The notes beneath the pieces were generated by a model, which ran no database searches, was not told the DNA's origin, and saw nothing but the letters and a program-made list of their open reading frames with translations. The position numbers and the translations under genes were made by a program. From Camelus dromedarius (taxonomy: Eukaryota): a stretch of DNA of 64,000 nucleotides. The DNA lies in assembly GCF_036321535.1 (NCBI RefSeq), contig NC_087436.1:40364001-40428000 (forward strand), given 5' to 3'. Positions 1 through 64,000 of this stretch are shown piece by piece; position 1 is the stretch's first letter; every line of letters starts with the position of its first letter.

Positions 1-1289
1 ACAATTATTACAACTGGAATGGGAATTCCCTACAGAGTTACATTGTGCAGAGAATAAGTAGTGCCATTAACAAGTCAAACTCTGAGCCCAGTGATTCACG
101 TGTTAATCAGGTTAGATTTATTGCTTATTTATCAATTGATCTGAACTTAGAGTCTGAGCTGCAAGAGTCTGACCATTGTAAGAATTCAGAAAAGTAAATA
201 GATTTCAAAAAATTAATCCAAACATTTGAGGAACAGCTAGTTATTGTCTCTAGAGATAGATGTTCCAAGCAGTCTCTTAGTGGTTGCTCAGCTCAGACAT
301 GTTAACATCTCTAAGCTTCCTCCTTCCCAACAAGATAGAATCTGGAGGGCTAAAATAGATCACCTCTGTAAACGTCTTAGCATATTGTCTGATATATAAA
401 AGAAGTGTATTACATTAAATGATAATTATTTAAATGATTACATATTGTCTTTCAGACTTAGGATCCATCCACTTTCTATTGTTTTTTCCATTTGGTGAAA
501 TTGCTGTATTCTGAAGAGTTTGTTTGTTTCATTTTTATTTCTCACCATGCCTTCATTAGATAGAGATCATCACAATTATTTTCCTTCTCATTATATATAT
601 TATTCTTGTTGAATTTATTAATCCAACAGGTATGTAATTGAACTCCTATGTACAAGAAATTACACCACTGAGATGGTGTAATTATGGAATAAAACTATTA
701 CTATCATATAATCTCTGTTGCAAGTCCATTGCCAAACATTGACCCAAATAACAGTTAAATACTGCATTTATTTAGTAATGGAGACCTGCATATATTCCTC
801 TCTTCAGGGCTGCTCATTCACATTTTTCTTATTCACTCACACATCAAACTGCATTTGAGGGTCCACTATGTATATAATATTGTGGAAGGTAATTTATAGT
901 TATAAGTAAGGTACACACCTAAAGAATTTATACAAAAAGTTATTTAGAGACTGAAACTTGGCTTAAAAAAAACTTAGAATGAATATAGAATGAAGTCAGA
1001 AACTTATGACCTTATAATTAAAGAATACTCAATCCAGTTAAATAGCATTTGCTTAGAAACATTTTTTTCATAATCAACCTCGCAATTGTCCTTCCTGTGC
1101 CAGGCACAAGCACTAACAAAATACAATTTAAAATACAATAGCATGAAAACTATAAATTGTCTGGAAATAAATCTAAGAAAAGTTATATAGGACTTCTTTA
1201 TATAATAGTACATAATATACATGTATATGTATATAAGTGTATTATATGTACATAATACTATTGAGAGAAATTAAGAAAGATGTAAGGAA

Positions 1290-2160
1290 ATGGAGGGGTA
1301 TCTATTGGTTGTGATTGCCAAAGGGGTCAGTGCCAATAGCAAACAGAAGTGCAAAGTTAGAGCCCTGGAATACATCAATGTTTAGAGACCATGGGAAAGA
1401 AGACAAACCATTATTTGAAACTGACTAGGAGAAGCCAAAGAAGTAGTAATAAAGTAAGGTTAAATATGATATTATGAAAGCCAGTTGAGTGTTTCTAGAG
1501 CAAGAGATTGATTATCCTTACCAAGTGCTGCTGCTAAGTCTAGTGAGATGAGTCCTCAGTACCCACCCTTAGAACATAGGTCTATTTTTATGTGGTGGAT
1601 TTCCACATGGAAGTAACTCATAACCTTAAAAAAAAAAAAAACAGATCAGTGACATTTGGAGTGTTCAAAAGAGAATGGAAGTTTTGCTCTAGAAGGAGGA
1701 AGAAAAACTGGGTGGCAGCCTGAGAGAGAGAAGGTTGTCATGAGAACTTTTTAAACATATGTATATTGATGGGAAACTTTCAGTAAGAGGAATGGATGAT
1801 AATGCATAAAAAAAAAATAGACATTTGTTAAAACAATATCCCTGAGTAGGAGATAAGTCATGTGATCTAGTTCAAAACTGGAGAAATGTGTCTTAGCCAG
1901 TGATGTGGATAGTGTTTCCAGAGTAAGAGTAAAGAAAATAATCTCTGTGGCAGACATGCATGGACGCATACATCTGTGTGACTGTGGCATTGGATGGTCT
2001 GTTCTTATCACTTACATTTACTGAATGAAATAAAGAGCAGTTTCATCATTTTAAGGGTGAGAAGAGGAGATGGGTACTTGAAGATTTTAAGAGAGGAGAA
2101 GGCATGGAATACACAGCTAGGAGAATGGGGAAATGAATGGACTAGGGAAGTTTTAGTATA
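1290..2160 (-). mobile_element. L2 LINE fragment(s)
   Basis: Purine-rich degenerate sequence with gagccctggaatac, ctgactaggaga, caagtgctgctgctaagtctagtgagatgag, gaagttttgct. Confidence 0.55.
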
Positions 2161-3284
2161 ATTTCCAAGCAATGTTAGTAGCCTTTGAGCATATTCATAA
2201 AGAATGCAAAAATGGAAATTCTCAAAATGATTACAAAATCAAAATATGTTTAAAATGCACCTTATGTCTAAACAGCAGGCTACAAAGCCATATGTACATA
2301 AATTGCTCAAAGAAAGTATATGTGGGAATTTCTATATTTCAATATTTTGTAATGAATGAATATTGAGTTAATAACAAACATACATTTCAGAACTTTTTAT
2401 GTGAAAATTAAGAAGAAATAAGATTATGAAAATAAACACATGTATCCTCTACCTAAATTTAAGTGGTTAACATTTTATCTTACTTACTGAATCAATCTCA
2501 CCTTTCTCTCTCCCACGTAGAGGTAAGCTATAGACATCCTGACACTTCGACCCTAAATATTTCAATATATATGCAAAAAATGTTCAATATGTTCAAAAAA
2601 AGGACATTGTCTACATAGCCATGATACCATTATTACACAAAAGAAAATAAATGATAATTTTATTACATTATGTAATATTTCTAGACCATATTAAATATTA
2701 CTTTTGTTCCAAAATATATTTTATACCTTAAAAATTCAATCAAGACTCTAATTGTTCATAAGATATTTATTTGCTATTTTTCTTTCATCTTACTTAGTCT
2801 GAAACAATCTCTATATTTTTCTTTCAAACTTGTCACATTTGAATAGTTCGGATTAGTTGTCTTGTAGAACATACCTTAATATAGATTTTTCTGATTGTTT
2901 CTTTATGACTAATAAATACATTAAAATATTTACCCTCACAAGTAACAAGAGATTTATAAAAATTTTCAAAGTCTATTTTCATGTTAATTTTGTGACAAGG
3001 AGAAATATGACATTATTCGGTGTTGAATAGGGTATATAAATAAATCCAGTAGGCATGAAATGTACAGCAGCATTTTAAACACTGGGAATCAGACCCCATT
3101 AATTGTTCTTGAATCCAAGTTAGTGGTCATAGCCAGGAATTTTAGAACAATCAAATAGAAAAGAGAAAAGAAGAAAGGAAAAAGAAAAGACAAAGGGAAA
3201 AAAATTATCGTTCAAGATGAGATAATGGTATCATTTTTGATGCTAGTTCTCAGAAGTCCTGATCTAATCCACCAAGATAAACTC

Positions 3285-3337
3285 TGTGTGTGTGTGTGTC
3301 TGTGTGTCTGTGTGTCTGTGTGTGTGTGTGTGTGTGT
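3285..3337 (+). repeat. Interrupted (TG)n microsatellite
   Basis: tgtgtg array with three tc interruptions spaced 8 bp apart. Confidence 0.95.
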
Positions 3338-6079
3338 AGTTTGGCTCCAGGATTATAGATCGCCACTTTAAACAATCCCTTTTTAGCTTTATATCATATA
3401 TGCCTCACCTTTAATATATGGAAATATTTTCTGTGGATTATATTTAAAGATGTAGATTCCAAAGCAAAAAATATTTTCACTCACTCAGGCACTTTGAAAA
3501 ATTAACTTGACTTTGTTCTCTGTCCACATATGTCCACAAGGTAATTAACTGACATTATTATATTCTATGTATATTCACCTGCTGATATCCCAGCATCCAT
3601 GTCAATGCATCTTAGGAACAGAGAAGAGTTATACAGAGGTGTGGACTATTGTAGTAATCATAAAACTTATATTGTGAGAATTTTGTCCATATGTATATAA
3701 TTATCAATATTTTGTTATGGTTGTCAAAAACTATTTCAATGTAAAAATGTCTGCCATTATTATTATTTTCTAATTATAATTAATATAGTGCACAGGAGAA
3801 AAGTAAGAAAAATTACAGGAAAAACATAAAAGTCATCTGCAATACTATTAATCCCCTAGAATAATTATAAAACACATTTGAAGGTGGGAATATACAGTTA
3901 AATTTTTCTGAGAAACAACTTTTGGAAATAGAATTTTCAAGTTTAAAGCCTTTTGTTGTGCATGATCAAATAGGAATTAAGGAAATTTGCACTGATTTTT
4001 ATTCCTGCAATCAAAGCAAAACAGCTGTTTCCAGAAGCATGACTAACAATACTTGGATTTACTAATTTATTTTTACATTTATAAAATGGGTGGTAGTTGT
4101 CTGAATTTACATTTTTTGAATGTACTAATTATTACCTATTAATATTATAGTTAATATATGTGCAAGTATGTTGATAACTGAAACTATTCAATAATATGAG
4201 TTTGTGGTATAATTGTAAGGAAAACTGTTTTATATTTATATATAGGGACTGTTTAATATTTAACACTGCTCACATACCTCAAATCTATCTTTACCTAGAG
4301 TTTCAGTGATAAGCATATAGAAGCATTACATGATTAAAAAAATATGAACAGGTGTAATTCTTGGTATGATAAAATAATTAAGCAGCTCATTAAATAAGTT
4401 ATCAAGCATATCCTAAAGACAGCACATGGTTGGGCCCACTGAATAGGCAAATTATAGGCTGTTACAATTTTGCTTATGGATTTCAAAGTCTAGCAGTTTA
4501 GAGGGGTATTTTTTTAATTAAAAAAAAGGTATTATGAAACTAAACAATGAATTGGATGTGTCTAAGCAAGTAACAGGATGTCAAGAAATGTTTTCATTTA
4601 CTAGTGATTCTTCAGCTTGATCTTAATTGGCTTTAATCAGTTAAGGTAACATGGAGGAGGGAAGAAGTGTTTTCAGGTAGGAAGAAATGTGAAGGATGAG
4701 AAACGATTGGAATTTTTAGAGACATTCAAGGCTGTGTAAATGAGTTGATGTAGACAAAGAAAGGGGTTAATACTGACTTTAAGGGAGACGAGATTAGAGG
4801 CTAGTCAGAGGAGGGATAGTAAATCTAATTTATTAAAAAACAGCAGACACTATAGAAGCAGTTTAAGTCAGGAAGTAACATGATTAATTCTTCATTTTCA
4901 AAGAAATTATGCTAACAGTGATGGGACAAACCAGGTAGGTAGACCTTCAGTCTCAGGGTAGCTTGATATTACAATTTTAATTAGGTTTCATTGGCAAAAG
5001 ATATCCTGGGCATTTGTGTTTTGAGGATAATGAAATGCTTTGGCTCTATGGAAAAGGCTAGAAGATTGTATCAGGGGCTTCTATTTATCTCTATTTTCCT
5101 TCCCAATTATTTCCTCTAATTGAAGAATGGACATGAAGTACCGAACTATAATTGTCTTCGTCTTTGTAAGCCTAACAAATGAGCACTGTTTTATCTGCCT
5201 TGCCTACATGGGCCAATGACAGTAAGACCCAGGAAGCGTTCTATTGTGATTATAATGGCTGAAAAGCACGCCAAGAATCCATTGTGTGCTGTTTACTGCT
5301 ACCCTAAAAATGAATTTTATTGCTGTCCTAGTCCCATTTTGCTATTATGTATATTGATTATGTGATTTGGGTCATTTAATAGTTTACCTTCTATGAAGAT
5401 CATACAGTTTCCTTTTACCACAATCTACTTTCATCTGTTTTTTTTTTTTCCAGCCCAGCAATTTAAGCTTAAATTGTTAGAAAAATTTAAAAATGAGCTA
5501 TAATTGGCCCTAGAAATGGATGGAATGAATAAGCACACTTAGCTTAGTTGTGATTTGTAATATTTATCCCAGCAAATGCTAAATTTAAAAATAATTTCAA
5601 GAAAAATGAGAATGTTCAGCCAAATAACATCAAAGTCTATTCTAGTCATGATTTTATTTTTCTTGCAAACTGATTTTTCTGGCACATATTTAGTATAAAG
5701 CAAACAAGCCTCTCTCCTCAAATAAATAACTGGATGTAGTAATTTTTTTAGAGAATATGTAATTTTTTCCAATTGTGAATATAAATTGAGGAGAAGCTTA
5801 GAAATGCAATCCACATTCAAATTCACATAAAGAATATAGTAGAAAAGTTAACATCTGGTACCAAAGAATGGTAAATACTAAATAAAATCTATGTTTAAGT
5901 TAGTAAATAATGTTTTTCAGAAACTACCTGTGATGTAAATTGATAACAACACTATTTGTTTATAATGAATTTTTAAATTTTAATTGCTTTATTTGTCCTT
6001 CAAATACATTTTGAGGAGGTACTAGGCCTCATGATATAGAAGGTAACAAAAGAGACTGAAAATGTATTTATAAGAGAAC

Positions 6080-7290
6080 GTAAGGACTTTTGGATTTAGG
6101 CAAGAAATACAAACAACTATATAAGATATACAGCATAGTGAATGATAAGGACTCTAGGGAAAACAAAATAAAGAAAGGTGCAGGAATTTCTGAGGAAGAA
6201 ATTGCTATATATTGAGTAATCCGCAGAGGGGCAATAAGGTAATTATTAGAATCCCAGTGTAGCTGAGAGAGAAAGCTGTAAGGTCTAGAGGAAGAGTATT
6301 AGAGTCAGAAAGTCAGTGAAAGGCCCTTGGGTCTTGTAATATTTGAGGACTAGAAGAAGCACAATGTTAAAAGATACTGTGAGTGAGGGGGAGAATGTTA
6401 GAAGATGAGGCTGGGATATAAGAAAAGAGCTGATTATGAAGGGTTCTCTAGGTCAAAGAATCTTTTTCTTTCACTGATTTAGGTGAATTGGAGAGCTTTG
6501 AGCACAGGGGCGGCTTACACTTTAATAAAATCACTCTGGCCGTTATTTTGAGAATAGCCTGCAAGATGGGCGATGGCAAAAATTGCAGGGATACAGTGAT
6601 GGCTTGGTCCAGAGTTGCAGCAGAAGAGGTGGTAAGAAATGCTGGATTCTGGATATCCTAGGAAGAACCAAAAATCTGTCAATATATTAGATGTGGCACA
6701 CGAGGGAAGTCAAGGATAATGCTAAAACATCTTACCCGAGTAACTGAAAAATGAGATTGCCTTAATGTAATAAGAGAAAGATTATGAGAGGAACCATTTT
6801 GAAAGGGAAGGTCAGGAAGTTCAATAGGTTACATTTGAAATGTAGAAATGTCTATTATGCATATGTCTGGAGTTCAGAGAAAAGATCAATACTGGGCATA
6901 TATTAGGTAGATTTCAACATGAAACTGGATGAGATTACCTCTGGATGAGTGTAGATGGTAAATAGGAGTGGTAGGAGTTATGATTCTGTTATCACTCAAA
7001 CAAGAACCTTGGGAGACTATTAAGGACCAGTAAGTGAAAAGGAGACACCAATAAATAAAGAAGAAAACTGGGAGACTCTGAAGTACTAACAATCAAATCA
7101 CTGTATCAAAGGCTAATACACAGGCAAATGAAATACGGACTGAAAATTGATCATCACATTTAAAATATGGAAGTCTTTGGTGAAACTGGTAAAAGCATTT
7201 TGGTGAAATGACATGGCCAAATTCCAATTATGGTAGTTTCAAAAGACAGTGTTAAGAGAGGAATTGGAAATGGATAAAATTATTCTTTTT
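6080..7290 (-). mobile_element. L2 LINE fragment
   Basis: gaagatgaggctggg; atcactctggc; ggattctggata; gaagtcaaggataatgct; tctggagttcagaga; ggatgagattacc, typical of antisense L2. Confidence 0.75.
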
Positions 7291-7349
7291 AAAAAAATAT
7301 ATTATAAAAATAATGCAATAAAGTGATATTAGTTAAAGTATGACATGGC

Positions 7350-10300
7350 TTTTTAAAATTAATACAATTTATTTTTTAGGGCAGTTTTAGGTTCACAGCA
7401 AAACTGAGTGGCAAGTACAGAGTTCCAAAATATTCGTGTACAAACTTTCCCACTATCAACTTCCCACACCACAGTGGTATTTTGCTACAGTTGATGAATT
7501 TACACTGACATAATCACAAGAGGTCTATAGTTGACCTTGGTATTTATTCTTGGTGTTTTACATTCTATGAATTTGGACAAATGCATAATGAAATATATGT
7601 ACCATTATAGTATTTCACTGCTTTAAAAATTCTCTGTACTCCTCCTATTTATTCCTAGCTCTGTAAACTTTAGAATTAGTTTGCTGGTATCTGTAAAGTA
7701 GCTGGCTGGCTTACTTGGGATTGCATTTAATCTACACAGCAAATTGGTAAGTACTAACATCTTGACAATATTGAGTCTTCCTTTCCATGAACATGGATTA
7801 TTTCTCCATTTATTTAATTGTATGATTTTTTTCATTAGACTTTTGTAGTTTTTCTCATGTAGATCGTGTACATATTTTGTTAAACTTAACCTTAAGTAGT
7901 TCATAGATTTTCATCCTAATGTAAGTGGAATTGTGATTAAATTTCAGATTCTACTGTTCATTGCTTTTATGTAGAAAAATGATGGGGTATTGTATATTAA
8001 TCTGGTATCCTGCAGATAATTGCTGTAATTGCTTATTGGTTCTAGGAATTATTGTCAATTTTTTTGGATTTTCTACATAAATGATTGTGTCATCTGTGAA
8101 CAAGACAATTTTATTTCTTCTTCCCAATCTGTATACTTTTTATTTCCTTTTATTGCCTTTCTCCATTAGCAAGGAAATCCAGTACAATGTGGAAAATGAG
8201 TGGTCAGAGGGGACATCGTTGCTTTGTCCTTGTCTTTGTCGGAGGTCTCAAGTTTCTCACCATTAACTATGATGTTAGTTGTAGGTTTTTTGTAAATAAT
8301 CTTTATCAAGTTGAGAAAATTCCCCTCATTATTGGTTTACTGAGAGTTTTAATCAGGAATGGATGTTTGATTTTGTCAAATTCTTTTTCTGCATCCATTG
8401 ATACAATCATGTGGTTCTTTGTTCGTCTGTTGATGTGAGGGATTATACTAATTGGTGTTCAAATATTGAACCAGCCTTGTAAACCTGGGACAAATCACAG
8501 TTGGTCATGGTGTATAAATATTTTTATACATTGTTAAATTCAATTTACTAATGTATTTTTGAGAATTTTGCATCTTTGTTTATGAGAAAAATTGTACTAT
8601 AGTTTTTCTTTTTTAATGTCTATTTCTGATTTTAGTACTAGGATAATGCTATCCTCATGGAATGAGGTATAAAGTATTTCTTCTGCTTCTATTCTCTGAA
8701 AGAGATAGTATTGGTATAATTTCTCTTTTACATGTTTAGTAGAATTTATCAGTGAACCCATTTGGCCTGGTGCTTTCTGTTTTGGAAGGTTGTTAATTAT
8801 TTATTCAGTTTAATAGATATAGGCTATTTAGATTGTGTATGTCTTCTTATGTAAGTTTTAGAAGATTATTTTTTAATTTATTTTCGCTGAAAGTAATTTT
8901 TAATATCTCTTGAGATTTATTCTTTTACCAACGTGTTATTTAGAAGTATATTGTTTAATATCCAAGTATTTGGCGATTTTCCAGTTATCTATCTGTTACT
9001 GAATCCTGGCTTAATTCCATTGTGGTCTGAAAGCAGACATTGCAAAATTTCTCTTTTAAGTTTAAGGTGTGTTTTATAGCCCAGAATGTGGTCTGTCTTG
9101 TTGAAAGTTACATATTAGCTTGAGAAGTATGTGTATTCTGCTGTTGTTGGATGAAATTTTCTCTGATGTCAATTATATCCAGTTGATTGATGTTGTTATT
9201 GAGTTCATCTATGTTTTTACTGATTTTCTGTCTGCTGTATCTTTCAATTTCAATAGAATGGTGTTGAAGTCTCCACCTATGTTAGTGAATGCATCTGTTT
9301 CTCCTTGTAGTTCTATAGTTTTTGCCTCATGTATTTTGACATTCTGCTTTTAGGTGTATACACATTACAGAATAAGTCTTCTTGGAGAATTGACCGTCTT
9401 TATTATATGTAATACTCTTTATCCTTGATAACTTTCCTTGCTTTGAAGTCTTCTCTTTCTGAAATTATACAGCCTCTCCTGCTTACACCTAATTGATCTT
9501 CACATGGTATTTTTCTCCCATCTATTTACTTTTAATCTATATGTCTTTATATTTAAAGTGAGTTTCTCGCATCCAACATATGGTTACCTGTTGTTTTTTG
9601 ATCTACTCTGACAATCTCTTTTAATTGGCACATTTAGACCATGGATATTCAAAGTGATTATAGATAATGCTGGATTAGTATATATTATACTTTTTTACTG
9701 TTTTCTATTTGTTTTGTTTTGTTTTCTTTTTGTCTTTCATACTTTTTGTATCTTTGTGGTGTTAATTGAGCATAATTATACCATTATTTATAAATACATT
9801 ATATAAAATGGAATTATACTATTCCATTTTCTCTCCTTTATTAGCATATTAATTATACTTACCTTTTTGAATTTTTTTTTAGTGATTGTCCTGGAGTTTG
9901 CAGCATATACTTACAGTTAATTCAAATCTCTTTTAAATAACACTATACTACTACACAGGCAGTGTATCTTACAATAACAAAATAATTCTAAGTGTCCTCC
10001 CCATCCCCTTTGTCATTTCTCCCATTCATTTCACTTATATCTAAACATACATAAGCATATATGTATACATGTACATATATGTGTATATAACCATGAGCAT
10101 AAATAATGGAATACATTGTTGCTTTTATCATTTTGAAGAAACTCATCTGTTAGATCATTACCTCAATTAAGAACTTTTTAAAAGCTTTTATTTTACCTTC
10201 ACCTAATCTTTCAGTGCTTTTTCTTTCTTTATGTTGTTCCAAGTCTCTGATCTATATTATTTTTCTCCTCTCTAAAGGAACTTCTTTTAATATTTTTTTC

Positions 10301-12155
10301 CAAGTAGGTTTACTAGAAACATATTTCCTTACTTTTTGTCTGTTTGAGAAAGTCTTTGTTTTTCCTTCTCTTTTAACACATGATTTTGCAGGATACAGAA
10401 GTCTAGGTTAATGGGGTTTCTTTTCTTTCAGCCCTTTAAATATTTCTCACTCTCTACTCAGTTGCATGGTTTCTGGGGAGAAGTCAGATGTAATTCTTAG
10501 CTTTGTTTCTCTATAGGTAATTTGGGGTATTTTTCCCTCTGCCTTCTTTCAGGATTTTTCTTTATCTTTGATTTTACATGTTTTCAAAACTATAGTCCAC
10601 GGTATTTTTTGTTTGTTTGTTTTTGACATTTATCCTGCTTGTTACTCTTTGAGCTTTCTGAATCTGTTGTTTGGTATCTGAAATTAAATTGTGGAAATTC
10701 TCAGTGATTATTGTTTCAAATATCTCTTGTTTGTTTTGTTTTTCTTCTCTTTCTGGTGTTTTCATTATGGATATATTACATCTTTTGTAGTTTCTCAAAG
10801 TCCTTGAATATTCTTGTGGTTTTTTTTTTTTCAATTTTTGTCCTCTATCCTTTTCAGTTTTCAAGATTTCTAGATACCTTCAAGCTCAGAGGTCCTTTTC
10901 TCAGCCTTGTCCAGTCTACTAATAAGCCCATCAGAGCATTCTTCATTTCTGTTATAGTATTTGGGATCTCTAAAATTTTTTTTTTTTAGTTATTTCTTAG
11001 GATTTTCATCTCTCAGCTTACACTGCACATCTATTTTTGCATGGTTTCTACATACTCATTAGTGACCTTAACATAATAATCATAGTTGTTTTAAGTTCTT
11101 GGTCTGATAATTCCAACATCTCTCTCATGTCTGTTTCTGATGCTTGCTCTGGGTCTTCAAATTGTTGCCTTTTGCTGTGCCTTGTAATTTTTTCTTGAGA
11201 GCTAGATGTGCTGTTCTGAGTAAAAGAAACTGCCAACTTCCTAGTATGGTAATTCTGACATTTCTGCCATGCCTGACTCTGGTTTTCATGTTTGTCCAGG
11301 TTCTTCAAACTATGTTTTTTGCCTTTTAATATGCTTCGTATTTGTTCTTGTTGTTGTTGTTGAAAGGTGTATATGATAACCTGGGTAAGTGAATCTTTGT
11401 AAGTAGCCATGGGAAGGTAGTGGAATGAGAAATCATTCTGTAGTCCTGTAACTTTTGGTGAGTCCCTGAACTGTGAACTTCACCAGTGCCTCTCAACTTC
11501 TCCCCCATCCCCTCTATGTGGGATAGGATAACTAGAGAGGGCTGCAGCTGGGCATTTTCCTTTCCTCGTGTGGAACATTAGAGCCAGCTGGAGTTGGGTA
11601 TTACCATGCCCCAGCGGTTCAGGTTCTAATAGAATGCCAGCACGTTGGGCTCTGGTAAAATTGCTCCTCCTGAGGGCTGGCTTTGTAAAGAGAAACAGAA
11701 TTCTCTAGAATATTTCAAAATGGTTTCTTTTCCCCTCCCCCTGCCAGATGCATGAGGCTTTTCTCCAGTATTTACTGTGAGGAGCTGTAGAATTCCTGGG
11801 GGTAAAAATTGCTACGTGGAGGTAAAAATCCTGCAATGACTGGATCCCCTTGGATATTTTAACTCTCAAACTTGTCCTGACTGAGCCTCCAGAAATTTTT
11901 CGATTATGGTTAGCTTTCCCAACCCACACGGCGCTTACTGCAGAAATTGCTGCCCTGATTAGTTGTAATGCTCTGTGTCTGCTTGTCTGTCCCTCCAACT
12001 TGAAGGACAGTGGTTTGCCCTGAAACTTCAGTTCTCTAACAGCTCTAAGGAGAAACTGTTGATTTTTTTCTAGTTTTTTCAGCTTTTTCTTGTTAGGAAA
12101 GAATTATGACTTCTAAGCTCCTTATCTGCTGCATGACTGAAAACCAGAAGTCAGA
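7350..12155 (-). mobile_element. Ancient L1 (L1MC-like), near end-to-end with internal deletions
   Basis: 3'UTR at ~7350-7655. ORF2 remnants include LNKWRNNPCSWKGRLNIVKM at 7623-7904 and RT/EN-like DNA to ~9670. ORF1 remnants are EIFETIITENFHNLISDTKQQIQKAQR (10574-10864) and EMLELSDQELKTTMIIMLRSL (11048-11410). A 5'UTR-like region runs to ~12150. Confidence 0.85.
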
Positions 12156-15100
12156 TAGTTTATTTTTTAAGTTGGGAAAAAGAAAAGTTTGTTTGAACAG
12201 TGTAGAAAAAGTGCAATAGATAGAAAAAAAATGGTGATTCAAGATAATCCTTGAACTAAATATTTGAGTAATGACTTGAGGTCGATTGTAGGGTACAATT
12301 GGGTTTATCGATTAATAATTTGCATTGTATCTTTTTGAGTTCTTAAAGTATTAACTTCTCTGCCAATGCATTTAGAATGATTCATATTGGAATTTAAATG
12401 CTGAGTTGTATTGTATATCTTACATTCTTTACATAAAAATGGTTGCTTTGAAATTAGAATGCACATTTTTTTTTTCTTTTTACTGTGATAAACTATTTGT
12501 CTCTTTACACAAAACATTTTCTGCTCTTGGAAAATTAAAAATATATTTCTGTTGTTTCCTTTTTATAAATAATTTTATAGTAAAAGGAGTGTAGGATGAT
12601 TTTTAAAAATTATTTATTGATGATCCATTGCTACCTTTAGCATTTTGTTCATCTTTGAGAATTTTAGCTTGATTTATTAAGGAACATTAACTCATGCAAA
12701 TAAACCCAATACTTAAAAGAACAATTCATTGGGTTTCATATATTTCTAAAGGTCTTCTTACTTCACCAATTTATCATTTCTTAGAAAAAAATAAGTAATA
12801 TCTTTTAAAATCAAGGGAATTGGAAAATATTCATGTAAAAACTGACTTCTGTGATTCATTTTATCTCTTATATGGAATAAAAAAGAAAAAATGTGAGTAA
12901 TAAGAGAACACTACATCAATACATTTTTTTTCTTTACAAGGTTGATGCTAGAATTACTTAAAAGAAATACAATTAAACCATAATTTTATTTCAAAGTTGA
13001 CTTATCTCTATAGCTCACATGATAAGATTTGTCAAATCCATACTGTAGAAAACTACTAAAGAATAAATTTGAAAAGAGTGAGACAACAATCAAAGAGGAC
13101 AGATAAATACACATTTTTCATAACACCAACCTTTTCATAGGTCTTGGGTTCCTGCTCTTGGATCGCATGTTTTTTCCTTGTGAAAAATGCAATGAACTTT
13201 TTCATTTATTTCTGAAATCATTCCAAATCAATGAATTGTACATTCCCTATATTCTGGGCAATTTTATACCATTTATGAAATGATGAATAGGAAGTGATCT
13301 CTGCTCTTCCAAAACTCAGATAAGGGCTTGCCTTTCAAACTCATATTATTTCTGACACATAACTCTTACTTTTACTATTTGTATGCTAGGTTGTCTTGAT
13401 CAACTCTAATGCTGAAAACAATTTGTAAAGGTGAAAATTAGTTAAGGAAATGTGCTCTATGAGATTAGAAAGCTGCCAATGAAGTGTGGAATTGGGGCTC
13501 AAATCCATGACAGCAGAGAGGGAGCCAGATATTAGCTGTGATTCCTTCCTACAGGCAAACATTCCCAGAAGGTTTGGTAATTTTAACAGCTTTGGTTGAG
13601 AAGCTAAAAACCTGAGCAGAGCTTTTGACAGATCTGAGGAACACAAATTAGAATTTAGGATCTACTAAGGAGTAAGGCCTCTGGAAAATACTCTGTTTTA
13701 GTTGGTCCCCTAGCACTACAGCTGAACTGGAAATAGATTAATTTTTCAGGGTCAGAAGTCAGCTTTAAATTATCTCCATATCTTATTGAATTAAGACAAA
13801 ACTAGTGTCTCTAAATTAAGTGCCTATTAGAAGAAAAGAAAATTAATATTGGGATGCAAAGAGTATCATACCAAGTTTCAACCATCAAGAAAACTTTTAT
13901 GTAAAATATCCAGTACACAATTAAAACTTCTCACTCATGCGAAAGTATGAGTCATGACAGAAAAATAAGAGAAAAAAAGAGATAGTAGGAACATGGCTCT
14001 TTTTCTGTTCTTTTAAGTATTGGGTTTATTTATGTGAGTTATTATTCTTTACTAAATCAAGCTGAAATTCTTGAAGATAAAAAAATGCTAATAATTAGGA
14101 TTAATCAGATACTTCAAGGTTATTATATTCAAGCAGTGAAAGTTACAAAGTTGAAATTCCAAGAAAGAACTGACAATTATAAGAGTAATTAAATGGAGAC
14201 CTTTGAAATGGAAAAAAAAAAAACACAATAAAATCAATTCTGCAAAGAGAATTTCACTTCTGCTTGGGATACAAGTGTATACGTTATCCTTCATGCTTAG
14301 GGTAAGACAAAGAAAAAGTCACATAAAGTGGTGGGTGAATCAGAGTCTTCATGACTGATCTGCAGCGGGCAGAGCCTTTCACAGATGAGTAGCAAGTCAT
14401 CTTAGTTTAGATGCTAGGTGTATGTGCTGGAGAAGCAGGGACTATCTTGCCAAAGACTTCAAGAGTTCATTGTGTCTAGAAGAGGCAAGTGAGATACTAT
14501 GAAAAGAGAAAGAATAAATACAATAAATGGTAAAGTGTAAACCTGTTTTTCACTTTCCAGTACTTGCTACATAGATATTAAAAGTCTTCTGCTTATAACA
14601 AATGGTTTATATTTCTAGTAATTCTCTATTGTAAAGCTAGGATCCTGCAATGGGAATGCATTGCCAGAGCGCAGTTTACAGACTTGGTTCTCCGAAGGGC
14701 AAGAGGAAAAAACACAGAAACGAATAATATTAAGAATAAAACCAAACATCTTAGTGAATAAAGGAAGAAAACTAAGTGACTGCTCTCTTCTACCAGTAAC
14801 ACCAGCTGGGAGAGCTGTACTCTGTGCCCGGGAAACCCACACTATCTAATTGTTTTAGAAAGAAAAATTAATGTATTTACCAAAAAGGCTACAGTATGCA
14901 ATTCATTTCCAAGTCTCCTGGGGTAGTTACTCTGGTGCTTTTCACAAGTTGTGTTATGGTTTAACTATTTCTTTGTGTCTAGATTGAATTGTTTCCAAAA
15001 CAAAGCGCTTAACCTATGTAAAATCATCATTTAAAATTAATAATTCACAGGCAGAAACCAAGGTTTGCTGAACTTGAAAATTTTGTTTTTCTAAGCAATG

Positions 15101-15403
15101 GCCATAATGAAAGGTCTTACTTTAATAGTTTACTGACTTACCTTAGAAAATCCCATTTAGTGTTTGGACTAAGTTCAAATACTCTTTTTACTTAGATACT
15201 GTTTAAAATTTCATGTCAGTTTTGCAGTCTACAAAGAATAGCATAAGTTACAAAGTAGAGTAATTTTTTTAAATTAAAGTAGATATACCACTTAGAATAA
15301 ATATTAACTAAGTCAGGAGGAAAATAATAGCACAAACAGAGCAGAGACTGGACTATGTGAATCATGTAAATTTTGGTAATTTTAACCCAAGTGCTTGTAT
15401 ATG

Positions 15404-15791
15404 TGTTACAGACTCAATGGCGTTCTCTCCAAATACGTATGTCAAAGTCTTAACCCCAAACATGATTGTATTTCAAGTCAGGGCCTTTAGGAAGACCGTT
15501 TGGGTTAAATGAAGTCATAAGGGAGAAGCCTTGACCTGATAGAATTAGTGTCCTTAAGTGAAGAGAAACACCAGAGTTCTTCCTCTCTGCACTTGTGCAC
15601 AAGGATAGGCTATGTGAGGAGCAGCCAGAAGGCAGCTTTCTATAAGCCGGAAAGACAGGAGTCCCCAAATCCAACCCTGCATTACCTTGATCTTGGACTT
15701 CCAGCCCTCAGACTGTGAGAAAATAAATTTTTATTGTTTATGCCTCTCAGTCTATGGTATTTTGTTCTGGCAGCTCTAACAGTCTAATAGA
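15404..15791 (+). mobile_element. MaLR solo LTR (MLT1A/B-like)
   Basis: tgttacagact...accttgatcttggacttccagccctcagactgtgagaaaataaattt...cagtctatggtattttgtt...ctaataga. Confidence 0.85.
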
Positions 15792-18160
15792 GTATGTTAG
15801 TCACAAATGAGTATCTTATGGTGCTGAGCTGTGTTTGTAGGTTAGCACCACCAGTCTAGCTGTTTACACACAGTTATCGGTAAGGGAAGGATGCCTGGAG
15901 ACAGAATTTGATCACAAGACTGGAGCTGCTTGGAGAGTGGAAGATTCATAACTGGATACTATAAGCAGAAAGATAAAACTGCTTCCTTGTGTGTTTATCA
16001 AAAAAATCCCCTCTGGGGATCTTGTTCCAGGAATAGGAAAAAAAAAAATTTCACAAAACAGTGGGTGTTAGTTATAGCCCTTTATAAATGGGCCTCAGAA
16101 ATAACCACACAATCATGCCACAGGAGATACTAGGTGGCACTGAAAATATGGGGAGTAAGTGGTCACAGATGATAATGATTTTCTGTCCACAAGTACAGAA
16201 GTTATTCAAGGAAAATTTGACATTGCTATTCCTTGCAGTTAGTGAAAAATACAGATTACCAAAGCAAGCTATACAGTAAGTCAGTAGATCAGCAAGCACT
16301 TCAGTGTGCTTTGTTTTTCTTTACGAATCAGAGTGCAGTTGCAGACAATATCCAGAATTTAACAGAGCATTGACTACATTTAGAACCTGTTCTCCATCAT
16401 GGCCCAGGCATTCATGGAGACATTCTCTTTGGTGTTATAGACCCTTCCAAGTGTTCCAACAAGGAGGATACTGATACTGTCAAAAGAAAGAAGGAACTGA
16501 GTATTGGTTGCTTGTTAAAGTCACACATAATTTCATGCATAGATAAATCCCATTACAATAATGGTAAGCCTATAAATCAATGCCAAAGGGAATACAGAGT
16601 GTGGTATTACTTATTTAGAGTTTAAAACATGTATAAATGTTATATATCTTATAGATGTATACAAATTTAATGACTTATGAGAAATGTTATAAAACAACTT
16701 AAAAATAATTGTGTTCTCTCAATAGGGAAGGGGGAAATAAAGTTGAAGAGGGATACACTATTATCAATGATACCAGAATAGTCTCTTTTCTTTAAAAAAA
16801 ATCTCATGCAGATATGAACCATTGATAGAATTAAATAGATTTAGAATGCTATTCTTTGTACTTAAAAATCAGAAAGTAAATAACTCAGAAATGTTTTAAT
16901 GCACAAATATAGGTAACATATTAGCACAAATCTTCTTTCCAACTTGTCATTTTTAAATCATAGTACTCTTTCAGAATATATTTACTGTTGATCTTGTTGC
17001 TATCATTGTAACTGAGCCTAACTATTCTTTCCTAAAAATAAAAGTTTTCAAAGTGTTATATTTAAATTCCTATTCAGTTCAGCCATATTTTCTATTTTTT
17101 CTAATGGTTTGTCATTTAAAACATAATTTCCCATTTGCAGGTCACATTGTTTTTATTTTTGCTGTTTTGTTGTAGTTCAGGTAAAGTTTAAGTATAGTTA
17201 GTTATAAAGATCTTAAGCACAAGAGTCCAGTTTGGTAAAATTTGGCAACCCATGTGTACATGACCATGTATCAAGAAATACAGAATGTTTTTATCATCCC
17301 AGAAAGTTCCCTTAAAAGTCCATTCCAGCAAATCCCATCTTGAGAAGAGAGAGAATCTTATGATCCTTTATTCTGTTTTACTGTTTTATTGGTCTATGGT
17401 CTAGCCTTACAACTTGAAATTAGATGTTGTAGGATATAAAATGTTTTTCAAGATTACTTTTGCTTCTAAGTCCTTGTTTCAGCATGTGAATTGTTCAGTT
17501 AGCTTCTCAATTTCTATAAAATCCTCTACTGATTTTTATTGGAATTGCATTCAGTCACAGATCCATTCCATTCCATGAATAGTCTCAGGATATACTTCTT
17601 GCATGTCTTTTGTTAACTTTATTCTTAAGCAACCTGACAATGAAAGTGTTTTGACAACATTTGTAATTGAAATTTACTATTTTAATTTGCCAAAAACATA
17701 AACAAAGAGACAGAATGTTAGGAGAGTGTGGGATTTGGCAAAGCAGACTCTGCGGAAACATTCAATTGAAGTCTTAAAGCACAGGGTTTGCCGAGGTTAT
17801 CTGATCATAAAAGTATAACAGTGGTGGTCATAAATTCCTTGTCACAGCACACACACAACAATGGTACTCAGGAGTAAAACATTCTGCAGTTCTAAGAAGT
17901 CCTTGTTATTTTCCCCATTAATCAGTACTTGCTACCAGGCTGAAAGTGCAAATTAAAAAAGCTGATGGAACGCCCAGTGAAAGAGAGATAAGGAGTTAGG
18001 TGCTTGTGATGGCAATGAAGATATATGTGGCTATAAGTGAGTTAAGTTGACTCCAGATCAATAATGTACATTTTTGAAAATTGCTTTTGCAAAGGAAAGG
18101 ATGAAGAGGTAGGACCCAATTCTTTTTGCAGCACAAAAACTATGCTCAAAAGCCAATTTC

Positions 18161-18296
18161 TATATTCAATAGCTTGTAATAACCTGTAATGAAAAAGAAT
18201 ATATATATATATGTAAAACTGAATCACTGTGCTGTTACACCAGCAACTAACACAGCATCGTAAACTGACAATACCTAAATTAAAAAAAAAATGAAA
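18161..18296 (+). mobile_element. Short L1 3' end with TSD
   Basis: tatattcaatagcttgtaataacc...actgaatcactgtgctg...polyA. TSD aaaagccaatttc (18148-18160) / aaaagtcaatttc (18297-18309). Confidence 0.85.
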
Positions 18297-19272
18297 AAAA
18301 GTCAATTTCAAATGAAAGCAAAGACTAATTGCAAGCAAAGGAGTTATGAGATCACCAGAGGGAAGTTAAACACATGGCAACATGGTTTGTTAGAAAGTTT
18401 GTTAACAATCAGATTTCTAAGGTGTTGTTGTACTTTTGCGAGTCTGCTCTCTTCATCATTGTTAACACTAAATGGAAGAAACTGGGTATTTTTTTTTTTT
18501 TTTGGCTTTTTACATTTTGGTTTCTGATATGGATAGTATATTTTAGTGGGGAGAGAAAGGTACCATTTGTGCACTGAGTGGGTGGAAGTTATGATTTACC
18601 AGATAAAAGTAAACACTCTGGAAAGTAGTTTACATTTATTAGAAGAATTTCCTTGTGATGATAAATTTGAATGCAAAGTAATCAAACAAATTTTCATGAT
18701 TTGCATATGTTTTTATTTCAACTCCTTATTGACATGAGTCATTTTCCCTAAATAAAATTAACACCCAGAGCATGTTTTCTGTTTTCTGCTTGAGGCTGCT
18801 TTAGCTACTGAATCCATCAAATGAGAATGCCATCAATTCACCAAAACATGTCTTTTATTTAGTTTCTTCCAGAAACACTACTCATTCTACTTAGTTTATA
18901 TGGGTTTCCAAACAGCAAAATTAATCTTCCACACAAAGATTTAAAATTTATCTCTCTGAAATTACTGCTTCAAATCATACTCCTCCCCACCTTTAGTATG
19001 TAACATAGGCAAAAGGTCATTCTTTTTAACACTGCTATTTATATAGAATACTTTTTAAAATAATAACATCTACTTGCTTATTATTGTGCTTTTATTATTT
19101 TATTTTACTATTATATGTCATAGAATTTTAGAAAGTGGAACTGAAGCACACTTTAGAAATTTTCTAGTCTAAATTATTTTCTTTCAGTTTAGGAAAACCC
19201 TATAAAGTTAAGCAATTTATCTAAAGCTACTCAATAAATTAGTGCCAGAACCACTGTAAGAGGTTAAGATTT

Positions 19273-19390
19273 TGAGGGGTGGGGGAATAGCTCAGTGGTA
19301 GCTATTCTCATGCATGAGGTCCTGGGTTTAATCCCCAGTACCTCTATTAAATAAATAAAGTAAAAAATAAAAATAAAGTCTATTTAGAAA
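19273..19390 (+). mobile_element. tRNA-derived SINE (Vic-1-like) with 15-bp TSD
   Basis: A box tagctcagtggta, B box ggtttaatccc, A-rich tail. Perfect TSD aagaggttaagattt at 19258-19272 and 19391-19405. Confidence 0.9.
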
Positions 19391-19419
19391 AAGAGGTTAA
19401 GATTTATTCTTAATTCAAT

Positions 19420-21395
19420 TTTTTTAAAAATGAATGTTGAGAACAAATTTAGTGCAATAAAATCTAACCATTTGTTACTACTACCACAGTCAAGACATAA
19501 CACTTCTATCACTAGAAAAAGTTCCCGAGAAACTTGCCTCAATTCTTATAATCTACCACCCCAGGCAACTCCTGATTGTATGCCATCATGCACATTTGTC
19601 TGAATAGATTTGTCTTTCTTTAGCTTAATAGAAATAGAATTGCAAAGTATGTACTATGTGTGTGTGCTTCTTACGTTCAGCATATTTTTAGATATTAATC
19701 CATAAATTATCCTTTTCATTGCTAAGCAAAATTACACCCTGTAGATACAGCACAATTTATTTATGCATTCTTCAGCTGATGGACATTTTGGTTGTATCCA
19801 ATTTTTTGTTGTTATGAATAATGTGGCTATGAATATTTGTATATGTCTTTTCTGCAGATTTACATGTCATTTCTTCTGGGTAAATGCTTTGTGAAGGAAT
19901 TGGTGGATCGTGTTGCAAGTTTATGTTTAAAAGTAAATTTATGTTATAAAGTAACTTTATGAAAATCCCATGAACTGTTTTCTAAAGTAGTTGGGCGACT
20001 TTATAATCCCACCAGGAATGTATAAAAGTTCACATCACATTATATCTTTGATAATGTTGAAATTATCAACATTTTAAAAATCTTTGCTATTCTATGAGAT
20101 ATGTAATAGTATCTAATCATGATTCTAACTCTGTAACTGCCTGGTGGCTAGTGATACTGAATATCTACTCTTGGGCTTATTATCTATTTCTGTATCCTCT
20201 TATGAGAAATGTCTGTTTAAATCATTTAAAAATCATATTTCATTGCTTTTTTAAAAAATAAATAACTTACTAGAATTCTTTATATAGTCTGGATATAATT
20301 CTTTTTTGTCAGATACCTATAGTTTCTCTATATTCTACCAATTTATGCCTTTTTATTCTCTTAGTGGTGTCTGTTGAAGATGAGAATTAATTTTGATAAA
20401 ATACAATTGATCATATTTTCTTTCATGATTCATCCTGTTGTGCTCTTTCTAAATATTTTTGCCTACTCTAAGACCACAAAGGTGTTCTGTATTTTTTCTT
20501 TTTTTTTTTTTTTAATTGAAGTATAGTCAGATTTGCAGATACTGACTGGTATATATAAAATAGCTACACAAGTTTATACTGTGTATTTTTTTTTATCTTG
20601 AAAGTTTTTTAAGCTTTTAAGTTAGGCCCAACATCCATTTTGCATACATTATTTTTGTATATGATGTGAAATAAGGGTCAGGGTGTTTTTTTTTTTTTTT
20701 CATATGACTATAAAGTCATCCAGCACCCACTGTTAAAAACAAAACAAATAATATTCCTTTCTCCATGCAATATCATTTCCAGTTTTGTAGAAAATTAATT
20801 GACTACATATGTTGTGTTCTGGTTCTGGACTATGTATCCTGTTCCGATCATATTTATGCCTACCGTTATACCATACCATGTATATTCATTGTAAGTCTTG
20901 AAATCAGGTACTTTAACACATGTAACTTTTTTCTTCTTTTTCAAAATTATTCTGTCTATTCTAACTGTGTCACATATCTATAAAAAGTTTAGAACTAGTT
21001 TAAATTTCTACAAACAAAACCTTACTGAGATTTTGATGGAGATTGCATTGAATCTATAAATCAATTTCAGGAGAAGTGACACACTAACAATATTGAGCTT
21101 TCTGATCCTTGGACAAGTTATCTCCATTTGCTTAGTTCTTTAATTTCTCACTGCAAGATTTTGTAGATTTCAGTGTACAGATTATGTTTTGTTACATTTA
21201 ACACTAATTTTTTAATATTTTCTGATACTAGTAATTAGTATTTGTCTTAAGTTTTTATTTTTAATTTTTGGTATTATAAATGATATGCATATAGTCTTGT
21301 ATATTGATATATAGTCTTATCCCTTGAGTAATTTATTTTTTCCACTAGTATTTTTACAGTGCACTTAGGGTTTTTAATATAAACAATTATGTTGT
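19420..21395 (-). mobile_element. Old L1M fragment (3'UTR plus ORF2 3' part)
   Basis: Typical antisense L1 phrases: cagctgatggacattttggttgtatcca; gagattttgatggagattgcattgaatctataaatcaattt; ctaacaatattgagctttctgatcc. Confidence 0.8.
20499..20581. mobile_element. Tiny young L1 3'-end insert with internal inversion
   Basis: poly-T + aattgaagtatagtcag (antisense L1 terminus) is fused to the sense 3'UTR piece atttgcagatactgactggtatatataaaatag...aagtttatactg. Flanked by tgtatttttt at 20488-20497 and 20582-20591. Confidence 0.7.
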
Positions 21396-21412
21396 ATTTT
21401 AATAAACAACCA

Positions 21413-21636
21413 GGGTGGGTGAGGGTATAGCTCAGTGGTAGAGCACTCACTTAGTGTACACAAGATCCTGAGTTCAATCTCCAGTACCTTTATTTTAAAA
21501 AATATGGATAAAAGGCCATAGGCAAGACATAAAATTCTGAGGATGTAAACACAAACCACTACCATACTACTTAAAAAATAATAAATAATTTAAAATAAAT
21601 GAAAAATAATAATAGATAATAAAATAAATTATTAAA
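21413..21636 (+). mobile_element. tRNA-derived SINE (Vic-1-like) with extended 3' part and 12-bp TSD
   Basis: gagggtatagctcagtggtagagc...gagttcaatctccagtacc. TSD aataaacaacca at 21401-21412 and 21637-21648. Confidence 0.88.
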
Positions 21637-21639
21637 AAT

Positions 21640-22035
21640 AAACAACCAAAATGTCTATCAACTGTTGAATACATAAATAAAATGTGCTATATCTAAGTGA
21701 TAGAATATTATTCAGGAATAAAAATGAATGAGGTGCTAATACATGCTGTGACATAGCTGAGCTCAAAAACATGCAAAGTGAAAGAAGCCAGGCATAAAAA
21801 AATACATGTTATATGTTCCACTTATAGAAATTTTCAGAAGTGTCATGTCTGTAGAGGCAAAAAGTAAAAAGTGTTTAGAGAGAAGGTGGGAATGGGGAGT
21901 AACTACTGATGGGCATGAGACTTTTTTGGAGTGATGGAAATATTCTGAAATTAGATTGTGTTGATGGTTGCACAACTCTGTAGGTATACTTTACGTGAGT
22001 GAATTTTTGTAGCATGTATAATACATATTACTAAA
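21640..22035 (+). mobile_element. L1MB-like 3' end
   Basis: aaacaaccaaaatgtctatcaactgttgaatacataaataaaatgtg...gagtgatggaaatattctgaaattagattgtgttgatggttgcacaactctg, ending in an A/T tail. Confidence 0.8.
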
Positions 22036-23009
22036 ACTGTTATTTTTTTAAAAAGTAAATGCCCAATGAATAGATTTAGTAGTTATTTCAGATTTGATTG
22101 TGTGTATATCTTTATGTGTGTGTATATATATACCTTTTGTTTACATTTTGTTTACAAAAAGACCTAAGCAATCTTTGTAATTCATATTTTGGTGAATCAT
22201 TGTGTGAGCCACTAATATTCTTGCATTGTATGATCTGGTTTTATACTTAAGTTATTATAGCTTAAGCATAGTTATTATATCATAGCTTAAGCATATTCAG
22301 GAGACTCTATGATTAATGTTAATCATCTACAACTGTAGTAACTTCATATTGACAGTAGTCTGGGATTTTGATGTATAATAACTAACTTCCTGGCACTGTT
22401 GGCCTGAAATTAGCTGAATACATCTGGGCTGAGCAAAAAGAGAACATTTCCTTGAACTGGAGGAAGGAATCACCTGGAGGAGGACAAGCAATCGAGAAGT
22501 TTGCTAGTTGCATCATATTACTGTGTTGTATGTCTGTTGAAAGTGGATAGAGTTAAATTAAGGCATTCGAACGTCCACCTGTATCAGTGGTTCTTTAAAC
22601 TTTGCTGTGCACAATCATCTAAGGACTTCTTAAAAAGAAAAGATCCTTGAACCCTAGCCATCATTAGACTGCCATGGAGCCTCTTTCCTAAATGTTAAAT
22701 GATGCCCAAGGCTATTTAACGTATACAATTTAATCAATAATAACATGAAGATTTAAAGTAAATTTACAGAAAATGGGGGATATTCAAGCTATAATATCTA
22801 TTTATTCCTGACTCATATTTTATTATATGATATTATAATGTTTCCAAAAGGATGAGTTGTAAAGGAGGATTTATAAACTGGAAGACAATATGGCCCTCAT
22901 GTCATAATTCCTTACATAATTTCTAACAATTTAAAAAATTATTTTAAAGAAATAATCAGAAATAAGTTATCCACAAAGAAAACTGTAAATGCATGTTGGC
23001 ATGTGTTAA

Positions 23010-23063
23010 CAGGAAGGAAGGAAGGAAGGAAGGAAAGAAGGAAGGAAGGAAGGAAGGAAGGAA

Positions 23064-23133
<70 letters not shown>

Positions 23134-23187
23134 AGGAAAGAAACAGAGAAAGGAAAGGAAAGAAAAGAAGGAAAGAAAGAAAGAAAA
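23010..23187 (+). repeat. Compound (GGAA)n/(GAAA)n microsatellite
   Basis: Directly visible, almost purine-only ~180 bp tract. Confidence 0.98.
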
Positions 23188-23319
23188 TAGGGAAACTTAA
23201 GAAAATAAAACTAGAAGAATCTCAGAAAATATGCTGTGATCTGGAAGACTGAATAGTAGCCAGCCACTAAACACATCTTGAATTATAATGTCCAATTATG
23301 TGATAAAATACTGCTTAGG

Positions 23320-23530
23320 AGAACATGGAGCTGGCTTTCAATCTTGCCTTGACCTGCCTTTAGTAAGATGGAAATCTGGGTGATTTACAGAACTTACCCA
23401 AATCTTGATTACATTTTCCATGGGAATGGTGTAAACAATTGCTTGAGCATTAAATAAGATGGTATTTGTAAAACATTTAAGTCATTTCCTGGTATAGAGT
23501 AATTGCTCATTACATGTTAGCTATTACTAT
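23320..23530 (+). mobile_element. MIR SINE, degenerate
   Basis: tgtaaaacatttaag...cctggtatagagtaattgctcattacatgttagctattact resembles the MIR 3' end. Confidence 0.55.
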
Positions 23531-23569
23531 CTGTTCTCTGTGAGGTAATGTATGGGATATGTTTGTGTA

Positions 23570-24060
23570 TATGAGAGCTAATTTTATGTGTCAACTAGAC
23601 GAGGCCAATGGAATGCCCCAATATCAGGTTAAATATTACTTCTGAGTGTGTCTGTGAAGGTGTTTCAGAAAGAGATGAGCATTTAAATTTGTGGAGTGAG
23701 TCAAGCAGATGGCCCTCTCCAGTGTGGATGGGCATCATCCAACCTATTTATAATTCAAATAGAACAAAATGGTGGGGGAAAGCTGAATTCTCACTCTCTG
23801 ACTTCTTGAGACTTTGATCTTTTCTTGTTCTTGGACAGGCACTTATGCCATTACCACTCCTGGTTCTCAGGCATTTGGACTCAGACTGAAATTTATACCA
23901 CCAGCTTTCCTGGGTTGCCAGCTTGCAGACAGTAGATCGTGGGACTTAGTCTACATAATCACGTGAGTCAATTCCTTATGTTAAATATCATATGTTTATT
24001 TAAATATATATATTACATGTATTCTATTTGATGTTTCCTTGGAGAACAGTAACTAATACA
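23570..24060 (+). mobile_element. ERVL solo LTR (MLT2-like)
   Basis: taattttatgtgtcaactagac...gagtgtgtctgtgaaggtgtttc...ggttctcaggcatttggactcagactgaa...ggagaacagtaactaataca. Confidence 0.85.
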
Positions 24061-24489
24061 GTGTGTGTGTGTGTGTGTTTCTAGAGAGAGGGAAAGGCAG
24101 AGCCAGAGAGGTGGAAAGAGACAGTGACAATAAGAGCTATATATACCAAAAAATAACAGTAGATGTACTCAAACTGAGAAGAACAAATGTATTTTTGCTC
24201 TTTATTTTCCCAAAGTTTTACAAAATATAACATGATGCTATGGAAGGAAAAAGCCTTTATTTTTAAAAGAAAAATTGGAGAAAAGTGTGTTTTCCTGAGA
24301 AACTTAATTGCTATTAATATTGTGAGGAAGATAAACTCTGTGTATACCACTCATTCATATAAACAAATGCAAAAGAGTTGGAAAGCTATTATATTTGTAT
24401 CTTCTAATTATTTAGAAAATATTGTATTGTCTCTATTTACATCCACTTTTTTTGCAAGACAAGGACTCTATTAATTATAGCTCTGTTTA

Positions 24490-25450
24490 GAAGCATGAAA
24501 GGGTATCAGATTTTGCCAAATGTTTTTTCTGCATCTACTGAGATGATAATATGATTTCTATCTTCCATTCTGTTAATGTAGTGTGTCATATTGATTGATT
24601 TGCCATTGTTGCATCCCAGGGGTAAATCCCACTTGATCATGGTATATACTCCTTTTAATGTGCTTAACTCGGTTTGCTAATATTTTGTTGAAGATTTTTG
24701 CAACCATGTCCACCAAGAATCTTGGCTTATACTTTTCTTGTGTTTTTGTCTAGTTTTGAGGTCAGGGTGATACTGTCCTTACAGGATGAGTTGGAAATGT
24801 TCCCTCTTCTATTTTTTCTGAAGAGTTGAAGAAGGATTGATATGAACTCTTCTTTAAATGTTTATTAGAATTCACTGTAAAGCCATCTGGTCCTGAAGTT
24901 TTTTGGTTAAGAAGTTTTGTATTGGCAGTTCAGTCTTATTTGTTACTGGTTTGTTGAGGTTTCCTACTTCTTCATGATTTAGTCTTAAGAGATTCTGTGT
25001 TTCTAGGCCTTATCTATTTCTTCTGGGCTAATCTGTTGGCATAAAATTGTTAACGAGAGTCCCTTATAATATTTTCTATTTCTGTGACATCAGTTGTAAT
25101 GTCTCTTCTTCAATTCTGTTCAATTTATTTGAATATTCTTTTTTTCTTGATTAGTCTAGTTAAGGGTTTGCCAATTTTATTTGTCCTTTCAAAAAACCAA
25201 TTCAATATTTCTAGTCTCTATTTTATGCATTTCTGCTTCAAGCTTTGTTATTTTCTTTCTTCTGTTAACGTTGGGCTTCGCTTATTCTTTTTCTAACTCA
25301 TTAAGGTATAAAGTTGGGTTGTTTATTTAAGACCTTCCTTCTTTTTTAATGTAGCTGTTTATCACTATAAATGTCCCTCTCAGAACTGCTTTTGCTGTAC
25401 CCTATAAGTTTTGGTATGTCATGTTTTCCTTTTCATTTGTCTTGAGGTAT
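24490..25450 (-). mobile_element. L1 ORF2 internal fragment (linker/RT region)
   Basis: caaatgttttttctgcatctactgagatgat; ttgcatcccaggggtaaatcccacttgatcatggt; aagccatctggtcctg; actgcttttgctgtaccc. Confidence 0.85.
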
Positions 25451-26514
25451 AAGCAGACTGATGTAGCAAGGCCTCCAAGAGCTAGTGTAGCATTTTGAAA
25501 TGATTCAGTCATTTTAATAACGAATTTGTTTTGGGACCTGCATAAATTCATGTACCTCTCTAACTCCCTTTATATACACTACTGCACTGAGTAATTTGGA
25601 TTTTCTTTCAAATATTAGAAACTTGGGTATGTAGAAAACAGAATTATAATCATCTAATGTGTCAAAGAAAACAAAAAGCAAAAAATACAATGTCCCATAT
25701 CTTGGATTTTTTTAAATACCTTTTTTTTTTTTTAACCCCTTGGATGGAAGATTAGCTTATAGCAGATCTGAATTACTATGAAGTGTGATTTTAGGAGCCT
25801 GGTTTTTGGACTTCCCAAGAAAGTCACTTTTACTTCAAGTAAGCAATCTGGGACTGGGCTATTAATGAGTTTTACAAAATTAAATTGAGCACTCTGGCAT
25901 TAGACAGGGAAGAAGTTCTGTTATATCCCAGGTTAAAACACGCATCACATGTTGAGCTCTTCTCATTAAACTCAAATATACTGGCCAACATTTAAAGGGT
26001 GAAAATAAAAGCTAAGCAGGCTTTTACTTCCAAATATAATCAAGTAACAGGGTCAGGACTTACATTCCACTGTGCACAACTAGAAAACTGAGCAAAAAAT
26101 ATATTAAAAAATATTTGCAGATATTGGACAACAAGCAGCACAGAATTGCTGTGAGTCTTGTACCCTGCTGGCTGTCACATCCCAGGCCAGGGAGCAGGGG
26201 TGTGGATCCCAAACAGAGTCTGATGATCCCCCTAAGGTGAGGAGATCAGAATTTGGAGAGGCTGAGTCAAATGTCTGTAAGTTGCAAAACAGAGTCCCAC
26301 AGAGATAGAAGCCATGCTGGAAAAATGCACAGGCATCCCATTGAGTCAGCCGACGACTAAGCCTTGCAGGTATCAGGCAAGATTACACGAAGCTTTGGAA
26401 AGAACTCACTTTGGGCAGAGACATGTTTAACCTGCTGAGCAGAAAGTGCTTGTTCATCACCTGGGGCTTGGAGAGGAGATCCCAGAAGGGCCAAATGTTA
26501 GAAGTAAGGGCAAA

Positions 26515-27012
26515 TGATATCACTTATATGTGGAATCTAAAAAAAAAAAAATGACATGAACTTATTTACAAAACAAAAACAGACTCACAGACATTAAAAA
26601 ACAAACTTATAGCTACTAGGGGGAAAGAGGTGGGGAGGGATAGATTGGGAGTTGGAGATTTGCATATACTAACTACTATATATAAAATAGATAACAACAG
26701 GAAATTATATTCAATGTCTTGTAATAACATACAATGGAAAGTATATTCAATGTATACTACTGTATAGTACAGGAAACTATATTCAATGTCTTGTAATAAC
26801 ATACAATGGAAAAGAATATGAAACTATATTACAGGACTGTATAGTACAGGAAACTATATTCAATGTCTTGTAATAACATACAATGGAAAAGAATATGAAA
26901 AGGTACATATATATGAATATATGTATAACTGAATCACTATGCTGTACATCAGAAACTAACACAACATTGTAAATTGACTATACTTCAATTAAATTTTTTT
27001 AAAAATTAAAAA
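26515..27012 (+). mobile_element. Cetartiodactyl-type L1 3'UTR with internal triplication
   Basis: gatatcacttatatgtggaatctaaaaaa...gaacttatttacaaaacaaaaacagactcacagac...ctatacttcaatt + A-rich tail. Homologous to 47530-47900 in this window. Confidence 0.88.
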
Positions 27013-27091
27013 AGGAAATAAGGGACAATTATCCCTAGATTGAAAGCTGCTATGGATCCACCCGCTGGAAGATTTAACGTAAGCCTCTAAG

Positions 27092-27739
27092 CAGGGGTGC
27101 ACCGACTTCATCATGGGCCAGCCAGGAGACATTTCAGGTTTGGCAGGCCACAGATATCCATTGTGTGCTCTTCTTTATTTTTGTATTGCTTTGTTTTTAA
27201 AATCCTTGAAACACATGTATTGGTTTTGGGGGGCTGATATAAAAAATTACTACAAACTGGGTGGCTTAAAACAATAGAAGTTTATCCTCTCCCAGTTTTG
27301 AAAGCTAAAAGTCTGAAATCAAGATATCGACAGGCATGCTCATTTGGAAGGCCCTAGAGAAGAATCCTTTCCTGCTCTTCAAGCTTCTGGTGGTTACTGG
27401 CAATCATCAGTGTCCTTGGTTCGACAATGCCTTACTCCAGTCTCTGTTCCTTCTCCACATGGCCTTCTTCCCTGTGTGTATCCATCTCCCTGTGTCTTTG
27501 TCACTTTTTATATGGAGATGAGTGACTGGAGTTAGGGCACGCCCAATCCAAAGTGACCTCATCTTAACTTGATTACATCTGCAAAGAATATTTCCAAATA
27601 AGGTCACATTAACAGGATAGACATAAATTTGGGGTGGGGGGAGAAGACACTGTTATGAAAACCATTCTTAGCTCAAAGGCCTTACAGAAACTGGCCACAG
27701 GATGGATTCAGCTCATTGGCCATGGTTTGCTGACCACTG
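27092..27739. mobile_element. hAT-Charlie MITE (MER58-like) split by MLT1
   Basis: Ends caggggt... and ...gtttgctgaccactg form an imperfect TIR. Internal tttcaggtttggcaggccaca and aaaccattcttagctca...ccatggtttgctgacc. Confidence 0.65.
27216..27652 (-). mobile_element. MaLR solo LTR (MLT1B/C-like) nested in a MER58-like element
   Basis: tacaaactgggtggcttaaaacaatagaagtttatcctctcccagttt...gacctcatcttaacttgattacatctgcaaag...tttccaaataaggtcacatt. Confidence 0.85.
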
Positions 27740-28024
27740 GTATTTGGACTGTAACTTTAAAAGAAACAGAGTAAACTGAAAGACTTCATTTCCCAATATG
27801 TGACTTAACTGTGGAAAGCTCAAATATTTCAAAAAATCATTTAAAAATACTAGTGTATTTTGTCACGTGTAGCCTACCACGAACTGCTATCCAGTTAGAG
27901 AAGCTCGAGGCAGAGTAAGGTAGAAAGCACCCTAATAATACTTAATTAGAACAGTTCTGTCAAGCTAGGGGAAAGCACCACAGACTGAAGTGGTTAGGAC
28001 ACTTATTTTTAGCTCAAAAACCAA

Positions 28025-28062
28025 AAATAAATAAATAAGTAAATAAATAAATAAATAAATAA
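28025..28062 (+). repeat. (TAAA)n microsatellite
   Basis: aaataaataaataagtaaataaataaataaataaataa. Confidence 0.9.
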
Positions 28063-29544
28063 GGTGTCTGTAACATTGAATTAACATCTGAGTTTGCCAC
28101 TGAAAAGCTCAGATAAAAAAAATTCTGACATCAGAGTAAAATAATAAAATTTTAGCACTGTAGTTTCACTGACAGAGTCAGAGATGATATTAAATAGTAA
28201 TAAAAGTGCAATAAAGAACAAAAGCCATTCCTTGCTTTTTAATAGCAGTTACTAACCTGCATTGTTCTCTTCTCCAATGAGGCAGCTAGCTCCCTAACTG
28301 CCGGTTGAGACTAACAGTTTCTTGACTTTATCCTAATCTCGTGTAGATAACATTCTAGACATGTACACTTGAGTCAACCTCACTAATTTTTTAATGAAAT
28401 TTCTTATTTAAGAATATTTTTACATTTACTGAAACTTGTCAAGGCAGTTCAGAGTTTTCTCATATACTCCGTATTTGGTTTACCCTAGTACTAACACCTT
28501 ACCTTGCTGTTCTACGTTTGTCACACTTGGGAGGTATTAATGAAATAATATTGTTAACCAAAGTTCATGCTTTATTTAGATTTCCTTGGTTTTTATCTGA
28601 GGTCCATTTTTTTTTTCTGTCTCTAATACTTCATTACATTTAGTCTTTGTGTCTCCTTAGAATTCCCTGGGCTGTAAATATTTCTCTGATTTTCCTTGTT
28701 GTGATGGCCTTGACAGTTTTGAGGAGTACTAGCTCGGTATTATGAGGTATTGTTTATTCATATTTGTCTGATGTTTTTCTGATGATTAGACTGAGGTCAT
28801 GGGTTTTGAAGAGAACAACTACAGGGGTGAGTTGTCACATCCATCACATCATTGCAGGGTACATAGCATCATCACTGGTGATGCTCCCTCCGTCACCTGG
28901 CTGAGACGGTGTCTGGTGGGTTTCTCCCGTATCAGAGTTACTCTTCTCCTCCATTTGCAGTCTGTACTCTTTGGAGGGAAGTCACTCTGCACAGCCCACA
29001 CTTAAGGAGTAGGGGGTTATACTCTCTTTTCTTGAGGGGATGTATCTACATAAATTATTTGAAATTTCTCTGGAGAGCATTTCTATATTTCCCCCTCATT
29101 TATTTATTTATTCAATGATTTATTTATATCCAAGTGGATTCTTGTTCATTTACTTTAACCCTTGTATTGTAGTATAATACTATGTTTATATTCTTGTAAA
29201 AATTTTTCCAGTTTTGACCATTGAGAACTCTTTTGGTTGGCTGTGGTGTCCTTTTGACATATACTCATTGTTTTTGTTGGTTGGTTTGTTTTATTTTGAG
29301 CACTTTCTTGCTTTACATACTATAAGGTGCTCCAGATTCATCTTGTATATTCCCTGCCCTAGTCTTTGAATCAGCCATTTCTCTAAGGACCACTTGTTCC
29401 TTTTATAGGAGATTGGTTTTAGAAAACAGGAGCTGGAGGCTTCACCCAGTTGTATTTGCTGCCACTTTGGTGTCATTGCTTTTGAATATTAAATGAGTAA
29501 CTATCTGCATGTGTACATATATGCTATGGACTAAATGTTGCATT

Positions 29545-32500
29545 TTATTTTATTTTACATTTTTTAATTGAGTAATAGTTACTTTACAATGTTGTGTCAA
29601 ATTCTAGTGTAGAGCACAATTTTCAGTCATACATGAACATGTATATATTCATTGTCACATTTTTTTTCACTATGAGCTACCACAAGATCTTGTATATTTT
29701 TCCCTGTGCTATACAGTATAATCTTGTTTATCTATTCTGCATTTTAAAATCCCAGTCTGTGCCTTCCCACCCCCAGCCCCCTTGGCAACCACAAGTTTGT
29801 ATTCTATGTCTATGAGTCTGTTTCTGTTTTGTATTTATGTTTTTTGGTTTTGTTTTTTGTTTTTTTAGATTCCTCATATAAGTGATCTCATATTGTATTT
29901 TTCTTCCTCCTTCTGGCTTACTTCACTTAGAATGACATTCTCCAGGAACATCCATGTTGCTGCAAGTGGTGTTATGTTGTCAGTTTTTGTGGCTGAATAG
30001 TATTCCATCATATAAATATACCACTTCTTCTTTATTCAGTCATCTGTTGATGGACATCTAGGCTGCTTCCATGTCTTGGCTATTGTAAATAGTGCTGCTA
30101 TGAACATTGGGGTGCAGGTGTCTTTTTGAAGTAGGGTTCCTTCTGGATATATGTCCAGGAGTGGGATTCCTGGGTCCTATGGTAAGTCTATTCCTAGTCT
30201 TCTGAGGAATCTCCATACTGTTTTCCACAGTGGCTTTCCTTGCTTCTCTCTCTCACTCTTAATGATTTAGATGTCTTCTTTTACAATTTTGTGTTTATTC
30301 TTTTTGTAATTCATGGCAGTTATCTCCTTTCCAGTTATGAGTTTCTCATTTTTGTAGCATCCTGCTTCTTTTCTATTTAGAGTAGACTTGTCAATATTTC
30401 TTTTAGCATGGGTTTAGTGTTGCTAAACTCTTTGAGTTTTTGCTTGTCTGTGAAGTTCTTTCTCTCTCCTTCTATTCTAAAGGATAGCCTTGCTGGATAA
30501 AGCATCCTAGGCTGCATCTTTTTTTCATTCAGGACTTTGAATATATCTTGCCACTCCCTTCTGGCCTGTTGTGTTTGTGTAGAGAAATCAGCTGAGAGCC
30601 TTATGGGCGTTCCCTTGTAACTCACTCTTTGTTTTTCTCTTGCTGCCTTTAGGATCATTTCTTTTCCTTGACTCTGGCCATCTTGATTATGATATGTCTT
30701 GGTGTGGGTCTGTTTGGGTTCTTCCTGTTTGGGACCCTCTGAACCTCCTGTACTTGGATATCTGATTGCTTTAGGTTTGGGGAGTTTTCAGTCATGATTT
30801 CTCAAATACCTTTTCAATCCCCTTTGTTTTTTCTTCCCCTTCTGGAACCCCTATTATGTGTAGATTGGCATGCTTTATATTATCCCATAGGTCCCTTATA
30901 TTGTTTTCATTATTTTTTACTTGTTTTTCTCTCAGCTGTTCTGATTGGGTGCTTTCTGTTGTCCTGTCTTCTAGGGCGCTTATTCGTTCCTCTGAATTAT
31001 CTAGCCTGCTTTACATAGACTTTAGGTGAACTCTCATCTCAGCAAATGTGTTTACTAATTCTACTTGGTTCTTCTTTATAGATTCTATTTCATTTCTGAC
31101 GTATTTTATATCTCTTAAACACTGTTTCTTTTAGTTCCTTCAGTACTTTGATCAGACCTTTTTTGAAATCTTGATGTAGTAGGCCATCAATGTCTATTTC
31201 CTTGGTCGTGCTTTCAGGGGATTTCTCTTGATCTTTTAATTGGGAGTGGTTCCTCTGCTTCTTCGTATTGCTCATATCTCTCTGGCACTGTGGCTTAAGT
31301 ATCAGTTATGTAGCTCTCTTGGAGATGGTGTGATCTTAATGACTTTATCAAGAGGTCTTTGTGTCTTCACTGTTTCGCAAACTCAGCTTGCTGTTTCCAG
31401 AGGCCCTCTGTTGGTGCCCTTGTCTGTGCTGCTCCCAGTGGCTGTCGGCTAGCAGATCGTGCCCCCTCCTAACACTGGGTCAGGAGCTGAGCTCTTACCC
31501 GGTGGGCGGTGGGTCACTCCCCCATCCCGATGCCACAGTCAGATGCTGCGCTCTTGGGTAGGCAGGTGGGTGGATCGTGCCCCCTCCCAGCACTGTGGTC
31601 AGGTGCTGCGTTCCTGCCAGGAAGAGGGGTGGCGCCCGCCCTCTCCTGGCACTGGTCTCTCCGCTGCTCTGTGCAGCTGCCCGCTCTGCCTCGGGTTGAC
31701 GCTCCAATGGTGGGGTCAGGGAAGACCGCGGAACGGTCCTGCCCCTGCTCTGTGCCAAATCTCAGCTTCTTGTTTGTCTTGGTGGTGCATGTTCTCTGAG
31801 GTGCCAGGGCAGAAAGATCTTATCTGTCTCAGGCTGTAAACAATTCTCAGTCCTGCCTAGGAGGTTGCTGAGCCCCTGGGTGTGGATTCAGGTCTCGGCC
31901 CCGCCCCCGCCCAGGCACTGCTCACAGGAAGAGATGGTGGCTGTGGCTGCACGCCGCCTCTCTCCTCGCAAGATGCGCCAGTAATGGCGGAGCAGGTCTG
32001 AGGATACAAAGGCTATGGCGCCCCTACCCCCAGGGCACACCAGCCATGTTACTTTGCATTTTTTGCAATTTATGGGTGACCGAGGTTGTTCTGCTCTGTA
32101 TCCCCTCCATGCCACAGCGCACAGCACCCTGCAGTCCCCCTGGGCTGCTGCAGTGCAGCCGCCCCAGTCCTCCGCCCGGCTCGGGCGGCCAGTCCCAGCC
32201 CCAGCTGCTGGCTCGCACCTCGGGCTGGGTGTCGTGGGGACCCTTTGTGCCTGTTTAACTCAGTTCTGTTGGTCAGGGGGTGCTCGGGGCAGATCTGAGC
32301 CTCAGAGGCTCTCCCTCTGTTCCGCTGGCCTCTCCATTGGAGAAGGGGGACCCAGCGAATGAGCGCCAGTCCTCCTTTGCCTCTCCATCCCCGTGAGACT
32401 GGTCCCACACTGTTTTTCTTTTTCTTCTTTCTATTTTCCTTTTCTCCTACTAGATTTTTGGTGTCTTTATCTTTTGAAGAGGGCGATGTTCTGTCGGAGT

Positions 32501-32612
32501 TTGGCAGGTGCTCTGGTTGGCTGAGTAGATCCGTAGATGTAAGTTTTGGTGTATTTGTGGGAGAGGGTGAGCTACAAGCGCCTTCTACTCTGCCATCTTG
32601 TTTCTCTCTCCC
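29545..32612 (-). mobile_element. Relatively young L1 with full 5'UTR, disrupted ORF1 and 3' end, lacking almost all of ORF2
   Basis: The minus strand begins GGGAGAGAGAAACAAGATGGCAGAGTAG (YY1-type CAAGATGGC), followed by a CpG-rich 5'UTR. ORF1 pieces are at 31275-31090 and 30658-30377. The ORF2 C-terminal tail, 3'UTR and T-rich tail occupy 30233-29545. TSD-like ggactaaatgtt (29528-29539) / ggattaaatgtt (32613-32624). Confidence 0.92.
30377..31275 (-). pseudogene. L1 ORF1p, frameshifted and with stops
   Basis: N-terminus MSNTKKQRNHSQLKDQEKSPE...DFKKGLIKVLKELKE and C-terminal domain ILKAAREKQRVSYKGTPIRLSADFS...ARREWQDIF...YPARLSF carry the conserved REKx, ARR and YPAxLS motifs of ORF1p, but lie in separate ORFs. 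Confidence 0.9.
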
Positions 32613-34490
32613 GGATTAAATGTTTGTATCCCCCTAAAATTCATATGTTTAAACCCTAATCCCCCACATGATAGTATTTGGATCTGACCTTTGGGAGGTA
32701 ATTTGGTTTAGATCAGGTCATGCAAGCAAGGCCCTCATGATGAGATCAGTGTCCCTGATAAGGAGACGAAGGAACCAGAGCTTTCTCTCTGCCATATGAG
32801 GATACAGTGAGAAAGCAATTTTCAGTGAATCAACTTAACCATGTTGGCACCTTGATCTTGGACTTCCAGACTCCAGAATGTTTAAGCCACTCAGTCTATG
32901 GTATTTTGTTATAGCAACTTGAATTGACTAAGACAATCTGTATCTGTATTTATATTGAATTGCACATGAGTTGATAGTGGTGACTCCAACTCTAGTCCAT
33001 AAACACATGGATCATTCTAGACTTGTCTTCTTGCTTATCTGTAAACTACCACTCCAATAGTGAGTAGCCTGCCCCACCATGTACCATCCATGTATTTATC
33101 TGGTAAATCTCAGTATGCATGTACAGTGATCGTACACCTTACCCCCTTGGGAAGCATTTACCAGCTAGAATGCAGTGACTATATGTATTTCCTTGTGTCT
33201 TTAGTCCTACAGTCTTTGCTCATTTCCCAAGTTACTTAGATCAGTTCCTCTCTGTTTACCCCCTTCAGTGATATTATGTTACACATTTGTAATAGAGTCA
33301 AATTCTTTTGTCACAGTCTGCATTCCTTCCTGGGATCCCCACATCTCATAATTGATTTTTTAAATTTGCATACACAAAGTTCATTCTTAGTGCTATGAGG
33401 ATTTCTATGAGTTTGTTTATCCATCTCTACAGTATCAAACAGATTAGTTTCACAGTCCTGTAAAGTCTCCTGTGCCTCACCATTCCAACTCCCTTCCTCT
33501 CCAAAACTCTGATTTGTTTTCCATAAATAGTTCTGCCTTTTTCAGTCACATGAATGGAATCATATGGTATGTTGCTTTTACAGACAGACTTACTTATAGT
33601 AATATTCATTTAAGATTCATCTGTGTTGTTTAGGTTAATGATTCATACCTTTTCTTTGCTCAGTAATATTTCCTTCTCTGAATGTACCATACTTCATGCA
33701 CTCACCTGTTAAAGGACATCTTTGTTGTTTTAAGTATTTATGATTATAAATAATGTTTCTATAAACATCTCTTTGTGAGTTTTTGTGTATTCTATAAATA
33801 TCTCTGTGTTAAGTTTTTTTAATCAGTTGGGTAAATACTTAAGAATGCCGTTGCTGACTTACATAGTAAGACTATGCTTGGCTTTATACAAAACTGCTAA
33901 ACTGTACTCCAAAATGGCTATACTGTTTTGCAGTCCCACTAGAGACAAATGGGAGTCTCTACTGCTCCTACCCTTGCCAGTAATTAGTATTGTCAGTTTT
34001 CTGGATTTTAGCCATTCTAATATACGTTTAGTAGTGTTGCTGTTGTTTTTATTTGCATTTCCCAAATGATATTGACCGTCTATTCATGTATTTATTTGTC
34101 TTCTGTATATTTTTGTGATGAAGTATCTGTTCAGATCTTTTGCAAATTAAAATTGTGTTCTTATTTTTAATGTTATGAGTGCTTTTTATATTCTGGATAG
34201 AACCCCTTTATCAGAATTCATCAATATTCTCTACCTGTCTGTGGCTTGTTTTTTATTCTCTTCACAGTCTTTTGCAGAGCAGAAAATTTTAATTTCAATA
34301 AAGTCCAAATTACCACATTTTCTTTTCCAGAGTCTGGATTTTGGTTTGGGATCAAAACTCATCAACAAATCCAAGGTCATATAGATTTCCTCCTGTGTTT
34401 TCTAGATGTTTTATACTTTTGCATTTTACATTTAGTCTTTAAATTCATTTTGAGTTAGTTTTTATAAAAGATGTAAAGTCTGTGTCCAGA

Positions 34491-34566
34491 TTACTTTATT
34501 TTTATTATTTCTTTCTTTTCTTTCTTTCTTCCTTTCTTTTTTTTTTTTTTTTTTTTCCTTTTTTTG
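34491..34566 (+). repeat. T/CT-rich low-complexity tract
   Basis: (tttc)n followed by a ~T20 run inside the old L1. Confidence 0.85.
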
Positions 34567-36134
34567 CATACAGATGTCCAAATAGTCCAGGGCTGTTTGT
34601 TAAAAAGACAACCGTTTTTCTCTGAAGTGCCTTGGTGAAAAATCAGTTGACTATCTATGTGTAGGTCATTCTCTGGGTCTTTTGTTCGGTCCCATTTATC
34701 AGTGTATCTACTCTTTCATCAATGCCATATTTTCTGATTATATTATCTTTATACTTATTCTTAAAATCATATAGTAATGTAAATTATTATTTTTGTTTAT
34801 GGTCAAGTTCTCAAATTTTGCATCAATTAGAAACTAAATCCTTATTTTTTTCTATGCACTGGATTCATATTTTACTACAGCCCCTAATTAGGGTCAGACA
34901 CCTGCCTCTATGTTGTCATTCTCTCACACAATTGAAATCCTTATTGTGAACCCCATGTTGAATGACTAAAGTATTATACCTACTAACAGACTTCTTTCTA
35001 ATATTTTTCAAGTATAAATTAACCCTGAATTTTGTAATGTCAGGTTGTACATGCCTATCATAATATGTCTCTTAGAAATCTTTATTTAATATTCAAATAT
35101 GTTTCTTATTAGACAAATAGTTATTCTACTTTAAAAATGTGCCTTGGGGTAGTACTGGGGTAGTATTGAAGAGAATTATTTAAATAGATCTTAAATTGCA
35201 AAATAAAATATTCAGTGAGCCCATTATTTGCTACCCAAAATCATGTTGCAGTTTAGATAGCTAGTAATTAAGAATGCATTGGGTAAAAGATGAATTAGTA
35301 CTAAAAAAAAAATAGCTTGCAATTGTGTAGCCAGAAATCATTTCACATTCAAAAACTATTAGTTGTTTTGGAATAAAAGCCACAAAAAGTTATAGCACAA
35401 GATAAGACCACCTCCACCTGAATTATTTGCAGAATCATAGGTCTGCTTTGTAACAGAGAAAATAATAAAGATTCCTCTTGGCCTTGGGACCTTTACGCAA
35501 AATATTTTGACTTTTCTTATGATGGGGTTGTTTTTCCTTATTATTTAATTACTAGATTGTGTGAAAAGGATGCAGTTCTCATCTGTCCATTTTGTCACAT
35601 CTCCAATAATTTTGGTGGCAAGTTATCAGAAAGACAATAACATCCAATGGTGGTGAGGCCAAGGAAATGGAGATAGGAAATGGATTTCTGCCCTCTTGCA
35701 GTTGTAGGTTATAATTGAAACTATTTTAGGGCCATAACTGAACCTATTTTAGGGCCTGTAAAGTAAGAGAGCTGTTAGGAGGAATACAAATCATGACTTC
35801 CACAAAAGTGACATCCCCTGATTGATGCACTTTATAGATGGGAATTTGTGAGAAAGATTTTGGGTTAGGGACATGAAAATCATTTTTCTTGTCAGAAATA
35901 AATGGTGCACAGTCTTCTTTGTCCTTGACAACATGTGGTGGACTTAGTTTTTCCTTTGTCTTTTATGCTGCTGTCTATGAGACAAGTTTCAAAAAATTTA
36001 AAAGTTAATACCACCCACAATCTGAATTTTTAGAGAAAAAAATGTGAAGTGGTGATCAGTAATTAATTGTTCCTAGAACCACTATGTAAAAGAGAGATTT
36101 CTTCTCTGGGTCAGACTTCACACTTCCCTTTTCG

Positions 36135-36224
36135 TATTTATTTATTTAATGGAGGTACTGGGGGTTGAATCTAGAACCTTGTGCATGCTAAGCATATGCA
36201 CTACCTCTGAGTTATACCCACCCC
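36135..36224 (-). mobile_element. tRNA-derived SINE (Vic-1-like)
   Basis: Reverse complement reads ggggtgggtataactcagaggtagtgcatatgcttagcatgcacaaggttctagattcaacccccagtacctcca + (taaa)n. Confidence 0.88.
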
Positions 36225-37451
36225 TATTATTTCAGTATTTTTTTTCAAACTTCACTTTTGATTCAGCCTATCAAAAGTAGTTTTTCATACCCTCTGTCTT
36301 AACCAGAAGCTGGGAACACCTCCATGTCACTTAGTGCCACGGACATTGCTGTGATCAAACAGAATTTAGCAAGAGCAAAAATGTGTATAATGCATGGCCA
36401 TTTTAGCAATTTCTTAACAAATGTTTGTAATAAGTAAAGATCAACATAAGCCTAACTTTCCAACATATTTTATAGATGTAAAATGATCCATACATAGCGA
36501 ACTTTTGTAACAGATTTAAACACAAGTCATCAAATGATTTATTTCCTTTTATGATAAAGAAAAAAGTTATGACAATCTCCTCCATTTGTTGTTAGTACTG
36601 GTCACCGTAAGCCATCTTTTAAAAAATGCATTGATAGCTTTTCACTCTCAAAGGAAAACTGTATTTACTGACCTGTGTTGTCTGTGTTACCTTCTTTGAA
36701 GTATTGAGAGATGTCCTATGAGTCATGAACTTTTTTCAGAATATATTAATTTGTGAAATCAGAATTTTTATAATGAACACAAGTGGGTATATGGTTAAAA
36801 GTGCTACATTTCTATATTCTAGCAGAGCAGGATTATAGCATATAGAAACACTATGGTTTTCCAATCCCATTTTTATATGCTACTTTCATAATTTATACCA
36901 TGATTTTATAACTACATGATTCTAGCTTTACATTAGTGGAAGATAAGCTGAACAAGCTGTGTAGATATGCAAAGCAAAAACAATAGCATGTATCACCACA
37001 TCTGTTATCTCTTTAGTATAAATCAGTGTGTGGCTCTTTGACTGTTTAGAGTTTATACTCGGCATTGAAGGAAAATAAAAGCAAACTTGGAAAAGTTTGC
37101 AAAGACAAAAAATCTGATTAAAAATATATATATGTGTAACTGCTACTTCCCTTTCAAACTTCCTCCACTATGGAAGCACATTTAAACTGCAAAAGTGTTC
37201 TCAATTTCCACACCCTATGTTGGGATCCAGCTTTAAAAATGGATAAGATATGTGACATTTTGCTAGCAATTCCAAACAAATTTTAAATAATCCTTGAGTA
37301 TTTGTGGCTGATGACTGTTTCTCTTAGGATTACTTCTTGCTTCCTGCTTGAGCCATATTGAAATGCTTAGAGATTCCTGAACATTCACCCAGGTCATTTC
37401 CTATGATTGGAACACTTCCACTATTTGGATCCATACTCTTCTTCAACATGT

Positions 37452-37964
37452 GTGTGCTGGTCTGAATAATGACTCCCCCCACCCCGTCAAAAAAAAAATC
37501 CATGTCCTAATCCCTAAAACCTGAGAATATATTACCTTACATTACAAAAGGGACTATGCAGATTAACTAAATTAAGAACTTTGACATGTGGATATTATCC
37601 TGGCTTATCCTGTTGGACCCAATGTAATCACCAGGATCCTTAAAAAGATAGAAGAAGGAGGCAAAGGAGGCAAAGTTGTGACAGTTAAAGCAGAGATTAG
37701 AATGATGTGACTGTTGGCTTTGCAGATGGGGGACGGGACCATGAGCCAAGGAATACAGGTGACCTCTATAAACTAGAAAAGGCAAGGGGGTAAATTTTCA
37801 TCTACAGTCTCCAGAAGGAATGCAATCTTGCCAATATCTTGATTTTAGCTCAGTGAGATCTATTTTGGTATTTCCACCTCCAGAATTGAAGGACAATATA
37901 CTTTATGTTGCTTTAAACTATAAAGTGTGTGCTAATACTTTTTAGCAGCAACAAAATAAAATAC
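37452..37964 (+). mobile_element. MaLR solo LTR (MLT1D-like)
   Basis: gaataatgactcccc...catgtcctaatccctaaaacctg...cccaatgtaatcacc...atgagccaaggaatacagg...ctccagaaggaatgc...ttgattttagctcagtgaga...gcagcaac...aataca. Confidence 0.85.
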
Positions 37965-38779
37965 AATGGATAACATCAATCTTTCAGTTAGCTCCCAGGA
38001 AAAATATCATTTATATCAGGAACTCTCTTCTCCAATCTCTTGGCTCATTCTTTGACATAGTCTGTTTCATTCCTTATACTATTTGCCTCATTACATGAGA
38101 GCAAGAGTGTTTATTATGCTTTGATTATAACCTCAGTGGACAAGAGATGAAAAACTATCTCTGGCTTATAGAATATCTGGCAGAAAAAGATTCAATACAT
38201 CCATTTGAATAGGGGAACAAATAGGTAAAAGGATAATGACTCTACTATTAGAACATATTTATGAGTGTATGCTGTGTATGTGTGCAGGCATGTACCTGTG
38301 TGCCTGTGTACGTGTGTGTATGCAGCTTTTGTGACTTCAGTTATGGTCATCACAGAAGACTGTAAACTGAAATGAATCTTTATATGATCTCCAACACTAA
38401 AAGTAAGAATATGGAAAGATCACTCAATGAGGTAAATATTAAAACTTACAGGATGTGATAATACAATGCTAGTGTTTCTAAGGGTTTCTAGACACTGTAT
38501 TCCAATGAATTAAACCAGTTCTTATGTGAGGTAACAAGGTAAAAATGGCAGTGAGATATCACTAGACAGCCCCAAAGAATGGCTACAATTTAAAATATCT
38601 GACCATACCAACTACTGGTGAAAATGTAAGCAAAGTAACTGTCCTTTATTGCAACCACTTTAGAAAACAGTTTGGTATTATCTAACAATATTGAACATAT
38701 ATATTATCTTGAATCTTAACATTTCCATTCCTAGATGCATTTCCATGTCCACCAAGATACCTATACAAAGATGTTAAAA

Positions 38780-39130
38780 TGGCCAAATAATGGCCACTCT
38801 CATGCATCTTCACTCAATGGTCATATTGGGTGGGGGCTGCCTGACTGTCAGCTGGGGTGCTTCAGTTCCCCTCCATTGAGCACCCCTCCTGTAGTAGGCT
38901 GGCTCAGGCTCATTCACATGATGCCATGGGTATTTTCAAAGAAAGAGAAGAGAGCCTACAAATCCTCTTGTGGTCCAGGATCAGAATTTGTACAGCACCC
39001 TTTTCACTGCATTCTATGCACAAAGCAAGTTGCAAGGCCAGCCCGAAGTCAAGGACTGGAGAAGTCAACACTGCTTCCTGATGGGAAAGACTCAAACATC
39101 AGGGACCATTTTTACAATCAACCACACCCA
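38780..39130 (-). mobile_element. Old MLT1 (J/K-like) LTR fragment
   Basis: gtcagctggggtgcttcagttcccctcc...ctggctcaggctcattcacatg...cactgcattctat...aagcaagttgcaaggccagcc. Subfamily uncertain. Confidence 0.55.
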
Positions 39131-39469
39131 GTGATCATAGCATCAGTATAAGTATAGACATGTTAGTATCCGGGATTTTACTTTCAAAGGCAAAGCTCCT
39201 AAATCCCTACTACTCTGCTGCTACTTTCTCCCTATTTTGAACTATGGTCCAATTTATATGATTTTATGTCCAATCTATACGTGTTGAGGAAAATTATTGG
39301 ATTGTTTTCCTTCTTTTGCCATTAAGACAACTAAATACTAAAATGCAGCAACTCAGGATATAACTATGTTTATAGTGACAAAAATCTTTCATTTTATTTT
39401 ATTTTTCCCAGTTAAATCTAAAAACTGTAATTGTTCTAGTACAAAATATTTTCAATGTGTATTGGGTTG

Positions 39470-39775
39470 TTTTAGTGAAAGGAGACAGACACAAAAGGCC
39501 ACATAATGAATGATTCCCTTTTTATGAAATGTTAATAATAGACAATTCCACAGGGACAAAGTAGGCTAATGGCTAACGGCTATAGGGGTTGGCGAGGAGA
39601 AAGTGATGAGTGACTGCTATAGATTATGGGCTTTTTGTGGGGAAGGTGATAAAAATATTCTAAGATTTGTTAGTGGGGATGGTTGCACATCTCTATGAAT
39701 ATACTAAAATTCACTGAATTGAATATTTTAAAAGAGTGGATTTTATGTTATGTGAATTATACTTCCATTTAAAAG
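39470..39775 (+). mobile_element. L1MB/ME-like 3' end
   Basis: agtgaaaggagacagacacaaaaggccacata...gagtgactgcta...ggggatggttgcacatctctatgaatatactaaaattcactgaattg. Confidence 0.75.
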
Positions 39776-42769
39776 ACATTTGATTTTTTAAAGATCAGTG
39801 TTTCAGTTACTTAAGAAAGACCACTGTTGGACAACTTTTATCTTATTTAACTTTATTTTTTGTGATTCAGCAAAGTTCAGTGATGTGTCAGATCAGAAGT
39901 TTGACCAGTATCTGTGATTATATATCTATATAATGGATATATATTCTGCAAGATAATGGTATTAGCATCATAAAATCATTGAATGAGATACTTCTAGTAG
40001 AAGAAAGGCAAAAGATGCTATAAAATTTGCTGCCTTTTAATCATTTTAGGCTTACTAAAATTAAATTTTAATGTGTTTATCTGCATTGTAATTTCAGTGA
40101 AAACTTGATTTTTTTCCTTACAGTTGATTGCAAAATATATGTTTAACATGTTTATTCTTATTGATAGCAACCATGGTGGAATGATATAGAAAAGCACATC
40201 CATAGGTGATACGTATTCAGCCATAATTGGTGTACTAGTCTGTATATACAGGAAAATAGCAAATGCATGCTTTATGGGAACAAATGATTTACAACAGAAA
40301 TTAGAGCTTACATAAATGTAGGAGCTGGGGAAGGGAAGGTCTAGAGATTTTGGAAGATCAGAGAAAGTCAGCAACCATGACAGGCTGAAGAGTTTGGGGA
40401 AGATGGCTGGTAGGATTTGGTAAGAAAATTCTAGATTCTTTGTGTGTCTGACCATCAAAGAGAGATCATAGAGAAAAAATTCATGGAGAGATGTGCAGAA
40501 GCTGCCATCTCTAAGAAAACTGCAGTGAAATGCTTAGGGGTTGGTCAGTGGGGCCAACAGTCAGGAAGAAGACCTGAAGGTTGTAGTCTGCTGGGCACAA
40601 CCACATTGGTTATCGCTCTGCCTGACTTCTGTGGTCTTTGCAGAGCAGTGGTTTCTTCTCTACCACGTTCACTTAGTTAAAAATGAAAATAAACTGGATG
40701 GGATTTTATTTTCTGTAAATGTTGAATAAAGCAAAATTAAATTGTGTAATAATGTGATATTATATATATAACATTAAAAATTATAAAAAATGCTCTTCAT
40801 TGATTATGGCAGAAAGGGTTTAAACTGAGTCCAGAATGTCATAGCTTCTACAAAAAAAAAAAATGATCACAAACAAATATTTCAGCATGTTAAAATTTTT
40901 TAATTTGCACAGTGGGAACATAAATGTTCTTTATATTATCTGAGGTTTTTTTTTCATGTTAGGAATATTTTGTAAACATTTAAAAGAAAAAGAATCATTC
41001 AGGTAGGAAAACTACACAGTGGCTTTAATTACTGTTTATCATCATGGAAAATATAAAAACAAATACTAAATAATCTGGAAATTGTACATTCATACTATAG
41101 ATTATCTTTCCATCATTAAAAGTGTGTTTTAAAAAATTCCAACATGAGGAAATGCTAATTTTATAATATTAGAGTTTAACAGAATTCAACTGATTCAAAT
41201 GTCTTTATTAATGATGCGATTAATATGTATTAAAATACATAGGAGAATATACATATTTTAGGAGTATAATTTTGACACAGTAGGAGGAAACTTCAAAATC
41301 ACCTAAACATCTGATATATAATGAGCTGCCGGTTTAAGTAATGAATTCCCCCTCTGGGAAATGACTCAAACAAAACTCACTATCTATCATAGGAGTGTGG
41401 AGAAGATTCATATATTAAGCAAAGGTTTTGATCATAAGACCTCCTTTCCAATTTCCCAGCCAATCTGTAACAGAAATACTATTACGGTAACTGACCATAG
41501 CATATTCTGTTCTTGCCTATTTTGGCAACTGATACAATGCCAATCAGTTTCTCTTATTTATTCATATATTTCATTATAAACTCAATTATAAATCTCTTCT
41601 CATACTTAAGTTACCAATTTCTAAATAATTTACTTAACAACATATAATAAGGACCTTGTGCCAGGCATTATTCTATGCAATAAGATACAGAGATGAATAA
41701 AACTGAAATGCGGTCCAGTTGTTGCTTTTGATGAAACAAAGTCCATCGATCTGTTTTAAAAAATTGTTGAGAGTCATTGAAGTGACTAAACATAAAGGAA
41801 AATATCACTTTTGATGATGGAAAGCATTTCCCCGCAACACAGGTGAATATTCAGGAGATAATGATATGCAGGCTTTTTGCTGTGCTCACCTACTTTCTCG
41901 GTTGTCTATTACCGTTGTATTTTGCACCTGTCTTTTCCAATCATTCCCTCTCATCAATGATTCTACCATTGTCACTGTTGAGGTGCAGTCTGGTCCTGTG
42001 ATTATTTGCTCCTTCAGAATTTATTCTACAAATTCTACAAGTCAAGGCATTTTAGTACTTAAAATATTTAAGGTTTTAAGTGAAAAAAAGTTCAAAATAC
42101 ATACTTATGCATTAATTTAAAAGTATTGAAACATTATTCATGTAAATACATGATACCTATCAGGACAAACTAGATTAATATAATCCATAAAAAGTCGTAA
42201 ACTTGTTCTCAAATTTTATAAGTGAATGAATTCTAAGGAAGCCACATTCAACTCCATATTACTTGTTGTTGTCAATAGTTATTAGTTAATAGACATTGCT
42301 TTGAGGGGCTTATAGGAAGTTGAACGTGCCGAGAGTGTGATCTAAGTACTTAGTGTGCCCAGGACGGGGACAGTTCCTGGAGTAGTCAGTGAATAAGGAA
42401 TAGCCAAAGCCTGTGGAGTGATCATGATGTTCAGGTTCTTCCTGCACTTTGTCCCAGCCATTTGGGTACTAGGGTCCAAGGAAAAACAGCCTCCTCCCCA
42501 CTCTCCTCTCCCTCCAGCTTTATCTCCATGTTCACACCACACACAAAGAGGATGCTACACAGACAATCCATCTCTGCTCATAATTTGGCTTGGGCTCCAG
42601 GTGATCTTGGAGACAAGAGTGTTCTTCCTTCTCTCCAGCAACCCTGAAGCCTCTTAATCCCAAATAGTCCCAACCACTAACACCCCATCACCCGTCCTCT
42701 CCCACATGATGTTCTGTTCATGGAGTTAGTGGCTAGCTGCCTGGTACCCTGACAACAAGATGCTCCATC

Positions 42770-42990
42770 CTGAGTTAGATTGCCCAAGTTGGGTTCCTGT
42801 CTTGCTATCTAGTTACTTGCTCTCTCATTGTTTTAATTTGCTATCCTTTATGGCCTCAGTTTCCTCGCTTTTAAAGTGGGGGAATTGGTACTTATCTGAT
42901 GGGATTGTTACGGGGACTAAATAAACTTCACTATATACAAAGAACTTAGAAGAGTAGGAGGCCAGAGTAAGCTCTCAATAAATGATAACT
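42770..42990 (+). mobile_element. MIR SINE
   Basis: Core ggcctcagtttcctc...taaagtgggg...gggattgttacggggactaaat...gtaagctctcaataaatg. Confidence 0.75.
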
Positions 42991-44479
42991 CACATTCCCT
43001 TCTAACTATGTTAATGCACTGATGTTTCCCTAAGGCTCACTTACTCATAGTTTTGCCTGATAATTAGCTGCTTACATGTTCACTGTATAGAAAAAATCCA
43101 TGAAATTATGAAATCTAAATCTTGGAGGAGTATGCCTGAGAATTTTGTGTGGAGAGATCAGGTGTAACCAATTCTTCCATATGATCTGAGGACAGGAATC
43201 GCTTTTACATCATGACTTAATAAACTTTCAAAACTCAGAGTAAATAAATTTAAATATTTTTTCATCCAAGTTCATTAATAATATAATTCATTGTTTACAC
43301 TTACTTGCCTTGGGAAGTTTGCATGAGAAGGCTTTTTCCAAATGAATGTTTGTTACATTATATAGCAGAATTTTTAGGTGGGGAAATTCAGTAATAGTCT
43401 GGGAATTGAACAGAAGAATGAAAGAGCTGAACTTAATAAGCCTCTCATTGAATGAAAAGGTCCTTTTCATCAAGAGAAAGAACAGTAGAAAATGCCAGTC
43501 TGCTTACAATTTGCTAATACTATTTGGGCAATGATATTGTAATTTTGAATATTTCTAATAATTAGTATGTGCTTTCAAACAAATAACTAGGAATAAGTAC
43601 TTTATTACTAGACTTTGCATATCTAAATTAATCATAAAACTGGCTATACATAAATAGTAGTCTCCAGCATATATTTTGAAGCATGGTTTAATGGATCGAA
43701 ATGCAAGTAGATTAGGTGTAAAGAAGAAAAATAAACTTCAAAGGATATTCACCTTCAAAAAATTACTTAATTCCCCTTGCGTTTTATGACTGTAGATAGG
43801 TCTACATCATTATACCCTGAAACAGAATCTGTTCATGCTTTAAATAGTTAAAAACTAATGGCACTTACAACAAGTATATTAAAATAATTTTTATACATAT
43901 ACTTTGTATGCATGGTTTACTGAAGGTTAGTTAAGTCTGGTCAGAAAACTGATAAAACAGTTAAGATACTATTCTATCACCCATCTGTATTAGCATTGAA
44001 ATATAATGATTCTGAAATAATCATTTATTTCCTTTCCATGTAACTTTAACTTTTAATTTTATATACAGATCCCTAGAGAGTTAAGGAATTTTAGAAACCA
44101 CATAGAAATCGTTAGAGAGGGAATGATTCTATGAAAGAGGAAGTAGGTCTTTTGAAGACATCATCAAGCAAATGCCCACAGCTCAGTAGAACATTCCTGC
44201 CAGATACCAAATAGCCATCACCTCAGCACAGTCACTCTGTCCTCCGTGCGTAGAAAATCATACAAGGTGGTCTTTCTGTTATGTTCTATGTCATGTACAT
44301 TAGAAAACCAAGTGCATCGGGGAAGAATACTAGGAGTATAAGAATACTCCTCATCAGTCTAGTTACATCAAAGGTTGTACCCAAACTTAATTATTAAAAA
44401 AAAAAAAGGAAAACAAAAAGAGTAATGAAATATAGTAGTTCAATTCTAATGTTTACAAATTGCTGTGATGTCTTTGTAC

Positions 44480-45050
44480 TTTTGCCCCTTCCACAGATAG
44501 CAGTTCACGCAGAAGCAAAAGTGACCCATTTAAAACATTGCTCGAAGGGTCTTCCCATCAGTCTTAGGCCAAACTTCAGCGTCGTTACCAGGCCTCTTGG
44601 GCCTTACGTGATATGCCCTCTACTGGCCTGATCTCTCTTCTCTCTCTCATCCATCCCTCTTCTTTACTTCACTTGGTCACCCTGGCCTCTATTCACGGAA
44701 GAATCATTCTTGATCTTGCCTCAGAGTATTTGGACTTGCTAGGTCCTAGCAACTTCTTCTTTGGATATTTTTGCAGTTTTCTCTAACTTCATTTAAATCT
44801 TTATTCAAATATCACCTATTCAAAGAGGCAGCTCCTGCTCCCTGCTCTGAAATCACCATCCACATTTATTCTTTATCCTCTTACCCTCGTTTTCTTCCTA
44901 GCATTTTGTCACTAGCTAGCTATAAATTATATATCTATACAATATCTCTGTCTTCTCTTTCTCCCTGAGTATTATGCAAGCTCCGTGAGGGTGGGTACAG
45001 GGTTTATTTTGCCAAATAAATGTAGCACTTGACAAAATAAATGGCTGAAT
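44480..45050 (+). mobile_element. L2 3' end
   Basis: gtcaccctggcctc...caaatatcacctattcaaagaggc...caagctccgtgagggtggg...taaatggctgaat. Confidence 0.65.
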
Positions 45051-46159
45051 ATGGATTTTAATTTTTATCAATTCTTATATTTTAATGAGAGACTGCTTCT
45101 ATTAATCTATTCCAGGAGTTTATCCTTAGACAATGCTTCATATTGTTTTTACATATATATTTGTAAATAGGCATTGTAGAATTTGGAAATGTTTTGTGTA
45201 GGTTTTTCCTTATTCCATTAAATATGCAACCATATTGCTTACTGTAGTTTTTTAAAGCTTATGTTTTAATATCTTACCCAGTATGAAAATGATTTAAATA
45301 TAAAAACACCTCTTTAATTGGATTATTCAAGACTGTCTGAATCAGTCAAATCTCAAGAGACTTTGTAATTTTATGCACAAGCTAAATCATATTATGTTTT
45401 GTTTAATGGAGTTAAATATTTGGTACTCTCAGTCAATTATGACTGCTAATTAGAAACATTGATTTAAAGTGACTTGCGTTTGATCTTTTGAAGTAGTTCT
45501 CTTCCAACATGTCTTGCTCCTTCAAATGCTATTGAATTCTACCATTTGAATGTTCAATTCAATTACCTGAATTATCCAAATTTAAATTCTCAAAAGATAG
45601 GTATGGTAGAAGTATTCAAATATATATTTTTTTCATTGTGAGATAGAAAAATATCGAAAGATGAGGCATTGTCTGTATTACGAAGTTCCTAATGTACTTT
45701 GCAATTTTAACAAAGTCAGAATCAATGTCAATTTAACTCTTTTGGGAAATTATATTTTAAAAAGCTGCATCAGTCATTTAAAAGAGGTTTTTGGCTAAGC
45801 TATTTATATAAACAATAGTATTAATTTATAAAATACAGTCATGGAAAGGTTATATCATATAGATAATGGAAATGACTATTTGTATTTATTTAATATATAG
45901 TACCTCATTTATAATACAGTGTTCTATTGATTTTTTAAATCAAATGTTTCTCATGACAAAATCAATATGGCATTTTAAAAGATATTTTGTCCAATATATG
46001 GCAGTCCTCTGGACAGGACACTCAGACACTGATCCTTCTGTTCCTCTCTTGGTTCCACTGTAAATTCGTTAAAGGGATGTTAATTCCTTGAAGTATAGTA
46101 CTATAATTGATACATTCAAATTAATTGTCTAATCCACTATTATATCACAAAGATGAATA

Positions 46160-46332
46160 TTTTTGTAAATTTTTCATTGACATATAGTTGATTTACAACA
46201 TTTCAGGAGTGCAGCAAAGTGATTCAGTTACATACATATGTTCTTTTTTAGCTTTTTTTTTCATTAGAAGTTATTACAAAATATTGAATATAGTTCCCTA
46301 TGCTATACAGTAGGTCCTTGTTGTTTACCTAT
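46160..46332 (-). mobile_element. Short L1 3' end with TSD
   Basis: tatagttgatttacaa...gtgattcagtta...gctatacagtaggtccttgttg. TSD tcacaaagatgaata (46145-46159) / tcacaaagattaata (46333-46347). Confidence 0.85.
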
Positions 46333-46929
46333 TCACAAAGATTAATAGTAATACATTAGCATTATTTGGCTTCTAGGTTTTTTCTCTTTTAAAATACGCA
46401 AACCAATAAATAACAAACAAATAATTTGTAATATTTAGTCTGTATTTTAATGGACCAAAAAAAAAAAAAAAAACTTCCACCATTTCCTAGGGAGGAAGAC
46501 AGAGTTTAAATAGAAGAGCTAGGGACTTTTCCCAGATAAATCTCATAATTATATTGTCCATTGACTGCTGTATACATCCCTTTTGCCCATGTCTTGTATG
46601 AAAGTGTCTACTGCATTTTTCCTATTTCTTGAGTGTGTGGGAGCCAGACACCTTGTTTCCTTCCATTGCAAGTTTTCAAATGAAGAGTAAGTGTAACAAA
46701 GGAGAGGACCTAGAGAGCCCTTCTGTGCCTGGATCTAATTTAACTTAAATTCCTGGGTAATGAACTCAATCCTGTTGCTGTATTGGCAGGAGACTTTTGT
46801 TTGCATTGAAAGGATACAGTGTATATTTCATGTGAGAGGAAAGAAAATTTGCTGTCAAAAGAAAGAATATGGCTTTAAAAAATTTAGCCACAAATATCCT
46901 GGTACACTTCTTATTAAGAGGTGATGTCT

Positions 46930-47900
46930 AACAAAAAACCAAACAACCCAATCCAAAAATAGGCAGAAGACCTCAACAAGCAGTTCTCCAAAGAAGACAT
47001 ACAAATGGCCAATAAACACATGAAAAAATGCTCAATATCGCTGATTATCAGAGAAATGCAAAACTACAGTAATGTATCACCTCACTCCAGTCAGAATGGC
47101 CATAATTAAAAAGTCGACCAGCAGTAAATGCTGAACAGGGTGTGGGTGAAAAGTGAACACTCCTACACTGTTGGTGAGAATGTAGTTTGGTGCAGCCATT
47201 ATGGAAAACAGTATGGAGATTTCTCAAGAAACTAAAATTAGACTTACCATATCATCCAGCAATCCCACTCCTGGGCATATATCCAGAAGGTATTCTAATT
47301 CAACAAGATACATGCAACCCCAATGTTCACAGCAGCACTATTTACAATAGCCAAGACATGGAAACAACCTAAATGGCCATCGACAGATGACTGGATAAAG
47401 AAGTTGTGGTATATATATACAATGGAATACTACTCAGCCATAAAAAGGAATAAAATACTGCCATTTACAGCAACATGGATGGACCTGGAAATCATACATT
47501 CTAAGTGAAGTAAGCCAGAAAGAGAAGGAAAAATACCATAATACAGCAATCATATGTGGAATCTTAAAAAAATAAAAGACACAAATGAACTTATTTATAA
47601 AACAGAAACAGACTCACAGACATAGAAAACAAATCTATGGTTACCAGGGGGAAACGGAGGCAGGGAAGGGATAAATTAGGAGTTCGGGTTTTGCAAATAT
47701 TAACTACTACATATAAAGTAGATAAAGGACAAATTTCTTCTGTATAGCACAGGGAACTATATTCAACATCTTGTAGTAACCTATAATGAAAGAGAACAAG
47801 AAACGAATATATGTGTGTATATGTATGGCTGAAATATTATGCTGTACACCAGAAACTGACACAAGAGTGTAAACTGACTATACTTCAATTAAAAAAAAAA
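46930..47900 (+). mobile_element. 5'-truncated L1 (ORF2 C-terminus + 3'UTR + polyA) with 14-bp TSD
   Basis: ORF2 C-terminal peptides [32 protein letters not shown] and MFTAALFTIAKTWKQPKWPSTDDWIKKLWYIYTMEYYSAIK. Perfect TSD aagaggtgatgtct at 46916-46929 and 47901-47914. Confidence 0.95.
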
Positions 47901-50269
47901 AAGAGGTGATGTCTGTGTTCCCCACCCTCCCCCACCGCACTTTGCTCCACCTTGAAGTTAAAGTACCTGCTCTGACAATGAAAAGTATATGATGTATCTC
48001 CACTGCTGGGTCATGAAAGGCCATAAAGTTTCTGCCTTTTTTCACTAGAAAACTAGGTTGTAAGAGCCCATAGCCACTGTTCTGTGTCATTGCCAACACG
48101 TCACAGAGAGGCCCCATGCAGGCATTCTTGATAGACAGTCCCAGCTGAACATAGCCTTTGCCTCACAGTTTACTAGATGCTAGACAATGTGAATTTCATA
48201 TTGTTGAGGTGTGGATTTTTCTGGCAGGCAGGAAAGTTCCTTGCACAGCACCTTGATCATTTAAAGGCTTCTTGAAAACTGTGTGGGCAGGCATGAATTA
48301 GCTTTTTCCCTAGGGCAAGTTCAGCCTTACTATTGACTGTGACTCTTCTTAGATATCTACTGAGCATAGAGTCTCACAAGTGCTCCGAGAGTATTCTACC
48401 TTCTGACTTTTCCAAACTTCCAAGTCTCCTAGTCCTGTCTGAATTCTTGGAAATTTCGAATTTAGATTTCTCCTATTGTTCATTGCTTGGCTTCATGTAG
48501 TCTAACCTTATGCATGCAATACTTCGTATTAGAGGCAACTCTAGGGCATGTTCATGCAAATTTCTAAAGCACTCTAATCACCTAATGTTTTCTGCAAAAT
48601 TACTCAGCCCAGCAAGCTTCAGTGGCCTCAGCTTCTCCTAACTCCTCCTGTCTCACCTCAATTCAGCAAGACCTCTAGGCTCTTCTTGGGTTCCCCACCC
48701 TGTGCACAGTGGACTAGAAAGTGCATCCAGGCAAAAACTTGGGGCAATCGTGGGGCTCTCCTCACCTGTCTCCCTTCTTTCTTGTTTTCCAATATCTAGA
48801 AAACAGAAGCTACTTCATATAATTTGTCTAGTTTTTCAGTTATTTACAGTAGGAGTAGAAGTTCAATTGCAGTTACTACCTCATGGCCAAAAACAGAAAT
48901 CCCCATTTGAATCTAATACTTATTTGTACCAGAGGCATAAGTCTGGGCATAAATAAAGAATCCCCCCATATATTAAATGATATAATAATCATAGTAGTAG
49001 TCAAAATTTTAACATATTATATACATTTTGTCCTTTGTCAAATAGTGCCGTTAAATCTACTGAACGCAAACAGCATGTTGTATATTACTACAATACCGTT
49101 ACAGATTCCAATAATTTCAGAAATTTGACACATTTTTATATTTTTATGATGATGTTAATGTGAAATGAAACTAAAATTCAAATACATACACTATCATTCA
49201 TATAAAATGTATTTATTGCATGTTAAAAGATGGTTGGAAGGGGAAAACTATCCATTCATGGAAATGTTTTTGGTTGCAGATCCCACAACTGAATTTCCTC
49301 ACTTAAGTAGATAAGAAACTCCTGTTTCATTATTATAGTTTTTGCATATAATTTTGCTAACATTCACATCACAAAAATAGCTCCTTTTGTAAATGTTGAT
49401 TATCTCATTTCAAAGTTCTATATCAGTCTTCAGATTTCTCTTTGAAGGCAGAGCAATTTTCCTGTTCCGTGTTGCATGGTACCATAATCATTCCTGCTAG
49501 AGTTAAGGTTTGAACTTTGGAATTTACATTTCAGAAGAAGAAATGCTGCATAATTTAAGGAGCAAAGCCCACATTAAATTTAGAATACCTAGTTGCCTTT
49601 TATCACCGTTTCTCTGTGCTCTTTGCACTGACAAAAGATGCAGTCCGAACTGGGTAATTACTTTAAAGATGTTGAACGAAATACTCTGATCGATAGACAG
49701 TGTTCCTGCATTTCCTAAAAAATCGAAACAATTGTGTACAGAGTTTGTTGTAGAAAGTGTTCCGGTGTTAAGAAAAGCAACCGCATATTCTTCTCAAGTA
49801 AGAATTCTCTAGTTCTTGAAGAATTCCTTATTGGAGGGTTCACTTTTTTTTTAAAGGATCAGCTGCACAGTATTTTATTTGGTTTTTCCTGGCTGTTACT
49901 CAGTTCTTGCCTCTGACAACTCAATTTCGAGTGTTTTACGAGGTTAACTAAATCAGGGAGGAATTATAAATAGAGGTGCCAAATGAGGGTGTGAAGAAAT
50001 GAGGAACAAAATCAAACTTGAGGGCAGTTGGGAGGGAGGAAATAGTCAAAGAGAAGAGCGGTGCCTAGTGGGACGTGTTGAGTTTATTCAGGAAAGCACC
50101 CATCTCCTTTTTGAAAAATAATCATAATGTCAAATATAGAATTAATCAGTTTTCTTAGAGGCACAGACAATATGACTGTGATCATTTTGTGACATACTTA
50201 GTGAAGAACAACCAGAGTTGTACCGCTTTGTCCTGATGACTAAGGAAGTTGCCAGGGGCGAGTCATTCA

Positions 50270-51662
<1,393 letters not shown>

Positions 51663-54250
51663 AGAGGAGACTCTCCACATAAGAGGAAAGAAAAATCTTC
51701 ATAATGATAAACAAGTTCATTGATTAGTGTCTCCAAAGAAGACTCCCCTTTTCTATAAGTTACCTTTTTTTGCTGAAGACTTTTCTGTTCTTGAAAACTG
51801 TGCTTTCTTTGATTTTTGCTTTTGTACTATGTAATGCATTTTTTATAAAGACCTTTGAGGAGAAGATGATTATTACGAGTGGGAAAATTTTTGGTTTAGA
51901 CTATCATCAAAATGGTTTAGGTTCACCACGATATTTTTCTTTTTTTTACTTTTGAATGTTTTCCTAATGATTTGTAGAGAGAACTACAAAATTCCGCATA
52001 GTTCTTGCTCCCGCCAATCTTTTATAACATTAGCAAGGTGGTTTGTTATGGGAATGACATATTTTTAATGTTCTCTTCCAGGATAAAATAGAAATAATAC
52101 GAAGGTGAAAATCAACATCATTAAATTTTCAGTATTCTCTAATTCTTAGAATTATTTTTGAATTTACAACTGTAGAAAAGATGTGAAAACCACCAAAATA
52201 ATAATATTTATAAGTAGTGGTTGTTAGTATTACATCTCACTAAAAAACCAAGATACTAATGGTTAACAGGTGGAGACTTACTGCTATATATCAAAGTATC
52301 TTGAATTAATATAAAATTATTACTGAGAGGTAAAATCATGCTTGTCCATTTTAAACACTTGTAAACTGGAAATCAGAAAATTAAATAATGTAAAAAAGGA
52401 AATCAGACTTAAATAGCTTTTTCTGATATGTTTATGAAAATTATTCTTAATGAGGTTTGTTATAAGTTTGGTATCTGCAGCATCTTAGAATAATATTGTT
52501 TAACCTCAAAATCATTTTGAAAAATAGTGCTTACTTGATTTATATCTATAAAGAATGTCAGCTAATTACATATGGAAAACATTTAATGTACTAACCTTAA
52601 ATAATCTTTAAAGTCATAGTCTTATGGAAGGCTTTTCAAAATAATGTTATAATTATAGCTTTGCTTCCATCTTTAATTGGGAAACATTTATCTGTATGAG
52701 ACAAATTTTGGTGATACATATATATGTTGTGTCTTTACATAAACCAGTACAAACAATGGGCTGCAGTGGGTGAATATTTATCATATTTATTTTCTTCTCT
52801 CAACCTACAGTTTGATTTTATTTCCATAATGTGCGTGCTTATATATTTTTTTCAGGAGACAGTGCTTTAAAAATGTGCTATGATAAGGCCAAGTATTTCC
52901 TATTCCCCTCTAGTTTCTTCTATTATGTCTTGTATCTCTCTGCTTTTAATAACATTCTGTTTGGCTTGTACGTAATTCAGCTTTTTCAATTACGGAGGTC
53001 CCTGCAAATTAAACTTAGCATAGGTGTATTGCAGACCAAAGACAGAGGAGCCATTCTTGGCAAAACATTCTTTTCTGTTCTTTCTTCTTTGAGAGATATA
53101 ATCTATCATCCTACTAATTTTTTTTTCTCAATTGCCTAATACTATAATTTTATTACCATATACTCTAGGTCCAAAGTACAATAACTCCACTTTAACCAAC
53201 CAGTGTGCAATTATAAAACAAAGATTTTCAACTCCTCATAACAGAGGAGAGTGGTCTTCCTCATTTTTAAAGAATTCTCCCGTTACTTGTAACTCCACTT
53301 TTGATAACAGGTTTCTTATGCATTACATACATAATTCATTTGCCAATAAATGCAGGCTTGTCTCAAAGTGGCCAATAATTGGAAAAAAGTGTTTCCTCAT
53401 GTGATTGATAATGTCAAGAGTTAAACTGGGATTGACATTAAATATGATTAGGGCTCAGATTGATTTCCCTGGGATTTGCTGGGCTCTGTCCCCCTCAGAT
53501 TGACTTTCCACTTGGCAGTAGATGACCACAGATGTTTTAGGCTTGATGTCTGTACACCATATACATGGTAGAAAGGAAGAGAGGAAACCTGATTTCTAAA
53601 ATTCCTGAAACACTGAGTGTTACCTTATTTTGTAAAGGGGTTTACTCAGCTGATTGGTTAAATTAGGTTATATGTTTTACCTGCACAAAAAGGCAAATTC
53701 CCTTTTGTGTAAAATAGGGGTTCACAAGAAGTAGGAAGTTTACTGAGGAAAAAGGGGAAGGATGCTGGGTACATCTCAGACATTCATGAGTTCAATAAGT
53801 GTTTCAGAAAATAAACGTATGCCAAGTAAATTATGAAAGCAACACTGCAAATGAAATTCAGCACAATACAAATTGCTAAGTCTCTCCCTTTTAAAATTAC
53901 ATTCTGAAAAACTCATGCTACAGTAAATCTCAGTGTGACAATTTGGTTTCTGTCAAAATCGGATTGCATGGAAACAAGTTTCCATTATCATTATTCAAGG
54001 TTTTATTAAAACAGGCATTAGTTAACCCTGGGAAAGGCCAAATAACCAATTAAGCAACAAATGTTACGAAAGTCATAAAGATATATCTGATATTCGAATT
54101 TCCTGAATTTGAATACTCTGCTCTGATTTATTTGCTTCAGTGCTTGCAAAACTTTATTCTTTAAATCTATAGGTGTAGACTTTCTAGGATGAATTTAGAG
54201 TGAGTTTTCTTCAAAAAATATTTTGCTGGCAATTATTCAAAAGTACATCT

Positions 54251-54396
54251 CAAGGGAGGGTATAGCTCAGTGGTATAGTGTGTGCTTAGCATGCACGAAG
54301 TCCTGGGTTCAAGCCCCAGTATCTCCACGAAATCAATCAATCAATCAAATTCCCCCTCAAAAAAAAAAAAAAAACAAACAAACCAAAAAACTCAAT
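54251..54396 (+). mobile_element. tRNA-derived SINE (Vic-1-like) with TSD
   Basis: gggagggtatagctcagtggtatagtgtgtgcttagcatgcacgaagtcctgggttcaagccccagtatctcca + A-rich tail. TSD aaaagtacatct (54239-54250) / aaaagtatatct (54397-54408). Confidence 0.9.
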
Positions 54397-54678
54397 AAAA
54401 GTATATCTTACTTTTCTTAACAAATAGTAGAAATGTGTTTTTCAACCTGCTTTATTTTGTAAGAAACAAGGAAGTTATTTTCGAAGTGATCAGAATAATT
54501 CTTCACTTCATTTCAGTCAGAAAACAACCTGTAGCTATTTCTTCATTTCTTTCTCATCAGTATTTAACCATCAGTAGAGGAAATATGTATCGCCAATAGT
54601 GTATTAACTCAAAATGGATTCAAGGAGATTTGAGTTACAGCATTAGTTTTTAAAGTTTTCTTGAAGACTTAAAATATT

Positions 54679-54950
54679 ATTTTTTACTTTTATTGAAATG
54701 TAGTTGATTTACAATGTTAGTTTAAAGTGTATAGCAAAGCAATTCAGTTATACATACACATACATACATATTTTTTTCTTTTCAGATTCTTTCCCATCAT
54801 GTGTTATTATAAGAAATTGAATATAGTTCCCTGTGCTATACAGTAGGTCTTTGTTGTTTATCTATTTCGTATATAGTAATGTATATCTGTCAATCCCAAA
54901 CTCCTAATTTATGCCTCCCTCACTCTTTCCTCTTTGGTAACCATAGTTTG
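54679..54950 (-). mobile_element. Short L1 3' end with TSD
   Basis: ttgaaatgtagttgatttacaatgttag...gttccctgtgctatacagtagg...tttggtaaccatagtttg. TSD ttaaaatatt at 54669-54678 and 54951-54960. Confidence 0.88.
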
Positions 54951-55584
54951 TTAAAATATTCTGATAGCCTTTTAATTTGGAAAAACATGGATAAAGTTTT
55001 AAGTTCTCACTCAACTAGACTAATGAGAATAATTTATATAGAATAAGAATAGATTTACTACTGATGCTTCACCCAGGTAATGACATATTGGAGCAGTTCC
55101 TGAGATGAATTTCTTGGGGAGAAGTAATTTTGAGAATGTGGAATACGGACTGGGCTAGGACTTTGGTACTTGAAATCAGGGCAGAAAATGCATTCCAGTG
55201 GGGAGCACAGACCACTGTAATCTGGTGACTTCTCTGATGAAGAGGATAGACAGTGTGCTGGGTATATGGAAGTAATTGAGGCTTAATGACAGACTAGATT
55301 CCCAGAGAATTCACAAATACTCCCACTTCCTGAGTTTCTCTGGAAATAGAGGGGTTTTTTTTTCTCTGTCATCTTTCAATCAAATTTACATCCTGTGTGA
55401 AACTTCCATACTGAATAAGACAGACTAGTGTCTGCCAGTTCCCCTCAAGCATGTAGAAAAATGATCACAAATCCATCATACAAAAGTCCCTACATTTCTA
55501 GATATTAAATTAGAATTGGTCTCATGATTATACAGCCACATGACACCCTAAATTTTGCCATCTAAATCCCCATAAGCAAATCCT

Positions 55585-55786
55585 ACATTACATCCCCCCA
55601 GACCAGAATATACAGTCTTTTCAAGTGTGCATGGTCTATTCTCGAGGACAGACCACACACTTGGGCACAAAAGAAGCCTCAGCAAATTTAAGAAGATAGA
55701 AATCATTTCAAGCATCTTTTCTGATCACAATGGCATGAAACTTGAAATAAACCACAGACAAACAAATAAGGGGAAAAAAAAAAAAA
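55585..55786 (+). mobile_element. Polyadenylated L1 ORF2 endonuclease-domain fragment with 11-bp TSD
   Basis: Translates TLHPPRPEYTVFSSVHGLFSRTDHTLGHKRSLSKFKKIEIISSIFSDHNGMKLEINH (APE-type EN C-terminus with SDHN). AATAAA at 55746-55751, A15 from 55774, TSD aagcaaatcct at 55574-55584 and 55787-55797. Confidence 0.9.
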
Positions 55787-56944
55787 AAGCAAATCCTTTT
55801 TAGGCCCTGTACTACATCTGGCACTTTTAAGTATACAATAAATGTGGTCATACATTAAGGAAGCTGCCTCTGAGGCAGTTGACCTGCTTTGTTCTATTGT
55901 GTTTGGCTACTGCATTGTGTCAGCTAATCTTTTTCATTTTACAGTTTGAAAATACATTGATATATAAACCAACCATTTCAGGGGATATTTATAAAACATA
56001 GGAAATGACAATGGGATGTGTTATGTAGTTTAAGGTTTGCTTGAATTTTAAAATGTAAAGAGTTAAATTAACTTCACAGTAATGATGTGTGCATCTTCTG
56101 TCCATTAGAGTGATCAGAGTTGCTATTAAGAGATATGGCTACTCAATAATTAAGGCAAAATATCTATTTTAAATAAAGGGAACGTGAACTCTCTGAATTC
56201 AAAATAAAAAAAAAAAAATACTCCAATACCAACAGCATCATTCACCAAATCAAGTAAGGTCAGTGCACAGAATATCATGGCTTGAGGAAAATTTAAGAAA
56301 AGAGCTCTTTCCTCATATGCCATTGTAATTTCACCTAAGCCATTACACACTGAAAAGCACATCCAAAGACAGATTTAATATTCCTGCCTTGTGCTGCGTT
56401 TATTGTCTAATTAATTTTTAAAAAGCTGTTTCTCAAATAAGGAAAACCAGTAAAGTTGCCACAGTTGTCGATATAAACATTAAAGTATAATTTTTAAACT
56501 TTAATGAATTGTTTCTTTAAAAAGATGTTTCTAGTTGTATTGTTATAAGTTCAGCAGAGGAAGGTAATAATAAGATTATAAATAATGGTTAACAAAGGAA
56601 GTCTGGGTTAGGCCCTTGCTGTGGCCCTTAGAGCTGGGTGAACTTGGGAAGACACCTCAGCATTCTCAGTCTTGGCTTGCATGTCACTAAAATGAGATAT
56701 TGATATATTTCAAAAAGAAACTACTCTAGAGATTAAAAAGTTATGTGTTTACAAAGTCATAGTGGGTATGAGTGTGTATGTGTGTGTGTGTATATACTAC
56801 TGTTATTAAGGGATGTGGCTTAACAAGATAACACTTGTTCATGGAGTGTCTGTCTATATACTTATATATGCTATAAATGTATACAGTCTCATTTAACCTA
56901 TACTTACATATGCACTTATGCATACAGATAGATTTTCCCCTATA

Positions 56945-57320
56945 CATTTACTTATTTATTTTTCAATAGACCTTACTTTTAGAGCAGGTTTAGTTTTAGT
57001 TTATAGCAAAGCTGAGCAGAAAGCACAGAGTTTTCCTATATTCCCTGATCCTCACTTCCCCTTCCCCGCCCCGACACAGAGAGCTTTCCCTACTGTCAGC
57101 ATCCTGTATCCCAGTGATACGTTTGTTACAATCCCTGAACCTATGTTGACACATCATAATCACCAAAAGTCTATAGTTTACGTTGGGCTTCACGCTTGGT
57201 GTTACATATTCTATGGGTTTTGACAAACATATAATGGCACGTAGCCACCATTATCAAACAAAATAATATCATTACCTAAAAATCCTCTGTGCTCTACCTA
57301 CTCGTCCTTTTCTCCCCTAT
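56945..57320 (-). mobile_element. L1MC-like 3' end
   Basis: Homologous to 7350-7655 in this window: gcaaagctgagcagaaagcacagagtt...gtttgttacaat...ctatagtttacgttggg...cattctatgggttttgacaaa...aaaatcctctgtgctc. Confidence 0.8.
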
Positions 57321-60300
57321 GCATTTTTAAGTACTATACAACTGTATGGCATTGAGTTTTCCCTCATGTCTGGGTAGGAGGCACTAGGAAATTCAAGGAT
57401 AGCCATAGTTGCACCTCTGTGCAGCTAGTATCTAGTTGATATTTTACAATGAATTCTTTCCCCAAATGTATGAATTATTGTTGACTAAATAAATAATGTA
57501 CATTACAAACATTTATACTACTATACTTAAAATATACAGAAATTATCTTCTGAGTAAATGCACACTTGTTTAATTAAAGAGTTAACTAAATTCATCGTAA
57601 CCGAAGACTATTTTTTACATAAATAACAGAAAATACAATGATATATGAAAACCCTCCATATATAATAATTTTACCTTTTACCTGAAACATTTGAAACCAT
57701 TAGTCTGGGTAAATTATGATAATAAAACTTAAATTCTCATATTCACAATTAAATTTCAGACTAAGCAAATGAACCAAGCATTAATTTTGGAAAACCAAAA
57801 TGTATCAGCACACAGTTTAGTAGTTATGAGTACTAAACAACAAGGTCCATAGTATCAGGTAATACACAAATTTCATCATTGCCTTGGCATTATGTAACAC
57901 AGTGTCTCAGAGTTAGTAGTTATTCAAAATTTGTTGAACTCAGTTAAAATAACCTTTATTATTATTAAAACAAATAAGCAAGCAAACTTAGTAGAGCTTT
58001 CCTTTGCTTGCTCCTGTAACACTGACTTTTTTATCCTACAAAAACTAGGATATGTAAACATTAATAGTTTGTTCTTAAACCTTGTAAGTGAAAACCCTGG
58101 CTCCAAATATTAGACTTTTATTTAGAAATGGCTGCATGTTATGGGTCACCCAAGTGACAGTTGTGATTTGCCAAACTTTTTGAAGTTTGAGTCCTTTTCC
58201 TAAGATGAGAATGAAGTTAGTGTGTTCTAAATATGAAGCTAATATTAGAATCCTTAACATATGAATCAGAATGTCATTTTGAATGTGCTCATGTATAGAA
58301 GACGTGACATTTGTTCTGCATTCTCAACAGCACTTTCGTGATAGTGAAGGACAAGGAAAACAAAGCCCATTTGAAAAGGTTTATTCTATATTCTATATAA
58401 CTGAATTGTAGTAGGTTTAATTAGATTTATCATTACTGCCATTTTTTTTTTCTCTCAGAAAAGAAAAATAAAATCTATTCAAATGGGGAAGACAGTGAAC
58501 TCAGCATGTGTAGCTGACCTCTCTCTTTGGCTAATAATTGACTAACAATTCATATTCTGTGGGGGCTGTGGGGATGTCTATCTCGATCAGTCAATGAAAG
58601 AATTTGTCAAACCCAACAGAGGGTGATTGTCCCCCCCAAACGGCAGACTGCCACCAAAAACTTGCAAAGACTGTGTGCAGCTATTATTTATTAAACTAGC
58701 CAAACTCACCACTTTCGTTAGCATTTATTCCACACTTCTCAAATCCCAGGAGTACTTTAGATGCTCAGGAGTCCTCTTGAATTCTTCCTAATAATGCAGC
58801 ACAGAATCATTACTCATAACAGTAGCCATGTGTCACACTGTAACATTTAAACTTTTATTTTTTGAAACACGATTCTACGATTTCACAGGTTCCACCATCA
58901 TACCTAGTTGTTAGGGCAGTGAGGCCGGTTATTCAGTGAAACTCCAGCAAACTAAACTCTTATCAGAAAACAGCTTAACCTAAGCAACCGTAAACTCCCT
59001 GCATTGCCTTTAGCCACAGAACTACTGCTGGAATTTTTATATATTGCACCACATTCCAAGTTGGAATTGAAATCTACTATAGAGGCTTGCTGAAAATGGG
59101 TGGAATATGATCTCCTTAAATTGTATATCTATTCATACTATTAATTAAAATCTATATTAAAAGACAAAATGCACATTTATAAGACATATTTTTTTTTTCG
59201 TTTCACTCTCTATATCTTTACAATACCTATAGCAAATTTTAAAATGTTATCCTTAACCTTTTGTGTAGCAGAGTCAAAACTGTGACCAAATCTGTAACTT
59301 GTAGGGAAAAAAAAATCAAATCCATTAATCATGAAAAAGTCAGTAAGTGAAATTTCAGCACATACTGTATGCATTTACGTTATCAGCAGATGATACAAAG
59401 ATATTGAAAGTAATATGTCTCTAGCTATAATGCACAGATTTTTTTTGCTTTATTTTGCCTCTTGGTCTTAATTTTTTTTGTCTCCACTTTACTTTCCAAA
59501 AAATTCAAATAATATATTTCAAAAGCACCAGGTGTTCATTAGATTCTGAGGAAACCGAAGATCTGAGATTTTCTTTTGAATTGAAGTTTCTATCTTTCCA
59601 TTCAATTATTATGACTAGGACTAAACAGCGCTTATGACAATTGAAAAAGAAAAGAAGGGAAAAAGGAAAGTATGCTTTATTGTAAATCCACATCAAGAAG
59701 AAAAAAGCCTCCTGATATTTTTAATCAACTTAATTATCCTTGCCAGTGATGCTAATTCATAGTAAAACATCCAAAAGACTCTGGAATTCATTAACACTAC
59801 TTAAATGTGCAATTTCACTGCATTTTGCAGGCTGGATTTTTAATATTACTGTGTGTTAACAGAAATGAAATTTTTAATGTGATTTCTCCTATTTAAAAAT
59901 AGTTTATGGCACACTCTATCATATATATGCACATATATGTATTAGAATAAAACAACACAAACTTTACAAATAGTTGAGGTTCATATTTACACAGTATGTC
60001 TGATAAAATCATGCAGCTGGGGACGAGGGGAAAAAGGGATCCAAAAGATGGCAAGAAAAAAGTCAACAAGGGAAGGAAGGCTTTAGTGTGCCTTTCTTCC
60101 TAGGTGACCAGCAACAGTGCATGGAAGTGCCACATGGAACAGGTAAAACAGCATCGCTGATACTTGCTCCAACTTTGGAGACAACAAAGCTCTGTAAAGT
60201 AAAAGGACTGTCCTACTGACCTCTGTAGGCCTAAGCTTCTACTTTGTTGTCTTTATAAAAGAATACCCGATAAAGATTAGGGAATCATTCCCCTGTCTTC

Positions 60301-63300
60301 AGAAGAAAAGTAAGTCTCAACAACTAAAATAAATTAAGCTCCATTCCTTAAAGATTTATTGGGTGCTTGGTATATTCCTGATCTGGTGGATACAATGTGG
60401 GGACATGATGGTAAGTAATATGCCCACTGCAGGTTGTAGTCAAGTGGCATCTAAGCTTGAGAATCAGCCCTAATGCAATACCAGAGCTGCCTAGGAGAGC
60501 AGAGAGTCAGATGACCTTGGAAAGACAAATACCTAGTACAGTGTGCTTTGGCATCTCTAAGGTCTCTGATAGCCATACTGTAGTGAGAGGCTCAGATGCA
60601 AATAAAATAAATCCTGATTCCAGCAGAGTTGTTGGAAAAGCAAAGTCAGTGTGCTCAGCACTGTTGCACCGCTGGGAGTCCTCGGCCTCTGTGTGGTCAA
60701 GAGGGGCAGTGCTGAGGGCAGTGGGGTAGCCAGAGTTCCCCAGCCGTGCAGAGGCATCAGTGGGCTGTGGGAAAGGAAAGCATAGAGGTGGAAATGGTAC
60801 ACACCCTTGCTCAAGGGGCACGTCTCATGCTGACCTGTAGCAAAGTGGGGATGGTGGAGGAAGAATAGCTGGAACCAACTTGGGAGAGTGTGTGGGACCA
60901 GGCATTAGAGCGAGGAGGGCAAACGCAAAGGAGCCAGTAACTCTAGAAGTGACACTTGTTGGCATTAAGTCGCTAATGACGTTCCTGTGCGAGTGATGTG
61001 GTTGGTGCAGCTTGGAGAAAACAACTAGCCCACTAAAATGTCAAAATAAAGACAATTCAGTGTGATAGGTCACATGGAAACCATTTTGAAAACTACAAAA
61101 AAACAAGTTTAATCTACCAAAATATAGGCAGACGTAGAGTTTAATGTATGAGAACAGTTGACAGCATGAGAGAATTTGTAAATTAGAGGTGGAGTCACAG
61201 ATGTCCACTTCGTACTTTGTAAGAAATTCTGTGACAGCTGTTTGAATTAATTCCTGGTGGTGCCCTGGTGGGGACATCTCTTTACTGTATCACTTATTAT
61301 CTTCCTGCACGATGGTCCTTCTGTGAGTAACTATGCCCTTTAATAGTCCCTGCGTTGGAGTCACTCTCTGGAATGTGACATTATTAAAGAAATATACTCC
61401 ATCCCAGAAGAAACTGTGACTGGGTCAAATGAAGGTGTCAGACAGGAATAGGGTATGGCAGGGAAGTCTATAGTGAAGGTCCAATCATTTTCCACTAGGG
61501 CAGTGCTATTAGGATGACCTCCAACTCACGCTGCAGAGTTTTAATGTGCAGTGCTGCTGGCCCGCAACACGTATCTTATGAAGTTCTGAGATTGACTTTG
61601 CTTCCTGGAGAAATGCTATTTATTTGCATCTGGGTTCAAAGTTGTTAAGAAGAGAAACATTTGCCTTGCCGGAGCCTACAGGCAGTCTTGGAGAACGGCA
61701 CCACCATGCCTTTTAAAAAAAATATTGGCGTTAGTTGTCTAATAATGTTTTCTTCTAAATTATTCTGAAAAGAAAGATAGTTGTCATGTATTGGGGAGTG
61801 TTTTACATAGAAAGCAACTTCAATATTGACTCAAATTAATTTGAGCCAGTTGTTCTAGTTTCAAACTATAAAACAAGGAGGAAAAAAACTTGTCTTTTTA
61901 TTTTCATGAGTTTTACCTAAGAAATACTTTTACCAAATTTGAAAACTTACGAGAAAGAAATGTTTCATTATCTTTACAATGATACTATAAAATATATTAT
62001 TTTTATTTTACAAAATATTTTACTTTCTACATTACAGAGTCAATCTTTTTAGTGATTATGACAATAGCCTTAAATTCTTGACGTTAGTAAGATTTCCTCA
62101 TTATTTAATTTCTGTTTTCCCCAGTACCTAATTTTAAAATATTGAAAGAAATGAACAAATAAACAAATCCTGTTATATAAGGTTTTGCTGAAATTAATAT
62201 ACATGTAAAAATTTATAAGACAAAATTATTCACAGATAGTTAAGGCTTAAATTCTCCATTTCTACTATCATTTTTGAAAGCTATTTTTCATCAACTTAAA
62301 GACATATAATAGACAGGTTAGTAGTTTTATATGCTTAAGTAAAGCAGTAAAACCAGCAGAATCTATTCCTAGGAATTCTCTTCCATTGGTCCAACAAAAT
62401 GCACATTCTGCAATAAGAATTAGAGATGTTAAATTGGTAAAATTATTTTGCAAAAAAAACTTATTTCATTTAGTTTTCCAGATAATTGTTTAAATCACCA
62501 CCAAAGCAGATTTACAGATATATAAGCATTTCACAATAAATCATATAATAATTTAAGTACACAAAGAAACAAAGCATCATAAACATATGATAGATGACAG
62601 AAAAGACTTTCACACACTAATGTTAACAGATTTTTTGTACTAAACATAACGAATAATACAAGCTTGAACATATTTTCAGGGCATAGGAAAATATAAAATG
62701 TGATGTAGCTGACTTGGAGAGAAATAGAAGTTCAAGAAAAAATATATATATATGATGAAGAAAATTTAAACTTAATGAAATAAGCAGCAAAATTGAAAAC
62801 ATCTGAAACTGGAGGCGATGTTAGAAAAAAATAAGGCAAAGTAGCACAAGGAAACAGGGGCCATAAAGTCTAGAATGAGAAGGTTTGGTGTGTGCTTAAC
62901 TAGAGTTCCAGAAAGGTAGGCAAGAGGAAGCAGAGGCCATACGTTAGAAGCTGGTAGCTGGGAAGTTGCCAGAGCTGTCAAACAACACCAGTCTTTACAT
63001 CCAATGCACTCAGTAAATCTCAGGCACAATTCAGACACACATACACCTACCTAGTAATATCATAGTGTCACTTCAGAGAACTAAATGCAGAGAGATGGTC
63101 TTAAAAATTGCTAGAACAAAGTGAGAAATTAAGAACAGAAAACAGTCTGAGAGGAGATTGGATTCTCCACAGTGATGGTGGTGGTAGAAGCCTGAGTTAC
63201 ATAAACCGCAGTGCTGAGAGAAATTGTCAAGCCAGGGGTCTATATCCAGTAAAAAAAAAAAAAAAAAAAAAGTGCTTCATACATTTAGGTAATCACCTCC

Positions 63301-64000
63301 ATTTTCTGAGATACTAAGTATTGTATAATTTCCTGAGAAATATATGATCACATAGAATGAGGGGTGTGGATGTGTGGGGGTGTGTGTGTTTATGTGTGTG
63401 TTTAAAAACAGAAAACAGAACCAAAGCATCCTGCCTACCATTTCCTCTCTGTGTTCTGGCTACACAGCCATATACTCTCACACTCCCCACCCACCCCCGA
63501 CACATTTATCTAACAGTGTTAGTCAGTCAAAATGAAGTGAAAGATTAAGATACACTATTGGTCTAGCAAACAACAGAATAAGAACTTCCCTCAAAACTAT
63601 AGCCTGAGGTTCAAAGATTCCATTTTTCATGGAAATTACCACTTGGAAGGAATTCAACTTACCTTTTCATGTCTAACCCTGAATGGAATTTCTGAATTTT
63701 CAATTCATCTACAAGGATCATTCCTAAAATAATCTTAATAATTAGAAGAGTGAAGTTTAGTTTCCCAATAACAAATAGTTTGTCTCTTCTCACACTCACT
63801 TCCAATAAACACACACACACACCATACAGTATAGAGACCTTTTTATATGGAACTGTGCCTAGCAGTCCTGGCTTAGCCTAAACTCGTCATGAAGAAGCAG
63901 CTGGCAATTTGACAGGGAGAGGAAAGTTGACAGCTTCTCATCAAATATCAAGCACTGCTGTGTTTCTAATGTCAACCTGGATTTGACATTTAATTTTAAA

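Follow-up and report, generated by a model that had tools for sequence, protein, structure and literature searches.

The window analysed here, a stretch of 64,000 nucleotides of dromedary DNA, contains a dead camelid L1 on its minus strand at 32612-29540, a single insertion in which both ends, a TSD and ORF1 are present and almost all of ORF2 is missing. We favour, with a confidence somewhat above even, the reading that this gap is a one-off internal deletion, made without splicing at 1-2 nt of microhomology, the junction being assumed to be unique to this locus. Three other origins were weighed (a copy of a multi-copy ORF1-only family, an integrated spliced L1 mRNA, and a chimera or assembly collapse), and the weights given to all four are our judgement and were not computed.

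Results

In the sense of the element, the insertion starts directly after a 12-bp TSD copy (32613-32624, minus strand), which lies at the end of an older LTR-like repeat, presumably of the MLT1 type, with a relative at 15684-15775. It opens with a complete, GC-rich L1 5′UTR of about 1.34 kb (1,337 nt; 31276-32612, minus strand), whose first word, AAGATGGC, is the same word that opens pig L1 consensus sequences. This region holds an internal pair of 49-nt repeats (81.6% identity), and its CpG observed/expected ratio is 0.42 versus 0.20 in the window. Then follow, all on the minus strand, a disabled ORF1 (30377-31275, with its stop TAA at 30379-30377), the first 143 nt of a long inter-ORF spacer of the pig type (30234-30376), the junction (30233-30235), the last 122 codons and the stop of ORF2 (29865-30233; three internal stops, no indel) and a 3′UTR with an ATTAAA word and a decayed A-rich tail (29540-29864). 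The 3′ TSD copy (29539-29528, minus strand) differs from the 5′ copy (32624-32613) by one mismatch, and within the window the 12-mer, with up to one mismatch allowed, occurs only at these two places. The TSD with the A-rich 3′ tail and the three Pfam domains of ORF1 are features of mammalian LINE-1s, and insertion by target-primed reverse transcription is supported. Of the extent 29545-32612 given by the first-pass annotation, the 5′ end stands, and the 3′ end is corrected to about 29540.

ORF1 matches PF17489, PF02994 and PF17490 (trimer, RBD-like/RRM and dsRBD-like C-terminal domains) and is identical to the intact 300-aa ORF1 P0278 at 240 of 297 residues (81%). Relative to P0278, however, a codon is missing, one stop interrupts the frame, and the frame shifts three times, near 31116, 30802 and 30665. 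This copy thus has a dead ORF1, and the initial statement that the element had kept its promoter and ORF1 is correct in that both are present, but not in the sense of a working ORF1. A query with EN matched other L1s in the window and nothing inside the element, and there is no room for RT within it. The half-L1 structure first proposed (5′UTR, ORF1 and 3′ end, with EN and RT gone and a TSD present) is thus borne out by the alignments, the Pfam matches, the EN query and the TSD. It had been added that most of the ORF2 C-domain is absent; only the end of ORF2 is indeed left and, more precisely, it is the 122-codon segment that comes after the cysteine-rich knuckle.

Judged by its similarity to the long pig L1 spacer, the 143-nt segment between the ORF1 stop and the junction is a genuine L1 spacer, homologous to its pig counterpart. 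Its first 42 codons, read on from the end of ORF1, match the read-through ORF1 protein P0308, which is pig-like by its own ORF1 (E 2e-8, computed within the fetched protein set). An ATG in the spacer at 30314 opens a frame that continues into the ORF2 remnant, with a TAA at codon 16. Passages of PMC6501411 give pig L1 spacers of 390-529 bp, except in two subfamilies, and an ORF2 of about 3.8 kb. Since we took these pig lengths as a guide, the missing segment, comprising the remaining spacer and all of ORF2 except the final 122 codons, would measure about 3.7-3.8 kb. Because the camelid and pig long spacers are homologous, the long spacer in this lineage is likely to predate the pig-camel split; the part of PMC5381506 available to us inferred, in contrast, that the pig regained a long spacer independently. 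An old, decayed L1 elsewhere in the window (at about 7800-11400, minus strand) has an ORF1, a long spacer without similarity to the one studied here and the first part of ORF2. A 12-nt match between the junction flank and the EN region of that L1 (7.8-11.4 kb) was dismissed as chance (E 1.6).

On the minus strand the junction reads ...gaagcaaggaaAG joined to CCACTGTGG, between 30234 and 30233, and both this site and its distance of about 143 nt past the ORF1 stop were confirmed by reading the strand. An uninterrupted form of the ORF2 site is found in a 5′-truncated L1 of a related subfamily (46930-47900, plus strand), where CAG (47193-47195) directly precedes CCATTATGG. This comparison L1 is about 970 bp long and, with its perfect 14-bp TSD (46916-46929 and 47901-47914), spans 46916-47914. 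The 3′ part of the element aligns to its positions 47194-47896 with 77% identity, the alignment starting at the AG that both share. The break falls exactly on the codon boundary after the CAG, so that the join reads AAG/CCA where the intact site reads CAG/CCA. In the first-pass annotation an upstream side ending in AAG and a break right after CAG were listed together. Both sets of letters are there, but they count as a single observation, since the AG at 30235-30234 may come from the spacer as well as from ORF2.

The look of this join raised the reading of the first-pass annotation, namely that the element is an integrated spliced L1 mRNA, in which splicing linked a spacer donor to the CAG acceptor of ORF2 and the product was retrotransposed in trans, either once or as the founder of a family. 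We consider this improbable. When ORF1/spacer sequence was joined at random to the ORF2 tail in 400,000 simulated trials, an AG opened the ORF2 match in 8.7%; this AG belonged to a CAG in 4.3%, and the full AAG look appeared in 2.4%. The splice-like look is therefore uncommon without being rare and does speak for splicing, even with an AG that can be counted once and not twice. At the homologous pig ORF2 site, 30 of 46 motif matches also have CAG and the other 16 have CAA, and the AG at the end of the removed segment is seen in the comparison L1, which is one copy of a related subfamily. The surroundings of that acceptor are, however, poor in pyrimidines (7 of the 20 bases before the CAG), lacking the pyrimidine tract that is a feature of SpIREs, and its AG is outside the best 12 of the 46 AGs in that stretch.

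On the donor side, too, the evidence leans against splicing. Uninterrupted homologous spacers were represented by the pig, a distant proxy for camelids, as 17 exact matches to the spacer motif just upstream of the join in the consensus file of PMC6501411, a paper whose accessible text lists 51 L1 subfamilies. Each was compared with the element by eye and without gaps, offsets being counted from the AAATCAT motif. The element and the last of the 17 agree at 19 of the 28 bases after the shared motif, and at 11 of 12 within offsets 16-27. A GT donor-like word stands at offsets 19-20 in 12 of the 17 pig spacers and at 18-19 in the remaining 5, and this word survives in the element, with GC for GT, at 30243-30238, 9 nt upstream of the join. 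At the join itself (offsets 28-31) GT is present in 0 of the 17 pig consensus spacers, with one having GT at 32-33. Thus, of a GT start and an AG end of the gap, the AG was found in the one window copy, and the GT was not found in the pig proxy. Since the 12 in-register pig spacers have T at offset 28, the G that the element has there likely comes from the CAG of ORF2. The simplest reading of these letters would be that the spacer ends in ...GGAAA, with a 1-nt overlap on the A, and with the G drawn from ORF2 the removed segment would have non-canonical ends. A GT gained in camelids would amount to 2 or 3 adjacent base changes relative to the pig, placed exactly at the join, which is possible but not likely.

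Spliced L1 RNAs do integrate, complete with TSDs and tails, according to passages of the study of SpIREs by Larson et al. (2018, PMC5860796), which describe GT-AG splices that those authors call dead ends. Our element resembles a SpIRE in that it is an L1 with both ends, TSD and tail whose internal gap is precise and stops at an AG. It differs in what was lost: in the same passages the known SpIREs lack 5′UTR or 5′UTR/ORF1 sequence between GT and AG and retain ORF2, whereas here it is ORF2 that is gone, the homologous pig site has no GT, and the proxy leans against a GT start of the gap. An mRNA spliced in this way would, in addition, have needed ORF2p supplied in trans. On the proxy evidence of the pig spacers, together with the pyrimidine-poor acceptor and an AG look that arises by chance in 2-4% of joins, the proposed splice origin of the junction is disfavoured.

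The ORF2 remnant is of camelid type. Its best protein matches are dromedary L1 ORF2 gene models (for example KAB1262767.1 and KAB1253934.1), and across 20 such models identity is 79-86%, residues near the join being of the same subfamily type. In 16 of the 20 the PLW motif could be located, and these, in contrast to the element, carry normal ORF2 upstream of it; the peptide encoded by the spacer is in none of the 20. In accessible text of PMC6726744 the Repbase name of a camelid L1 is L1-2_Vpa. At 15 of its 122 positions, one of which is the junction codon, the remnant departs from the dromedary majority, compared with 5-14 in the stop-free gene models. Its decay would therefore seem not to go much beyond the age of the copy itself, as would be expected more of a one-off event or a short-lived master than of a master that persisted for long. 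The in-frame fusion of spacer and ORF2 was rejected as a functional product of this copy, in which the frame has four stops, and an in-frame join is expected by chance in 1 of 3 cases.

These counts bear on whether the element is one copy of a camelid HAL1-type family born by deletion, with a master that had lost ORF2, still had promoter and ORF1, and relied on the ORF2p of intact L1s for copying in trans. We hold this to be unlikely, although it comes second among the readings weighed. The element has the parts that such a master needs (promoter, ORF1, 3′UTR and tail), and a multi-copy family would be more easily met than a singleton. HAL1s arose several times in mammals according to passages of PMC5753468, and part of PMC6501411 mentions a pig subfamily, HAL1_Ssc, in Repbase. 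The lack of extra erosion in the ORF2 remnant counts against a long-lived non-coding master, but not against a short-lived one.

The junction has no second copy in the 64-kb window. In IMG/VR, a set with little or no camelid L1 DNA and hence weak on this point, 0 matches to the junction pattern were found, the ORF1 query gave no match, and none of 66 loci with the spacer motif resembled the element; the locus L071 is the 3′ part of an L1 whose overlap with the element is limited to the ORF2 tail. Metagenomes yielded three loci from 148 stretches, two of them L1s with a short spacer (L001, L002) and the third (L003) unrelated. The single locus from 72 in GTDB was attributed to chance, phages and plasmids gave no match, and in the supplement of PMC5381506 0 of 3 motifs matched.

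With the read-through frame as a protein query, 48,257 representatives passed E 0.001, and the top match starts at the junction codon. The spacer peptide is in none of the best 150 of the 48,257 matches, and in the best 120 of 8,000 scored candidates coverage of the read-through frame is at most 86%, both searches seeing only open, annotated frames. A search with residues 1-45 returned no candidate, and it was insensitive, because it missed P0002, which has six overlapping 5-mers in common with the query. Papers, as distinct from Repbase and Dfam, formed the scope of the literature search, and no camelid HAL1 family is described in those found, including the accessible portions of PMC8605555, PMC6726744 and PMC5203782.

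Some matches are mammalian L1 sequence in collections of other origin: L001, L002 and L071 come from metagenome and viral contig sets, and P0322, an L1 ORF1, figures as a hypothetical protein in the annotation of a bacterial MAG. Host contamination is the likely source of such entries.

A family could also have been founded by splicing, with a camelid-specific donor in the spacer used with an acceptor near the end of ORF2, the promoter kept and the product amplified in trans. Of all the scenarios considered here, this is the one that we least expect. Its master may have made a protein of roughly 149 aa, with the spacer peptide continuing in frame into the C-terminal segment of ORF2.

It is also very improbable that the two halves of the element come from two L1 molecules, through recombination between two copies or because a truncated cDNA was continued on a second L1 RNA as template, or that they were brought together by a collapse in the assembly. 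L1 does form chimeras with other RNAs, as reported in the available part of bioRxiv 2025.02.02.635956. But a single TSD frames both halves, both are camelid L1 with similar decay, and a collapse needs long shared sequence, where the join has 1-2 nt.

Besides L1s and the LTR-like repeats, the window contains an intronless TRAM1-like gene with a TLC domain (50582-51662, plus strand), which we take to be TRAM1L1. Near 50611 a run of about 16 C lies between its first ATG and the main ORF, which are in different reading frames, owing to a homopolymer error or to a genuine frameshift. In an L1 3′ end at 26697-26900 (plus strand) a unit of about 72 bp is duplicated in tandem with 91% identity, and an inverted pair of 87 bp (86% identity) lies at 12637-12723 and 14006-14091, about 1.3 kb apart.

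Discussion

The element is a real, ordinary-looking dead L1 with an internal gap. By the pig lengths, about 3.7 kb was likely lost in a single internal deletion, most probably at the time of insertion. On this view ORF2p would have been supplied in cis by an intact, full-length RNA, and the reverse transcriptase, after copying about 690 nt from the tail, would have left ORF2 out by jumping on the same RNA to the spacer. The 3′ piece that was kept (689 nt) is of the order of ordinary L1 truncation lengths, for which accessible text of bioRxiv 2024.08.27.596794 gives a median of 503 bp. L1 proteins favour their own RNA, as stated in a passage of PMC5860796, and for this reason an RNA already without ORF2 needs a supply in trans, whereas a jump on an intact RNA does not. 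A later deletion of the DNA by end-joining would leave the same trace and would be indistinguishable here. Such a non-inverted jump along the same RNA is put forward as a possible route, and the literature search returned no paper documenting one of this size.

Against a one-off deletion it must be said that the splice-like look is uncommon by chance and that the break is on a codon boundary after CAG. The pig is, moreover, a distant proxy, and camelids could have gained a GT. Compared with internally deleted or rearranged dead mammalian L1s, the element is alike in its two ends, TSD, A-rich tail, disabled ORFs and a join ambiguous by 1-2 nt, and no difference from them was shown. Its gap happens to take nearly all of ORF2, leaving the ORF2 tail in frame with the spacer ATG, in a frame that contains a stop.

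The element also resembles a HAL1. HAL1 (half-L1) families were reportedly the subject of Smit (1999) and of Bao and Jurka (2010). In passages of PMC5753468, PMC4859970 and PMC13756887, a HAL1 is a non-autonomous derivative of L1 that encodes only ORF1p and has several mammalian origins. Our element likewise has a 5′UTR with promoter, an ORF1, the hallmarks of retrotransposition and no ORF2 coding capacity, EN and RT being absent. A HAL1, however, is a multi-copy family, whereas the element is known here from one locus; its own ORF1 is dead, and it keeps, without extra erosion, a recognisable ORF2 tail of 122 codons.

As a one-off deleted fossil the element would carry little weight, since any mammalian genome should contain dead L1s with internal gaps. 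Recurrence of the junction would give the camelids a HAL1-type family. And if such a family exists and began by splicing, a spliced L1 would not be a dead end, and there would be a concrete route from L1 to HAL1.
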